Below, piece by piece: positions 1-63,406 of a DNA stretch of 63,406 nucleotides. The stretch is from a virus (taxonomy: Duplodnaviria; Caudoviricetes): positions 1 to 63,406 of the IMG/VR virus record IMGVR_UViG_3300027777_001479, one strand, 5' to 3'. The notes under the pieces were generated by a model, which did no database searches, was not told the DNA's origin, and saw only the letters and a program-made list of their open reading frames with translations. The first letter of the stretch is position 1, and the number at the start of each line of letters is the position of its first letter. A program made the position numbers and the translations under genes.

Positions 1-233
1 TAGTTTGGTTGGTCATAACAAGTTTGATAATCAGTCATCAAGTAAAACCTACCAGGTGTTAATACACCGGCACCCGCTTCCGCAACAAACTGTGAATATG
101 TTCCTTCGTTATAAGTGATCGAAGAAAATGTAATATGATAAGTACTCCCAATATATTGTACCGGAATTAAAGTATCGTTTGTTGGGAATTGTAGGTATGA
201 TAATTCCCCAATTGTTTTTCCTGTTAATGCCAT
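1..233 (-). CDS. Partial (runs off window) putative virion protein, MALTGKTIGELSYLQFPTNDTLIPVQY...
   Basis: Hand-translated open frame from ATG at 233 to the window edge; TATTTAT motif 17 nt upstream; not in the ORF track. Confidence 0.7.
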   Translation of the reverse strand, partial: MALTGKTIGELSYLQFPTNDTLIPVQYIGSTYHITFSSITYNEGTYSQFVAEAGAGVLTPGRFYLMTDYQTCYDQPN

Positions 234-267
234 AATTTGTTTTTTATTATATAAATAGTTTAAAGTT

Positions 268-1077
268 TTATATTGGATCTACAAATTCTAAATATTCTTC
301 GTCACCAATAATTAAATATTCATCATTACCAACAATTAACGGGTTTATTAACTCTTGAGGTGGTGGATCAACAAACATTAAATATTCATTTTCACCAACA
401 TTAATATATTCATCATTTTCGGTTATTATTGGATCAATTAATACATCAACAGCCGGTGTTTGAGTTGGTGTTGGAGTTGGAGTTGGTGTTGCACTACTTG
501 TCGGTATTGGTGTATTTGTTGGTGTTGGTGTTGGTGTTACTGTTGGTGTTACTGTTGGTGTTACTGTTGGTGTTGGTGTTGGTGTGTTAGTAGGAGTATT
601 TGTTGGTGTTTGACTTAAAACAGGGTAAGGGGTTGGTGTTGGTGTATTAGTCGGAAATGGTGTGGTACAACAATTATAATTTAACACATAACAATTATTG
701 TAAGGTAAAGTGTCCGACAAATAACTTTCAGTAATATTGATAAACAATTGTTCTCTAATTGGTAAAACCAATGTTCCCGTTTCATTTATAAATAAAAATT
801 GTCCTTCATACCTACCAACTCTACTTGTGTCTTGTGGTGTGAATCGGTAATAAACATAGTATTCAGGAGATGCGTTTGGGTTAACTTCTGTTTTTTCAAC
901 AAAACTTGCGACATGTGTATATATTTTTGGAATACCTGTTTGGGTATCTACCATAGAAAAAAAAATGGAAGAAGTCTCAATAAAAGACATCATTGACTGA
1001 TAGTCTTCTATACCATCTTTTACAACCTGTAATTTTAAAAGAGGAAGTGTTGAGTTTTGACCTATAGTAAATTCCAT
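268..1077 (-). CDS. Putative virion protein: BppU-like N-terminal domain, Pro/Thr mucin-like repeat, duplicated acidic C-terminal motif
   Basis: N-terminus paralogous to 1171..1671; (TP)n tract; two copies of LI.P.I..NDEY...G..EYL.FVDP. Confidence 0.65.
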
Positions 1078-1170
1078 CTATACTTTCTTTATAAATACCT
1101 TAATTGTGATTTTAGTTAAGGACAAACACCACCAACACAGTTGTTATTTCCGCCAGTTACAGATATATAA

Positions 1171-1671
1171 TCATATACTTGTTGTTGATGTTGTTGTTGG
1201 AGATATTGTTGAAGTTGTTGTAACAGGAGGAATTGGTGGTGGAGGTATTGGTTGTGATTTACAACAAGGATAATCCACAATATAACAACTTTGAAAATCA
1301 AAATCATCAATTACAAAACTATCCGTTACATTTATATAAATTTCTTGATTTAAAGGTAAAACCAAAACTCCAGTATCATTTCTAAATAAAAATTGACCTT
1401 TATATCTTGCGGTTTGTTTTGTGTCAAATGGTGTAAACTGATAATAAACATAATATTGGTCTTCTTCGTTGGCATTTAATTTTTCTTTTTTCATTATGCC
1501 AGCCGGTCTTGTTGTGATTTTTGGAATACCTGTTTCGGTATTTACCATAGAAAAAAATATATCGGTTTCTTCTAAAAACCGCATAGATCTATCGTAGTCA
1601 GATCTTCCATCTTTAATTACATTAATTTTTAATATTGGAAGAGTAGAATTTTTCTTAATAAAGAACTCCAT
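1171..1671 (-). CDS. Putative virion protein, tandem paralog of 268..1077, with Pro/Thr tail
   Basis: MEFFIKKNSTLPILK vs [15 protein letters not shown]; shared YYVYY.FTP.DT...RY.GQFLF.N.TG.LVLP. Confidence 0.65.
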   Translation of the reverse strand: MEFFIKKNSTLPILKINVIKDGRSDYDRSMRFLEETDIFFSMVNTETGIPKITTRPAGIMKKEKLNANEEDQYYVYYQFTPFDTKQTARYKGQFLFRNDTGVLVLPLNQEIYINVTDSFVIDDFDFQSCYIVDYPCCKSQPIPPPPIPPVTTTSTISPTTTSTTSI

Positions 1672-1697
1672 TTAATCTTTATTAATAAATACTTGAA

Positions 1698-3365
1698 TTA
1701 AAATTCTTTTCTTAAACTACCTTCGTAAAAGTCAAATCGATTATGTTCAGTTGGTGTCATAAGTAGAACACCAGCATGAATTCGTCCCTTAATTGTTTCT
1801 TTATAACAATGAGACATAAGAGTCTGTTCGTAAGGAAATTGAAATTTTGTTTCTATATAACATTTGTAATTTCCTTCTTTTGATAGAAGAATTGGCCAGT
1901 TAGATAGATATATTTCTCCTGTGGCATAAGGTATACCTTCGTAGGATTTTATGTTTTTAAACTCTAAACTTGGTGAATCAGGATCTTGACCATTTCGTGG
2001 TAGATTTTGATTCATAGGCCAATGTGTTTTTCTAAACTCTTGATCCACATTATACCAAGACCATTGTTTTTCGTGACTACCATAAAATTCTGTAAAGTTT
2101 AATTTTAAAAAGTCAAAATCTTCTTTTTTGAATATTTGAAAAACTTTTCTATATAAATTTTTTGTTTTTCTATTAAAACCATTTTTACAAGTGTCGTCTG
2201 AACCATTATAGAAAAACATATCGTCTTCATAAAAATAATAGTAATCCATATCAGATTCGTGGAAGTGTTCTGCAACAAAAACTCTTCCTCCTGTAATTCC
2301 AATATTATCCTTTTTAATGTGTTCAAACCCATATTGTTCACACAATTCTTTATATCTCGGAGTAGTTGAAAGATCTGTAGAATTATCTAACAAAAACTTT
2401 TTTGTTTTATTGATAAAATCTGAATCATATTCTAACATAGAAGTTATTAATGTTTCAAATTGTTTTGGACTATTAAATGTAATAACATATAAACCAACAT
2501 CACCTGTTTTATTTTTTTTGACTTTATAATTTTTCTTTAAAGTTTTAACCTCTGCAGTATCGTTCTTAACATCTTCAAAAAACTTATAAACCAAACCATT
2601 TGATTCAATTTCAACATAATCGGTAATTGTTGGATTGTTATAAAGTAGAATTGAAAACAAACTTTCTTCCGTTCCCATTAAACCTTTTTGTAATGTTGAT
2701 TTAATAAGATTGTAATACAGAGTATTCATCTGACGAATAAGTTCTTTTGTTCCACCAAAAAAACCACCACGACAAACTTTGTCAACTCTTGTTCCCGTTA
2801 TTTCGGTCATCTTATCGATGTTGAACCCATGTATTTCACGATCCGCTTGATATGGAAAACAAATAAATAAAAAGTTATCAGATAATTTATCTATCTTACC
2901 TAAAACCTTGTCGTGAGTTAAATAACCCATATGAACGGTGTTTGCTAAACCAGCATCAATCCAATAAAGTTTTTCTGAATCAAATTTATCCAAAAGAACC
3001 GCATCGTGTAAGATAAACATTTTTGACATAACCAGTGAGTTATACATTTCTAATTTTGCTTGTGTTGAATCTTTTAACCAACCGGCCAAATTATACCATT
3101 TTGGATTATTTCTAATGTTTTGGATTTGATCGAAAAATTCATTATTTCTAAACCAACTTAGGTCTCTTAAAATAAATTGTGTGTTTTCTTCATTTCTTCT
3201 TTCTGAAACAAATTTTTCTAGTTCTTTGTCTCCGAAAATTATCATATTACAATCAACTTGTAATAGTTGTTCAAATTTATTTAAGTAATGATCAAAAGAC
3301 CTCGACCATCCTTCAGAAAGATTCCCTCTTCCAATATCCCATAAACCAGTTACTAATGTTATCAT
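1698..3365 (-). CDS. HtrL/YibB (WlaTC)-family glycosyltransferase fused to a second GT-A-like domain
   Basis: TLVTGLWDIGRG, YWIDAG, GGFFGG, GTEES motifs; C-terminal half has YYFYEDD (DxD-like). Confidence 0.7.
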   Translation of the reverse strand: MITLVTGLWDIGRGNLSEGWSRSFDHYLNKFEQLLQVDCNMIIFGDKELEKFVSERRNEENTQFILRDLSWFRNNEFFDQIQNIRNNPKWYNLAGWLKDSTQAKLEMYNSLVMSKMFILHDAVLLDKFDSEKLYWIDAGLANTVHMGYLTHDKVLGKIDKLSDNFLFICFPYQADREIHGFNIDKMTEITGTRVDKVCRGGFFGGTKELIRQMNTLYYNLIKSTLQKGLMGTEESLFSILLYNNPTITDYVEIESNGLVYKFFEDVKNDTAEVKTLKKNYKVKKNKTGDVGLYVITFNSPKQFETLITSMLEYDSDFINKTKKFLLDNSTDLSTTPRYKELCEQYGFEHIKKDNIGITGGRVFVAEHFHESDMDYYYFYEDDMFFYNGSDDTCKNGFNRKTKNLYRKVFQIFKKEDFDFLKLNFTEFYGSHEKQWSWYNVDQEFRKTHWPMNQNLPRNGQDPDSPSLEFKNIKSYEGIPYATGEIYLSNWPILLSKEGNYKCYIETKFQFPYEQTLMSHCYKETIKGRIHAGVLLMTPTEHNRFDFYEGSLRKEF

Positions 3366-3368
3366 TTT

Positions 3369-4244
3369 TTAATTTAAGTTTTCTAAAATTTTATAAAAAC
3401 TTTTTTCTGTTTTTGTTAATTCTAAAAGATCGACACCAGGTATAATATCTTCTTCGTGCCACCAAATATCAAAATATAAAGAAGTGAATAAGTCTTGATT
3501 ATTGTAATATAAAAGTGACATAATATTTTCTTCTAAATAAAGTTCGTTTTCATTTACCAACACTTCATTTATTTTTTCAGTAAATAAATCACAAAATGTT
3601 TTCATTATATCTTTTTTACCACCAAAAAAACCGCCAATTATATGTCGATCACTATTATATTTAGAATAATATTTTTTTGGTAATGTTGTAGACCAATAAT
3701 TTCTTTTGTTGTCTTTAGCACAAACAACAATTTTATCCTCTGTAAAATCTATTAGATTATTTAAAAAGTTGTTATTAAAAAGTGAAGACTCAAAATATTT
3801 TTCCCAATATCCTTTTGTTTGGTCTAAATATTTGAAAGGTATTAAACCTGTATGTGAAAGTCCTGCATCAAACCAATATAAATGTTTTACATCATCAGTT
3901 AATTCATTCAAACACCAAATAAACTTTGAGTATTGAATTTCATAGCATCTATCTTTTAATACTTTACTTGACACATCTTTTATTCTTTGGATGTGTTTGT
4001 GAAAATCACATCTTTGTAAATCAAATGTTTTAAATATTATTTGATTTTCATTAAAGTTATTTTGAACATAAAAAAAATCTTTCAGAATATCTATTTCACT
4101 AATACTTGTATAACAAACAAAAGTCGCGTTAGACATTTTTAATAAGCTTCGAAGTGAATTTAAATAATGTCCTTGACGACTATCTCTACCCCCTAATTTA
4201 GTGTTGTATAAGTTTGAGTATATTGCTGTGACAATTTTTATCAT
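3369..4244 (-). CDS. HtrL/YibB-like glycosyltransferase
   Basis: IVTAIY, YWFDAG, IIGGFFGG, LEENIMS motifs; paralog of the neighbouring N-terminal domain. Confidence 0.65.
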   Translation of the reverse strand: MIKIVTAIYSNLYNTKLGGRDSRQGHYLNSLRSLLKMSNATFVCYTSISEIDILKDFFYVQNNFNENQIIFKTFDLQRCDFHKHIQRIKDVSSKVLKDRCYEIQYSKFIWCLNELTDDVKHLYWFDAGLSHTGLIPFKYLDQTKGYWEKYFESSLFNNNFLNNLIDFTEDKIVVCAKDNKRNYWSTTLPKKYYSKYNSDRHIIGGFFGGKKDIMKTFCDLFTEKINEVLVNENELYLEENIMSLLYYNNQDLFTSLYFDIWWHEEDIIPGVDLLELTKTEKSFYKILENLN

Positions 4245-5485
4245 AAATTTCCAATAATTCTTTCACACCAATCTTTCGAAACGGAATGTGGCCAAACCAC
4301 CCAATACGAAGGAATTTCTGTTGTATTAAACTCTCTCCATATTTTTCCGTAACCATCAGGATCATTTTTAATTCTTAAAATTTCGTTGGCGTCTGCGTCT
4401 TGTCTAAATAGTGTTTTATGTTCTTTATCGTGAAATGCAACAACCCAAAAATCATAATCAGTTTCAGGAACACGATTTAGATCTAAATCAATACAATGTT
4501 TGAATATGGTTGAAAATGAATTTCTCCATTCTTCTTCGGTTTTATAATCGTATGTGTTTGGTGGGTATTTTTTATCTATTGTTTCTTGTTGAATACCTCT
4601 TGTCTCAAACAATACGCCAGCATATTTTTCATAATCTCTTATGGTTCTTTCTGTTCCAAACCATTCTGAGTAATCTCCATTATATTTTTCACCATCAACA
4701 CCAAGTAATTGTCTGTTTTTAATATGACATGCGGTGTTTTTCTTATGCCATTCTTTATCTATGTCCCATTGTTTAATTCTTCCTTTTCTTGTGTATTCAT
4801 GCCAAATAACAACTTTATGTGGGTGAAATAAATCGTATCCGTGAGTATATGCCCTCACAGTGATTGAAATTTCTTCTCCGTGAAAATAAAATTCAGGATC
4901 GTGTTGAACTTCAGTTGAAAATTGTCCTAATGTAAAACAAAAGTGAGCAGAATAAAATCTTGCTGTCACAGGTTCTTTAAGTTCTTTCCATCCAGGAATA
5001 ACTTCAGGTAAAAAGAATACAACACCTTCAGGTGTAAATCTATCAAAAGCCATTCTCCACGGCTCGGTAACTCTTCCTTGTGGGTCGTTTTCCGGATCAA
5101 AAGATGAAACATATCCTGTTAACAAAGGTTTTTTATGTCCTTTCTTTTGGAGTTGTTTAATCATCTTAATAAGAGTATCATCCCAATCTTTTTCAAATCT
5201 CATATGGGAATCAATTTGTAATGTATATTTTTCATTACCATACAATTGTTGAACTTGATGTCTTGCCCAACAAACACCTTTTGATTCAACATCTAAGACA
5301 TCAATAATTTTAAATCTTTTGTCATTTCTGAACTCGTCTATGTTAAATTCATCTTCGGAATTAAACTGATTACAAATTCCAATTCTTAGATTATTTGGAT
5401 ATTTGGCGTTATTTAAAAGATCATTAATAGTTGGTACTAATTGAGGATCTCTAAACGATGCTATTTGAACAAATATAGTATTCAT
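4241..5485 (-). CDS. GT60-like polypeptide GlcNAc transferase (Gnt1/Skp1-hydroxyproline GlcNAcT family)
   Basis: TIFVQIASFRD, GVCWAR, LQIDSHMRF, FYSAHFCF, FHGEEI..TVRAYTHGYD motifs. Confidence 0.8.
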   Translation of the reverse strand: MNTIFVQIASFRDPQLVPTINDLLNNAKYPNNLRIGICNQFNSEDEFNIDEFRNDKRFKIIDVLDVESKGVCWARHQVQQLYGNEKYTLQIDSHMRFEKDWDDTLIKMIKQLQKKGHKKPLLTGYVSSFDPENDPQGRVTEPWRMAFDRFTPEGVVFFLPEVIPGWKELKEPVTARFYSAHFCFTLGQFSTEVQHDPEFYFHGEEISITVRAYTHGYDLFHPHKVVIWHEYTRKGRIKQWDIDKEWHKKNTACHIKNRQLLGVDGEKYNGDYSEWFGTERTIRDYEKYAGVLFETRGIQQETIDKKYPPNTYDYKTEEEWRNSFSTIFKHCIDLDLNRVPETDYDFWVVAFHDKEHKTLFRQDADANEILRIKNDPDGYGKIWREFNTTEIPSYWVVWPHSVSKDWCERIIGNL

Positions 5486-5543
5486 TTTATTTTATTTTTT
5501 AAAAAATATAGTAGTAATAAAAAAAATATAAACCGAATAAACA

Positions 5544-6128
5544 CTAAAGTATTTTAGAACTTTTTTTTAAATTTTCTGTGGCCCACATAGGTTGTAAATT
5601 AGTATAGTGAGATAATTTATATACTTCTTCTTTGGTTTTTGCAGATGATAGTGGAATTCTGTGATCTATGTGCCACCCATCAATGCCGTGGTTTTCCCAA
5701 GACATACCTTCCACAAATAGATTTTCAAGATATTTTTTTAAATTTTCTGGAGAACAACCAACAATATCAAATGTTTTATTAGTTTTTGTGTAATTTTTTA
5801 GTTTTACAAAATTTACTAATCTTGATCTCATAATACAAGAAAGTTTGAAATTTATATCATTTTTTTTCTTTATGTTAGCATATTTTGTATTTCTTTTTAT
5901 TTCCTTATCTTTGTTCAACTCATAATACTTTTTTTTACTTATGATAATTTTTTCCATATTATTTAATTTCCAATTCAACTTACGTTCGTTTTCCCTATCT
6001 TTGTTTTGAATAGCGTATTTTTTTTTACAAGCTTTACAAACATATTGACGCCCGTATTTATCACCTCCTTTGTGATATTCTGTTAGTGGTTTTTCTTCAT
6101 AACATTTTGTACATTTTTTAGAAATCAT
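5544..6128 (-). CDS. HNH/endonuclease VII-like homing endonuclease with N-terminal Zn finger (likely start 6128)
   Basis: CTKC...CKAC; GMSWENHG..GWHIDHRIPLS...HYTNLQPMWATENLKKS. Confidence 0.8.
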   Translation of the reverse strand: MISKKCTKCYEEKPLTEYHKGGDKYGRQYVCKACKKKYAIQNKDRENERKLNWKLNNMEKIIISKKKYYELNKDKEIKRNTKYANIKKKNDINFKLSCIMRSRLVNFVKLKNYTKTNKTFDIVGCSPENLKKYLENLFVEGMSWENHGIDGWHIDHRIPLSSAKTKEEVYKLSHYTNLQPMWATENLKKSSKIL

Positions 6129-6156
6129 AAAACATATTGTTAAAAAATTTATTAAA

Positions 6157-6459
6157 TTAAGGGCCTTCGTATAAATAAATTGAGGCATCTTGGAATAAGA
6201 ATACTTCAAACCCTTCAAATAATTTTCCATAAATTTCACCACAAGTAAGAAGAAATATTTTTTCACAACCCAACGAGTCAATAATTTTTAATATTATCGG
6301 TGTTGATGTGTCCAATGGTGGTGGAACAATAAAAGTTACTGGAGGTGTAATGAAGGTAGAACCCGATACCAAATAACAATATGTGATTGTTTGATCACAA
6401 ACGTATATATCATATGGGGGTGTTCCTGATATTGAAGTAATTTGAATTATATTTGACAT
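6157..6459 (-). CDS. Small putative virion protein
   Basis: SGTPPYDIYVCD...IIDSLGC beta-rich module; TATTTAT upstream. Confidence 0.6.
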   Translation of the reverse strand: MSNIIQITSISGTPPYDIYVCDQTITYCYLVSGSTFITPPVTFIVPPPLDTSTPIILKIIDSLGCEKIFLLTCGEIYGKLFEGFEVFLFQDASIYLYEGP

Positions 6460-6505
6460 ATAACATAAATACCAAATTAAAATATTTCTAAAATCTATAA
6501 ATTAA

Positions 6506-7498
6506 TTAAAGACCAAATCTTGATTTATTGGCATTCCACAAAGAACTAATTTGTTGTGAATCTAAAGACTTATCATATATACCAACAATTGATAAAAATC
6601 CACCCCAATATTCATTTAAGTCCCATCTTCTCATTAATACTATTCCCGAATTGCCAGAAGTTGGTGTACTAACAATATTAACACTAAAAATTAATGAGTT
6701 ATCAACATATAAATTAAGATTTGATCCATCATAAGTACCAACAATAAAATGCCAACCAGGTGTTAATATATAACCTACCGGTGTAAGATTCCAAGAACCA
6801 TTAAAAAACCCTGTTTGTAAATTAGGACTTGTATCACTTCCGTTTCCTAACATATAATTGATGGCGGTCGGAAATACTTCTGAAACAATACATGGTGACC
6901 CACCAATATTTGTTCCATTATAATTCTGCCAAACGCTAATTGACCAAGTATTTAAAGATGGTAAACTTGTATTACATTGTGCATATTGCGATGAAGAAGT
7001 TTGGAAATCTAAAAACCCACCAAACCCACCACCATAGTTAGGCCCATTAATTAAATTAAATATTTTTCCACCTACAGTATCAGTCCAAACACTTCCTGTT
7101 CCAGGATAACTTGTCGGATCACCCGCATCTAAATATAAAACAGGTGATATGTATGAGTTCCAATATCCATTTGATGTTAGTGCCGCAGACGCATCTTTGG
7201 CGTTAGTATATGTTGTATTTAGTAATTTATTTGTAATACTAATAAATTCACTATCATTAAAACCATTTGTTTTAAAAAATCCAACTGAAGCTGTTTGTCC
7301 AAAAACAGGTGTTGGTTGACTATTATCGGGTACAGGTTGTGCGATTACATAACCCAATTCTTCATCAGGACCATTCCACCATTGTAGTCCCGTGGCATCA
7401 AAACCCGAAGTTGGGTAACCTACGGCCAAATTACCAACTTGTATTGTTCCTGAAATTGTTGATCCCGTATTAAAAGCAAATGGTCTTGCAGATGACAT
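6506..7498 (-). CDS. Virion protein with C-terminal LamG/concanavalin A-like lectin domain
   Basis: LYLDAG..SYPGTG..WTD; WHFIVGTYDG..LNLYVD; IYDKSL...QI..LWNA.K.RFGL. Confidence 0.8.
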   Translation of the reverse strand: MSSARPFAFNTGSTISGTIQVGNLAVGYPTSGFDATGLQWWNGPDEELGYVIAQPVPDNSQPTPVFGQTASVGFFKTNGFNDSEFISITNKLLNTTYTNAKDASAALTSNGYWNSYISPVLYLDAGDPTSYPGTGSVWTDTVGGKIFNLINGPNYGGGFGGFLDFQTSSSQYAQCNTSLPSLNTWSISVWQNYNGTNIGGSPCIVSEVFPTAINYMLGNGSDTSPNLQTGFFNGSWNLTPVGYILTPGWHFIVGTYDGSNLNLYVDNSLIFSVNIVSTPTSGNSGIVLMRRWDLNEYWGGFLSIVGIYDKSLDSQQISSLWNANKSRFGL

Positions 7499-7552
7499 AA
7501 TTCTTTTTTCATAAATACTTCATTTATCAGTATTTTACTATTATTTTTTAAT

Positions 7553-10426
7553 ATGGATAAAATCAAACTTTTATATCTCACACCCCACCTTTCAACAGGA
7601 GGAATGCCACAATTCACATTAAAAAGAATTGAATCCCTTCAAAAATACAAAGATCAAATTGAAATATTTTTAGTTGAGTATTCACAATTCAGTGACACAT
7701 ATGTTGTTCAAAGAAATAAAATAATTGAGTTATTAGATGAAAATCATTTTTTTACGTTAGGGTTATCCACAGAAAAAGATAAAAAATATGATTTAATAAA
7801 AATCATTAATGAAAATAAAATTGATATTGTTCACGCAGAAGAAATACCAGAAGCGTTTGAAAGTTTTAATAAAATACCAAAAGACATATTAAACCAATTA
7901 TATTCAAACAAAAGAACTTGGAAAATTGTTGAGACCTGTCATAATGTTTGGTATGATGCCAACACATTAAAAAAATTACATCCCGATTATTATTCTTTAA
8001 TAACACCTTATCATCAAGTTTCACAATTTAATACTACACCATCACCAAAAAAATTATTGACGTTCCCTTACGAAGAAAAACAAGTTTCACTTTTAAAAAA
8101 ATTTGAATCAAGACAACAATTAAAAATTGATGAAACAAAAACCCATATATTAAATGTTGGTTTATGGACGGAAGGGAAAAATCAAAAAGAAGGAATTGAA
8201 ATAGCAAGATTATTACAAGACACAAATCCGAATTTACATTTTCATTTTATTGGAAATCAAGCTCCAAACTTTGAAAGTTATTGGAAACCAATAATGGAAG
8301 ACCTACCAAAAAATGTTACAATATGGGGCGAAAGAGATGATGTTGATTTGTTTATGGAGTCTTGTGATGTTTTGATGTTTAACTCAATTTTCGAATGTAA
8401 TCCTTTGGTTGTTAGAGAAGCGATCAATTATAAAATGAAAATTTTAACAAGAAACCTTCCACAATATATGGGAATGTTTGACTCATTTATTAAACCAATA
8501 GAAGGAGACATAACTAAAATTTCAAATGATTTGTTGGATCTAATTAATTCAAACCAAAATTATGAAATTGAATATCAAACAGATTTTGGGGACGAGTTAT
8601 TGAATTTTTATAAAAAAATTATGGATACACCAATAATTTATAATGAACCGATTAAAAACGATTATACTTTCAAACAACACTTTGTTGTCAATCCATTTTT
8701 TGAAATTTTGGGAGAAAGTGATAGTTTATTTAACATAAAGTTATTTGACCAAAATAATTTGATATATGAAAATAATTTGCCAATTAATAGTTGGGTTAAA
8801 TTAAACAGAGAATATTATACAAAATGGAGAACCGAAGTTTATGAAAATGGTGAGTTGATTTATAATGATATATTAAATTTGAAAAACAAAAGAGTTTATA
8901 TTTCATTTGGATCAAAATCGTTGGGTGATACTTTGGCTTGGATTCCTTACTGCGAAGAGTTTAGAAAAAAACATAACTGCGAACTTATTGTTTCAACTTT
9001 TATGAATGATTTATTTAAAGATCAATATTCAAATATTGAATTTAAAAATCCTGGAGAAGTCGTACATAATATTTATGCACAGTACAAATTGGGTTGGTAT
9101 TACAACGAAGACAATTCTTTAAACTATAACGCACATCCAAATGATGTTAAAAGACAACCATTACAAAAAACAGCAACAGATATTTTGGGTTTAGATTATA
9201 AAGAAATAAGACCAAAATTAAACTTACCAAACATCACAAAAAAGAAAAAAGTGGGCATTGGTTTTCATTCTACAGCACAAGCGAAGTATTGGAATAACCC
9301 TGATGGGTGGCAATCCGTTATAGATCATCTTGATGCGTTGGGGTATGAATGTATGATCTATTCAAAAGAAGGTGATGGTTATATGAATAATTTTTACCCA
9401 AAAGGAGTTACTATCTTTAAAGGGGGAAATCTTCAGGAGGTTATTAACGATTTGGTTAGTTGCGAATTTTTTATTGGTCTTGGTTCAGGTTTATCTTGGT
9501 TGGCATGGGCATGTGAATTACCTGTAATTTTAATATCAGGATTTAGTGAAAAATTTGCAGAAACAAAGTTAAACACATATAGAGTAATAAATGAAGACGT
9601 ATGTCATGGATGTTTTAATAATGATAGATTAAATGCTTCTGATTGGAATTGGTGTCCTTTACATAAAGGAACTGATCGTCAATTTGAGTGCTCCAAAAAA
9701 ATAACATCAGACATGGTGATAAAAGAAATAAATAAGATTATGAACGAAGAAAAAGTTATTGAGAAAAAAAATAAATTAGATGGATTTGATTGGGGAGGAA
9801 AAACTAATTGGTATAGTGAGGCCGCAATTAAAGAAATTGAAGATCATAACATATATGATAGATGTTTTATTGTAGAAGAAGGTGATATTGTTGTTGACTT
9901 AGGTGCGTCATTAGGACCATTCACATATTCAATTTTACCAAACAATCCAAAACAATGTTTTGTTGTTGAGCCATTATCATATCAAATAGAAGTTTTAAAA
10001 AGAAACGTTGGAAAAGATAATGTTAAAATTATTCAAGGAGCAATTACCGACAAAAAAAGAATTGAAATTACGTGGGATGGAATTAGTGAAAGTGTTCCTA
10101 CTTTTACATTCAGAGAATTTTTAGATGAAAATAATATTTCAAAAATTGATTTTTTAAAGTGTGATTGTGAAGGGGGGGAATATGACGTATTTCAAAAAAG
10201 TAATATTGAATTTTTAAAAACAATTCCAAAAATTGTTGTTGAGTTCCATTTAAGAAATGACGAAAATTTTCATCAATGTAAGTTCAGATGGTTTAGAGAT
10301 AATATTTTACAAATGTTCGATAACTTTGAAGTATATTCTATAGATGGTGTAAATATAAAATGGGATTTATGGAACGAACATTTTATAGAATATTATAACG
10401 AAGTTATTTTTTATTTTAATAATTGA
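7553..10426 (+). CDS. Three-domain fusion: GT4-like + Aah/TibC-type protein O-heptosyltransferase + FkbM-like methyltransferase
   Basis: PHLSTGGMPQ and NVGLWTEGKNQ (GT4); SKSLGDTLAW, FFIGLGSGLSWLAW, CHGC...WCP...FECSK (iron-finger Cys); VVDLGASLG, LKCDCEGGEY (FkbM). Confidence 0.8.
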   Translation: MDKIKLLYLTPHLSTGGMPQFTLKRIESLQKYKDQIEIFLVEYSQFSDTYVVQRNKIIELLDENHFFTLGLSTEKDKKYDLIKIINENKIDIVHAEEIPEAFESFNKIPKDILNQLYSNKRTWKIVETCHNVWYDANTLKKLHPDYYSLITPYHQVSQFNTTPSPKKLLTFPYEEKQVSLLKKFESRQQLKIDETKTHILNVGLWTEGKNQKEGIEIARLLQDTNPNLHFHFIGNQAPNFESYWKPIMEDLPKNVTIWGERDDVDLFMESCDVLMFNSIFECNPLVVREAINYKMKILTRNLPQYMGMFDSFIKPIEGDITKISNDLLDLINSNQNYEIEYQTDFGDELLNFYKKIMDTPIIYNEPIKNDYTFKQHFVVNPFFEILGESDSLFNIKLFDQNNLIYENNLPINSWVKLNREYYTKWRTEVYENGELIYNDILNLKNKRVYISFGSKSLGDTLAWIPYCEEFRKKHNCELIVSTFMNDLFKDQYSNIEFKNPGEVVHNIYAQYKLGWYYNEDNSLNYNAHPNDVKRQPLQKTATDILGLDYKEIRPKLNLPNITKKKKVGIGFHSTAQAKYWNNPDGWQSVIDHLDALGYECMIYSKEGDGYMNNFYPKGVTIFKGGNLQEVINDLVSCEFFIGLGSGLSWLAWACELPVILISGFSEKFAETKLNTYRVINEDVCHGCFNNDRLNASDWNWCPLHKGTDRQFECSKKITSDMVIKEINKIMNEEKVIEKKNKLDGFDWGGKTNWYSEAAIKEIEDHNIYDRCFIVEEGDIVVDLGASLGPFTYSILPNNPKQCFVVEPLSYQIEVLKRNVGKDNVKIIQGAITDKKRIEITWDGISESVPTFTFREFLDENNISKIDFLKCDCEGGEYDVFQKSNIEFLKTIPKIVVEFHLRNDENFHQCKFRWFRDNILQMFDNFEVYSIDGVNIKWDLWNEHFIEYYNEVIFYFNN

Positions 10427-10446
10427 TTTTAATATGATATATATTT

Positions 10447-10998
10447 TTAATTATAAACTCTAATTTCTATTGGGGTGTTGTATAATTCATCATCAATAGG
10501 AGTATCCGGAGTTAAAACCGTATTACAAGCAATCACACTCTGGTCCATAACATTTATTCCTGTGATTACCCCATTGCTAACTCCCTCAGCACCAGTTGAA
10601 ATAAATGCCGTTGTTTTACGTAATGTAAATAAATCATTTGAATTAATATAATAATTACCTGTTAAATTATATGTAAACCATATATTACCAATAGTATTTT
10701 CTAATACGGTTACGATTGGAGCACCTGTGTTGAATTGTAATATTGCCTCACCCCAATTATTAGGTCTAATACCCGTAGCAACAAAGTAAGTCCCAATATT
10801 ATTGTTTGGAGCCCCAACATTTGTAAAATCTGATCCGGTGTTATCCATAATTCTATAGGTTCTACCTATTATTAAATCAGGACCGCCCGATATATCATCC
10901 CAACGTACTAAAATTAGATTGTCTGTACCAAATTGTGTTATTAGTGCGGTATAAGATTTATATGTAGTATTTGGAATTACTACTCCTGATATTTTCAT
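10447..10998 (-). CDS. Putative virion/fibre-associated protein
   Basis: Follows the fibre gene; YKSYTALITQ...VLENTIG...IEIRVY module. Confidence 0.55.
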   Translation of the reverse strand: MKISGVVIPNTTYKSYTALITQFGTDNLILVRWDDISGGPDLIIGRTYRIMDNTGSDFTNVGAPNNNIGTYFVATGIRPNNWGEAILQFNTGAPIVTVLENTIGNIWFTYNLTGNYYINSNDLFTLRKTTAFISTGAEGVSNGVITGINVMDQSVIACNTVLTPDTPIDDELYNTPIEIRVYN

Positions 10999-11042
10999 AA
11001 TAATTTATATTTTAATAATTTATATTTTAATAATTTATATTT
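10998..11042. repeat. Three perfect tandem copies of 15-bp TAATAATTTATATTT
   Basis: Read directly: 10998-11012, 11013-11027, 11028-11042. Confidence 0.9.
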
Positions 11043-13995
11043 CTACCCAAGTATTATCAGGATTAAAATAAATAACACCATTTGTTGAATTAACACAATA
11101 TCCAACAATTCTAACAACGTTTCCTGTTGATGATGGTGCAATGTTTGTGATATATCCCAATGTTGTATCAACATATAAAATATCACCAATAGCAAAAGTT
11201 GTCCACAAACTATTTCTAACATATCCTCTAACGAGCATTCCATCGCCAGGAGATGAACCTAAAGCAATTGATAACATTCCTATAGATTTTGGTGTTCCTG
11301 ATGCATCTGTTTGGTTCCATGTTGCACCAGCATCTAAGAAACATAGATCACCCGCAGTTAAAGTACCTGAACCAAAAGTTACAATATCACCATATCCTTC
11401 AACCGATGTTGAAGTTAACTCAGTTGTTGGGTCGTGATAAAAAGAAAATCTTCCACCTGAAGTGTATATTGCATAATTTTGTGAAGCTCCGCTGGCAGAA
11501 GATCGTAAACCTATATTTGATTGAGCATCTCCAATAACATTTATATCTAAACCTTTTTTATTTGTACTTGTAAAACTACCACCACCTAAAACATCAATCA
11601 AAACACCTGTTTGAGAATCACCACCATTCGTGTCGGCATTAGTGTTAAGTACTTGCATACCAACACTATTTCCTGTTGTCCCATTAATAAAGGCTTCGTA
11701 ACCTATGTTAAAAATAGTTGCATCTGAAACCGTGACAGAGTAACCTATATTTTGTTGTGATTGATTTTGGACTTCAAAGTTAGAACCATATTTTATACCT
11801 AAACCATTGGTCATAGAACCTTTAACAGACCCTTTTATACCATACTGAAGGGATCCAGATCCTGTGGAATTATTCGATACGTCTATACCCGTATTATTTC
11901 CATCATCAGTTCCTCCTGCAGCAATTTTAATACCTGTGTTTGAACTTGAAGCTCCATTAACAATAATTTCCGCACCATATAATTTAGTATTACCTGTTGG
12001 CGTTCCAGAGTTATGGATAAATAAAGAAGAGTGTTGTGGAAAATTATGTTGTGAAAATATATTCAATGAAGGAATAGTTCCTATTGTGTCATAGATATCG
12101 GTACGGCCAGTTATGTTTAGTAATGTACCATCAAAAGTCATATTACTTTCTGCAACTATTCCACCTGAACCATCAGAAGTTAAAACCTGATTATTCAAAC
12201 CTGGAACAATTACCGAACTTCCACTAGTTCCATCTGTTCCGCTCGTTCCGTTTACACCTGATAATCCACTTGTCCCGCTAGTCCCATCTGTACCACTAGT
12301 TCCATCAGTACCTGAAGTCCCATCTGTACCACTAGTTCCATCAGTACCTGAAGTCCCATCTGTACCACTAGTTCCATCAGTACCTGAAGTTCCGTCAGTT
12401 CCGCTAGTACCATCTGTACCATTAGTCCCTGAAGATCCGTCTGTTCCGCTAGTACCATCTGTACCTGAAGTTCCATTAGTCCCACTAGTACCGTTACTAC
12501 CTGAAGTTCCATTCGTACCTGAAGATCCGTCTGTTCCGCTAGTTCCATTCGTACCTGATGTACCATTTACCCCCGATAAACCACTTGTCCCACTTGTGCC
12601 GTCTGTTCCATTAGTACCGTCTGTTCCACTCGTCCCATCTGTACCATTAGTTCCACTCGTCCCATCTGTACCATTAGTTCCACTCGTCCCATCTGTACCA
12701 TTAGTTCCACTCGTCCCATCTGTACCATTAGTTCCACTCGTCCCGTTTGTACCTGAAGTTCCGCTAGTTCCATTTGTTCCATTAGTTCCTGACGTTCCTG
12801 ATGTTCCTGATGCGGCAATTATTGATACAAATATATTATGATTGTTCGCAAATTGTGGATTACCACCAGCACTTACCAAAGATACGGGAATAGTCCAATA
12901 ATTAGATGCCCCAACAATTAGTGTGGGGGTTCCTGTAATAGTCCATACTTGAAAATTAGCACTATCATTTTGGTCTTGAATTGTAATCTGTTGTCCTATT
13001 TGTAAAAGAGCTAAAAATATATCAATATCTGTTACTGGTGTATCTGTTAAATGGTTGATGTTAATTTGGGTTGATGCGGTCATTACTACATTATCCCACA
13101 ATACATGCCCAGCGCCAGGGTTTCCTGATTGTGAATTATTTTTTGCTTCATAATAGAATAAACTTGTTGATACTCCATTAGCTCCATTAGTCCCCGATGT
13201 TCCGTTCGTTCCCGATGTTCCGTTAGTTCCTGACGCAGCAAGTAAAGTCCAATATACACCAATAAAACCACCAAAAGGTCCATAACCAGATGGGGCGTAT
13301 TGAATACAATACCAAGTTTCTCCCGCAAAAGTCACGACATCACCTATATTATGTATCTGCACTTGATAAGGTCCTAAAAAGTTCCATAAAGGAGATGTCC
13401 CCGATGTCCCACTTGAACCTGAAGACCCACTTGTTCCGTTTGTTCCTGATGTGCCATTAGTCCCCGATGTTCCGTTCGTTCCCGATGTTCCGTTAGTTCC
13501 TGACGTTCCGTTTGTTCCATTAGTTCCTGACGTTCCGTTTGTACCTGAAGTCCCATTTGTACCTGAAGTCCCATTTGTACCTGAAGTCCCATTTGTTCCC
13601 GAAGTTCCATTAGATCCCGAAGTTCCATTACTACCACTTGTGCCGTTTGTTCCTGAAGACCCTGAAGACCCACTACTACCTGAAGTTCCACTTGTTCCAT
13701 TAGATCCCGAAGTTCCATTACTACCACTTGTCCCATTAGCACCCGAAGTACCGCTTGTTCCTGTTGCCCCACTTAACCCGCTTGTTCCGCTTGAACCATT
13801 AGTTCCACTAGTTCCTGAAGTTCCAGCAGGTCCTGTTGAACCGCTTAAAATTGCTTGTAAATCACTTAAAGGAGCATAATAGGATGATCCTTGTGGGCTT
13901 TGTGATGTGTCTCCTGTTACAACAACATGGAAAATATCATTTAATGTGACCGCAGAAACTCTCGATCTATCTGTTAATCTGTTATAAACTGGCAT
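11035..13995 (-). CDS. Fibre-like protein with two long Gly-X-Y (GTS/GTN/GTD) repeat blocks
   Basis: GTSGTNGTSG tracts at about 13400-13830 and 12220-12810; beta-rich middle; C-terminal GDILYV...G.VVRIVGYC domain. Confidence 0.75.
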   Translation of the reverse strand: MPVYNRLTDRSRVSAVTLNDIFHVVVTGDTSQSPQGSSYYAPLSDLQAILSGSTGPAGTSGTSGTNGSSGTSGLSGATGTSGTSGANGTSGSNGTSGSNGTSGTSGSSGSSGSSGTNGTSGSNGTSGSNGTSGTNGTSGTNGTSGTNGTSGTNGTSGTNGTNGTSGTNGTSGTNGTSGTNGTSGTNGTSGSSGSSGTSGTSPLWNFLGPYQVQIHNIGDVVTFAGETWYCIQYAPSGYGPFGGFIGVYWTLLAASGTNGTSGTNGTSGTNGANGVSTSLFYYEAKNNSQSGNPGAGHVLWDNVVMTASTQININHLTDTPVTDIDIFLALLQIGQQITIQDQNDSANFQVWTITGTPTLIVGASNYWTIPVSLVSAGGNPQFANNHNIFVSIIAASGTSGTSGTNGTNGTSGTSGTNGTSGTNGTDGTSGTNGTDGTSGTNGTDGTSGTNGTDGTSGTDGTNGTDGTSGTSGLSGVNGTSGTNGTSGTDGSSGTNGTSGSNGTSGTNGTSGTDGTSGTDGSSGTNGTDGTSGTDGTSGTDGTSGTDGTSGTDGTSGTDGTSGTDGTSGTDGTSGTSGLSGVNGTSGTDGTSGSSVIVPGLNNQVLTSDGSGGIVAESNMTFDGTLLNITGRTDIYDTIGTIPSLNIFSQHNFPQHSSLFIHNSGTPTGNTKLYGAEIIVNGASSSNTGIKIAAGGTDDGNNTGIDVSNNSTGSGSLQYGIKGSVKGSMTNGLGIKYGSNFEVQNQSQQNIGYSVTVSDATIFNIGYEAFINGTTGNSVGMQVLNTNADTNGGDSQTGVLIDVLGGGSFTSTNKKGLDINVIGDAQSNIGLRSSASGASQNYAIYTSGGRFSFYHDPTTELTSTSVEGYGDIVTFGSGTLTAGDLCFLDAGATWNQTDASGTPKSIGMLSIALGSSPGDGMLVRGYVRNSLWTTFAIGDILYVDTTLGYITNIAPSSTGNVVRIVGYCVNSTNGVIYFNPDNTWVEI

Positions 13996-14085
13996 CTTAT
14001 AGTATAAATATTTCCGTTAGTTAAAATAAAATTAAATAACACTAATAAATATGAACTCAAATCCATTTTAATCTATTTATAGAAT

Positions 14086-14637
14086 ATGTCTAAAAAAAAG
14101 TTAAATGACTTGAAAATAAATCTATATTTAAAAGAGTTAAATCTTTTAGAATTAGAAAAAGAATATGTTGATGAGTTTACAACATATCATAAGCCATTGT
14201 TTATGGAAGAAGCTGTAAAAATGGGTTATAAATCACCAATAGTGACAGGAGAAACCATATCTTGTGGTATAAAAAAAGATAAACCATTTGAGGTTACAGA
14301 AAAAGAATTAAAAATAATTAAATCAATTTTTAGATCGATCGCAAAAGAATGTCATCCAGATAAATCAAAAAATACCATTAGAATAAAATGGTATGAAGAA
14401 TCACAAATTGCTTATGAAAAAAATGATTTATTAACACTTTATAAAATTGCAAAAAAATTAAATATTGAAATAGATTTTGAGGCAAATGGTTTTATATTAA
14501 TACAAAAGACGATAGAAGAAAAGAAAAAAGAATTACAATCAGTTTCAGGATCTTTTTTATGGTTATGGGCTAACTCAGAAACTCAAGAAGAAAAAGATGA
14601 AATAATAAAACAATTTATAAACCAATCAAATCAATAA
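14086..14637 (+). CDS. J-domain (DnaJ-like) protein
   Basis: IKSIFRSIAKECHPDK with the HPD motif in a helical context. Confidence 0.65.
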   Translation: MSKKKLNDLKINLYLKELNLLELEKEYVDEFTTYHKPLFMEEAVKMGYKSPIVTGETISCGIKKDKPFEVTEKELKIIKSIFRSIAKECHPDKSKNTIRIKWYEESQIAYEKNDLLTLYKIAKKLNIEIDFEANGFILIQKTIEEKKKELQSVSGSFLWLWANSETQEEKDEIIKQFINQSNQ

Positions 14638-14639
14638 AG

Positions 14640-15839
14640 ATGAAAAATCTAAAAATTGGAATTACTTTAGGACTACAATCAAACACAGAATCAATTTGGA
14701 CAAATGGAATGAAACAAAATGTTTTAATGTTTGTTCATTTATTACAGAAATCAAAAAATGACTATGAAGTTTGTATATTAAACACTTTTGATGTTGATTT
14801 TACAGAACAAAAACCTTCTTATCTTAAAGACATTAATATCTATAACTTTAAAGATAAATTTATGGAAATGGATCTTATTATAATGATGGGTGCCCAAGTA
14901 TACGAAGAAGATATTAAAAAGTTCAAAGAAGATAAAAATAAAAGATTTATCGGTTATAAATGTGGAAACAATTATGTGATCCATATGGAAAATGTTTTGT
15001 TTAAAGAAAACAAAAAAAGATACTTTGAATATGAAACGACATTTGACGAACTATGGTATATCCCACAACAACACGATACCAATAACGGGTTCTTTACGAC
15101 ACTATATAGAACAAACGCGTTTATTGTTCCTTTTATTTGGCATAACAAATTTTTACTTGAATCCGTAATTGGAATTGAAAGTGGATTTAAAGAAGGTCGA
15201 TATAGTAAAGGATACAAATATAATCCCGACAAAGAGAAAAAAGTGTTGGGAATTATGGAGCCAAATATTAATGTTGTTAAATATTCTTTAATTCCTGCTA
15301 TGGTTGCTGAAGAATCATATAGAACTGAAACAGGAAAAAATAAAATTGATAAACTTATGATCACAAATGGTGATAAACTTAAAGAAAATTATGAGTTTAT
15401 GTCAATAATCAAAACTTTTGATCTGTATGAAGATAAAAAAATTACCGCAGAATCAAGATATCAAACATCTTTTGTTCTAACACAATACTTTGACATTTTA
15501 CTTTGTCATCAAGTATTAAACCCTTTAAATTATCTTTATTTGGATGCCGCTTATTTGGGTTATCCTGTTTTACATAATGCTCCTCTTTGTAAAGATCTTG
15601 GTTATTATTATGAAAATAGTGATACAAAAGAAGGTGCCAAAATGTTGAATTATATTTTAACCGAACACGATAACAATATTTTAGAATACCATAAAAGAAA
15701 CGATATTGTTTTACAAAGATATCATGCTGATAATCAAGAACTTATTGAAACTTATGACAAATTGATTTATAATCTTTTTAATGGTGGAAATAAAGATTTG
15801 GTTTATAACCCAAATACAAATAGATACGACAATCTTTAA
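14640..15839 (+). CDS. DUF2827-family glycosyltransferase-like protein
   Basis: SIWTNGMKQN, CGNNY, MEPNINVVK, HQVLNPLNYLYLD...GYPVLHN...LGYYY. Confidence 0.75.
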   Translation: MKNLKIGITLGLQSNTESIWTNGMKQNVLMFVHLLQKSKNDYEVCILNTFDVDFTEQKPSYLKDINIYNFKDKFMEMDLIIMMGAQVYEEDIKKFKEDKNKRFIGYKCGNNYVIHMENVLFKENKKRYFEYETTFDELWYIPQQHDTNNGFFTTLYRTNAFIVPFIWHNKFLLESVIGIESGFKEGRYSKGYKYNPDKEKKVLGIMEPNINVVKYSLIPAMVAEESYRTETGKNKIDKLMITNGDKLKENYEFMSIIKTFDLYEDKKITAESRYQTSFVLTQYFDILLCHQVLNPLNYLYLDAAYLGYPVLHNAPLCKDLGYYYENSDTKEGAKMLNYILTEHDNNILEYHKRNDIVLQRYHADNQELIETYDKLIYNLFNGGNKDLVYNPNTNRYDNL

Positions 15840-15856
15840 TTTTTTTTTACTATAAT

Positions 15857-15887
15857 AAAAAAAGGGACTCCGAAGAGTCCCTTTTTT
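15857..15887. terminator. Bidirectional intrinsic terminator
   Basis: A7-GGGACTC-CGAA-GAGTCCC-T6 between convergent genes; cUUCGg loop on the minus strand. Confidence 0.9.
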
Positions 15888-15909
15888 GTTTTCATTAAAA
15901 AGTTAATGA

Positions 15910-18657
15910 TTAAGCGTAAACACCGTAAGCAGTTACTTTACCACCAATAGCTGGAGTATAAGTAAACTGTACGTTAACACCACCAGAGATAGTGTAGTCT
16001 TCACCCATTTCTTGTAACAATCCATTGTAATAGATTGCCTCAGAACCAGTCTTAACTGTAGCACCCAATGTGAAGTTTTTGTTTGTTCCGTTAACTAAAC
16101 CAGAAATAGATACTTTCTTAAAGTAAGTGTTGCTGATTATGTTTTTAACAGCATCCAATTCAGTAACTACTTCAGAGAATGAATCAATTGCAGTTAAATC
16201 TGTATTTGATAACAAGTTAGCAACTTCAGAAGACAATGCGGCCTCTAATGAACCTTCAGCACCTTGAGCTCTACTTGTCTCGTCATTAATCTTAGTATTC
16301 AACATTAAAACCGCTTCATTAATTGCAGTATTCAATGAAGTGTCAGCATTTTCTCTGTTAGTGATTTCAGTGTTGATTTTTGTATTCAACATTCCTTCAG
16401 CACCTTCAGCTCTTGCTTGTTCAGCATCAACGTCAGCAGTTCTATCAGAGATTTCGTTGTTGATTTTGTCATTCAATTGTACAAACAATGACGTGTCAGC
16501 AGATTGTCTGTTAGAAATTTCAGTAGACATTGCTGTGTTAGCGTCAGTTCTGTTTGTTGCAATTACAGATTCTAATGAATTATCTTTAGAAACTCTTGAA
16601 CTTTCTTCGCTACCAATTGCAGTACCGATTGAAGTTACAGCAGATAACAATGCGTTATCGTTTTCTAAGTCAATTCCGTTAACGAAAGAAACGATTTCAG
16701 CAAATTGGTCTAAATCAACTGTAGAACCATCAAGGATAGCGTCAATTCTTCCTTCTTCTCTTGCGATTGCGTTCTCTAAAGAAACATTACCAGATACTCT
16801 TGAAGAAGCTTCAGCAGTCATTACTGTGTTGATAGAAGTTTTAGCTTCTGAAATTACAGACTCTAATGAATCATCTTTAGATACTCTTGAAGAAGCTTCA
16901 GAAGAAATTGCAGAAGATAATTTAGAGTCAATTGAATTTTCTCTTACTACAGTCATTGATTCTTTTGTTGAAACTGTAGTTTCAATTGAACCAAATCCTC
17001 TTGAAATTTCACCTGACAATACAACATCAACAGATGTGTGGATTGAACAACACTCAGAAATTTCAGCAGACAATCTATTGTCAGCAGCTTCACGAGACGA
17101 TGCTTCCGCATTTATTGAAGTTTCTAATGAAAAGTCACCATCTACGTGATGAGAGTGTTCTGTAGATATTGCAGAAATAATATACAAACTTAAAGTTTCT
17201 TCCACCGTATTGATGTGAAATTCATTAAAATCTGTTTTACTTGATACAGCATCTAAGGTGCTTTGCATCGATGCATCAAACAATTCTCTTACAAATCCCT
17301 CTACTGAAATATCATTTCTTAATGATTCCTCAACAGACATTGCTCTTACTTCTTCAGCATCAACATCAGCAGTTCTGTTAACGATTTCAGAAGATAAGTT
17401 AGAAGAAATAGTTGATTCAGCAACCATCGCTCTTGATTCTTCAGCGTTAACGTCAGCGATTCTGTTTACGATTTCAGTTGACAAGTTAGAAGCGATTGAA
17501 CCTTCAGCTGCGATTGCTCTTGATTCTTCAGAGTTAACATCAGAGATTCTATTTGCAATTTCAGAAGTCAAGTTAGAAGCGATTGACAATTCAGCGGCAG
17601 TTGCTCTTGCAACCTCAGTTGAAACTTCAGCAACTCTGTTAGCAATTTCCAAAGAAATTTCTTCAGATAAATCAGCCTCAACAGATTCTGCTCTTGCTTC
17701 TTCAGCATCAACATCTAATCCTCTGTTTACGATTTCAGAAGACAAATCATTAGCAATAGAAGATTCAACAGACATTGCTCTAGCTTTTTCTGTAGATACC
17801 GCAACAGACGCTGTAGATGCCAATGTAGTGATTGTGTTGTTAAGGTCACCATCAACAGATTGGAAAGCAGAAACGATTTCAGTTAATGAATCTAACGCAG
17901 CAGGGTCAGTGTTAGAAATAACAAAATCAATTTTTGTGTTTAATGACAAATCACCAGCAACACGTGCAGACGCTTCAGAAGTGATAGAAGTAGATAATGA
18001 ACCTTCAGCTGCGATAGCTCTTGATTCTTCAGCGTTAACATCAGCGATTCTTGCATTTGTCTCAGCAGTTAAATCATTCGCCAATGAAACTTCAGAAGAC
18101 ATTGCACGAGATCCTTCAGCATTTAAAGAAGTTTCTAATGATAAATCACCAGCAACTCTTGAAGATGCTTCAGCAGTAACAGCGTTTGTTCTGTTAACAA
18201 CTTCAGAAGACAAGTTAGAAGCGATTGAACCTTCAGCAGCGATAGCTCTTGATTCTTCAGCGTCTACATCAGCAGTTCTGTTAACGATTTCAGTTGACAA
18301 GTTAGAAGCCAAAGAAGCGTGTTCAACAACATTGAAAGAATGTTCTGTAGAAATTTCTTGAGAAATAACTAAAGCCAATGAATTGTCGTTAGCCAATCTT
18401 GTAGAAGCTTCAGATGAAACAGCGTTTGTTCTGTTAACAACTTCAGAAGACAAGTTAGATGCGACAGAATTGTCACCAGCAACTCTTGCAGTTGCCTCAT
18501 TTGAAATGTTAGTTGATAAATTACCTAATTCCGCATTAACGTTTGATGTTGAACCAAACTTAATGTCACTTGCGATAATACCAACTGGGGTTGTGATTGA
18601 TGGACTTGATAATATTAAGTCCGATTGTAAGTCTAAAACTATTTTAGTAGTAGCCAT
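15910..18657 (-). CDS. Long Ser/Ala/Glu-rich coiled-coil fibre protein (likely start MATTK at 18657)
   Basis: Repeats such as SEIVNRTADVDAEESRAIAAEGSI; three LDS/Q-x-x-EIV-type necks; C-terminal IYYNGLLQ...DYTISG domain; strongly biased codons. Confidence 0.75.
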   Translation of the reverse strand: MATTKIVLDLQSDLILSSPSITTPVGIIASDIKFGSTSNVNAELGNLSTNISNEATARVAGDNSVASNLSSEVVNRTNAVSSEASTRLANDNSLALVISQEISTEHSFNVVEHASLASNLSTEIVNRTADVDAEESRAIAAEGSIASNLSSEVVNRTNAVTAEASSRVAGDLSLETSLNAEGSRAMSSEVSLANDLTAETNARIADVNAEESRAIAAEGSLSTSITSEASARVAGDLSLNTKIDFVISNTDPAALDSLTEIVSAFQSVDGDLNNTITTLASTASVAVSTEKARAMSVESSIANDLSSEIVNRGLDVDAEEARAESVEADLSEEISLEIANRVAEVSTEVARATAAELSIASNLTSEIANRISDVNSEESRAIAAEGSIASNLSTEIVNRIADVNAEESRAMVAESTISSNLSSEIVNRTADVDAEEVRAMSVEESLRNDISVEGFVRELFDASMQSTLDAVSSKTDFNEFHINTVEETLSLYIISAISTEHSHHVDGDFSLETSINAEASSREAADNRLSAEISECCSIHTSVDVVLSGEISRGFGSIETTVSTKESMTVVRENSIDSKLSSAISSEASSRVSKDDSLESVISEAKTSINTVMTAEASSRVSGNVSLENAIAREEGRIDAILDGSTVDLDQFAEIVSFVNGIDLENDNALLSAVTSIGTAIGSEESSRVSKDNSLESVIATNRTDANTAMSTEISNRQSADTSLFVQLNDKINNEISDRTADVDAEQARAEGAEGMLNTKINTEITNRENADTSLNTAINEAVLMLNTKINDETSRAQGAEGSLEAALSSEVANLLSNTDLTAIDSFSEVVTELDAVKNIISNTYFKKVSISGLVNGTNKNFTLGATVKTGSEAIYYNGLLQEMGEDYTISGGVNVQFTYTPAIGGKVTAYGVYA

Positions 18658-18888
18658 GAAAAAATTGGTTTTCAAGTTTAAAAAGTGATCTTTACACCTT
18701 GTTCTCAACTCTTGAGACAAGTTGGATTACGCATACAAATAGTAACAGGGTGGTTTTAAGGACAAAAACACCCAAGTAATAAAATACTAATTTAAATAGG
18801 AAGATAAATAAGAGATATTAATAATTGTCACAAGATGCGACGATACTATACATATAAATAGTTTATAAATTTGAAAAAGCCAAAACTT

Positions 18889-19125
18889 TTACAAATTATA
18901 TAATAAATTTTTCAAATTCTTAATTGAATTTGTATATAAAAGAGGTTCACACGAACCGCTTTCGTTTAAATAATTATTAACTTCTTCTTGTAAACCTTCA
19001 GTTTTTTCAAACACAAAAATCACCTTATTTTTACTTTTCTCTACGGTCATTTTATAACCTTTAAGTTTAAGGTATGCACCTAAATATAAATCTGACGTTG
19101 TGTATTTTTCTTCTTGCTCCATCAT
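18889..19125 (-). CDS. DUF5659-like small protein
   Basis: YTTSDLYLGAYLKLKGY...VIFVF pattern. Confidence 0.6.
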   Translation of the reverse strand: MMEQEEKYTTSDLYLGAYLKLKGYKMTVEKSKNKVIFVFEKTEGLQEEVNNYLNESGSCEPLLYTNSIKNLKNLLYNL

Positions 19126-19192
19126 TTTTTTTTGTTTCTTATTATAAATATGTTTATCTTTTAAGTTATTTAGTTTTTATGTTAATTTTATT

Positions 19193-19978
19193 TTAATAAA
19201 ATCGATAAGAACAAGTTATCTTACTCCAACTAGGAGGTGCGATTTTGAAAGTTATAGTTTTACCTGAAATCGTATAGTCATTATCATTTCCAAAATCTTG
19301 TAATAAACCATTCAAATAAATGTGTTCACTTCCTGTTTTAGGAAGAATTGACAACTCAAATGATTTATTTATCCCATTAATTTCACCAACAGGATATTCA
19401 TGATCGATAAAATTAATTTCACTATAAGTTCTATAAGAACAAAGAAGTTTACTATTAATTTTTGGTGGATTATTAAATGTGATTGTTTTTCCACTTATAC
19501 TATAATCAAGATCCGATCCTTTATCTTGTAAAAGACCATTATAGTATATATGTTCTGAATTTAATTCAGGTGTAAAACGAAGGGTATATGTTTTATTTAC
19601 ACTATCAATTGAACCTGTAATTAATTCACGATCAATAAATGTTGATGAGTTAACGCCAGGGACTACTAATTTATTTGGTAAATTATTTAGTACTTCTAAT
19701 TGTGGAGACGTTAAAAAAAATATTTCGTCCCAATCTAAAGGGCTAAAAGACCAAAAATCGTTTTTAAGTTTAAAAAATCGTTGACCACCTTCGATTCCTA
19801 CGATCATACCAGGTCTTCTTCGATCGTAAGGTATTGAATTTAAATCGTCTTCATTGTCTACATTACGTAGTCCATCAATACCATATAAGGGATCAATTAC
19901 TGCGTAGGTATCAAGGGTGTCCATTGGTGAAATGAAACCCATAATTCCCACTCCACCAACTTTACTAAAATCGGTCAT
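19193..19978 (-). CDS. Putative virion adaptor with two tandem EHIY.NGLLQD...DY.ISGKTITF domains
   Basis: Internal duplication; the same domain ends the 15910..18657 fibre. Confidence 0.65.
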   Translation of the reverse strand: MTDFSKVGGVGIMGFISPMDTLDTYAVIDPLYGIDGLRNVDNEDDLNSIPYDRRRPGMIVGIEGGQRFFKLKNDFWSFSPLDWDEIFFLTSPQLEVLNNLPNKLVVPGVNSSTFIDRELITGSIDSVNKTYTLRFTPELNSEHIYYNGLLQDKGSDLDYSISGKTITFNNPPKINSKLLCSYRTYSEINFIDHEYPVGEINGINKSFELSILPKTGSEHIYLNGLLQDFGNDNDYTISGKTITFKIAPPSWSKITCSYRFY

Positions 19979-20003
19979 TTAAAAAATCAATATACATATA
20001 ATA

Positions 20004-21548
20004 TTATACACATAACCATACATCTACACCAGCTGAAGTCGAGACGTATGACCTATATACAGAATAAATAGTCGTATTTCCTAAATTGTCAATTATATTG
20101 ACATCAGGTTTTGTGATTATTGGAATGACATTTCCATTACAACCCCAATTACTATTTCTAAATATTGACGGTTGATTTGTGAATTTCGGAATTAAAATAT
20201 AAACGTATCCACTTCCTGATACAATATTTAAATATTGATTTGTGGTTTGATTTGTTTGAATCAAGTTCAAATTGATTTCATCACCATTATCAAAATTAAC
20301 TTTTGATGATTTACCATAATAAATTATTGGTATAATAACAGGAGTTGTTGTTGGTGTTACTGTCGGAGTTGGTGTTGTTGTTTGTGTAGGAGTGTTAGTT
20401 GGGGTATTTGTAGGTGTTGTTGTTGTGGTGTTTGTTGGTGTGTTTGTAGGGGTTGGGGTGTTTGTTGGTGTGTTTGTAGGTGTATTACTTGGAGTGTTAG
20501 TTGGGGTATTTGTTGGTGTTGAGGTAGGTGTAATAGTAGGAGTTGGAGTGTTAGTTGGGGTATTTGTCGGTGTGGTTGTAGGTGTTGGGGTATTTGTTGG
20601 AGTTGGGGTTTGTGAAGCACCAATACTTGGGGTCACTGTTGGTGTAGGTGTATTAGTTGGTGTAGGCGTATTAGTTGGTGTGTTAGTTGGTGTAGGCGTA
20701 TTAGTTGGTGTGTTAGTTGGTGTAGGTGTATTAGTTGAATTGTTAGTTGGGGTTGGAGTGTTAGTTGGAGTGTTAGTTGGTGTAGGTGTATTAGTTGATG
20801 TTGGCGTTGGTATAATTTGTTTTTGTGTATGAACTTGGAATTTTGGATTAATAGTTGACCCATCGATTCTACTATTCTCGACTATAACTACGTCTTTTAA
20901 TAAATTAAAATCCATGTCTAATCTTGTCTCAAACACACCCATCATTGATCCAGCATTAATTAAAATTTCTTTTGGAACTACAATTTTTTCATTTGTTTTT
21001 GTTGTTAATATTGCATCAAAACAAATATATGTGTCATTTGGTAAACCTTTATTATATGATACCGTTGCTTTTAATATTACCGATCCTGGCATTATCTCTA
21101 ACAAAATATTTACAATAAGTTGTGGTAATGGTGTTATACACGGATTCCAAGTAGGAGTAGGTGTCGGTGTTAAACTAATTGTAGGTGTTGGCGTCGGTGT
21201 TGATGTAGATGTTGGTGTTGGACTTGGTAGTTTACATGGGTCTAATGTAGGTGTCGGAGTGTTTGTCGGTGTTGGTGTCGGTGTTAAAGTTCTTGTTGGA
21301 CTTGGTGTCGGAGTCGGTGTAGGTGTCGGCCTTGGCACGTTTAAAAAGTATGGGCAATTAGCAACAACAGGTTTAATCGTATATGTTCCATATATTTCTC
21401 TTGGTGGATACAAAAGACTTGGTTCAAATAAAAATGGTAATGTTATCTGGTCAAAGTTTAAGACAACATCATCATTATCCGGTTTGAATAAAACTTCTGC
21501 TAATTCGCCATCAAAAAAAACACTTTTTATTAATATATTTTGACTCAT
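20004..21548 (-). CDS. Putative virion protein with long Pro/Thr/Asn mucin-like repeats
   Basis: (TPTNTP)n at about 20340-20812 and (TP)n at about 21150-21335. Confidence 0.7.
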
Positions 21549-21553
21549 CTTTT

Positions 21554-23740
21554 TTATGTATTAATAATGGTGTATGTGAAATCATTAGGATAACAAGACG
21601 ACAAATCACAATTTGGACAATCAGGATCAAACATAAAAAATGTGTCCCTTAATAATTTAAAATTGTGTTTTACTTCAGGAGAAGACAAAGGTTCGGTATA
21701 AAATCTAAATTGAGATATTGCCCCATCAAAAGTTCCTGCGAAATTTTCTTCTAATAATATATGTGTTTTTAACTTATTAAGTGATGTGTTGTTTAGAATG
21801 TTTTCAGGGAAACATTCTGGATCTTGAATATATAATCCTTGAGTGGTCGCAGTACAAGCAGATAATGTTAGATTTTCGTGAAGTCCTTGTGTCCCCCCAC
21901 CCCAAGAAATGTTAAAAGGAACACCAACTTGTTTTTCTTTGTCAGTGTCTAATCCTCGAGGAATTACTTCTTCGAAATCTTCTATGGTATAAAATATACG
22001 ACCATTAATGTATATTTTCAATCGACCCATTCTAAACTTTGTGTCGTCTAACCATCTTTGATTTAATTGAACAATTGTTACGGTTTCAGGAACTTTATAT
22101 CCATTTGTATATGGGGGAGCAATTAAAGACGCCGTGTTGTTTGCCAAACTTTGAAGAAGTTCAACTCTTGTAATATCGTCTAATCCACCAAACCATTTCA
22201 AATCACAATAGTCCAAATAAGTGTATCTTTCCCAAACAACATTAATTAAAAACCAATGTCTAAAAGTCAACCAACCTGGATTTACTTGTAAACAATAAGG
22301 ATAAATTGGTGGAGTACAAATATCAACTATTGTATATCCTGTGGTATATGTTTGTCCTGTAACACAAGATCCCGTTGTAATACAATCTCCCGTTAGTTTG
22401 ATTGCTCTTACACCAATACCAGGGTTATGTGGATCACCACATAATCTAAATGAAATGTTGTTTGATAATGCATCCCATTTTGGATCTTTTTCACAAGTGT
22501 CTTCTATTGATGAAAAAATTGTCGGTGGACTTGATGGTGGACAACCGCACGTGTCACAACCACAATCAGGACAAGACGTGCAACATGGTGGTGTTGGATC
22601 ACAAACTATTGTTGTTGGATATGTATCACAAGGAACAGTTGGTGTGGGAGTTGGTGTTGGTGTAGGTGTTGGAACAATAATAGAAGAACAAGCGTGTTCA
22701 AAACACATCCACCCACAAGTATCACAAGGATCTAAATTACAACCACAACCACAAGTTAATTTTGTTTCAGGATTTCCATTACATAAATTACATCCGTAAT
22801 TTAAATGTGGATCATAAACACCACCAATAGGTCTTGGTGGATATACATATATACATCTACTATTTGTTATACCATAATCACAACAAGCACAAGTTTCTTC
22901 ACAAGTTAATCCTGAAGTTACTCTAACATAACTTGGATCACATTTTGGAGATCCATCTGCGTAATGATAAAATTTATTTTCCGCCCTTGTTCCCATATAA
23001 AAAAATGTGTTTTTATTATTTGGGTATATTTGATTTAATGTGGTATAACCAGGTGGTGGTGTATATTCATCAACAAATCTTGGATTTAATAACATTTCAA
23101 CTGACCACCCTTTATTCATTCGTTCAGGTAAGATGTCATAGTCATAACCAAATAATTTATAAAATCCTTGATAAAAACCACCATAAAGTTCAACGTATCT
23201 TCCAAAATCGGGATTGAACTTTGAAACCATTTGATATGTTGTATATAAAGGAATACCCGAAAAAATATGATTAGATGGAACATTCGTTGTTGTTTGAATA
23301 AATTTCATTCTTCTATCATAATAAAATCTATCAAATTTTTCGGTGTCGTTAAATAATCCGTTGGTAAAGTTTAAATAATCTCCTTTAATTCTGTAAGTTA
23401 AACCATTATCAATTCCTGTAAGACCAACATCACAAGTTGTTCCTGCACTAAAACAACTAAAATTTAAATCTTCTGGTTGATAAAAATTTTCTGAAATAAT
23501 AACATTACTATAATTGTAATCACCATAATTTAAAGTTAGATTTTGTGTTGTTAAGGGACTATTAAGATTAAGAGATATTGGTAATTTTTTTCCGTCATCA
23601 ATACCTATAATGTAAGGTGAGAATATAACTTCTTGGTTAAAATCAACTTCATCAGATGCCAATGACATATCTTGCCCGTCATAAATGACTTGCATTTTTA
23701 ATTTCTGATAATTATATTGATTTATATTTTGGTATGCCAT
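21554..23740 (-). CDS. Cys-rich virion protein, LamG-like fold with Cys/Pro-Thr insertion (likely start MAYQN at 23740)
   Basis: [30 protein letters not shown]; Cys clusters; TATTTAT at 23752-23758. Confidence 0.6.
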
Positions 23741-23793
23741 CTGTTTTACTAATAAATACAACAAATCAAAGTATTTATTAAGAAAATTAAATC

Positions 23794-24675
23794 ATGATTA
23801 AATTAAACCATGAGTATTACAACGAACCATATTATTTCTTTTTAAAAGATAAGGGAAATAAAATTGCTGTTTATTATTCGGTTTCAAATACTATTAGTGA
23901 GTCAAGGAAACAAGATGACGTTATTGTTGTCGATAAAGAAGTTTTTGAAGAAATTCAAGATATTATTTCAAAAATATTAAACTCGGGAAAAAAATTAACA
24001 AAAAGACAAGTTCATAAACTTTTGGATTCAAGAGCAAAAAGAACGGAAACACCTGACGGAGAATTGGGTGAATTGGTAAATCCTGACGGATCTGTAATTG
24101 GGTCAAGTATTCCTATTTTGAATCAAAGAAATTTGGCAAAGAAAACTACGGATCAAACGGTTCGTATGACAAAAGCAAATCAATTTCCATTCATCCGTGT
24201 TTATTATGGTGAATCACAAGAAGGACAAACACCTTTATCAGAAGTTGATCAATCTGAATCATTTGGTTTTGAAGAAACGGAAGATGCACCAACTTATGAT
24301 GTTGCAAACAAAATCTTAAAGAAAATGGATGTTGAAGATCCAATTGAAAGAGATGAAAGATTAAAAAGATTAGGTTTTGATAGAAAATTGGACAAACAAT
24401 TAAAACAAGAAAAAAGACAAGGAAAATGTGTAAATTGTTTTACAAAAAGAAGATTGTCCGAACTTGAAAAACAAAAAATGGAAAAAATGATTGATGAAAT
24501 TATTATTTCAAAAAAATCTAAAGACAAAGAAGTTGTTAAAAAATATAAAGATGAAGATGATGATAACATCGTTTCAAAAATCTTAATGAGAAATATTGAA
24601 GCAATAAAAAAGTTGGCAGAAAAAGAAAACATTAGCATAGAAAAATTAATCAAACATTTAAGAAATAGTGAATAG
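23794..24675 (+). CDS. Hypothetical protein, possible head-internal protein
   Basis: Charged; xxE cleavage-like motifs; TATTTAT upstream. Confidence 0.55.
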   Translation: MIKLNHEYYNEPYYFFLKDKGNKIAVYYSVSNTISESRKQDDVIVVDKEVFEEIQDIISKILNSGKKLTKRQVHKLLDSRAKRTETPDGELGELVNPDGSVIGSSIPILNQRNLAKKTTDQTVRMTKANQFPFIRVYYGESQEGQTPLSEVDQSESFGFEETEDAPTYDVANKILKKMDVEDPIERDERLKRLGFDRKLDKQLKQEKRQGKCVNCFTKRRLSELEKQKMEKMIDEIIISKKSKDKEVVKKYKDEDDDNIVSKILMRNIEAIKKLAEKENISIEKLIKHLRNSE

Positions 24676-25138
24676 TAGTTTATACAATAAAACGATTACA
24701 TTACCAAAAGAGATGATGGAATATCTACAAACTTGTTTTGATGAGATACCAAACTCCGATTCTTCAATTGAAGGTCACAAAAGAAATGAAGAGTTGAGAG
24801 ATAGTGGATATGTGACTTATCAACAATTAGGTAGAATAAAAAATTGGTTTGATAATTATGAAGGTGATGGAACGGACGCCCCTTTTATTTTAAATGGTGC
24901 TGACTATATGAAAAATTGGGCTGAAACTACAATTCAACAATTAAGAAATAACGATTCGTTAGAAACAAGAGTTGATGATGAGTTTATGCCAGATCAAATT
25001 GATGTTAACACAATCAAAGATATTGGACCATATGCCGATATGATAAGACCATCAAAAGATCATAGTACCTTTACACAAGATGTTAGAATTAAAGAAGATG
25101 TTAACAGAATAAACCAAATAATTAAAAAAATAATTTAA
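24668..25138 (+). CDS. Hypothetical protein
   Basis: Overlaps the upstream stop; ends RIKEDVNRINQII. Confidence 0.55.
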   Translation: MNSSLYNKTITLPKEMMEYLQTCFDEIPNSDSSIEGHKRNEELRDSGYVTYQQLGRIKNWFDNYEGDGTDAPFILNGADYMKNWAETTIQQLRNNDSLETRVDDEFMPDQIDVNTIKDIGPYADMIRPSKDHSTFTQDVRIKEDVNRINQIIKKII

Positions 25139-25139
25139 A

Positions 25140-25424
25140 ATGCAAACAGAAAGATTAGATTTTAGTCAACCAGCAAATGATTTAACAGCAATTGCTGATC
25201 TACAAAGAAAAAGTTTGATAGTAAAAAATGATTACAAAACCGTAAATCCTTATTCATCTGTAAATCCTGATGCAATATCAGATGGTGATGAATCAGGAAA
25301 AGGAACGGGAATTTTTCTTGACACAATAAATGGTGGGTCTTCTACTGATATTGTTGAAAGAAAAAACGAAATCAAAGTAAATGAATATCAACCAAACAAA
25401 CCTTATACCACTCCATCAGCATAA
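25140..25424 (+). CDS. Hypothetical protein
   Basis: Tightly packed ORF in the operon. Confidence 0.55.
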   Translation: MQTERLDFSQPANDLTAIADLQRKSLIVKNDYKTVNPYSSVNPDAISDGDESGKGTGIFLDTINGGSSTDIVERKNEIKVNEYQPNKPYTTPSA

Positions 25425-25804
25425 TGAAACTTTACAACACCCTTAATGATCTTATATTAGAGGTAGCATCAAGAGATCAAATTATTGATGCAATAAAAAA
25501 TAGAAGAGTGTGTGTAATTTATTACGATGGTGATGAACCAGGAGGAAGAGGGTTAAGGGTTATCGAACCTGTTGCCTTTGGAAATACAAAAAGAGGCAAC
25601 CCTGTTTTAAGAGCATGGGACAAAGAAGGAGCTTCACATACGGGGTATTTAGGAAAAAAACCATTACCAGGATGGAGGTTCTTTAGAGTTGATAAAATGC
25701 AATTCATAAGACCAACTCAAGAAACGTTTGATACACCAAGACCGAATTATAACCCAAATGGGGATAAAAGTATGGAAAGAGTAATAATAAACGCAGTATT
25801 TTAA
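25424..25804 (+). CDS. Stand-alone WYL-like domain protein
   Basis: IYYDG......RVIEPVAFG......LRAW.......WRFFRVDKM pattern. Confidence 0.7.
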   Translation: MKLYNTLNDLILEVASRDQIIDAIKNRRVCVIYYDGDEPGGRGLRVIEPVAFGNTKRGNPVLRAWDKEGASHTGYLGKKPLPGWRFFRVDKMQFIRPTQETFDTPRPNYNPNGDKSMERVIINAVF

Positions 25805-25818
25805 TAATTTAAATTAAT

Positions 25819-26424
25819 ATGAATTCAGAAGCAGAACTACTACAAAAACTCATGGTTTCAAAAAAAATCATGGATAAACATAATGAAATTGGAAGAGGTC
25901 AAGTAAGAGAAATGTCATCCCCTGTTGTAGAAGGATATGACGCAGTTCCTGCAACTTACAATATCCCACAAGAGTTTATGGCAGAACAACCAAAACCAAT
26001 TGTGAATCAAAACTCAAACATTCCTATTGAAGATAGGATTTCAAAATCAAAACTTCCCGATGAGATAAAAAGATTAATGATGGAACACCCAATTCAACAA
26101 CCAACAATGGGAGTTGGGTCAGGAGCTGTTTTAAGCAATGAGTTAGTCGAAAAAGCATCAAGATTGATGAATACAAACGCTAAAGGCGATATTATCGGAG
26201 AACAAAAACAAGTAAGACAACCACAACAACAAACACAACAATCGATGGTTGGTTTATCAGCAAACGAAATCAAACAAATTGTTAGAGAAACAATGGAAGA
26301 TGTATTGTCTGAAAATGGTTTATTGATTGAATCAGAAACAAAAAGTTCCGAAATGTTCAAATTCAGAGTAGGTCAACATCTATTTGAAGGTAAAGTCTTG
26401 AAAGTTAAAAAAATGACAAAATAA
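25819..26424 (+). CDS. Hypothetical protein
   Basis: ORF followed by a terminator. Confidence 0.55.
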   Translation: MNSEAELLQKLMVSKKIMDKHNEIGRGQVREMSSPVVEGYDAVPATYNIPQEFMAEQPKPIVNQNSNIPIEDRISKSKLPDEIKRLMMEHPIQQPTMGVGSGAVLSNELVEKASRLMNTNAKGDIIGEQKQVRQPQQQTQQSMVGLSANEIKQIVRETMEDVLSENGLLIESETKSSEMFKFRVGQHLFEGKVLKVKKMTK

Positions 26425-26442
26425 TACTTTTATAATTCTTTG

Positions 26443-26471
26443 AAACCTCCATTTAAAGTGGGGGTTTTTTT
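26443..26471 (+). terminator. Intrinsic terminator
   Basis: AAACCTCCAT-TTAAA-GTGGGGGTTT followed by a T run. Confidence 0.75.
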
Positions 26472-26507
26472 GTGTCTTTATGATTTTATTTTTATCAAAA
26501 AACAAGA

Positions 26508-26536
26508 TTGACTTAATAAGAGAAAAAGGTTATAAT
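26508..26536 (+). promoter_or_regulatory. sigma70-type promoter TTGACT-N17-TATAAT heading the 26.6-47.7 kb operon
   Basis: Near-consensus hexamers with exact 17-nt spacing, directly after a terminator. Confidence 0.6.
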
Positions 26537-26603
26537 TTAGAGATAGTGTGGGAATCTGATTTAAAAAAAGACCACACATTAATTAATAAACTAATAAAAA
26601 AAT

Positions 26604-27848
26604 ATGACACAAAATAGCCCCATGAACGGTCGTGAGAGAATCAGAGTATTGGTTCTCCCAAGTGATCGATCTGGGGTTGGCTGAGGTAAATTTCGATCAG
26701 TCGACCCCCACATCAAATTACAAAACTTATACTCCGAAGATTTTCATGTTGATATAGATTATGAACCAAAAATTAACGATATAAATTATTGGAAAAAATA
26801 CCAAATAGTTCATTTTCACAGAAGTTTTGGCCAAATTGAGCAATGTCCAAACATCATTAATAGTTTAAAAAGTTTGGGAATTGTTATGATTGCCGACATC
26901 GATGATTATTGGTTACCAACAAAAGAGCACCCAATTCATCAATTAATTATTGAAAACAAACTCCACCAAAAGATTGTTGATAATCTAAAGGCAGCGAGTT
27001 ATGTTACAACAACCACAGAATTATTTGCAAATGAAATTAGAAAGTTCAATAAAAATGTAATTGTTTTACCAAATGCGATTGATCCAAGTGAACCACAATT
27101 TACACAACCAACACCACCATCAGATAAAATCAGAGTTGGATGGTTGGGAGGATCTTCACATTTACACGATTTGAAATTATTAGATGGTATGGTTTCAAAA
27201 CTTAATCCTGTTCAAGACAAATTACAATATTATGTTTGTGGGTTTGATATTCGTGGAAGTGTAACAGAAATCAACAAAGAAACGGGTGAACAAAAACAAA
27301 GACCAATTAAACCTGAAGAAACCGTTTGGGTAAGATATGAAGAAATATTTACAAATAATTATAAAATCATTTCACCCGAATACAAAACGTTCTTAGATAA
27401 ATTCCAAGAAGGAGATTATCCGGCAATTCAGAATGAGAACTATGTTAGAGTTTGGACAAGACCTGTTGATCAGTACGCAAGAAATTATTCAAACTTTGAC
27501 ATTTCGTTGGCACCAATTAAAAATCATATTTTTAATAGAATGAAATCACAATTGAAAGTTATTGAAGCAGGATTTTATAAAAAGGCTTTGATTGCTTCAA
27601 ATGTTGGACCATATACAATCGACTTGAAACATGCTTTAGATAAGGGTCAATTTACAAATGGAAATGCTTTGTTGGTAAATGAAAATAATAATCATAGTGA
27701 TTGGGCTAAAAACATCAAAAAATTGGTTGACAATCCAAATATGATTACCGATCTTGGTGAGAGACTTTATGAAACGGTGAAAGACAGATATGATCTTAAT
27801 AAGGTTACGGCCGATCGCGCATCTTTTTACAAATCTTTAATTAAATAA
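26604..27848 (+). CDS. GT-B (GT4-like) glycosyltransferase with a single in-frame TGA at codon 27 (recoded or pseudogene)
   Basis: ATG 26604 is in frame with ORF 26874..27848: ...RIRVLVLPSDRSGVG*GKFRSVDPH...; downstream DIDDYW, RVGWLGGSSH..DL, FN..KSQLKVIEAG. Confidence 0.75.
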
Positions 27849-27851
27849 TAT

Positions 27852-28577
27852 ATGATTAACATTCCAATAACAAAAATTTTATTTTTAGATATTGAAACCG
27901 TTGGTGGTTGCAAAGATTATCAAACGTGTATTAATTCTAATCCAATAGTTGCCGATCAATTTGATAAGTATTTTGATTGGTTTTTGAAAAGATTTCCCGA
28001 AGATAAAGAATGGGAGAAAGATAGATCGACAGAAGAACATATGGATATTGTTTTTAGAAAAAGAGCGGCACTTGTTCCTGAATTTGCTAAAATCATATGT
28101 GTTTCTATGGCATTTGTTTTGGATAACGGTGAGATTAAAAAACAAACATTTTCAGGTGATGATGAAAAACAACTTCTAGTAGATGTAAGAAACTTATTGG
28201 ATCGTTGTCATAAATTAGATTTTTATCTATGTGGTCATAATCTTAAAAACTTTGACATTCCCATGTTGGCAAAACGAATGATTATTAATGAAATTATGCC
28301 ATCAAAGATTCTTCCTTCATATGATACAAAGCCTTGGGAAGTAAAAGCAATTGACACAAAAGAAATTTGGCAATATGGAGCATATACCGCAATTGGGTCA
28401 TTAGATCTGATGTGCGCTTGTTTGGATATTCCAACACCAAAAGATGGTGAAATAAATGGGGGTATGGTACACGAAGCGTATTGGAATCACAATAGAATAG
28501 ATGAAATTTCAAAATATTGTGAGAAAGATGTTGATGTGTTGGTTACGGCAATAAAAAAATTAAAAAGTTTAAAATAA
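27852..28577 (+). CDS. PolB-like 3'-5' exonuclease (DEDD)
   Basis: LFLDIETV, GHNLKNFDIP, YCEKDV. Confidence 0.8.
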   Translation: MINIPITKILFLDIETVGGCKDYQTCINSNPIVADQFDKYFDWFLKRFPEDKEWEKDRSTEEHMDIVFRKRAALVPEFAKIICVSMAFVLDNGEIKKQTFSGDDEKQLLVDVRNLLDRCHKLDFYLCGHNLKNFDIPMLAKRMIINEIMPSKILPSYDTKPWEVKAIDTKEIWQYGAYTAIGSLDLMCACLDIPTPKDGEINGGMVHEAYWNHNRIDEISKYCEKDVDVLVTAIKKLKSLK

Positions 28578-29176
28578 TGAGTGAAATTGACGATAATATA
28601 AATGACGAAGAATTGGAGGATTTATTAAAAATCTTGGATGACATTTCAAATGACGACATTGATTATAATCTTATAATGGATTCTTTTGGATTGGACGTTA
28701 AAGAATTGGAACAAGATTTAGAAGATTATGTTCCACAAATTGATTTGTCGTTTAAAAAATCAAAAGTTGATGCAACAACTCCTTCTTATGTATACCAATC
28801 AGATTCTGGTTTTGATTTATATTCAACAGAAGAAGTTTGGATTCATGGGTTTGATCGAAAATTAATATCGACAGGATTACATTTTGATATTCCTGATGGT
28901 TACGAAATACAAGTAAGATCAAAAAGTGGTTTGGCGTTAAAACAAGGTTTAATGGTATTAAACTCACCTGGCACGGTAGATCAAGGATATTTGGGTGAAA
29001 TAAAAGTAATTTTGTTCAACACAACAAAAGAAAAAGTTAAAATAGAAAAAGGTCAAAAAATTGCTCAAGCAGTTCTTTGTCCAGTAGTTTCAGGAAAATG
29101 GGTTAATTTAGTCGAGAAAGAAGATTTAGAATCCAAAGATAGAAACGATAATGGATTTGGATCTACTGGTTTATGA
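28577..29176 (+). CDS. dut: dUTPase (trimeric) with acidic N-terminal extension
   Basis: SGFDL, RSKSGLA, NSPGTVDQGYLGEIKV, KIAQAV, R...GFGSTG. Confidence 0.92.
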   Translation: MSEIDDNINDEELEDLLKILDDISNDDIDYNLIMDSFGLDVKELEQDLEDYVPQIDLSFKKSKVDATTPSYVYQSDSGFDLYSTEEVWIHGFDRKLISTGLHFDIPDGYEIQVRSKSGLALKQGLMVLNSPGTVDQGYLGEIKVILFNTTKEKVKIEKGQKIAQAVLCPVVSGKWVNLVEKEDLESKDRNDNGFGSTGL

Positions 29177-29346
29177 ATACCAAAGAAGAAATATTAAAAG
29201 AATTATTTAAAGTTAATTCTGAAATTATTATGTCTGACTATAATGATGGTTGGTTTAAACAATACATGGAAGAAAGAAAATTAATTTTGGAAAAAATATT
29301 AAAAGAATTAGAATCAGATGATAACGATAGTATACTCAACACATAA
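29173..29346 (+). CDS. Small hypothetical protein (57 aa, MNTKEEILKELFKVN...)
   Basis: Hand-translated; ATGA overlap with the dut stop; fills the gap. Confidence 0.55.
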   Translation: MNTKEEILKELFKVNSEIIMSDYNDGWFKQYMEERKLILEKILKELESDDNDSILNT

Positions 29347-30835
29347 AAATCAAGAATATAATAACAAGTTCAAACAACATTTATTACAAAGCGTTGGTGT
29401 AAAAGATGTTCAAATTTTAGAATACGTTAACCACAATCAATATTCTTTGGCTCAAGTTTATAATAGCGGAATCACAGAATCAATTTATGATATTGTTGTT
29501 TGTTGTCATAACGATATAAAGTTAGAAAAAAACTGGGGTAAAAAACTTTTAGAAGATTTTTCAAATAATAATGACTTCTCTATAATTGGAAAAGCAGGTT
29601 CTTGTTATTTTCCCGAGTCAGGAGTATATTGGGAAAGAATGAATAAAACAATGGTTGGTCAAGTTTATCACCACCCTGAAGGTCAAAAAAAATGGATTAA
29701 TAGATATTCAGTTAAATTACCATACTTAATTCCTGTTGTAACAATTGATGGACTTTTTATTTCTTTTGACAAGACCAAAATTAAACATCAGTTTGACGAA
29801 ACGATTGGTAAGTTCCATTTTTACGATCATGGATTTTGTTTACCAAATTATTTAGATGGTGTTAAATTAGGTGTTACTTCTTCTTTTGAAATCACTCACG
29901 AATCGGTAGGTCAACCAAATCAAGAATTTTGGGAGAGTAAAGAAAAATTTGTTCAAAAGTGGGGAGATAAATTACCATTGGATTTAAAACCATCAGAAGT
30001 TTATGTTCCTATAATTAAGGAAAAACCATTAAAAAATATTGGCAAAGTTGCTGTAATAATACCGACAAAAGGTAAAGTTGATATGTTATATGATTGTGTG
30101 AAATCATTATATGATAATTGCAATTCAAATTTGTTTGATGTATTTATTGCCGATACAGGATCAACAGATGACGAAAAAAATCAAATTAAATCTCAAATTT
30201 TACCATTAGGTAATGTTAATTTAATTGAATACGATTATTACAATTTTGCCAAGATTAATAACGATGTTGTTAAAAATCATATAAATGATGATTATGAATT
30301 TTTATTATTCTGTAATAATGATATTAAGATATTAAATAATGTAATTTACCATATGTTAAAAGTTTTTAAAACTAAAAAAAACGTTGGTACTGTTGGGGCT
30401 AGATTACATTTTGAAAATAATACACTTCAGCATGATGGGGTAAATATAATAGTTAACGTTAATAAAAAATCGGTAATCACAACTCATTTAAAAAAAGATT
30501 CATACTATAATTATGAAATAAATGAAAAGGAAGTTGCTGGTAACACAGCAGGTTTGATGATGATAAGAAAAAATGTTTTTAATAAGTTTGACGGTTTTAA
30601 TGATAGTTTCAGACATTGTTTTGAGGATGTGTATCTAAATTTACTTCTAATAACAAAAAATTATATTAATATAAATTTAGGTTATTGTGTTGCATATCAT
30701 TACGAATCACAATCAAGAGATATTGATAAAACAGAAACTGAAATGATTGAAGATTATAATAACATCTTAGTAAGATTTATAACCGAAAAAGAAAATTTTG
30801 AAAAAATAAAAAAATATATTTTAACAGAGAATTAG
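29318..30835 (+). CDS. Two-domain GT2-family glycosyltransferase
   Basis: CCHNDI, VVTIDG, FHFYD; second domain VIIPTK, IADTGS, NFAKINN, FCNNDI, FEDV. Confidence 0.8.
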   Translation: MITIVYSTHKNQEYNNKFKQHLLQSVGVKDVQILEYVNHNQYSLAQVYNSGITESIYDIVVCCHNDIKLEKNWGKKLLEDFSNNNDFSIIGKAGSCYFPESGVYWERMNKTMVGQVYHHPEGQKKWINRYSVKLPYLIPVVTIDGLFISFDKTKIKHQFDETIGKFHFYDHGFCLPNYLDGVKLGVTSSFEITHESVGQPNQEFWESKEKFVQKWGDKLPLDLKPSEVYVPIIKEKPLKNIGKVAVIIPTKGKVDMLYDCVKSLYDNCNSNLFDVFIADTGSTDDEKNQIKSQILPLGNVNLIEYDYYNFAKINNDVVKNHINDDYEFLLFCNNDIKILNNVIYHMLKVFKTKKNVGTVGARLHFENNTLQHDGVNIIVNVNKKSVITTHLKKDSYYNYEINEKEVAGNTAGLMMIRKNVFNKFDGFNDSFRHCFEDVYLNLLLITKNYININLGYCVAYHYESQSRDIDKTETEMIEDYNNILVRFITEKENFEKIKKYILTEN

Positions 30836-30871
30836 TATGAAAATTATAATAAAATATTTAAATAAATAATA

Positions 30872-31744
30872 ATGAAAGTATTAATAGGTTGTCTATTATT
30901 TAGAGAATACACAGGTTCAGAAATGTATGTTTTTGAATTAGCAAAAAACTTAATTGATTTAGGATGTGATGTTACGGTAACATCACCGAATATTGGTGGT
31001 CCATTAACGGATTTGGCAAGAAGTTTTGGGATTAAAACCCATAATTTATCATCAACATTTCAAAATAAAAATTACGATATTATTCACTCACAACATTATC
31101 CAGTTACCGAAACACTATTAAAAATTTTTCCAAACAAAAAAATGATATGTTCAATCCATTCTGAAATATATCAATTAGAAAATCCCATTTTACATCCTAA
31201 CATAAAAAAATATATTGCGATTAGACCCCAAATTAAAAATCATTTAGTAAATAATTTTTGGATTTCAGAAGAAAAAATTACAGTTATATATAATCCAATT
31301 GACATTGACAAATACAATACATTAGGTACAAGAGATGATGGTTATACTTTATTTGTTGGAACAATAGATTATACAAGACAAAATACTATTTTCGATTTGG
31401 TTGAATATACAAGAAACGAGAATAGAGAATTATGGTTAGTTGGTAAAAATCACGGAAAATATTTACCCCATATTTTAACAAACTCACATGTTAAATATTT
31501 TGATTCAACTTACGATGTGAATCATTTTGTTAAAAATTGTAAAGAAACCGCAGGTATTTTATTAGGAAGAACTACAATTGAAGGTTGGTTAACTGGTAAA
31601 CCTGGATGGATCTACGATGTAGATGGAAATGGGAATATTAAAAGTAAGGAATTACATCAAGTACCTGAAGATTTAGATAGGTTTAACTCTAAATTAGTTG
31701 TTAAACAAATAAAAGAAGAATATTATAAAATTTTAACACAATGA
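30872..31744 (+). CDS. GT4-like glycosyltransferase
   Basis: TGSEMYVFELAKNL, IIHSQH, VIYNPID, GRTTIEG. Confidence 0.75.
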   Translation: MKVLIGCLLFREYTGSEMYVFELAKNLIDLGCDVTVTSPNIGGPLTDLARSFGIKTHNLSSTFQNKNYDIIHSQHYPVTETLLKIFPNKKMICSIHSEIYQLENPILHPNIKKYIAIRPQIKNHLVNNFWISEEKITVIYNPIDIDKYNTLGTRDDGYTLFVGTIDYTRQNTIFDLVEYTRNENRELWLVGKNHGKYLPHILTNSHVKYFDSTYDVNHFVKNCKETAGILLGRTTIEGWLTGKPGWIYDVDGNGNIKSKELHQVPEDLDRFNSKLVVKQIKEEYYKILTQ

Positions 31745-32472
31745 AATTAATAATTTTAACTACAAGTTATAATTGTGAAAACTACATAAATAAGTGTCTT
31801 TCAAGTATAATGTCACAAACTTATAAAAACTTTATATGTTATATAACCGATGATATGTCTACAGACAATACCGTTAATAAAATTAAAAATTTTATTAAAA
31901 ATGATGAAAGATTTGTTTTAATTGAAAATAAATCAAAAATGTATCAGCCAGGTAACTACGATCAAGTAATTAGAGGTGACTATGATGTTAATGATAAAGA
32001 CATTTGTGTTGAGGTTGATGGAGACGATTGGTTACCGGATTCTAAAACATTTCAAAGAGTTGTAGACACATATTCCTTGGGGGATATTTGGTTAGCAAAT
32101 GGTAGTTTTAAATATCACGATGGCAGACCTGGGTTTGCACAACCACATAAAGATTTTGTAAATATTAGACAAAAAGTGTTTACATTAACCCATTTGAGAA
32201 CTTGGAAATCTTTTTTATGGAGACAGATAAAACAAGAAGATTTAAAAGATGAAAATGGGGATTATTGGAGTGTTGCTGGAGACTTATCATTTATGTTTCC
32301 TATGGTTGAAATGTCTGGCCCTGAACATTATAAATTTATGAGTGATATAAATTATATATACAATGAAAGTAATCCATTAAACGATCATAAAGTTAATATG
32401 TTTAAAGTTACTGAGGTTGTTAATAAAATAAGAAGTCTTAAACCTTATGAATTATATAACAACAAATCATAG
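31741..32472 (+). CDS. GT2-family glycosyltransferase
   Basis: SYNCENYI..CL.SI..Q, DDMSTDNT, VDGDDWL. Confidence 0.85.
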   Translation: MKLIILTTSYNCENYINKCLSSIMSQTYKNFICYITDDMSTDNTVNKIKNFIKNDERFVLIENKSKMYQPGNYDQVIRGDYDVNDKDICVEVDGDDWLPDSKTFQRVVDTYSLGDIWLANGSFKYHDGRPGFAQPHKDFVNIRQKVFTLTHLRTWKSFLWRQIKQEDLKDENGDYWSVAGDLSFMFPMVEMSGPEHYKFMSDINYIYNESNPLNDHKVNMFKVTEVVNKIRSLKPYELYNNKS

Positions 32473-33238
32473 AGGTGGTATTGGTAATGTAATGTTTAAA
32501 CTTGCCGCAACAATAAGTATGGCAATTGATAATAATATTGATTACATTTTTTCTAAAGAATTTATAAGACCTAATATAGATCCAAACTATGATACATACA
32601 CCAATAATCTTTTAAGAAATATTAAATTCATAAATTCACTTCCACAAAATTATTTTGTTCATACGGAAACCCAATTTAATTACCAAGAAATAAAATACAA
32701 TAAAGGAATTAATTTATTATTAGATGGATACTTTCAGAGTGAAAAATATTTTATAAATAACAAACAAACTATTATAGATATTTTTAAACCTACGGAAGAA
32801 ATTAAAAACGATATATTAAAAACCTTACCTGAAGTTAATAGTTATGTATCAATACACGTTAGACGAGGAGATTATTTAAAATATCCAAACCATCATCCAC
32901 AACAATCAAATGAATATTTCAAAACCGCAACTGAAATAATTGGTATAAATAAAACATATTTAATTTTCAGCGATGATTTAGATGGTATTAAAAATATGTT
33001 TGATTATTTACCCAATAAAATATTCTACACAACAAAAAAAGATTGGTTAGATTTGTATACGATGAGTTTATGTAAAGACAACATAATTTGTAATAGTACA
33101 TTTAGTTGGTGGGCGGCATACTTAAATCAAAACAAAAATAAAAAAGTAATAACAACAAATAAATGGTTTGGTTCTGCAAACGCCAACCATAACACATCAA
33201 CTCTATTCCCACCTGAATGGATAGTTTTAAATAAATAA
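32447..33238 (+). CDS. GT11 alpha-1,2-fucosyltransferase-like
   Basis: GGIGNVMF, GYFQSEKYF, HVRRGDY, FSDD, NSTFSWWAAYL. Confidence 0.88.
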   Translation: MNYITTNHRGGIGNVMFKLAATISMAIDNNIDYIFSKEFIRPNIDPNYDTYTNNLLRNIKFINSLPQNYFVHTETQFNYQEIKYNKGINLLLDGYFQSEKYFINNKQTIIDIFKPTEEIKNDILKTLPEVNSYVSIHVRRGDYLKYPNHHPQQSNEYFKTATEIIGINKTYLIFSDDLDGIKNMFDYLPNKIFYTTKKDWLDLYTMSLCKDNIICNSTFSWWAAYLNQNKNKKVITTNKWFGSANANHNTSTLFPPEWIVLNK

Positions 33239-33242
33239 AAAA

Positions 33243-33653
33243 ATGGAAAAAATATATTCAAAAATAGAAACTGAAAAACTATTACACATAATTAATCGTT
33301 TAGATGAGATTGATGGTAGATCTGAAGTCATACCTGAAAATAATTTTATTCAATGCGCAACATTGAAAATGGAAAAGAATAAAACTTTTCCTCCCCATAA
33401 ACATATTACTAAAGATAGACACTATAAGGAACAAATTGCTCAAGAATCTTGGGTTGTTATTAAAGGTAGTGTTAAATGTATATTGTTTGATATCGATGAT
33501 CAAATTATTGCAACTCCAATTTTATATCCTGGAGATGCAAGTTTTACCCTTTATGGTGGTCACACATATGAAATACTTGAGGAAGACACTATTGTTTACG
33601 AATATAAAACAGGTCCATATGAAGGACAATCTTTAGATAAAACATTTTTATAA
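33243..33653 (+). CDS. WbuC-like cupin
   Basis: PHKH...QESWVVIKG...GGH...EYKTGPY. Confidence 0.7.
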   Translation: MEKIYSKIETEKLLHIINRLDEIDGRSEVIPENNFIQCATLKMEKNKTFPPHKHITKDRHYKEQIAQESWVVIKGSVKCILFDIDDQIIATPILYPGDASFTLYGGHTYEILEEDTIVYEYKTGPYEGQSLDKTFL

Positions 33654-33654
33654 T

Positions 33655-34269
33655 ATGGGTAATTTAACTTTAAATAGTAATGAGATAGGTAGATGGTTTA
33701 ATGATAGGGGAGATTATACCCATAACATAACATATGATTTAAATGAAAACTCAATCATTATGAATTTGGGCGGATACACTGGTGTTTGGGCACAACAAAT
33801 GGTTGAAAAATATAACCCAAACGTTTATATTTTAGAACCTGTTCATAGTTTTTATGATGGTATGGTTTCCAAATTTGAGAATAACCCCAAAGTTAGATTA
33901 TTAAATGTTGGTGTTGGAATTGAAGATATAGATGGTGTTATCTATATGGGAGGAGATGGGACTTCATCTAATTTAATTAATGAGAATGGGATAAATGTTA
34001 AATTTAATACTATTGATACTATCCTAAATAATTTTGGTTTAGAATACGTTGATCTTATACAGATTAATATTGAAGGTGATGAATACCCACTTTTAGAAAA
34101 TATGATATTAACAGGGTCAATTAATAAATTTAAAAACATACAAATACAATTTCATTTAGGTATTGACAACAATGTCGATAGACGAAATAAAATTCAAGAA
34201 GGCTTTATAGCCAATGGATTCAAAAATAATTTTGATTACCCATTTGTTTGGGAATCATGGGGTAAATAA
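33655..34269 (+). CDS. FkbM-family methyltransferase
   Basis: NLGGYTG, INIEGDEY, IQIQFH. Confidence 0.75.
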   Translation: MGNLTLNSNEIGRWFNDRGDYTHNITYDLNENSIIMNLGGYTGVWAQQMVEKYNPNVYILEPVHSFYDGMVSKFENNPKVRLLNVGVGIEDIDGVIYMGGDGTSSNLINENGINVKFNTIDTILNNFGLEYVDLIQINIEGDEYPLLENMILTGSINKFKNIQIQFHLGIDNNVDRRNKIQEGFIANGFKNNFDYPFVWESWGK

Positions 34270-34279
34270 AAAATATATA

Positions 34280-35140
34280 ATGAAAGTTTTATTCAACTAT
34301 GCAAATTTAAAATTTTATAATTCACAAAAATTAAACTCTGAAACTGGATTGAGTATTGGTGGTTTTGATAAAGTATTTGAATTTAGAAAAGAAGATATTG
34401 ATCAAGAGTTTTATCAAAAAAATAGGCATATTTTAGATTATCCAAGAGGTGCGGGATATTGGTTGTGGAAATTTCATTTTGCGATGAGATTATTAAATGA
34501 TGATACAATTCCAGAAGATAGTTATATTTTTTATGCTGACTCTGGGTCTAAATTTATCGGGTCAATTGATGAGTTGATTAAAGTTTTTGAAAGAGATAAT
34601 TTATCCGTTATGACGTTTAGACAAAATCATTTAAGTTATATTTGGACAAAACGAGATGCGTTTATTTTAACAGGTACGGATTCTCCAGAATATACACATA
34701 CTGGTGCTAGAGTTGGTGGTTGGTTTTTGCTAAAAAAAAATGACTTCAGTAGAGAATTTATGGGTAAATGTCATGACTACGGTTGTGATCATAGAATCAT
34801 AACTGACTCACCAAATGAATTAGGTGTACCAAACTACGAAGGATTCATAGAAAATAGACATGATGAAACAATCATTACATTAGTTAGTAAGAAGTATGGT
34901 CTATTCCCATACAGAAACCCATCACAATGGGGTTTTATTGGTGATGTTAATTTTACCGATAACTTGTATGGTGAAGAAGCGACAAAAAAAATGGTTGAGA
35001 AATTTGGTGAATTATCAACATGGGGTAATAAATATGGTAATTATTTCCACGGTGAGTCATTAAACCAATACCCTCACTTTGAATTCGATAATAAATCAAC
35101 GTATCCAACAATAATGGATTTACACAAAAGCCCAGCATAA
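34280..35140 (+). CDS. Glycosyltransferase-like protein (likely start 34280)
   Basis: RGAGYWLWK, YADSG, ENRHDE motifs; glycan-cluster context. Confidence 0.6.
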   Translation: MKVLFNYANLKFYNSQKLNSETGLSIGGFDKVFEFRKEDIDQEFYQKNRHILDYPRGAGYWLWKFHFAMRLLNDDTIPEDSYIFYADSGSKFIGSIDELIKVFERDNLSVMTFRQNHLSYIWTKRDAFILTGTDSPEYTHTGARVGGWFLLKKNDFSREFMGKCHDYGCDHRIITDSPNELGVPNYEGFIENRHDETIITLVSKKYGLFPYRNPSQWGFIGDVNFTDNLYGEEATKKMVEKFGELSTWGNKYGNYFHGESLNQYPHFEFDNKSTYPTIMDLHKSPA

Positions 35141-35141
35141 T

Positions 35142-35678
35142 ATGATTAAAACACTCGGTAACGATATTATTATTGATGATGATATTGTTGTAAAACAAGA
35201 ATTAACCATAAACGGTTCACACGTAGCAATAGATAAGGGGTTTTACTGCACAACAAACGCTACCATTGGTGATTACGTTCATATTGGACCATACGTAACT
35301 GTAATAGGTGGTAAAGAAGGTAGTTTCAGAGCAGTTGGTTTTAATAATATCATGGCTGGGGCTAGAATTGTTTGCGGGTCTGATAGATTTGATGATAGTG
35401 GGTTATTTGGTGCCATGATACCAAAAGAGTTAAAAGGTACTCAAATAATAGTACCAGTAGTTATGGAAGAATTTTCTAATATAGGTACAAACGCTATTGT
35501 TTTACCTGGTTCGACACTTAGAAAAGGTGTGTTATTAACTGCTGGTAGTTTACTAATGGGTGACACCGAAGAATGGGGCGTTTATAAAGGAAATCCAGCA
35601 GTATTAGTTAAAAAAATCAACCCAACAAAAATAATTGAAAACGCTAAAAAATTAGGTTATGATTTATATAATTGGTGA
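35142..35678 (+). CDS. Left-handed beta-helix acyltransferase
   Basis: Hexapeptide repeats IGDYVHIGPYV; VYKGNPA. Confidence 0.8.
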   Translation: MIKTLGNDIIIDDDIVVKQELTINGSHVAIDKGFYCTTNATIGDYVHIGPYVTVIGGKEGSFRAVGFNNIMAGARIVCGSDRFDDSGLFGAMIPKELKGTQIIVPVVMEEFSNIGTNAIVLPGSTLRKGVLLTAGSLLMGDTEEWGVYKGNPAVLVKKINPTKIIENAKKLGYDLYNW

Positions 35679-36357
35679 TAGTCACGTATCTATATTTTCT
35701 GGTGTGGATACAATGGAAAACGGAAACATGCACATGCAACCAGAATTCGGCACGTGTTACACTTTATCACAAGGTCAGTTACGACAAATAATAAATCCAT
35801 TTCAAAAAAACCTTATTGATTTTTTAGCGATAAAAGTGGGATCATACACTGCTTATAATTCGTTTAATAAAATACCCAAAATAGAACAAGTAATACTTGA
35901 ATATAATATTGGGGTTAATGATTATATTTTTATGTGTTTTGGTCAAATAGATGTCCAAAATCATTTAATACCAAATGCGTTAAAAAACAACCACACAATT
36001 ATTGACACGATAGTAATATGTGTTGATAGATATATACAAACTTTAAACTATCTAAAAGAAAAATACCCTAATATTAAAATTGGGGCCTATGGTGCACCAT
36101 CTACATCGATTGGGTGTGGTAACCAACCAAAGATAAGCAAAGACGAATCAATAGAATACAATAAGATAACATTACTATTTAATGATTACCTTAAATCAAT
36201 GTGCGAAAAAAATGGTATTTTATTTAAAGAAATTTCTAAAAAATTATTACTACCAGACGGGTCAACTAATAATACTTTTGTTATTGATGACATACACCTA
36301 TCAGTAAATACAATCCCTTTTATCTTAGATGAATTTTCAAATTTAATAAATAAATAA
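35659..36357 (+). CDS. SGNH-hydrolase-like protein
   Basis: IIGDSH, FGQID, DDIHL. Confidence 0.65.
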   Translation: MIYIIGDSHVSIFSGVDTMENGNMHMQPEFGTCYTLSQGQLRQIINPFQKNLIDFLAIKVGSYTAYNSFNKIPKIEQVILEYNIGVNDYIFMCFGQIDVQNHLIPNALKNNHTIIDTIVICVDRYIQTLNYLKEKYPNIKIGAYGAPSTSIGCGNQPKISKDESIEYNKITLLFNDYLKSMCEKNGILFKEISKKLLLPDGSTNNTFVIDDIHLSVNTIPFILDEFSNLINK

Positions 36358-36359
36358 CA

Positions 36360-37001
36360 ATGATACAATTCCACACATACGGTGATAGCCACGCATCTGA
36401 GCATGGTGGTTGGACCAATATCCAAATAGATGGTTTAAGTGTAGTTATTAACTGGCTTGGACCTAAATTAATGTATAGTTTTGGTAGAGATAAAAATTTT
36501 ATATTAAACTATGAACAAATAAATAATGGTGATTATGTTTGTTTTTGTTTTGGAGAGATAGATTGCAGAGCTCACGTTAACAAATACGAACCAGATTGGA
36601 AAGAGTCGATTGATAGTTTAGTATCTGAATACTTCATAGCGATATCAACTAATGTTTCAAATTTAAACGTAAAGACATGTGTGTATAATGTTGTACCCCA
36701 ATTAGAAAGAGGGTTACCTGAGAACATGTGGATATCCGAATGGGATGAGGCAAATGCGCACAACCCAAATGTATTACCAGCGTTGGGTACAAATGAGGAT
36801 AGAGTTAGGTATAGTCTTTATATGAATGAAAAAATAAAAGAAAATTGTGTAAAATATGGTTTTATATTTTTTGATATCTATAATAAGTACACAAACGAAA
36901 AAGGATTTTTAAATCCTTTATATTCTGACACTAATTGTCACATAAAAGATCCTATTTTTATTAAGGAAGAATTAATGAAATTAATAAATAATGAATTATA
37001 A
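36360..37001 (+). CDS. SGNH-hydrolase-like protein (paralog)
   Basis: YGDSHA, FGEIDCR, DTNCH. Confidence 0.65.
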   Translation: MIQFHTYGDSHASEHGGWTNIQIDGLSVVINWLGPKLMYSFGRDKNFILNYEQINNGDYVCFCFGEIDCRAHVNKYEPDWKESIDSLVSEYFIAISTNVSNLNVKTCVYNVVPQLERGLPENMWISEWDEANAHNPNVLPALGTNEDRVRYSLYMNEKIKENCVKYGFIFFDIYNKYTNEKGFLNPLYSDTNCHIKDPIFIKEELMKLINNEL

Positions 37002-37794
37002 TTTAAAATTTGTACCTCTTTTCCCAGAATCACCGATATCTGGTGTTGGAATGGCAGGTAATATGTTGATAGTCATCAATGAACTACTAATAATGAATGA
37101 GGGTGATAGGGCTTGGGTAGATATGGGTTCTTATAAGTCTATTTGTTATGATAACTTAGATTACACTAATAATGCTTGGGAATACTACTTCACCCAAAAT
37201 GAAAAATTTGTAGATGGGAAGGAGATATTATTGATGCCACCTAGACCTGCGATTATTAATTATAACCATCCATATTCACAAAACGACAGTTTAATATTAA
37301 AATCAAAAAAGTTGTTCTACAATAATTTTAAAGTGAAAGATGACATATTAAATGAAGTGAACCAATTCTATGAAACTAATTTAAAAAATAAAACGACATT
37401 GGGTTGTCAGATTAGATTGGGTGATATGGTTAAGACACACGATGTTCCAAACATTGATAGGTATTGGAACAAGATTTTAGATATTTTAAGAGAAGAACCA
37501 CAGATAGAACAAATATTTTTAGCCACTGACGATGATGAGGCAATAGAGTACCTATCTAAAAAAACCCCAATACCTATAGTTTATCAAAAAAATATATATA
37601 GGACTTCAAGTGAATCTCCTTACGAAAGACTTAATTCTGAAAGAGAAAATCATGGACATAATTTATGTAGAGAAGTTTTAATTGATATGTTATTATTAAG
37701 TAAATGTGACTATTTTTTAAGATCTAAAATATCGGCAGTTTCATTAATAACTACAATTTTATCTGAAAATATTAAAAAAATATATATACCGTAA
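36991..37794 (+). CDS. NodZ/GT23-like fucosyltransferase
   Basis: NAWEYYF, GCQIRLGD, IFLATDD, LIDMLLLSKCDY. Confidence 0.7.
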   Translation: MNYNLKFVPLFPESPISGVGMAGNMLIVINELLIMNEGDRAWVDMGSYKSICYDNLDYTNNAWEYYFTQNEKFVDGKEILLMPPRPAIINYNHPYSQNDSLILKSKKLFYNNFKVKDDILNEVNQFYETNLKNKTTLGCQIRLGDMVKTHDVPNIDRYWNKILDILREEPQIEQIFLATDDDEAIEYLSKKTPIPIVYQKNIYRTSSESPYERLNSERENHGHNLCREVLIDMLLLSKCDYFLRSKISAVSLITTILSENIKKIYIP

Positions 37795-37795
37795 T

Positions 37796-38653
37796 ATGGA
37801 GACATTTTATAACATTACACCAACAAATCACGGATGGGGTTATGGTTACGGTTTTTTTTCTAACTATAGAATATGTTTAGAACAATTAATTCATCATCAT
37901 GAAACAGGTGGTCAAGGAACACCATATATTGATTGGGGTGAGACAACTTGGGTTGAGGGTTTCAACCCTTTTGAATCGGAAATGTTAATACCAAATGGTA
38001 ATCCGTTTGACTTTTGGTTTGACCAAAAAATTCCATCTTTCGATGATTCTGTAATTGTGTGTAAAAATTCCCCAAGACCAGATTTGATAGATCATAGTAA
38101 GCATTATTTTGATGATCCATCTCAATTAGCGAGACAAAAAACAATAGATCAGTTATATATTAAACCAAAACAACATATACTAAATAAAATTAATGACATT
38201 TATAATCAAGAGTTCAAAAATCATGTAGTTTTGGGTGTTATGGCTCGTGGGACTGAATATAATTTACATCACCCTATGTATGGTGTATTTGATGTTAATG
38301 ATTATATCTTAAAAATAAGAAAAATATTAGCCGATAATCCACAAATAAATAAATTATTTATTGTCAGTGAAGATAGTGAATATGTTAATGCCATACATGC
38401 AGAATTTCCATCCTCTTATTTTATACCAAATGTTTTTAGACGAACAGATGAAACTATGGAATACGTTAATAGAGTACATTGCTGGCCAAATGTTAGCACA
38501 AAAAGATTGGATCATTGTAAACTTTTAGGTGAAGAAACCATAATCCAAACTAAATTATTAGGTAAATGTGATTATCTTTTTGGTAGACTATCAGGTGTTT
38601 TAACTGGTGCCATTCTATGGAATGAAAATATAAAAGAATTATTTAAAATATAA
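37796..38653 (+). CDS. NodZ/GT23-like fucosyltransferase (paralog)
   Basis: GFFSNY, LGVMARGTE, FIVSED, LLGKCDYL. Confidence 0.65.
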   Translation: METFYNITPTNHGWGYGYGFFSNYRICLEQLIHHHETGGQGTPYIDWGETTWVEGFNPFESEMLIPNGNPFDFWFDQKIPSFDDSVIVCKNSPRPDLIDHSKHYFDDPSQLARQKTIDQLYIKPKQHILNKINDIYNQEFKNHVVLGVMARGTEYNLHHPMYGVFDVNDYILKIRKILADNPQINKLFIVSEDSEYVNAIHAEFPSSYFIPNVFRRTDETMEYVNRVHCWPNVSTKRLDHCKLLGEETIIQTKLLGKCDYLFGRLSGVLTGAILWNENIKELFKI

Positions 38654-38655
38654 GT

Positions 38656-39285
38656 ATGAAATCTCTACTAATACAGGCTAACGGTAACAATATTCGTTTA
38701 GGTAAATATTTTAAACAACCTAAATACGAATTGTATTATAATAATGAAAGAATAATTAATACAATAATAAATAATGCTTTTAAATGTGTTGATAAAGTAT
38801 TTGTTGCGGTTAGAAAAGATTTTGAAATTAAATTTGACACATCAAAAGTATCCATAATATTATGTGAACAAACAACTAGTAGATTGGATACACTAAAACA
38901 ATGTATCCCTTATCTAAAGGGGTTTGAGTCCACTATTATTCACGATTGTGATACTATTATTGAATCTTACGTTTTGAATAAATTAGAAAATAACTCCTTA
39001 GCAATAACTAATTATAAATCAGATGGTTTAAAATATGGATTTGTTGAATTAGATCAAAATTTTAAATATGTAAAAGGTAACGAAAAAGAAATGGAAACTG
39101 GGCATATAACAATAGGTGCGTATAGTGTTAATAATAAATCTTTTTGTGAATATCTAGAAAATGCGAATGAAGAAAGTTTATTAGTTTATTATAATCAAAT
39201 TAAAAATGTTAATGTGATATATTCTAAAAATCACACCAATTTAGGTGATATTAAATCTTATATTGATAATTTATGGTTATTGTAA
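38656..39285 (+). CDS. Nucleotidyltransferase-like (GT-A fold) protein
   Basis: LIQANGNNIRLG....PK, HDCD, KYGFV, IGAY, NLGD. Confidence 0.6.
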   Translation: MKSLLIQANGNNIRLGKYFKQPKYELYYNNERIINTIINNAFKCVDKVFVAVRKDFEIKFDTSKVSIILCEQTTSRLDTLKQCIPYLKGFESTIIHDCDTIIESYVLNKLENNSLAITNYKSDGLKYGFVELDQNFKYVKGNEKEMETGHITIGAYSVNNKSFCEYLENANEESLLVYYNQIKNVNVIYSKNHTNLGDIKSYIDNLWLL

Positions 39286-40262
39286 TTGATTTTGATGGTA
39301 CGTTAGCACTAGGTGATACTAATAATATAAAAACCATGACATTAAACATTAAATTAGCCCATATGATTAATAAAATGTATGATGATGGTAACTGTATAAA
39401 AATTGTAACTGCTAGAGGTTCTAAAACGTGTAAAACTATATTAGAAAGGGAAGAAAAATATAGAAATATAATAACTAATTGGTTAATAACTAATAATGTT
39501 AAATTTAACGAACTATCCTTTAATAAAGAATATGGTGATGCTTATATTGATGACAAGTGTTATAACATAACAGATGATATTGAATATGAAAAACTAGATT
39601 CAAAATTTACAACTAATAAAGTTAGAAGGATTAATAATTGTGTTGTTAAAAATAGTGACGAAGTTAAAAATGAATATGAATGGTACTCTAAAGCAACAGA
39701 AATTGGTTTGGATATTCCTAAAGTATTAAGTTACGATAAAGATACTATTAGTACCACTTATATTAATGGTATATACTGTGATAATGTAGATTTATTAATT
39801 AATACGTTACGCAAATTTAAAAATACTAAACCAACAAATAAAGTTAATTTCAACTCGTACATCGAAAGAATTGAAAACCATATTGATAACAATAATTTGA
39901 TTAAAAATGGTGATAAATTATTACTTAAATTAAATGAGATAAACCCATCAAACACCTTTAATCACGGTGATTTTTCCGTACATAATCAAATTATGTGTAA
40001 TAATAAATTATATCTTATTGATCCAATATATTCCGAAGATGTATATCAATCATATATTATCGATGCAGCAAAACATTTATATAGTATTTTATATTATAAT
40101 TTAGATGCCACTTTTTATAATTTATGTTATAATGAGTACATATTAAATTTAGATATAAAAGACAAAGAATTAGATATTTTAATTGCGTGTGAATCTATAA
40201 GAGTTTCTAATAGAAAAAGACAATTAACAGATATCACAAATAATTTAATTGATGTGTTATGA
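39273..40262 (+). CDS. HAD phosphatase (capsule-biosynthesis type) fused to an APH/choline-kinase-like domain
   Basis: DFDGTL, TARG, YIDDK; then HGDFS..N...LIDP. Confidence 0.75.
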   Translation: MVIVIDFDGTLALGDTNNIKTMTLNIKLAHMINKMYDDGNCIKIVTARGSKTCKTILEREEKYRNIITNWLITNNVKFNELSFNKEYGDAYIDDKCYNITDDIEYEKLDSKFTTNKVRRINNCVVKNSDEVKNEYEWYSKATEIGLDIPKVLSYDKDTISTTYINGIYCDNVDLLINTLRKFKNTKPTNKVNFNSYIERIENHIDNNNLIKNGDKLLLKLNEINPSNTFNHGDFSVHNQIMCNNKLYLIDPIYSEDVYQSYIIDAAKHLYSILYYNLDATFYNLCYNEYILNLDIKDKELDILIACESIRVSNRKRQLTDITNNLIDVL

Positions 40263-40933
40263 AAACAATGATAGTAATAACATGTAAAAACTCAAATATT
40301 AATTACATAACAAATTGTGTTAAAAGTATTAGAAATTCAGGTAATAAAGATATCATCTGTGTTATTGATAGCGGTTCTACAGATAAAAGTTACTTCAACC
40401 AAATTATAGAATATGATGTTATAATAGAAGATATAAACAATCAAAATTACATAGATGGTGCTATATGGTATTGTTATGAAAAATATACAGATATCGATTA
40501 TTTCTTTATATTACATGATAGTATGGTAGTCAATGAAAATTTAACACCAATAACTAATTATGATTTTACTGTTTTTAGTTATTTTGAGGGATTACCGTTT
40601 GATTCTGAGCAACAATTAAAATATTGTATTGATATGGTAAATTCGGTAAATTTAGATATTAATAATATTCAATTAAATACATTGGCAGGGTTATTTGGAA
40701 CTAGTTTTTATTGTAAAAGAAAAATACTAGATGATTTAAAAAAATTAGGTTTAAATCGTATTTTACCAAAAAATAAATTAGAAGCCTGTGCCAGTGAAAG
40801 AATATGGGCAATATTTTTACATAAATTAGGTATTGATATTAGATTAAACTATTTGCGTACATTTATTAATCAAAACACTGAATTTGATAATAAAACAAAC
40901 TATATAACAAAAATATTTGCGGGTAGAAGTTAA
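40259..40933 (+). CDS. GT-A-like glycosyltransferase
   Basis: CVKSIR, VIDSGS, ILHDS, ERIW. Confidence 0.6.
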   Translation: MKTMIVITCKNSNINYITNCVKSIRNSGNKDIICVIDSGSTDKSYFNQIIEYDVIIEDINNQNYIDGAIWYCYEKYTDIDYFFILHDSMVVNENLTPITNYDFTVFSYFEGLPFDSEQQLKYCIDMVNSVNLDINNIQLNTLAGLFGTSFYCKRKILDDLKKLGLNRILPKNKLEACASERIWAIFLHKLGIDIRLNYLRTFINQNTEFDNKTNYITKIFAGRS

Positions 40934-40934
40934 A

Positions 40935-41735
40935 ATGAATAAAATTAAAATTAATATGATTGGTGGAGGTTTCCAACATAGTATCTCAACAAATGATTTA
41001 CCCCCAAAATTTATTGAGTGGATTAAAGACGGATCTGCTTCAATATCAATACATATCGATAATGGTTTACACTTACCATTTAATTATCAAACTAAAAATT
41101 ATGGGTGGTTATGTGAATCAAAAACGATAATACCACATTTATATGAATGGGCTAAAAATAATATTGAATTATTAAAGAATAAATTCATAAAAGTTTTTAC
41201 ACATGATGTAGAGTTATCCAAGTCATCAGATATTTTTCAACTTACCCAATGTAGTGCTAAATCTTATTTATCTCACGGTGAAATATATCCAAAAACTAAA
41301 TTGGTTTCTATGATTGCATCAAACAAAACCATGTGTTCGGAACACATTTATAGACAACATATGATTCATAAATTTTCTAAAGACTGTGATCATTTTGGCA
41401 GAGGTTATAACCCCATAAATAATAAAGAAGATGGGTTAAAAGATTATTGTTTTTCATTTGCAATGGAGAACGCAACATATTCAAATATGTTTACGGAAAA
41501 AATTACAGATTGTTTTATGACAGGAACGATTCCAATTTATTATGGGATTAGTAATATTGGGGATTACTTCAATACGGATGGAATAATAATATTAGATGAT
41601 AACTTCAAAATTGAAGATTTATCATTTGAACTGTATCATAGTAAAATTGATGCGGTAATAGATAACTTAAAAAGATCAATTGACTTTCCTCATGCGGAGG
41701 ACTACATTTTTAAAACCTTCATTGAAGATAAATAA
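40935..41735 (+). CDS. GT10 alpha-1,3-fucosyltransferase-like (likely start 40935)
   Basis: YCFSFAMEN....MFTEKITDCF..GTIPIYYG. Confidence 0.82.
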   Translation: MNKIKINMIGGGFQHSISTNDLPPKFIEWIKDGSASISIHIDNGLHLPFNYQTKNYGWLCESKTIIPHLYEWAKNNIELLKNKFIKVFTHDVELSKSSDIFQLTQCSAKSYLSHGEIYPKTKLVSMIASNKTMCSEHIYRQHMIHKFSKDCDHFGRGYNPINNKEDGLKDYCFSFAMENATYSNMFTEKITDCFMTGTIPIYYGISNIGDYFNTDGIIILDDNFKIEDLSFELYHSKIDAVIDNLKRSIDFPHAEDYIFKTFIEDK

Positions 41736-41747
41736 AAACATTTTACT

Positions 41748-42347
41748 ATGTCATTTGAAATTATAACTACATTTGAAAATAAAATTTCTAATTTTTTTGG
41801 GTCTAAATATGCTGTTGCGGTTGATAGTTGCACGCACGGTATTGAGTTGTGTTTAAGGTATACTAAAACAAAAAAAATAAATATACCAAAAAGAACATAT
41901 CTGTCTGTACCATTTTTAGCAGAAAAAATGGGTTTAGAACGAGAATGGAGAGATGAGGTGTGGGAAGATTATTACACCCTTAATTATGATGAAAAAAGAA
42001 TAATTGATGCTGCGGTTCTATGGAAAAAAGATAGTTATATCCCGCACACGTTTATGTGTCTTAGTTTCCAATACCAAAAACATTTGTCTTTAGGAAGAGG
42101 TGGTATGATTTTACTTGATGACAAAAATGATTATATTAATTTAAAAAAAATGTCGTATGATGGTCGATTACCTGACATTCCTTGGAGGGACCAAGATATT
42201 GATTGTATTGGTTATCATTATTATATGACACCCGAAACAGCACAATTAGGGTTAGACAAATTAGAAAAGGCAATCAACACACCACCAAGAAAATGGGTAT
42301 ATAATGATTGGCCAGATTTAACGCAGATGTCAATTTTTAAAAAATAG
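41748..42347 (+). CDS. Short DegT/DnrJ/EryC1/StrS-family aminotransferase
   Basis: AVAVDSCT, IIDAA, SFQYQKHL..GRGGM. Confidence 0.75.
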   Translation: MSFEIITTFENKISNFFGSKYAVAVDSCTHGIELCLRYTKTKKINIPKRTYLSVPFLAEKMGLEREWRDEVWEDYYTLNYDEKRIIDAAVLWKKDSYIPHTFMCLSFQYQKHLSLGRGGMILLDDKNDYINLKKMSYDGRLPDIPWRDQDIDCIGYHYYMTPETAQLGLDKLEKAINTPPRKWVYNDWPDLTQMSIFKK

Positions 42348-42371
42348 AAAATAAAAAATAAAAATAGATCA

Positions 42372-43346
42372 ATGAAAAAAGCATTTATTACAGGCATAAA
42401 TGGACAAGATGGTTCATATTTATCGGAATATCTTTTAGGGTTAGGATATGAAGTTCATGGAATAATTAGAAGAAATTCAGTTTCTGAAAACCAACAAAGT
42501 AGATTTACTGATGAAATTAGAAATAAATTACACATTTATTATGGAGATCTTTTAGATCAAGGTAGTTTAGAGAGATTGTTAAGTGATATACAACCAGATG
42601 AAATCTACAATTTAGCGGCTCAAAGCCACGTTAGAATTAGTTACGATATTCCACAATTTACCGTTCAAACAAACGCAATAGGTGTTATTAATATTTTAGA
42701 GGCATATCGAAGATCTTGTCCTCAATCCAGATTTTATCAAGCAAGTTCGTCTGAAATGTTTGGTAGCTCAGTGGATAAAGATGGGTATCAAAGAGAATCC
42801 ACACCTATGACTCCAGTATCACCATATGGTTGTTCAAAAGTGTTTGGGTATAACATCGTAAGAAACTACAGAAATGCATATAAATTACACGCATCTAATG
42901 GAATTTTATTTAATCATGAATCCCCAAGAAGAGGTTCTAATTTTGTTACAAATAAAGTAGTTAAAACTGCGGTAGAAATTAAATTAGGATTAACAAATCA
43001 ATTAGTTTTGGGTAATATGGACTCTTATAGAGATTGGGGACATTCAAAAGATTATGTTAGGGCAATGCACTTAATAATAAATAACGACACTCCTGATGAT
43101 TTTGTTGTATCAACAATGATTACTCACTCAGTTAGAAATATGGTAGAGTACGTTTTTAATAAATTAGAATTAGATTATTCAAAATATGTAAGCCAAGACC
43201 ATAAGTTCACTAGACCAGAAGAACTTGATTATTTAAAAGGGGATTCAACAAAAATTAGAACCCAATTGGGGTGGGAGCCTGAATATACTTTTGAGACTAT
43301 GTTAGATGAGATGGTAGAATATTGGCTTAATTTTTTTAAAAAATAA
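42372..43346 (+). CDS. gmd: GDP-mannose 4,6-dehydratase
   Basis: ITGINGQDGSYL, NLAAQSHV, YQASSSEMFG, SPYGCSK, LFNHESPRRG..FVT, RDWGH. Confidence 0.95.
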   Translation: MKKAFITGINGQDGSYLSEYLLGLGYEVHGIIRRNSVSENQQSRFTDEIRNKLHIYYGDLLDQGSLERLLSDIQPDEIYNLAAQSHVRISYDIPQFTVQTNAIGVINILEAYRRSCPQSRFYQASSSEMFGSSVDKDGYQRESTPMTPVSPYGCSKVFGYNIVRNYRNAYKLHASNGILFNHESPRRGSNFVTNKVVKTAVEIKLGLTNQLVLGNMDSYRDWGHSKDYVRAMHLIINNDTPDDFVVSTMITHSVRNMVEYVFNKLELDYSKYVSQDHKFTRPEELDYLKGDSTKIRTQLGWEPEYTFETMLDEMVEYWLNFFKK

Positions 43347-43425
43347 TAGGTATAACGTTTTTAAAATCAAGTTTGAGACAAAGAATTTATAACCAAGAAT
43401 CAAATAAAAGATTCGTTAAATAAAT

Positions 43426-44163
43426 ATGACAAGAAGAAAACCAACCCCTCCTATTGAGGAACAAACAAACAAACCATTAACCAAAAAAGATTATATTAAT
43501 TCAGTAATAAAAAGAAAAAGTAAAAGTAAATTTTTAACTGAAAATCAAAAAGATTATTACGACATATTAATATCAAAACAGATAACCATATGTTCAGGAC
43601 CTGCTGGCGTTGGTAAATCATATATCGCAATGAAAGCGGCTGTTGATTTACTAATGGAAACAAACAATGGGTATGAAAAAATTATTATTGTTAGACCAGC
43701 GGTAGAAGCCGAAGAAAAATTAGGTAGTCTTCCAGGAAATTTAGAAGAAAAATTAGATCCGTATATATTTCCGTCATATTATCTTTTAAATAAAATAATT
43801 GGAAAAGAATCGAGAGAAAAATTAAAGGATGCTGAAATCATCGAAGTTTTTGCTTTGGCTTATATGAGAGGAATGAACATTGATAATTCAATTTTAATAT
43901 TTGAGGAAGCTCAGAACGCAACTCCAAATCAAATGAAATTACTATTGACAAGAATTGGGTATAATAGTAAATTCTTTATATCTGGTGATTTGGAACAAAC
44001 CGATAGATATAAAGACAAAAAACAATCGGGTCTTTATGACGCATTACAAAGATTTAGTGGTATTGATGATATTGGTGTTTATGATTTTAGAAATGCCAAA
44101 AACGTTAGAAACCCATTAATTTCAAAAATATTAGAAAAATACGACGATGAGAATAGGAATTGA
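43426..44163 (+). CDS. phoH: PhoH-family ATPase
   Basis: GPAGVGKS, RPAVEA.EKLG.LPG, LAYMRG, EEAQN, LLTRIG, GDLEQTD. Confidence 0.93.
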   Translation: MTRRKPTPPIEEQTNKPLTKKDYINSVIKRKSKSKFLTENQKDYYDILISKQITICSGPAGVGKSYIAMKAAVDLLMETNNGYEKIIIVRPAVEAEEKLGSLPGNLEEKLDPYIFPSYYLLNKIIGKESREKLKDAEIIEVFALAYMRGMNIDNSILIFEEAQNATPNQMKLLLTRIGYNSKFFISGDLEQTDRYKDKKQSGLYDALQRFSGIDDIGVYDFRNAKNVRNPLISKILEKYDDENRN

Positions 44164-44809
44164 TATTAATGGTGTGTTAAGAGACACAATAGGAAAATTT
44201 GAACAATTGTATGAAAAACATTTAATTGATAAAGAAGAAGATCAATTTTTGGGACAAACATATGAATTGGATGTGTCAGGGAATACTGAACTAATTGAAT
44301 CTTCAAAAGAAATTTTTGAATATAAAAAAATATCGGATGTTACAAGTCTTGATTTATTCGGTCATTTTGCGTTTCAAAACAAAGAAGAACTTTTCAACTT
44401 TATGTATGAAGAATACGCAATGGAATTGTTTGGTCATGCTCCGTCGACAGAGATGACCACATTTAACATTTTAAATGATTTATATCACGAATTAAGGGAT
44501 GAAAACGAATTGTTAATTGTTTCAAGTGAGATTGGAAAATCAAAACCATCATCTCTTTTCTTTTTATCCAAATTTGGTTGTTTATTGGAAAAAGTAGTTT
44601 TTTTTGGTGAAATAACTAAAAATAATATGTGGGATCAAGTAGACATTTTACTTACAGCAGACCCTGGCTTATTATTAGAAAAACAAGTAGGAAAAATTGT
44701 TGTTAAATATAACACAATCTACAATAAACACATTTCTTCAGAACTCGAAATATCTTCACTTTCTGAGTTTCAAGAAATAATTAAAAATTTAAAACATAAT
44801 GCTGTTTAG
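44147..44809 (+). CDS. HAD-like (5'-nucleotidase-type) protein
   Basis: RIGIDINGVLRD; second Asp of motif I is Asn. Confidence 0.55.
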   Translation: MRIGIDINGVLRDTIGKFEQLYEKHLIDKEEDQFLGQTYELDVSGNTELIESSKEIFEYKKISDVTSLDLFGHFAFQNKEELFNFMYEEYAMELFGHAPSTEMTTFNILNDLYHELRDENELLIVSSEIGKSKPSSLFFLSKFGCLLEKVVFFGEITKNNMWDQVDILLTADPGLLLEKQVGKIVVKYNTIYNKHISSELEISSLSEFQEIIKNLKHNAV

Positions 44810-45056
44810 TCTTTTTGGTGAAAATTACTACCTAGATTTAGATAAAATTGAAAAAGAAGTTGAGTTGTCAAACACCACAGGAGAAAGTCAATTTCATTTA
44901 ATAAAATATGAAATGGTAAAAATGATGGTAGAAACAATTCTTACAGAATCAGAACCTGTTGATGAAAAGTTGGGACCTAGTAATAGTGAACTCACAATAC
45001 CATTTAAAATTTCTTTCAATACTTTAAGAGTTAAAAACATAATAAATAAACTATAA
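44799..45056 (+). CDS. Hypothetical protein
   Basis: Overlapping ORF in the operon. Confidence 0.55.
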   Translation: MLFSLFGENYYLDLDKIEKEVELSNTTGESQFHLIKYEMVKMMVETILTESEPVDEKLGPSNSELTIPFKISFNTLRVKNIINKL

Positions 45057-45064
45057 ATAAAAAC

Positions 45065-46123
45065 ATGAACAACGATCAATTTGACAAATTAGAAAGGTCC
45101 ATAAATAACATGAAAGAAAAACTTTCAAGGATTTATTTTATGGCACAAGACACAAAAGGAAATGTAAAAGCATCTGTTAGATACATCTATCAGATGGCAA
45201 TGACTTTGAAGAAGAATGGTTATAATGCCATTATATTACATGAAAAACCTGATTATTTTGGGGTATCATCTTGGATGGGTGAAGAATACATGACAGAACT
45301 TGATCATAGATCCATTGAAGGAACAAGTTTGGAGATTTCTCCTGATGATTTAATTATCATTCCTGAGATTTATGGTTTTGTAATGGATCAAATTACAAAA
45401 CTACCTTGTGGTAAAATTGTATTAAGTCAGGCATTTGACCATATTTTTGAAACATTACAACCAGGACAATCTTGGAATCAATTAGGTTTCTACAAATGTA
45501 TTACTACATCAAACAAACAAAAAGAACTAATTGAATCTGTTATGAGAAATGTATCAATAGATGTTATTGAACCATGTATTTCTGACAATTTCAAAAAGAA
45601 TGAATTTCCACCAAAAACAATTATTAATATTCACACAAGAGACCCAAGAGACACGGCAAATTTAATTAAAAGTTTTTATATTAAATTTCCACAATACAGA
45701 TGGATCACTTTTAGAGACTTAAGAGGTTTAAGTGAAATTGAATTTGCTGATGCGATGAAAGATAGTTTTGTTTCTATTTGGGTCGATCAAACAAGTTCTT
45801 TTGGAACATTTCCACTTGAATCAATGAAAATGGGTATTCCAGTATTAGGATTAGTTCCTGATATTACACCTTCTTGGATGAACGAAGATAATGGTCTTTG
45901 GGTTAATAATAAAACAATCATTATTGACGTATTGTCAGACTTTATTCAAAATTGGTTAGAGGACAACTTAAATCCAACTTTATTTGAACAAATGGAAAAA
46001 ACTATGGAAACAATTAGTACGGTCGAAAAATTTGAAAATGATACTATTAAATTATTTTCAGAAATTTTTGAAAAACGTATAGCTTCTTTTGAAGATCAAC
46101 TTTCTAAATTTGAAACAATTTAA
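45065..46123 (+). CDS. GT-B-like glycosyltransferase
   Basis: IIPEIYG, SSFGTFPLESMKMG. Confidence 0.65.
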   Translation: MNNDQFDKLERSINNMKEKLSRIYFMAQDTKGNVKASVRYIYQMAMTLKKNGYNAIILHEKPDYFGVSSWMGEEYMTELDHRSIEGTSLEISPDDLIIIPEIYGFVMDQITKLPCGKIVLSQAFDHIFETLQPGQSWNQLGFYKCITTSNKQKELIESVMRNVSIDVIEPCISDNFKKNEFPPKTIINIHTRDPRDTANLIKSFYIKFPQYRWITFRDLRGLSEIEFADAMKDSFVSIWVDQTSSFGTFPLESMKMGIPVLGLVPDITPSWMNEDNGLWVNNKTIIIDVLSDFIQNWLEDNLNPTLFEQMEKTMETISTVEKFENDTIKLFSEIFEKRIASFEDQLSKFETI

Positions 46124-46125
46124 TT

Positions 46126-46932
46126 ATGAACACAAAAAACACAATATCTATTATTTTACCGATTAAATCGGGAAAAGCGATTGGGTTCGAGGACTTTTTT
46201 GATAAGTGCATCCAATCAGTTAAAAATCAAAAAGAATATGTAAATGAACTTATCATTGTACATGGAGATGAAGACCTTTTAAAAAATCATTTAACTTCAT
46301 ACAACTTTGAAGGTTTAAATGTTATTTTTGAAACTTGGTCTGATCAACCAAATTTCGCTAAACAAGTTAATCACGGAGTTGAAATTGCAACTTCTAACTG
46401 GTGTTCTATTTTGGAGTTTGACGATGAGTATTCAAACATTTGGTTTAAAAACGCATTAAATTACATGGACATTTATAAAGATGTTCACGCATTTTTACCA
46501 ATCGTTGTAGATGTAGACGAAAAATTGGTTTTTGCTGGATTTACAAATGAAGCAACATTTGCGGCAAATATATCTTCCGATATTGGGATTTTGACAAATG
46601 AAACATTACAAACATTCCAAAATTTCCAAACATCAGGTATGGTTTTCAAAAAAGAAAAATATCAAGAAATTGGTGGAATGAAATCAAATTTAAAGTTAAC
46701 TTTTGGATATGAATTGTTTTTACGTTTGACACACAATTCAGCTAAAATTATGACAATTCCAAGAATTGGTTACAAACACATGAATTTGAGAGAGGGATCA
46801 ATTTTTTGGAATTACAAAAATGGTGAAAACAAAATGAACCAAGATGAAGCTAGATTTTGGATTGAGACTGCGAAAAAAGAATACCTGTTCTCAACCGAGA
46901 GAGAAATAAATTACGAACCTCAAGAAGTTTAA
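46126..46932 (+). CDS. GT2-like glycosyltransferase
   Basis: SIILPI, QVNHGV, ILEFDDEY. Confidence 0.65.
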   Translation: MNTKNTISIILPIKSGKAIGFEDFFDKCIQSVKNQKEYVNELIIVHGDEDLLKNHLTSYNFEGLNVIFETWSDQPNFAKQVNHGVEIATSNWCSILEFDDEYSNIWFKNALNYMDIYKDVHAFLPIVVDVDEKLVFAGFTNEATFAANISSDIGILTNETLQTFQNFQTSGMVFKKEKYQEIGGMKSNLKLTFGYELFLRLTHNSAKIMTIPRIGYKHMNLREGSIFWNYKNGENKMNQDEARFWIETAKKEYLFSTEREINYEPQEV

Positions 46933-47675
46933 TGTCTATTAATGAAAATGAGATAGTAGTTGAAAAGAAAAAGAAAGGTAGAAAACCAACATCTAATAAT
47001 TATTTTGATGAAAGAGAAGAAACGGCGGTTAGAAATTTTTTAATCGCCGAATCTTATGAAGAAAAAAATAAGATTTACAACGAGTTTTTAAAAGAACCTT
47101 TAGATAAGATGATATCTTCAATAATTAGAAGATATAAATTGTATAGGAAAGACATGAACTACGAAGAGATACATGTGGATACACATTCATTTCTTATGAC
47201 AAAAATAGACAAGTTCAAACCATCGAAAGAAAAAAAGGCTTATTCTTATTTTGGGACTATTTGTAAAAACTATCTTATGGGTCAAATTATGAAAGACCAA
47301 AAAGAAATGAACAGAAAGATATCATATGAAGATATTTCTTCTGATTTATGTAATAGAGAAGAAATGTCATACACCATAGATGAAGATATATTAAGTTCAG
47401 AATACATTATAAAAAAATTTTTAGAAAAATTAAAAGAAGATATTGATAATGTTGACATTGATGAGCAAGAACATAAATTAGGTGCGGCAATATACGATCT
47501 TTTTGAGAACTATGGAACAATTTTTCCTGACACTAACAATAATAAATTTAATAAAAATATTATTTTGTTTGAATTAAGGGAAATGACAAATCTTTCAACA
47601 AAAGAAATTAGAAATTCAATAAAAAAATATAAAAAATTGTATTTTGATTTGATACAAGAATTAGTTAAGACTTAA
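46932..47675 (+). CDS. Putative phage sigma factor (gp55/sigma70 region 2-like)
   Basis: NYFD...; IDKFKPSKEKKAYSYFGTICKNYL resembles the region-2 motif KF.P.K...F.YFT.I; C-terminal LREMTNLSTKEIR helix-turn-helix. Confidence 0.6.
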   Translation: MSINENEIVVEKKKKGRKPTSNNYFDEREETAVRNFLIAESYEEKNKIYNEFLKEPLDKMISSIIRRYKLYRKDMNYEEIHVDTHSFLMTKIDKFKPSKEKKAYSYFGTICKNYLMGQIMKDQKEMNRKISYEDISSDLCNREEMSYTIDEDILSSEYIIKKFLEKLKEDIDNVDIDEQEHKLGAAIYDLFENYGTIFPDTNNNKFNKNIILFELREMTNLSTKEIRNSIKKYKKLYFDLIQELVKT

Positions 47676-47687
47676 TATTTATTAATC

Positions 47688-48059
47688 ATGGCAAGACCAC
47701 CAAAAAAAGAAATTAACTTAAGTAAAGAATCAATGTTATCTTTGATGCAAGAAATCTATAATGAACTTGTGGAACAAAGAAATACCGCCATCAGAATTCA
47801 AAATAAAATGTTAACAATGATGAAGGAACCAGAAGATATGACTCTTATTGGTCCTGTTATTGAAAAACAACAAAAAATCATCAATGATTGTGTGGAGAAA
47901 AAATTAACCCTTTCAAAATTACAAGCACAAATTTGGCAAAAAAATACCGAAAAAGAAGAGGATTTTAAATTGTCTGATTTGGATATCGATGATGAAACTT
48001 TTCAAAATTTATTGAAAAAAGACATAAGTAATGATGGTACATATAAAATGAAAAAATAA
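47688..48059 (+). CDS. Hypothetical coiled-coil protein
   Basis: TATTTAT upstream; first gene of a late block. Confidence 0.6.
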   Translation: MARPPKKEINLSKESMLSLMQEIYNELVEQRNTAIRIQNKMLTMMKEPEDMTLIGPVIEKQQKIINDCVEKKLTLSKLQAQIWQKNTEKEEDFKLSDLDIDDETFQNLLKKDISNDGTYKMKK

Positions 48060-48065
48060 CACAAT

Positions 48066-49994
48066 ATGGCAGTTGATATTGATAACGAATTAAAAAAAGC
48101 GGCAAATAAAACTAATGTTTATAAAACCTATAAACAATATAAAAAAGGTTACGAAGATCTAAAAAAGAAAGCCGGAAATTCACAAGAAAAGTCGAATAAA
48201 TATGTTTCGAATCAATTGGGTGATTTTGTTAAGTGGAGAAAAAAACATACCGCAAACGCAAAAACTTTTACCGATGAATTAATTACACAATTAAAAGAAA
48301 TAAAAGGATCAGGTCTTGAAACAGATACTTTTATCAAAAGAGTTTTTGTAAATTCACTGAAAAAAATAAAACCAGAAGTTAAAAATTTAATTATTGAAAC
48401 TGTTAAGTCGGCATTGGCTTGTAGTAATGTGCAAGGATATCAATTTAACACAACATATTATATTCCGGTTAAATCTGTGGATTTGTTTGGTGTTTTAGAA
48501 TCTTCTATTGATGACAGAATTGGAAAATTATTCTATGAAGAAAAACCCGTACAATATGGTGTATTTCCTTTTTCAATGAATCGAGAATTATATGATAGAA
48601 CTCAAAACTTAAATCAACCATATTCGTCTGTTGCTGGTAATAATTATGTGGGAACATCTTTTCAAAATTTATTTGATATTTCTTATATTGATTCATATGT
48701 TGATCCAGTTACATCTCAAACAATACAAGGAAGTTTTTTCAAAGTAGATTTAAAACCAAGAACAAATTTTCCAACTATAGATGAATTTTTAAATGACTAC
48801 TATAGTTCAATCGACATATTAAATTATAAAACTTTTTTTACCAATTTAGTTGATTACGTTACGGGAGCAATTTCTTTTGGTAGAGGTGATGGTAAATTGA
48901 AATTAGAATCGATTCAAAAATCTTTATTGATTATGCAAAGAGTTTTAGGACTTTGTTCTGATTCGAATAAAGAAATAAACGTGGGTGGAACATCTAAAGT
49001 TTCTGAAATTGATAATGTAGATGAATCATTTTATGAGTTTAATGATATTGATTTAAGAATTATTAATCAAATAACTTCCGATATAAAATTAGGTGTTATT
49101 GAGTTTGAGGAATGTGATAATGTAAAATTACCAATGAACTTAGATGCGGTATTAACAGCATTAGACGATTTACAATTTAATGAGGACACTTCGGATATTA
49201 ACGAGATAAATGCAGCATTAGGTATTATATATCCTGTAGTTGATGATGATGCGACTTATAAATTATCGGTGGATGAAGGGTTTTTTGAACAATTTGTAAA
49301 AGCATTAGTAAATACTGTTTTATCACCTAAAGCGGTTTTACCAATTATGATATCTGCAGGAATGTTAAATCAACCAATATTTAATCAAATTGATAACATC
49401 CAAGATTTTTTAAAAAAGTTTAAAAATTTTTTCAATGAGTTTTTAACAAAAGTTTCCGCAATATTTACAAAAGCAGTTTTTAATGAATTAAAAAAAGAAA
49501 TAAAAGCTCTTGTTGCATTATTACTAAAAGATATTACGGACGAAAAAAAGAAAAAAAATTATCAGATGATTTTATCTATTGTAGCTTTAATACCCGCTCT
49601 GGTGAAAGTTGTTAAAGATTTTAGAGAATGTAAGAGTGTTCTTGATGAGTTATTACAATTATTAAATATTGGTGTTAAAAAACGATTGGATAAATTAAAA
49701 GAATCCGGATCAGATTTACCTCTACCTTTATTATTATCTGCAAAACTTTTAGATGGGTATTCGCCGACAAGATCATTTTTAAATACCGTTCAAAATTTAC
49801 AAGAATTAGGAATTCCAACAGGACCGATGCCAGACGGTAGTCCAAATAAATTTTTAGCCTCAATTAAAGCGATGATTGATGGAAATTCTCAAGAAATTGC
49901 TGAAAATGGAAAAGTTGCAATAGGAATAGGCCCATTAACAATTACTCCAGCGGGGATTACAATACCAAAAGACGCATATGGAAAATTCATTTAA
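48066..49994 (+). CDS. Hypothetical virion/baseplate-associated protein
   Basis: 642-aa ORF upstream of the spike gene. Confidence 0.5.
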   Translation: MAVDIDNELKKAANKTNVYKTYKQYKKGYEDLKKKAGNSQEKSNKYVSNQLGDFVKWRKKHTANAKTFTDELITQLKEIKGSGLETDTFIKRVFVNSLKKIKPEVKNLIIETVKSALACSNVQGYQFNTTYYIPVKSVDLFGVLESSIDDRIGKLFYEEKPVQYGVFPFSMNRELYDRTQNLNQPYSSVAGNNYVGTSFQNLFDISYIDSYVDPVTSQTIQGSFFKVDLKPRTNFPTIDEFLNDYYSSIDILNYKTFFTNLVDYVTGAISFGRGDGKLKLESIQKSLLIMQRVLGLCSDSNKEINVGGTSKVSEIDNVDESFYEFNDIDLRIINQITSDIKLGVIEFEECDNVKLPMNLDAVLTALDDLQFNEDTSDINEINAALGIIYPVVDDDATYKLSVDEGFFEQFVKALVNTVLSPKAVLPIMISAGMLNQPIFNQIDNIQDFLKKFKNFFNEFLTKVSAIFTKAVFNELKKEIKALVALLLKDITDEKKKKNYQMILSIVALIPALVKVVKDFRECKSVLDELLQLLNIGVKKRLDKLKESGSDLPLPLLLSAKLLDGYSPTRSFLNTVQNLQELGIPTGPMPDGSPNKFLASIKAMIDGNSQEIAENGKVAIGIGPLTITPAGITIPKDAYGKFI

Positions 49995-50214
49995 TATTAA
50001 CGAAAAAAAAATAAAGGCAGGAGAAATACTTCTGATTATTAAAGAACATAAAGAAAGATCAAACAAAGATCTTCAGTTGGCAATGGATTTTATACAAGAA
50101 GATTTCAAAATAACAAAAGAGTCTTTGATAAAGTTGACACACCATTTAGATAAATTAGAAAACACTTATAATTTATTACATAAAGAATATTCAGATAGAA
50201 TTAAAATAAAATGA
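49978..50214 (+). CDS. Hypothetical protein
   Basis: Overlapping ORF. Confidence 0.55.
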   Translation: MENSFNINEKKIKAGEILLIIKEHKERSNKDLQLAMDFIQEDFKITKESLIKLTHHLDKLENTYNLLHKEYSDRIKIK

Positions 50215-51761
50215 ATGGAGATAAAAACATATTTCAAGGATTTGTAATAAATAATCAAGATCCTTTGATGCTTGGTAGAGTAAGAGCAGTCCCAATCGAT
50301 CAGGTTGAATCGGCTTTATTACCTGAAAATTGGAATCCTGAAAAAGATATTTGGACGGAAAAAGATCCTATAATTTATCTACCTCTTTTACCGTATTATA
50401 TTAGTCAAGTACCAGAAGTAGATGAATATATTCACATATTTTACTACAATAAAACACAAATAAACGATAATACCAAATTTTACATACAAGGCCCAATAAC
50501 AAGACCTCAAAATAATAAGTTTGAAAATTGGCACAACTCAGAATCAATGCTTGCTAGTGGTGTTTTCTTAAAACAAGCAAATAACATTAAAGACCCAATA
50601 AGTTTAGAACTAAAAGGTCAAACAAAAGGTATTTATCCTGAACCAGGAGATAATGCTTTATTAGGTAGAGGAACTGCTGATGTTGTCGTAAAAGAAAGTG
50701 AAGTTTTAATAAGGGCCGGAAAAAACATACCAACACAAACATCAAGTTTTAATTTACCAACACCAAGACAAAATAGGGGATTTTTACAAATATCAAACTT
50801 TGATTTAGAAAAAAAACAATTAGACCCAATTAAAAAAACATTATTTTCCAACAAACCACAATTAGTTAAAAAATTAATAGAATGGGAAATAACAACCGAG
50901 ATTCAAATTACAGGATTTACATCAGGAGGTGGAACAACAGGATCAACTTTTTACAATGGTAACATATCACTTTATTCGTTACTCCCTAAAGATAAAACTA
51001 AAAGTACTGAAATTAATATGAACACACCACTTGATCAATATAAAAGTGGCGTTGAATATAAATTAGAATTTACCGGTAAAACTCAAGATGAGGGTGTTAA
51101 AATAATTAACCAATTTATAAATGGAGTTAATAGTGGGAAGATAAATATTGATGGGTATGATCAATTTCCCTTAGAGAATGATTCAAGATTAGAAAAACAA
51201 TTTCCATTCTACTTTAGACCAACAAAAAACAATATAGACAAATTATCTTCTTCAGCATCCACAGATTTTAATATGGTTAATAATTTCTTTAAAAAAATCA
51301 AATTATTACCTTCAGACAGACAATTTGGAAGCGTATTGGTGTGGTCAAAAAATGTTGTTGGGGAACAATTAAGTTCAGATAAAATTACATTAAAACAAAG
51401 TATTTACACACCAAATCCTGTTTCATACGGAACTATGGCATCAGATTTTATTTATTTTCTTTCTCATAAAACAGATATACCTTCTAAATCAAAAATAAAT
51501 CTACAACCAAAAGAAACTTTGTATGGTATTGAACAAGAGTATTTTACACAAAATGTATTACCAAATACAGATCCAATGGTTAGAGGTAACGAATTAATGA
51601 AACTTTTAAGTTTAATTGTTCGATTTTTAGGGTCACATGTTCATAATATAAATGAAGCTCCAATTCCAATCGGAGTTGATGGAACTCAATTAGATGAAAT
51701 CAACAAAATCCTACAAGACGCAGATAATTCAATATTAAATCAAAATATTAGAATTAATTGA
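50211..51761 (+). CDS. gp5/VgrG-like baseplate hub/central spike
   Basis: N-terminal OB-fold DPLMLGRVRA...PLLP....VPEVDE; C-terminal VRGNEL...SHVH metal-binding tip motif. Confidence 0.65.
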   Translation: MNGDKNIFQGFVINNQDPLMLGRVRAVPIDQVESALLPENWNPEKDIWTEKDPIIYLPLLPYYISQVPEVDEYIHIFYYNKTQINDNTKFYIQGPITRPQNNKFENWHNSESMLASGVFLKQANNIKDPISLELKGQTKGIYPEPGDNALLGRGTADVVVKESEVLIRAGKNIPTQTSSFNLPTPRQNRGFLQISNFDLEKKQLDPIKKTLFSNKPQLVKKLIEWEITTEIQITGFTSGGGTTGSTFYNGNISLYSLLPKDKTKSTEINMNTPLDQYKSGVEYKLEFTGKTQDEGVKIINQFINGVNSGKINIDGYDQFPLENDSRLEKQFPFYFRPTKNNIDKLSSSASTDFNMVNNFFKKIKLLPSDRQFGSVLVWSKNVVGEQLSSDKITLKQSIYTPNPVSYGTMASDFIYFLSHKTDIPSKSKINLQPKETLYGIEQEYFTQNVLPNTDPMVRGNELMKLLSLIVRFLGSHVHNINEAPIPIGVDGTQLDEINKILQDADNSILNQNIRIN

Positions 51762-51781
51762 TATTTATAAAGAAAAAATAA

Positions 51782-53251
51782 ATGTCAATTATTAACTCCT
51801 ACTTTAGTAGAAACAACACAATAGTATATAATAGTTATGTGAATACGGGAAGAAACCCTGTAATGCAACTCTATTATGGTGATGGGGGAATTGCTAACCC
51901 TGTTGGATATTCAAGATTTATATTTGATTTAAATTTAGATTTATTAAAAGAAAAAATCGCAAACGGAACAATTTCAACAAATTGTCAAAATAGTGAAATA
52001 ACTCACGTTTTGAAGATGACAAACACATCGTCATTTAATGAGGAATTACTTAATACATCTATGCCCGATGGAAGTATGAGGGCAACATCTTTTGATTTAA
52101 TACTTTTTAGAATACCACCAGTAAATTTTGATCCGGCTTTTCCACAATATTGGGATGAAGGTGTTGGTTATGATTTTTATGATGTTCCTGATGTTTTAGG
52201 ACCAAACAGGGCTTATTCTGACAGACCTTCAAATTGGTTTCAAACAACAACAATCAATAATTGGGAACAAGCAGGGATTTATAATAATAGAAATGTTGGT
52301 TTAGTTCCGTTTTCAGCAATTACCATTGTTGACATTCAGCACTTTGAATTTGGAAATGAAGATATTGAATTTGACATGACACAAGAAATTAATGATGTGT
52401 TAAATGGGGTTATTCAAAATCCAACAGGGTGGGGAATTGCTTATTTACCACAAGTAGAGAATTTATCAGGTACAACTGGATCATATTCAGTTGGGTTTTT
52501 TACTCGTCATACTCAAACTTTTTATGAACCATACCTTCTAACAACATACAACGATTTAATTGAAGATGATAGAAATAATTTTTCTATGGGTAGATCAAAT
52601 AAATTATATTTATATATATACGAAAACGGTGATTTTATTAATTTGGATCACACTCCTTTGGTTTCAATTTCGGATTCACAAGGAACTCCAATACAAGGTC
52701 TTCAAAATCTTCAAACATGTTTAAGAACAAGGGGGGTTTATGAAGTTACATTACCACCACTAATAGGGTATCACACACCATGTATGTTTACAGACACTTG
52801 GTCTAATATAGAATTAAATGGTTTTAATTTACCAAACCAAATTAATGAATTTACCGTGTACCCATTTAAAAAATCCATTCAAATTGGAACAAATACAAAT
52901 GATCCTGCACAATATGGTTTTTCTTATTATGGATTAAAACAAAATGAGAAAATATTAAACACAGATGTTAGAAAAGTTGGGGTTATTATTAAACAAGCTT
53001 ATACCACAAACAAACAATTACCAAACGTTGATGGTCAATATAGAGTTTATGTTAAAGAAGGGACTACTGAGGTGATTGTTCAAGATTGGACTACTTTAAA
53101 TAGAACACCAAATGAATATTATTTCATATTTGACACAAGAGATAAAATACCAAATGAATACTTTGTGGATATTAAAGTAACAACATCAGGTCAAATAAAT
53201 GTTTATAAACAACAAATTAATTTCTTTATTGTGAATGTTAAATCAGAATAA
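51782..53251 (+). CDS. Putative virion structural protein
   Basis: NTGRNPV.QL.YG, SRFIFD, WDEGVGYD, FFTRHTQTFYEPYL; late motif upstream. Confidence 0.6.
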   Translation: MSIINSYFSRNNTIVYNSYVNTGRNPVMQLYYGDGGIANPVGYSRFIFDLNLDLLKEKIANGTISTNCQNSEITHVLKMTNTSSFNEELLNTSMPDGSMRATSFDLILFRIPPVNFDPAFPQYWDEGVGYDFYDVPDVLGPNRAYSDRPSNWFQTTTINNWEQAGIYNNRNVGLVPFSAITIVDIQHFEFGNEDIEFDMTQEINDVLNGVIQNPTGWGIAYLPQVENLSGTTGSYSVGFFTRHTQTFYEPYLLTTYNDLIEDDRNNFSMGRSNKLYLYIYENGDFINLDHTPLVSISDSQGTPIQGLQNLQTCLRTRGVYEVTLPPLIGYHTPCMFTDTWSNIELNGFNLPNQINEFTVYPFKKSIQIGTNTNDPAQYGFSYYGLKQNEKILNTDVRKVGVIIKQAYTTNKQLPNVDGQYRVYVKEGTTEVIVQDWTTLNRTPNEYYFIFDTRDKIPNEYFVDIKVTTSGQINVYKQQINFFIVNVKSE

Positions 53252-53276
53252 AGAGATATTTATAAAATAAAATATT

Positions 53277-53666
53277 ATGGCATTAGTAAATTTTGAATTA
53301 TGTTCCCAACCAGGTGTTTTTGTTGCGGTAAATGATCTTGGAGTAACTCCTGCTCCAACCACAGGTGAAACTTATTCTATCACTTTATCGGGAACAACAT
53401 ATTGCGCAACCTTAGTTAGTGGATCACCATCAGGACCTGTATATGATTTAGGAACTCTTTTTGATTCTTGTTCTTCATGTTTTCAAAGTATACCAGTAAC
53501 AGCAAATACAATTTATGAAAGTTGTGTTATCTGTGATCCGTGTTTATCGGGAGGAACAGCAACCGCAACTGCAGTTCCCCACCCTGTATGGACTGGTTTA
53601 TACGGAAATGATGTTATTCAAGGAAATGCAGTTCAATTAGGAGGACAAAACGGATTATATAGTTAA
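53277..53666 (+). CDS. Small Cys-rich putative virion protein
   Basis: CSSC, CVICDPC; late motif upstream. Confidence 0.6.
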   Translation: MALVNFELCSQPGVFVAVNDLGVTPAPTTGETYSITLSGTTYCATLVSGSPSGPVYDLGTLFDSCSSCFQSIPVTANTIYESCVICDPCLSGGTATATAVPHPVWTGLYGNDVIQGNAVQLGGQNGLYS

Positions 53667-53683
53667 AAAATAAAAATAAAAAT

Positions 53684-54151
53684 ATGGATAAGTTAGATAG
53701 AATTATTAAAAGAATTTTAAAAGAAAGTAACGATAAAGAATCTTCAAGGTATATGTTCTTTTCAAATTTAGAACAAATGAGAAGACAATGTGATATATTA
53801 TTAGATTTTGACCAATCTATGATTGAGGACATTTTAGAAAATGGTCACGATTGGGCTCAGGATCACATTGCAGAAGCCAAAAACAATATGGATCAAGTTT
53901 TTGATTTTTTAATGAATGAATCAAAAAAAGATGGTATGGAACTCTCTATGAATATTGACGATAGAGATATGGTTATGATGGAAGGTAGAAAAAAAACAGG
54001 AACAAAGTTATGTGCTAGAGGAAAGGCATCGGCTAAAGCAAAATATGACGTGTACCCCTCAGCTTATAGTAATGGCCACGCTGTTCAAGTATGTAAAGGT
54101 AAAATAAAAGGACTTGATGGTAAAAAAAGGTGTTCCCCCCCTTTCTGTTAA
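53684..54151 (+). CDS. Hypothetical protein, possible head-internal protein
   Basis: ILKES motif; basic C-terminal LCARGK...YPSAYSNG...CKG module. Confidence 0.6.
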   Translation: MDKLDRIIKRILKESNDKESSRYMFFSNLEQMRRQCDILLDFDQSMIEDILENGHDWAQDHIAEAKNNMDQVFDFLMNESKKDGMELSMNIDDRDMVMMEGRKKTGTKLCARGKASAKAKYDVYPSAYSNGHAVQVCKGKIKGLDGKKRCSPPFC

Positions 54152-54157
54152 AAAATT

Positions 54158-54185
54158 AAAAAGAGGAATTAATTCCTCTTTTTTT
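54158..54185 (+). terminator. Intrinsic terminator (perfect palindrome)
   Basis: AAAAAGAGGAATT-AATTCCTCTTTTTTT. Confidence 0.8.
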
Positions 54186-54217
54186 AGTTTTTAATGTTTT
54201 CCCATATATTTACATGT

Positions 54218-54700
54218 ATGGAAAAACAATGTAGTAAATGTAAAATGTTAAAACCTGAATCAGATTTTTATATTTCACAAAGAGGAAATAGATGTAAAGA
54301 ATGTATCTTAAAAGTTACTAGAGAACATAAAAGAAGATATAGACTAAATCCTGAATTTAAAAAAACTGAAAGTTTAAAACAAAAAGAAAGAAGAGTTAGA
54401 CTATGGCAAAACACGTTAATTCACGATTCTAAAAGAAATAAAGAACATACTTTATCAGTTGATGATGTTAATGAAATGTTTGATAACCAAAATGGTTTAT
54501 GTTATTGGTTTAAAATACCACTCATACCCTCTGATAAAACAAAACATCCCCAACAACCGTCGTTAGATAGGTTAGATAGAAATAAAGGATATACCAAAGA
54601 TAACGTTGTTTTATGTTGTTACTCTGCAAATATTGGTAGAAATGAAAATGATCAAGAAACTTGGGAAAATTTTTTAAATATATTGTTTAATAAAAAATAG
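54218..54700 (+). CDS. HNH-like endonuclease with N-terminal Zn finger (likely start 54218)
   Basis: CSKC...CKEC; PSLDRLDRNKGYTKDNVVLCC..ANIGRN. Confidence 0.75.
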   Translation: MEKQCSKCKMLKPESDFYISQRGNRCKECILKVTREHKRRYRLNPEFKKTESLKQKERRVRLWQNTLIHDSKRNKEHTLSVDDVNEMFDNQNGLCYWFKIPLIPSDKTKHPQQPSLDRLDRNKGYTKDNVVLCCYSANIGRNENDQETWENFLNILFNKK

Positions 54701-54713
54701 TTTCATATATTTG
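54683..54713 (+). promoter_or_regulatory. Bacteroidota-type housekeeping promoter (TTG-N20-TATATTTG)
   Basis: Matches the -33 TTG / -7 TAnnTTTG consensus, 20 nt before ATG 54734. Confidence 0.55.
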
Positions 54714-54733
54714 TAGAACAATAAAACAAACGT

Positions 54734-55159
54734 ATGAAAAAATTATTCAACAGGTTCTACAAACGATTTAAAGTCAAAATGGCTCGATACATGAGAAACA
54801 ATATGAAAACTTATGAAGAAGTTGAGCCGCATGAAAAAACTGGATTTAAAATTTGTATTAAATTAATATCGGATAAAGATTCTGATTTTATGATCGCTCC
54901 GATGTCTCAAAAAAGATTTATTGTTAATGAAAAATTGAACATTTTTATAATCATTGATTATGGACGTGTTGAGATAACAAATCATATTTTTCATTACGAT
55001 GTTAAATTAAGTATTCGTGATTATGAAAGATTAATATATATCTATGACACAGAAACCGAAAAAAGAAGGGTAAACACCGAGAAAGAAGTAAAATCAAATA
55101 TTAAAAATTCTCTTGAGACGGTGTTAGAAAGACTAACAGAAAATATTAATAAAAAATAA
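54734..55159 (+). CDS. Hypothetical protein
   Basis: ORF with its own promoter. Confidence 0.6.
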   Translation: MKKLFNRFYKRFKVKMARYMRNNMKTYEEVEPHEKTGFKICIKLISDKDSDFMIAPMSQKRFIVNEKLNIFIIIDYGRVEITNHIFHYDVKLSIRDYERLIYIYDTETEKRRVNTEKEVKSNIKNSLETVLERLTENINKK

Positions 55160-55876
55160 TTATTTTTTTCTTGGTTTGTAACTTGTCATTACAGGTTTTT
55201 GACCTTTTCCTGTTTGAGTATCTTTCTTTTCAGCACTTCTTTTTTGTTGACAAGCAGATCTTTTTTGTGAATCACTCATCTTAGATGCAACACCTGAAGC
55301 ACGACATTTAGGATAAGCACCCTTACTTGTATCCGTTCTACCACAAGGGGGGTGTTTTCCGTCGACTTTACGACAAATGTTAACCCATGGCCCTTTTGGT
55401 TGAGAAGATCCTTTAGGTTTCTTCTTTGTCCCAAACCAAACGGCTAAATCTTCATTTAAAACACCTTTATCGGCAACTTCAACCCACTCATTAAATGGAA
55501 CTTTTTCAGTATAAGGTTCCATCCTTTCTTTAAAGGATGCTTCTTTACTATTTTCAAAGTATTGATTGATAATATTTCCATCATCATCAGAAAATGTTGA
55601 ATATGGGTTATGTTTAATATAATCTTGTATTTTAGCGGCAGTTCTTTCTAATTCACGAATTTGATTTCGTCTTAAATCCCAACTTTGATCATAACTATCA
55701 TATTGGACTAATGGACTTTTATATTTTGAAACCGCCTGTGTAAACGGTTGTAAAGACTCTCCTGACCAAGGTCTTAATCCTGGTTGAATTGGAGCGATAT
55801 AACTTCCCCTCCCACCACTACTGTCGCCAGATGCTTCTCTAATTACTTTTCTAATGATTTGATTTAATCTGTTCAT
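55160..55876 (-). CDS. Hypothetical protein, possible head-internal protein (likely start MNRLN at 55876)
   Basis: TATTTAT at 55889-55895; VIREA and LNED motifs; basic C-terminal WV.IC...PCGR...YPKC module. Confidence 0.6.
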   Translation of the reverse strand: MNRLNQIIRKVIREASGDSSGGRGSYIAPIQPGLRPWSGESLQPFTQAVSKYKSPLVQYDSYDQSWDLRRNQIRELERTAAKIQDYIKHNPYSTFSDDDGNIINQYFENSKEASFKERMEPYTEKVPFNEWVEVADKGVLNEDLAVWFGTKKKPKGSSQPKGPWVNICRKVDGKHPPCGRTDTSKGAYPKCRASGVASKMSDSQKRSACQQKRSAEKKDTQTGKGQKPVMTSYKPRKK

Positions 55877-55910
55877 TTTATTATTATTATAAATATCATA
55901 TAATTTAGTT

Positions 55911-56120
55911 ATGGAAGAAGAAAATAAAAATTTTGGCAATTTATTCAACACAATAGAGTTACTAAATGAAGACCATTTAGAGTTAATTTTAACCACAATG
56001 GATAACGAACACTCTCTATACTATTTAATTGAAGCCGTTAAATCCGCACATAGAAAAGGAGCTTTTTCTATTGGAGAAACCGAAGTGATTTCAAAATCAA
56101 TTAGAACTTTATTAAAGTAA
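55911..56120 (+). CDS. Small hypothetical protein
   Basis: 69-aa ORF filling the gap once 55876 is taken as the neighbour's start. Confidence 0.55.
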   Translation: MEEENKNFGNLFNTIELLNEDHLELILTTMDNEHSLYYLIEAVKSAHRKGAFSIGETEVISKSIRTLLK

Positions 56121-56151
56121 ACCAAAAAATCAACTATTAAAATTAATATAT

Positions 56152-56179
56152 AAAAAAAGGGACAATTTCTTGTCCCTTT
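56152..56179 (-). terminator. Intrinsic terminator after the major capsid gene
   Basis: Minus strand AAAGGGACAA-GAAA-TTGTCCC-T7. Confidence 0.85.
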
Positions 56180-56201
56180 AATGTTATTTTTAAGATTTTG
56201 A

Positions 56202-58115
56202 TTATCTCAATTCTCTTAAGTCGAATGTTCTAACACCATCTACGGTAATTCTTCCGTAAAATCTGTTGTTCACCATCTTCTTCGCGTATCTGGTCATAAT
56301 ACCTTTGATTGGCGTGAAGTTGAATGGGTTATACATTGTAGGTGTCAATTGTAGAGGTACATACGGTGCGTAGATGTAACCTGTGTCTAACAATGATGTT
56401 CCTTTGTGTCCAATCAAAACTTGGTTTGCTGGGAAGTAAGGATCACGATAAACTTGGTAACGTCCAGACAATGTACCAACTCTTTCAATACCCATGTTGT
56501 ATTGGTCTTGATCAGGAGCCGCGTTAGATACGTGGAAGTATTCTAAATCGTCAAAGATAGCAGAAACCTCAGAAGAAACAACGATCCAGTTAGCACCACC
56601 TCTCAAAGTAGATTTGTGGATTTGTGCTGACAATTGGTTAATTGCTGTAATCAAAGTTTGGTTCCAGTCTTTTTGAGTGTAAGATGTAGTAGCGTTAATT
56701 CTTCTCCATCCGTTGTAGTCCCAACGTAATTGCCATGCTGCACCTTTACGTAGGTCACGTAAGATCTCACGGTCAATTTCAGCAGCAACTTGTTCTGACA
56801 ACAACGCTGTCAATTCAGCTTCAGCATCGATGTTATGGAATGCAGCAACGTCTTGTGCTAATTCAGGAGACCATTGTGCTCTTAGTTTTCTTTCTGTAAC
56901 AGATACAGTTACTGACTCAAGGTCAAAAGAAACCTCACCAATTTGATCTTCAAATTCCATTTCAGCATATCTTCTATACCAAGCCAAGAATGAACCACCA
57001 GAAGTACCTGAATAGATAGTAGTTCCTGTGTAACCATCTAATGATGTTGCGTCACAATCAGCACATACTGGACAAGATAAATCTACTTCAAGATAGATAC
57101 ATCCGTCTTGAGAACAAATATTGTTGTAGTTACCACCATCACCAGTATTAGTACCAGTTGCATTACCACTGTTTCCAAATACAGTTGACGTGTTAGTACT
57201 TGTAGGTGTAACAATTCCTTGTCCGTAAATTTGAGTTACAACTCTAAACAATAGAGGAACAAATACAGTTTGACCGTTATAAGTACTTGTAAACACATTA
57301 CAAGGTGTAGTTGCTGCAGAAATTACTGAAGTTCCATAGATTCTTAAATCAGAAAGGAAAGATTCAGTATCCATTTCATTTCCATCAGGACCAATAAGTT
57401 TTCCTGTACCAGCGTTAGCAAAACCACAAAGTTTCATAATAACTTTTCTTGTGTTACCAGAGTAAGTATCTAATGAGGTATTAACAAGTGAAGAACCTGC
57501 CCATGCTTGAACAGTAGTGTTTGCTGTAACAGCAGTCCACTTACCTTTAGAGTAATCAAACAATCCTGGAGGATCTAAAGAAGCTTCATTTCCTTCATAG
57601 AACAAGTCATACAAGTCTTTTTTGTAAGGATAGTTAGGTGCAGTTCCACCTGGATAACCTGAGTTAACGTCAGTTGGTCCGTTAGGTGATCCTATTGGTG
57701 CGTAGTGTTGACCACCAGCAGTTCCAACTCCTGTTTGAGGATATGCGTTTGCCAATTCAGAAGATGCGTTTGAATATCCTTGTATTCTTGGTACAAAGAA
57801 GAACAATTTACCGATAGGTAAGTTCATTGCTTGTACAGATACGATGTCGTTAGCCAACAATTTAGAGAATACACGTCTTACGATTGGGAAAACAACTGTT
57901 TCAAATGCTCCGTTAGAAGAACCATCTGAAGTTGCTTCGTTAATCAAGAAAGATGCTTGGTTCTCATATAATTGAGCTACGTTTTCTTTTAGGTGGCCTT
58001 TAAGACCTTCAAGGAACCCTAATTTGTCCCATTTGTTAATTGTGTCTTCTTTGATAACTTTAAGGTGTTTTAACCCGATGTTACCTACAAGACCTGATTC
58101 TAATAATGCTCCCAT
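56202..58115 (-). CDS. gp23: Major capsid protein (T4 gp23-like) with a large insertion
   Basis: FPIVRRVF..LLANDIVSVQAM..P.G; RKLRAQWSPELAQD..AFH.IDAEAEL...LSE....EIDREI; YAPYVPLQ; GIMTRYA. Confidence 0.93.
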   Translation of the reverse strand: MGALLESGLVGNIGLKHLKVIKEDTINKWDKLGFLEGLKGHLKENVAQLYENQASFLINEATSDGSSNGAFETVVFPIVRRVFSKLLANDIVSVQAMNLPIGKLFFFVPRIQGYSNASSELANAYPQTGVGTAGGQHYAPIGSPNGPTDVNSGYPGGTAPNYPYKKDLYDLFYEGNEASLDPPGLFDYSKGKWTAVTANTTVQAWAGSSLVNTSLDTYSGNTRKVIMKLCGFANAGTGKLIGPDGNEMDTESFLSDLRIYGTSVISAATTPCNVFTSTYNGQTVFVPLLFRVVTQIYGQGIVTPTSTNTSTVFGNSGNATGTNTGDGGNYNNICSQDGCIYLEVDLSCPVCADCDATSLDGYTGTTIYSGTSGGSFLAWYRRYAEMEFEDQIGEVSFDLESVTVSVTERKLRAQWSPELAQDVAAFHNIDAEAELTALLSEQVAAEIDREILRDLRKGAAWQLRWDYNGWRRINATTSYTQKDWNQTLITAINQLSAQIHKSTLRGGANWIVVSSEVSAIFDDLEYFHVSNAAPDQDQYNMGIERVGTLSGRYQVYRDPYFPANQVLIGHKGTSLLDTGYIYAPYVPLQLTPTMYNPFNFTPIKGIMTRYAKKMVNNRFYGRITVDGVRTFDLRELR

Positions 58116-58141
58116 TTTTTTTGGTTTTTATTATTTATTGT

Positions 58142-59686
58142 TTATTTTATTTTTGTCATCAAATCCTTCATTCTTAAGAATTGTGGATTTTCGTAAGTTT
58201 TTGATTCAATTAAATTTGCTGATGACCCTGTTGAAACAGATTTATTCACAGTTCTTTCAATTGATTCGTTTATTGAGTTTTCTTTACTTACACCATTTCC
58301 TAATTCATTTTTAATGGCTCTGTATAGATTTTTCGATTCTTTCAAAGATTCAACATTATCAAATCTTCTTAAGATGTTTATTTTTTCTTGTTTTGTGGTT
58401 GAATGTTCAGTAAACAATCTTGTAGAATAAGCCAAGTTAGAATTAAAAACTGCAACTTCATTCAATTTCGTTCTAAACACATCAAGAGCTTTTCTGTATT
58501 CTTCATTTTTCTCTCTTAACGAGTTTACTTCATTAGATTCCGAAATTTTAAATGGATTGTATTCATAATTTCTGTTGTTTGTTCTTGCCTTTCTTAAACC
58601 ACGGCTACCATTTTTAGATCCATTACCATAAGTTCTTGACGCTTCTTTGGTCTCAACTTTTTTCATAGATCCTTTTTTCATGTTTTCGCCTTCTTTATAT
58701 TCGAATTTGGCTTTTCCTGTTCCCATCGCTTTAGTTCCTTTTCCAAAAGCTTCTTTTCTTTTGGAGTTAAAACCTCCATTCATATTAGGTTTTTTGTCGT
58801 AACTAAACTTAGGACCTTTTCCAATACCAACACCTTTAGTTTTAATGGCTTTTTTAACGGATTCCATAACTGAGTCAAAATCTTCATCATCCATTTCCAT
58901 CATTTCCATATCATCCATTTCCATCATTTCCATATCATCCATTTCCATCATTTCCATATCATCCATTTCCATATCATCCATTTCCATGTCGTCCATTTCC
59001 ATCATTTCCATGTCGTCCATTTCAAGTTCATATATAGTTTCTTCTTCACCAAGACCTAAACCACCTGTGATTGCTCCCATTGCAGCTCCGCCCCAATTAA
59101 ATTCAGAAACTTCAGAACCCATTTCATCATCCATTTCGATCTCATAGAGTGTTTCGTTATCAAAACCTTCCATAAACTCATCATCCATTTCCATCATTGA
59201 ATCTTCTTCTGATTCACCCAAATGGATCATGTATTCGTTATCTCCATCAGTAAAATGAATATTTTCACCTTCTTTTTTCACAACGATTCCGTCTTGATCA
59301 CCCATAGCTTTAAAAACTCTTAAAACTTCCGCATCTGACGCTCCCGTCATATCGATAGTTTCTTCCTCATCTTCCATATCGTCAGAACCCATTTCATCAT
59401 CCATTTCCATTTCATCATCCATTTCCATGTCCTCATCGTCCATTTCCATTTCATCTTCCATTTCCATGTCGTCATCCATGTTTTCGTCCTCAACTTCAGT
59501 TTCAGTGTCAAGTTCATCTGTGTCAACCTCTTCTTCATCTTGTTCTCTAAGAGATTCTTTTACTAGTTGTCTGATTTCTTCACTCATCGTAGAATGAAGT
59601 ATTCCTTTTGCATTTTCTTGTAGAGTCTCCTCCAAATTCTTGATTTGGAAAAGAGCGTCTTCTACTACATTTTTGTTGTTTGTCAT
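58142..59686 (-). CDS. Prohead core/scaffolding protein with acidic Met-rich repeats
   Basis: Position between protease and MCP; very acidic; C-terminal KLNEVAVFNSNLAY. Confidence 0.75.
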   Translation of the reverse strand: MTNNKNVVEDALFQIKNLEETLQENAKGILHSTMSEEIRQLVKESLREQDEEEVDTDELDTETEVEDENMDDDMEMEDEMEMDDEDMEMDDEMEMDDEMGSDDMEDEEETIDMTGASDAEVLRVFKAMGDQDGIVVKKEGENIHFTDGDNEYMIHLGESEEDSMMEMDDEFMEGFDNETLYEIEMDDEMGSEVSEFNWGGAAMGAITGGLGLGEEETIYELEMDDMEMMEMDDMEMDDMEMDDMEMMEMDDMEMMEMDDMEMMEMDDEDFDSVMESVKKAIKTKGVGIGKGPKFSYDKKPNMNGGFNSKRKEAFGKGTKAMGTGKAKFEYKEGENMKKGSMKKVETKEASRTYGNGSKNGSRGLRKARTNNRNYEYNPFKISESNEVNSLREKNEEYRKALDVFRTKLNEVAVFNSNLAYSTRLFTEHSTTKQEKINILRRFDNVESLKESKNLYRAIKNELGNGVSKENSINESIERTVNKSVSTGSSANLIESKTYENPQFLRMKDLMTKIK

Positions 59687-59757
59687 ACTTTTTATAAAAT
59701 ATTTTTCTAATAAATATCATCAAAAAGTAAAAAATTGTTTTTTTGACACAATAAAAC

Positions 59758-59790
59758 AAAAAAAAAGGGAAAAGACTATTGTCTCTTCCC
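59758..59790 (-). terminator. Intrinsic terminator
   Basis: Minus strand GGGAAGAGAC-AATA-GTCTTTTCCC-T9. Confidence 0.8.
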
Positions 59791-59817
59791 AATTTTTAAA
59801 CTAATTTAAATGATTTT

Positions 59818-60030
59818 TTATGATTCGATAACCTCATCAATTTTACTTTCAGAAATTGAAGTGATTCTCCAATCCATCGTGTAATTTTCATAAACTTTGG
59901 TTACTTTGGCCTCAACATCGGTAGGTGAGTATCCTCTAACCAATTTTTCTTCTCTCATTTTTTTAACTTTTCCAGTTTCAGTATCAACCATATCGGTTGT
60001 AATCTTTGCGATAAAATATTTTTCGTCCAT
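59818..60030 (-). CDS. DUF4494-like small protein
   Basis: YFIAKI.......GKVKK.REE.LV...S.TDVEAKV pattern. Confidence 0.55.
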   Translation of the reverse strand: MDEKYFIAKITTDMVDTETGKVKKMREEKLVRGYSPTDVEAKVTKVYENYTMDWRITSISESKIDEVIES

Positions 60031-60036
60031 AATTTA

Positions 60037-60765
60037 TTATTTATTCAAATAATCGGACAATCTATTCATTAAGTCAAGCGATTTTGATCCTGTTTCACCA
60101 ATTTGTCTTTCGGCGTTAATTCTTTTTTCTTCGTCAAGATTTTCTTCAAAGTTTAATCTTTCTTTTGGGTCACTAAAAAGATATGCTCCTGGCGTTGATG
60201 GTGAAGATACTAAGTCAAAACAGATTAATTCAAAATCATCTTGAACCTCATTTTGTTCTCCAACCTTTTTAAGTGATCCCACACCACGAGAAGATATACC
60301 CAACGTTACACCTTGTCTTAAATAGTTTGCTGCCAAATCACCTTTGGTTGATACAATACCTCTTTCGTGAAAACCTGGACTTGTTAATAATTTTAACTTA
60401 CCTAAAAGAACTGGACCTTCCCACCATATTTCGGTAATAAGATGAGAAACTCTATCAAGGTCGATTAAAGATGATTCAGGGTGATTCAACTCAGAAAGAG
60501 AAGTTCCTTTATCAATTATTTTTTTATAATTCTCAGATTCTCTTTTAAGAATTTTTTCGGGATATATTCTTCCGTTTCTATTTGGGGTGTTATATTTTTG
60601 AAGAACCGCATAAAACTCAAATGGTTTTGAATGATCCAACATATTTTTACTTTCTCTAATCATTTGAAGATTTCTTCTTTCGTTTGGATCGATATATCCA
60701 GCGTCATATTCAACAAGAATTCCTTTTCCTGATTCTCTTGGTCCTAAAATTTTATAATTTTCCAT
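60037..60765 (-). CDS. gp21: Prohead protease (T4 gp21-like)
   Basis: NRNGRIYP..IL.RE, ELNHP, VSHLI, LGISSRGVGSL, DFELICFDLVSSPSTPGAY. Confidence 0.92.
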   Translation of the reverse strand: MENYKILGPRESGKGILVEYDAGYIDPNERRNLQMIRESKNMLDHSKPFEFYAVLQKYNTPNRNGRIYPEKILKRESENYKKIIDKGTSLSELNHPESSLIDLDRVSHLITEIWWEGPVLLGKLKLLTSPGFHERGIVSTKGDLAANYLRQGVTLGISSRGVGSLKKVGEQNEVQDDFELICFDLVSSPSTPGAYLFSDPKERLNFEENLDEEKRINAERQIGETGSKSLDLMNRLSDYLNK

Positions 60766-60787
60766 TAAGTATTTTTATATATAAATA

Positions 60788-61255
60788 TTAAATAGTTTCA
60801 ATTTCTTTTTTTATTGGTTTTTGATTACCATTTTTTGTTAGATAACATTTGAAATATTTGTTTTTTGCCAACACATCACCATATACATTTTTGATTAAAC
60901 TTTTTACATATTTTTTTAATTTTGGTGATTTGAAATCCATAGATTCTAATAAAAATAGATTAATTTCTAAATTCATAAAAGATTTCTTTTTTGGTTGAAG
61001 TCCGCTTGTTCTAAGATCTAGATCAACTATAAATTTTGTGTCGAATACTTCTTTGTTTATTTTATCTAAAACTGTGTGTTTGACTGATCTTGACATATTT
61101 AACACAACTCGATTCCAATTTTCTACCTCGTCTTTTGGTTCAACCCATGTTTGTATGTTTATAAAAATCGATTTTAGATTTTGAGAGTCTATTGTCCCAT
61201 AATTAGATTTAAATGTTCGGTAACCAGTTAATTTGGTAGTTTTTCCTTTTTTCAT
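60788..61255 (-). CDS. Hypothetical protein
   Basis: 155-aa basic ORF in the head module. Confidence 0.6.
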   Translation of the reverse strand: MKKGKTTKLTGYRTFKSNYGTIDSQNLKSIFINIQTWVEPKDEVENWNRVVLNMSRSVKHTVLDKINKEVFDTKFIVDLDLRTSGLQPKKKSFMNLEINLFLLESMDFKSPKLKKYVKSLIKNVYGDVLAKNKYFKCYLTKNGNQKPIKKEIETI

Positions 61256-61336
61256 ATATTTTTTCCATATGCTAATTGTTTATTTTGTTATAATTGTAAT
61301 CAATTATTATATTTATATCAAACAAGAAAAAAAATT

Positions 61337-61525
61337 ATGTTAATTGTTGAAGTTAAAAATGGGAACATCGAAAAATCTTTAAAAAATTTAAAGGGAAAAA
61401 TAATTCGTACCAAACAAAATGCTATTTTATTTGACAGAAAAGAATTTGTTAAACCATCGGTTAAAATACGGGAAGGTAAAAAGAAAGCGGTCTATATTCA
61501 GAAATTAAAATCTAATAAAGATTAA
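61337..61525 (+). CDS. rpsU: Ribosomal protein bS21
   Basis: MLIVEVKNGNIEKSLK.LK.K........L.DRKEFVKPSVK.R....KAVY. Confidence 0.85.
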   Translation: MLIVEVKNGNIEKSLKNLKGKIIRTKQNAILFDRKEFVKPSVKIREGKKKAVYIQKLKSNKD

Positions 61526-62238
61526 AGACTTTCGTTAAGTTGTTTTAACTTGTAAAAATTTAATTCTGTAAAAGATTCTGTTTGAATTTTTTCTAAAACT
61601 TGATTAATAGTTTTGATTGTATCAGAATCTTTTTCATTATCTTTTTGATTTGTTAATTTTTCAATTACTAAATCTTTAGTTTCATTATAATTCTCAACCA
61701 AAGTGTCTTTTGGGGTGTTCAAAATCTTTTTTAATTCTTTTCTTTCAGATTCACTCAAAGTAGAAATAAAGTTTGATATTGTTTTATTAGCAACAGACAC
61801 CATAGACTTCAAGGGAACTTTAATAATATCTTTTTTTTCTATTTCAGGTTTTTTTAAACTTTCTAAAATTATTTTTTTACTTTTGATTTTGTTTTCTAAA
61901 GTTAGAACACTTGTGGAAAATAAATTATCAATTTTTTCATAATTGTTTTCACATTTTTGATGACCAACCCACGCATTTAATTCTCTTAAGTGTAGTGGGT
62001 TAACTTTGTTGATCAAATTTTCATACGCAACAATTGATTCATTTATAAATTCATATGCAACGTTTTCTGAAAGTCCTTTTTTATTTGACAACTGATCATA
62101 TAAGAAAAAAAGTTTTGAGATGTTTTTATTTTTCAAAACCAATTCTTCGAAAATAAAAATATTTTCTTTGAATGAATTTTTTTTATATGACTCAACAAGT
62201 TGATTTTCTATTTTTGATTTTAATTCTCCGACTTTCAT
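61522..62238 (-). CDS. Hypothetical head-module protein
   Basis: Helical ORF; late motif upstream. Confidence 0.6.
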   Translation of the reverse strand: MKVGELKSKIENQLVESYKKNSFKENIFIFEELVLKNKNISKLFFLYDQLSNKKGLSENVAYEFINESIVAYENLINKVNPLHLRELNAWVGHQKCENNYEKIDNLFSTSVLTLENKIKSKKIILESLKKPEIEKKDIIKVPLKSMVSVANKTISNFISTLSESERKELKKILNTPKDTLVENYNETKDLVIEKLTNQKDNEKDSDTIKTINQVLEKIQTESFTELNFYKLKQLNESL

Positions 62239-62260
62239 TTTTTTGTTTTTATAATAAATA

Positions 62261-62716
62261 TCAAGTTAATTTATTTATTTCATCAATATCGGTATCTGTT
62301 GTTTCTTCATCATACTCTTCTCTATCAATCATTTCACCTTCCCACCAATCATCACCAAACCAAGAAATAAAATCATTAACATCATCTTCGTCTTCAAAAT
62401 AACTATTAACTTCATTTTTCCAATATTCTCTAATACTAACGTTAGCATATCTTTTAGTTATTACTTCATATGTGTGAAGTTCTGGAATTTTTATTTTTTC
62501 AGTAGCAAAATTAGGGTTTAACTTGTATAATGCCAAAATAAATCCTAAATCATCTTGATCGATTGATATACCAATATCATCAAAAATATCTCTTATTATT
62601 TTTTGATTAGCATGCGAAATTAAATCTCCATTTCGACCAAATCGATCAATATCGTCATACATTCGTTTTAGAATGAATTTAAAATTTTTTTCTGGTAATT
62701 TTTCTAATTTACTCAT
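62261..62716 (-). CDS. Hypothetical protein
   Basis: 151-aa ORF with acidic C-terminus; late motif upstream. Confidence 0.55.
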   Translation of the reverse strand: MSKLEKLPEKNFKFILKRMYDDIDRFGRNGDLISHANQKIIRDIFDDIGISIDQDDLGFILALYKLNPNFATEKIKIPELHTYEVITKRYANVSIREYWKNEVNSYFEDEDDVNDFISWFGDDWWEGEMIDREEYDEETTDTDIDEINKLT

Positions 62717-62727
62717 ATCTATAAATA

Positions 62728-63406
62728 TTAGTCACCAAGAAGTTTTGACAACTGATCGTCTAAATCACCTAAAGAACTATTAACTTTTTGAAAATCTAAA
62801 AACTCATCCTCATCAAAATCATCTTCCATTGACTCTAAAATCAATTTATTTTTATCTTTTTTGAATGACTCAGGAATTGGTGGTCCTGCCTCACCACCTT
62901 CAGGTCCTGCAGGGGGAGGAGGAGCTCCACCACCCGCTTCACCGCCAGCAGGAGGTGCTCCGCCACCAGAAGGTGTTCCTCCTGTCACTGGTTGATAAAG
63001 TCTATCTACGGTACTGAAAATACCTGTTTTAGTAATGATTGTTGCCGTATTATCAAGTTCAGCAGAAACCGCTCTTTCCATTCTAATTTGCAACAATTCA
63101 TTTTTAATTTCATCATCAGAGAACCCAAAAATGTGTTTTTTGGCCCAAGTTGCTGATGTTGGTTGAATTGATTTAGCGATTTCACTAACCATATCTTTAT
63201 ACAATGTTACTTTTTCTTTCCAAACATCAATCATTAAAAGATCTGCTTGTTTTGAAGGGTTTGTAAGTTGTAATGTGAAATTTGATAATTCATCTTCAAA
63301 ACCCATTAAATATAAATGGATGATTGCAATTTTATTCATTTCAGAAATTGCAGATTTTTGAATTCTATTAATTGTTCTTGCAAAACGAATATCCAATAAT
63401 GATAAA
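62728..63406 (-). CDS. gp20: Portal protein (T4 gp20-like), C-terminal part
   Basis: DIRFARTINRIQK....E..KIAIIHL...GF; WAKKHIFGFSDDEI; position at the head of the capsid module. Confidence 0.8.
   Translation of the reverse strand, partial: LSLLDIRFARTINRIQKSAISEMNKIAIIHLYLMGFEDELSNFTLQLTNPSKQADLLMIDVWKEKVTLYKDMVSEIAKSIQPTSATWAKKHIFGFSDDEIKNELLQIRMERAVSAELDNTATIITKTGIFSTVDRLYQPVTGGTPSGGGAPPAGGEAGGGAPPPPAGPEGGEAGPPIPESFKKDKNKLILESMEDDFDEDEFLDFQKVNSSLGDLDDQLSKLLGD

What the first reader, a model, noticed from the sequence alone, without database searches (positions are those of the whole stretch)
26604..26714. In-frame TGA flanked by Gly codons inside a GC-rich hairpin: candidate programmed stop-hop or readthrough
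Seen: from ATG 26604 the frame reads MTQNSPMNGRERIRVLVLPSDRSGVG-TGA(26682-26684)-GKFRSVDPH and stays open to 27848, restoring the N-terminal strand and Gly loop that the 26874 ORF call lacks. The stop is in GGC-TGA-GGT, two codons read by the same tRNA-Gly. It forms the top of the 5' arm of a 12-bp stem, GGGGTTGGCTGA (26673-26684) with TCAGTCGACCCC (26697-26708), extendable by GAT/ATC, and built from GC-ending codons that are rare here. A mutually exclusive helix TGATCGA (26663-26669)/TCGATCA (26693-26699) also exists. TGA is an ordinary stop elsewhere (10426, 29176, 31744, 51761), so this is not genome-wide recoding. Established: T4 gene 60 bypassing uses a Gly take-off codon, an adjacent stop in a hairpin and a matching landing codon. 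Inference: a 6-nt ribosomal hop giving GVGKFR, which I expect is the homolog sequence, throttling the first gene of the glycan operon and possibly downstream genes by polarity. Alternatives: readthrough or selenocysteine (G-U-G matching a GCG motif), or a point mutation or sequencing error.
Basis: partly seen in the sequence, partly recalled or inferred. Interest (0 to 1): 0.88.

Follow-up and report, generated by a model that had tools for sequence, protein, structure and literature searches.

The report
Homing-endonuclease cassette with ribosomal hop
A stop codon inside a phage sugar-transferase gene is most likely skipped by the ribosome in a six-base hop, and it belongs to a mobile DNA cassette resembling the famous phage T4 gene 60 case.

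Summary
GGC-TGA-GGT (26679-26687) interrupts a GT-B glycosyltransferase gene (ATG 26604, end 27848). It is not an error: the same interruption stands in 11 of 80 related viral loci and in 33 of 34 metagenome contigs chosen blind to it (32 TGA, 1 TAA, 0 sense codons). Uninterrupted homologs, up to 99% identical, read SGV-GKFRS, exactly the hop product.

Relatives carry gaps of 2, 3, 5, 6, 7, 8 and 9 nt after the take-off codon. Each gap starts with a stop and is flanked by matched codons (Gly/Gly, or Ser/Ser where homologs have Ser). Seven contigs have gaps that change the frame, so readthrough cannot explain them.

The cassette holds a NUMOD3/PD-(D/E)XK-like homing endonuclease gene (only a 40-residue remnant here, 26495-26614), an N-terminal extension and a recoded 5' gene segment.

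Downstream codons show no relaxed selection. No protein evidence exists. I read this as a second, non-homologous analogue of T4 mobA/gene 60. Hop confidence about 0.8.

The parts
26472..26696 (+). Cassette remnant as a whole: the part of the window absent from or replaced in cassette-less alleles
   Evidence: The pairwise alignment with stop-less locus L003 loses homology after the shared terminator (~26475). High identity returns at 26697. Run X7 holds a contig that joins 26471 to 26695 with 108 other letters between.
26495..26617 (+). C-terminal remnant (about 40 residues plus stop) of the homing-endonuclease gene. Its last 14 nt overlap the glycosyltransferase start out of frame.
   Evidence: A profile of full-length upstream ORFs (A3) matches 26495-26614, E 1.4e-18, profile positions 270-309 of 309. 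The remnant is 70% identical to L010's ORF. Full-length relatives carry NUMOD3 above the Pfam cut-off plus a weak REase_MTES_1575 match.
26604..26681 (+). Glycosyltransferase ORF part 1: an N-terminal extension (MTQNSPMNG, 26604-26630) and a recoded copy of the gene's normal 5' end (RERIRVLVLPSDRSGVG), ending in the take-off codon
   Evidence: Translation. Stop-less alleles start MKEKI/MSKIN without the extension. This segment is only ~60% like L003, while downstream is >90%.
26618..26676 (+). Three-tier 5' stem-loop. The outer stem is CCCCA/TGGGG, with a middle stem and an inner hairpin (26636-26657). Its 3' arm ends 2 nt before the take-off codon.
   Evidence: On 30 distinct sequences: 23 pairs, 94.9% paired, 4 pairs and 26 cells with compensatory change, and 0 of 500 shuffles reach the score. 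Pair 26622/26672 is AU 13, UG 11, CG 4, GC 2, never unpaired. Other subtypes keep the duplex with different sequences.
26679..26681 (+). Take-off codon GGC (Gly)
   Evidence: It is GGC or GGT in all Gly-type interrupted alleles, and AGC in Ser-type ones.
26682..26684 (+). In-frame TGA; this is the whole coding gap (3 nt)
   Evidence: Of 34 contigs found blind to the insert: TGA in 32, TAA in 1, no insert in 1, sense codon in 0. The 18 glycosyltransferase hits of a pattern allowing TGG/TAA/TAG/TGA were all TGA.
26685..26687 (+). Landing codon GGT (Gly); translation would resume at AAA 26688
   Evidence: The landing codon shares its first two bases with the take-off codon in all 13 interrupted types and in the four further types.
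26673..26708 (+). It shares GGGG 26673-26676 with the 5' stem-loop, so the two exclude each other.
   Evidence: Present in the MFE fold. It is 97% paired in this subtype but without significant covariation. The 3' CCCC is not kept in other subtypes.
26685..27848 (+). Glycosyltransferase ORF part 2: 387 codons plus stop, GT-B fold
   Evidence: Open frame. PHROG 7162 glycosyltransferase, E 2.2e-48. The AF2 model of the 99%-identical stop-less homolog matches GT4-type GT-B enzymes.

Best explanation
The TGA at 26682 is the coding gap of a programmed translational hop. With GGC (26679-81) in the ribosomal P site and TGA in the A site, peptidyl-tRNA-Gly lets go of GGC and re-pairs with GGT 6 nt downstream (26685-87). 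Translation then resumes at AAA. The product is a full-length GT-B glycosyltransferase reading ...SGVGKFRS..., identical at this loop to uninterrupted homologs.

The gap is not an accident of this genome. It is the 3' end of a mobile cassette with four parts:
- a free-standing homing-endonuclease gene (HTH + NUMOD3 + PD-(D/E)XK-like nuclease);
- a 9-12-residue N-terminal extension whose start overlaps the endonuclease stop;
- a recoded copy of the gene's first ~17 codons;
- the gap itself.

In the window the endonuclease gene has been deleted down to its last ~40 codons.

Inferred by analogy with T4 mobA/gene 60: the insert splits the endonuclease's target in a very conserved coding stretch, so cassette carriers are immune to cutting. 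The hop makes the insert harmless to the protein.

The conserved 5' stem-loop, whose 3' arm ends 2 nt before the take-off codon, probably drives or biases forward movement as it refolds behind the ribosome. This is inferred.

Shown: the anatomy, the recurrence, the matched codons, the frame-independent gaps, the linkage to the endonuclease gene, the mobility, the RNA covariation and the unrelaxed selection.

Inferred: the hop itself, its efficiency, the endonuclease's target, and the role of the RNA structure.
For: 1. Uninterrupted homologs lack exactly the insert. 11 of 12 aligned homologs (84-100% identical) read SGV-GKFRS. The 12th (P0011) reads GW; see evidence against.

2. Recurrence. 11 of 80 viral loci found with the downstream protein are interrupted at the same place. 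33 of 34 metagenome contigs found with a pattern in the N-terminal extension, blind to the insert, are interrupted: 32 TGA, 1 TAA, 0 sense.

3. Gaps are frame-independent. Gaps of 2 nt (L162), 5 nt (L211, L227, L254), 7 nt (L262) and 8 nt (L141, L186) change frame. Upstream segments still encode the extension plus ...VLVLPSDRxGV[GS] ending at the stop, and downstream ORFs of 389-773 codons are intact (L162's 393). Gaps of 3, 6 and 9 nt also occur.

4. Matched codons covary with the local residue. They are GGY...GGN where relatives read GV-G-K/Y, and AGC...AGC or AGC...AGT where relatives read GV-S-Y/F.

5. The codon 3' of take-off is always a stop (TGA, TAA or TAG) in all 13 types and 48 distinct contexts and in the four further types.

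6. Cassette linkage. 29 of 29 interrupted alleles with enough context have the endonuclease ORF (21) or its remnant (8). Among 50 uninterrupted alleles with context, 4 do. Pfam finds NUMOD3 at 27-39 bits against a cut-off of 20.4.

7. Mobility. Interrupted alleles are scattered through the tree of the downstream part. The cassette's edges are at ~26472 and ~26696. A cassette-less form with a joint 26471>26695 sits in the same run as the cassette form.

8. Selection. On 18 terminal branches, interrupted lineages show 532 synonymous: 185 nonsynonymous changes (0.35). Their uninterrupted sisters show 579: 191 (0.33). The window's own branch is 30: 4. All 30 interrupted distinct CDS are open for 381-384 codons, including the 8 whose endonuclease gene has decayed.

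9. The 5' stem-loop covaries and is rebuilt with other sequences in other subtypes.

10. The hop site lies in the first turn of helix alpha1 after strand beta1 of the Rossmann fold (AF2 model, pLDDT 83). G16, V17 and R21 are invariant and G18, K19 nearly so in 25 homologs.
Against: - There is no protein, reporter or ribosome-profiling evidence. The only RNA-library contigs found begin at 26715 and do not cover the site.
- The window's own gap is 3 nt, so for this allele alone readthrough would also keep the frame. The hop is assigned to it by homology with frame-changing relatives.
- Terminal-branch selection could predate cassette arrival if every invasion were very recent.
- The host is unknown. 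56 of 57 gene starts lack a Shine-Dalgarno motif, so stimulators known from E. coli (SD-like elements) may not apply. Unstimulated hops over a stop in E. coli are inefficient (recalled from Weiss et al. 1987; not read here).
Their role is conjecture.
- Landing GGA after take-off GGC or GGT (L122, L144, L149) would mismatch at the wobble base of a tRNA-Gly(GCC).
- A sister clade of the endonuclease sits at the same place without any gap, so a gap is not obligatory for carrying such a gene.
- Seven protein records (P0011-16, P0019) read W at the stop. I take this for gene calls under code 4, because no TGG was seen in DNA, but I could not fetch their DNA.
Confidence: 0.8

Rival explanations
1. 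Stop-codon readthrough: a near-cognate or suppressor tRNA reads TGA, giving a protein with two extra residues (SGVG-X-GKFRS).
For: The window's gap is 3 nt, so the frame is kept. TGA is the leakiest stop in bacteria (recalled). Database proteins P0011-16 and P0019 show GVGWGKFRS.
Against: - Seven related contigs have gaps of 2, 5, 7 or 8 nt that readthrough cannot bridge.
- TAA stands at the same place in L112 and in the GGT-TAA-GGN subtypes, and TAG in L162.
- No sense codon was seen at the place in any of the 48 distinct interrupted contexts. If a two-residue insertion were tolerated, sense codons would be expected.
- Homologs never carry the extra residues.
- No tRNA gene lies in the window.
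Confidence: 0.07
2. Broken gene: the selfish cassette spreads by homing and carries a nonsense insert that kills the glycosyltransferase. The downstream frame is open only because each invasion is recent.
For: Interrupted alleles are interleaved with uninterrupted ones, some nearly identical downstream (L114/L004, L115/L023, window/L003). This fits recent transfers. Manning and Atkins discuss that the MobA element may be mildly parasitic (section 12 read).
Against: - All 30 distinct interrupted CDS are open for 381-384 codons, including the 8 whose endonuclease gene has already decayed to a remnant, as in the window.
- The terminal-branch N:S ratio is 0.35, against 0.33 in sisters.
- A dead gene gives no reason for matched codons on both sides of every gap, or for their switch to Ser/Ser.
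- The upstream 17 codons keep the homolog's amino acids through synonymous change, including AGT to TCN serine switches.
Confidence: 0.06
3. Selenocysteine insertion or a reassigned TGA (code 4 or 25).
For: TGA sits beside a hairpin.
Against: TAA and TAG variants and frame-changing gaps exist. TGA ends 10 other ORFs in the window. The hairpin holds the TGA in its 5' arm rather than following it.
Confidence: 0.01
4. Sequencing or assembly error, or a private point mutation.
For: None found.
Against: The interruption stands in 48 distinct sequence contexts. It is unchanged in contigs of three other DNA runs from other studies.
Confidence: 0.005

Closest known systems
Phage T4 gene 60 bypass with the MobA homing-endonuclease element (Huang 1988 and Bonocora 2011 recalled; Manning and Atkins 2022 bioRxiv 10.1101/2022.08.31.505936: outline, passages and section 12 read)
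   Same: - Gly take-off codon with a stop codon next to it, and a matched landing codon.
- The product equals the uninterrupted homolog.
- The bypass lies at the 3' end of an element made of a homing-endonuclease gene, an N-terminal extension that overlaps the endonuclease ORF out of frame, and a diverged copy of the replaced gene segment.
- The insert ends at or just after the landing codon.
- The endonuclease gene is often decayed while the bypass stays.
- A 5' stem-loop lies before take-off.
- Distribution among close relatives is patchy.
   Different: - The target gene is a GT-B glycosyltransferase, not a topoisomerase.
- The endonuclease is NUMOD3 + PD-(D/E)XK-like, not HNH MobA.
- The element sits at the 5' end of an intact gene rather than splitting a gene in two, so there is no C-terminal extension.
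- The gap is 2-9 nt (3 nt here), against 50 nt (20 nt at the shortest in that preprint).
- The upstream nascent peptide is only ~26 residues.
- No SD-like landing aid is evident, and the phage's genes lack SD motifs.
Short 'hops' over a stop or slow codon in E. coli reporters and over-expressed genes (Weiss 1987; O'Connor 1989; Kane 1992: seen only as citations, content recalled)
   Same: +5 and +6 moves of peptidyl-tRNA between matched codons across a stop, independent of frame.
   Different: Those are low-level, unprogrammed events in artificial contexts. Here the arrangement is conserved in natural genes under selection, with conserved flanking RNA structure.
Streptomyces phage Hau3 terminase candidate bypass (Antonov et al. 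2023, PMC10732093; passages read)
   Same: A short gap (10 nt) in a phage gene, a slow codon in the A site, a flanking stem-loop, and a bypass shown by a junction peptide in E. coli.
   Different: It is triggered by a rare UUA codon, not a stop. It is proposed as a host-state sensor. No homing endonuclease is mentioned (0 hits for 'homing').
Magnusiomyces capitatus mitochondrial 'byps' (recalled; cited)
   Same: Many mobile-looking inserts are bypassed between matched codons.
   Different: They are mitochondrial, 27-55 nt long, GC-rich, and not tied to a homing-endonuclease gene.

Membership tests
Programmed translational bypassing (hopping) | Matched take-off and landing codons | tested here: met
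   The window has GGC/GGT. All 13 interrupted types share the first two bases, and Gly/Gly switches to Ser/Ser (AGC/AGC, AGC/AGT) in the clade whose homologs have Ser.
Programmed translational bypassing (hopping) | Stop or slow-to-decode codon directly 3' of the take-off codon | tested here: met
   TGA, TAA or TAG in every interrupted context. 0 sense codons in 33 interrupted contigs found blind to the insert.
Programmed translational bypassing (hopping) | The gap is not decoded, so resumption is independent of frame | tested here: inconclusive
   Met in relatives: gaps of 2, 5, 7 and 8 nt with both halves open. The window's own gap is 3 nt and cannot show this by itself.
Programmed translational bypassing (hopping) | One polypeptide made from both ORF parts, lacking gap-encoded residues | not testable with these tools
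   Needs mass spectrometry or reporters. Indirect support only: homologs read SGVGKFRS.
Programmed translational bypassing (hopping) | Stimulatory mRNA structure near take-off | tested here: met
The 5' stem-loop 26618-26676 covaries and is rebuilt in other subtypes. That it stimulates the hop is inferred.
Programmed translational bypassing (hopping) | Nascent-peptide signal | not testable with these tools
   An N-terminal extension always accompanies the gap. Its conserved Pro codon is also the 5' arm of the RNA stem, so peptide and RNA roles cannot be separated.
T4 gene 60 / MobA element (homologous family) | HNH MobA endonuclease and insertion in the topoisomerase large-subunit gene | tested here: not met
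   Pfam finds NUMOD3, HTH and weak REase_MTES_1575 but no HNH. The host gene is a glycosyltransferase. This is an analogue, not a member.
Free-standing homing endonuclease gene | Nuclease domain plus modular DNA-binding domains | tested here: met
   Holds for full-length relatives. NUMOD3 is above the Pfam cut-off in 5 of 5 tested. REase_MTES_1575 is below its cut-off (14.8-24.6 bits against 38.2). The motif D...E-x-x-G-D-Y-W-H is conserved.
Free-standing homing endonuclease gene | An intact gene in this window | tested here: not met
   Only profile positions 270-309 of 309 remain (26495-26614).
Free-standing homing endonuclease gene | Patchy presence among close relatives with defined flanks (co-conversion) | tested here: met
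   Tree, breakpoints, and both forms in one run. L120 is a recombinant that has the extension but not the gap.
Free-standing homing endonuclease gene | Site-specific cleavage of the empty allele, and immunity of the carrier | not testable with these tools
   Needs an enzyme assay.
GT-B fold, GT4-like glycosyltransferase | Two Rossmann-like domains and likeness to solved GT4 enzymes | tested here: met
   AF2 model pLDDT 83.2, pTM 0.82. Foldseek hits include MshA 3c48 (E 3.6e-12), GlgM, PimB', BshA and PimA, all at probability 1.00. Pfam Glyco_trans_1_4 scores 23.1 bits, below its cut-off of 27. There is no sequence hit in the PDB.
Selenocysteine recoding | UGA only, with a SECIS hairpin directly 3' of it | tested here: not met
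   TAA and TAG variants and frame-changing gaps exist.

The most novel reading that the evidence does not exclude
This is a second, independently evolved union of a homing endonuclease with programmed ribosomal bypassing. It comes as a natural allelic series of ultrashort gaps (2, 3, 5, 6, 7, 8, 9 nt; Gly/Gly and Ser/Ser codon pairs) spread across a large family of uncultured freshwater jumbo-phage glycosyltransferase genes. It would work in a host whose genes lack Shine-Dalgarno sites, driven mainly by a refolding 5' stem-loop. If so, 'make an immunity insert invisible by hopping' is a general strategy of selfish DNA rather than a T4 oddity. Many in-frame stops and frameshifts in phage metagenomes that are now called pseudogenes, or mistranslated with W, may be such sites.
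Probability: 0.65. Interest if true: 0.9.

Novelty: new variant of a known kind. Interest (0 to 1): 0.85.

Why it matters
[quoted passage not shown] A non-homologous cassette with the same architecture would change that. It has a different endonuclease family, a different target gene and a far shorter gap. It would show convergent evolution of bypass as an immunity device for homing elements.

It would also supply dozens of natural variants in gap length, codon pair, stop identity and stem sequence for testing the rules of take-off and landing. Short gaps are easy to build into reporters.

There is a practical side for annotation. Gene callers split this gene, truncate it to TTG 26874, or translate the stop as W on short contigs (seven such records).

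Four literature searches found no report of bypassing in a glycosyltransferase, or of a homing-endonuclease-linked gap of this length. Only the held library was searched, and supplements were closed.

Tried and rejected
- **Code 4 or 25, or a suppressor tRNA.** Rejected: TGA ends 10 other ORFs, no tRNA lies in the window, and TAA/TAG variants exist.
- **SD-like stimulators** (GGGG 2 nt before take-off as in prfB; GAGGT made by TGA+GGT). Considered, then set aside: 56 of 57 gene starts of the window have no SD-like motif. Not excluded.
- **RNAalifold on the mixed 44-sequence alignment A4.** It gave almost no consensus (-0.44 kcal/mol), because MAFFT put the 5' arms of different subtypes in different registers. 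I therefore tested the 5' stem on the ungapped 30-sequence subtype alignment and by per-sequence duplex folding.
- **Pairwise dN/dS among interrupted alleles** (median 0.128 over 432 pairs, against 0.120 over 1320 uninterrupted pairs). This mostly reflects shared history before transfer and is weak evidence. The terminal-branch count replaced it. Its 18 triplets were picked by hand from the tree, and several share outgroups.
- **Host.** The scan of bacterial and archaeal genomes gave 6 hits in MAGs of unrelated labels (Aquiluna, Flavobacteriaceae, Bacilli, Emticicia, an archaeon, one unnamed). No host can be named.
- **Cultured relatives.** The best phage record is 33.6% identical, an uncultured 735-kb phage.
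- **RNA evidence.** Two RNA-library contigs of run X19 lie at 26715-27000 only. They neither cover the stop nor prove transcription.
- **PDB by sequence.** 0 hits.
- **Pattern scans** also returned unrelated matches, which I dropped after translation: L175, 176, 178, 180, 182, 183, 185, 187, 189, 191, 193, 194, 197, 198, 200.
- **Partial look.** In one search I printed 36 of the 79 loci, chosen to cover the identity classes (32 distinct). 7 of them were interrupted. The other 43 were not looked at.
- **Not fetched or seen.** Supplementary tables of Manning and Atkins, which list their cassettes, could not be seen and might hold related cases.
Full report
**1. The observation**

The window is a 63-kb viral contig with about 30% G+C. 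CheckV rates it 22% complete, and relatives reach 272-308 kb.

- From ATG 26604 the frame reads MTQNSPMNGRERIRVLVLPSDRSGVG, then TGA (26682-84), then GKFRSVDPH, and runs to the stop at 27846-48.
- The next in-frame start after the TGA is TTG 26874. Starting there would remove the first strand and helix of the fold.
- TGA ends 10 other ORFs.

**2. Not an error, not private**

Proteins up to 99% identical exist as uninterrupted 404-residue ORFs. They read SGV-GKFRS, lacking exactly the Gly codon and the stop.

- Of 80 viral loci retrieved with the downstream protein, 11 carry an interruption at the same place: 10 with GG[CT]-TGA-GGT and one with GGT-TAACCAACA-GGT.
- A pattern allowing TGA/TGG/TAA/TAG returned 18 glycosyltransferase hits, all TGA.
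- A pattern placed in the N-terminal extension, blind to the insert, returned 34 metagenome contigs: 32 TGA, 1 TAA, 1 without insert, 0 sense codons.
- Contigs of three other DNA runs cover the site without change.
- Seven protein records with W at the place (P0011-16, P0019) are probably code-4 gene calls on short contigs. I could not fetch their DNA.

**3. Hop, not readthrough**

Searching with the upstream gene and with a more distant glycosyltransferase brought further alleles. After the take-off codon the gaps are:

| Gap (nt) | Sequence | Loci |
|---|---|---|
| 2 | TA | L162; the stop TAG overlaps the landing codon |
| 3 | TGA or TAA | window type and the GGT-TAA-GGN subtypes |
| 5 | TGACA, TGAAA, TAAAT | L211, L227, L254 |
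| 6 | TGACTA | L161 |
| 7 | TGAATTA | L262 |
| 8 | TAAATCAA, TAACCAAA | L141, L186 |
| 9 | TAACCAACA, TAACAAAAC | L080 (with L184, L188), L140 |

Three points follow.

- In the seven contigs whose gaps are not multiples of three, the upstream segment still encodes the extension and ...VLVLPSDRxGV[GS] up to the stop. The downstream ORFs of 389-773 codons are open in another frame.
- In every type the codon before the gap and the codon after it share their first two bases.
- In the clade whose uninterrupted members read GV-S-YFRS, the pair is AGC...AGC or AGC...AGT instead of GGY...GGN.

One rule reproduces the uninterrupted homolog in all cases: peptidyl-tRNA leaves the codon before the stop and re-pairs with the matching codon after the gap. 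Readthrough, selenocysteine and code change cannot do that. The window's allele (gap 3) gets its reading from this family context.

**4. Why the insert exists: a homing cassette**

Directly upstream of every interrupted allele lies a 304-351-residue ORF or its remnant. This holds for 29 of 29 alleles with enough context, against 4 of 50 uninterrupted alleles.

- The ORF has an HTH, a zinc ribbon-like CxxC pair, NUMOD3 (above the Pfam cut-off in 5 of 5 tested) and a C-terminal D...E-x-x-G-D-Y-W-H nuclease motif. The last gives a weak REase_MTES_1575 match.
- Its stop overlaps the glycosyltransferase start out of frame.
- In the window only the last ~40 codons are left (26495-26614, E 1.4e-18).
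- Against stop-less L003, homology runs through the upstream gene and its terminator to ~26475. It is lost or weak across 26476-26696 and returns at >90% from 26697.
- Run X7 holds both the cassette form and a form joining 26471 to 26695 with 108 other letters.
- In the tree of the downstream part, interrupted alleles are scattered among uninterrupted ones.
- L120 has the extension but not the gap, as expected of a shorter conversion tract.

This is the architecture Manning and Atkins describe for the MobA/gene 60 element: an endonuclease ORF overlapping an N-terminal extension, a diverged copy of the replaced segment, then the bypass, with the insert ending at or just after the landing codon. 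Here it uses another endonuclease family and another gene.

That the gap gives immunity to cleavage is inferred from T4 (Bonocora 2011, as summarised in that preprint). A sister endonuclease clade sits at the same spot without extension or gap.

**5. Is the gene alive?**

- All 30 distinct interrupted coding sequences are open for 381-384 codons. That includes the 8 whose endonuclease gene has decayed.
- On 18 hand-picked triplets, terminal branches of interrupted lineages carry 532 synonymous and 185 nonsynonymous codon changes. Their uninterrupted sisters carry 579 and 191. The window's branch has 30 and 4.
- The upstream 17 codons keep the homolog's residues through synonymous change.
- Very recent invasion in every lineage could mimic this. 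It would not explain the matched codons.

**6. RNA structure**

Its lower six pairs never vary, and covariation is not significant. Its 3' CCCC is replaced in other subtypes.

A larger structure is better supported. It is a 23-bp, three-tier stem-loop from 26618 to 26676.

- Its outer stem pairs CCCC+N in the extension with N'+GGGG just before GTT-GGC.
- The fifth pair is AU 13, UG 11, CG 4, GC 2, and is never unpaired.
- In all there are 26 compensatory cells, and 0 of 500 shuffles reach the score.
- Other subtypes rebuild this duplex with other sequences, such as CAACGCCC/GGGCGTTG, CTCCGG/CCGGAG and CTCACCCCAGTTC/GAACTGGGGTGAG.

By analogy with the gene 60 5' stem-loop, refolding behind the ribosome may favour forward movement. 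This is inference.

The phage's genes lack SD motifs, so SD-like aids are doubtful.

**7. The protein**

The 99%-identical stop-less homolog models as a GT-B fold (pLDDT 83.2). It has strand beta1 at residues 5-10 and helix alpha1 starting at G16. The hop site (G18) is in the helix's first turn. Foldseek's best matches are GT4-type enzymes: MshA, GlgM, PimB', BshA and PimA. G16, V17 and R21 are invariant and G18, K19 nearly so in 25 homologs. That fits selection against extra residues at this point.

**8. Novelty**

Four searches of the held literature and reading of the two closest papers found bypassing only in three settings: topoisomerase genes with MobA, Magnusiomyces mitochondria, and the Hau3 terminase. 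I found no report for a glycosyltransferase or for endonuclease-linked gaps of 2-9 nt. Supplements were closed.

I rate this a new variant of a known kind.

**9. Verdict**

- The hairpin emphasis is corrected, and the cassette context is added.
- Confidence: cassette about 0.95; hop in the family about 0.9; hop for this allele about 0.8.
- Nothing here measures efficiency or shows the protein.

Noticed in passing
window 26443-26475: A terminator-like hairpin with a T-run (AAACCTCC...GGGGGTTTTTTT) follows the upstream 201-aa ORF (25819-26424). It is shared with the cassette-less locus L003 and marks the left edge of the cassette.
   Followed up: partly
window, 57 gene starts: 56 of 57 ORF starts have no Shine-Dalgarno-like motif. 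The leaders are A/T-rich, and several are preceded by a TATTTAT-like motif. This suggests an SD-independent host such as Bacteroidota. MAG hits labelled Emticicia and Flavobacteriaceae are weak hints only.
   Followed up: partly
proteins P0011-P0016, P0019: These database proteins read GVGWGKFRS at the stop. No TGG was seen in any DNA examined, so they look like gene calls made under genetic code 4 on short contigs. If so, it is an annotation artefact that hides recoding sites.
   Followed up: partly
L152-L160, L163-L166, L169, L170, L172: A sister clade of the endonuclease (40-51% identical) sits at the same place upstream of the glycosyltransferase, with no N-terminal extension and no gap. 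How these carriers avoid self-cleavage is open.
   Followed up: no
L120 (metagenome contig): This recombinant allele has the cassette's N-terminal extension but the resident, uninterrupted Gly-loop sequence. It corresponds to protein P0116.
   Followed up: partly
L175, L176, L178, L180, L182, L187, L189 (L185 a variant): An unrelated conserved ~26-nt sequence matched the pattern in 7-8 viral contigs. It is not in a glycosyltransferase and has stops all around. Its nature is unknown.
   Followed up: no
L161/L210, L211, L217, L281: In the more distant clade the interrupted glycosyltransferase ORFs run 770-788 codons, about twice the usual length, so they carry an extra C-terminal part.
   Followed up: no
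window 27852-29176 and 29318-55159: Directly downstream lie a PolB-exonuclease-like gene and a dUTPase. Then comes a long same-strand run of ORFs that includes GT2 and GT4 glycosyltransferases. The interrupted gene is therefore not contiguous with the glycan genes.
   Followed up: partly
window 12001-14000, 16001-18000, 56001-58000: These are islands of higher G+C (0.36-0.43, against ~0.30 elsewhere) inside long ORFs.
   Followed up: no
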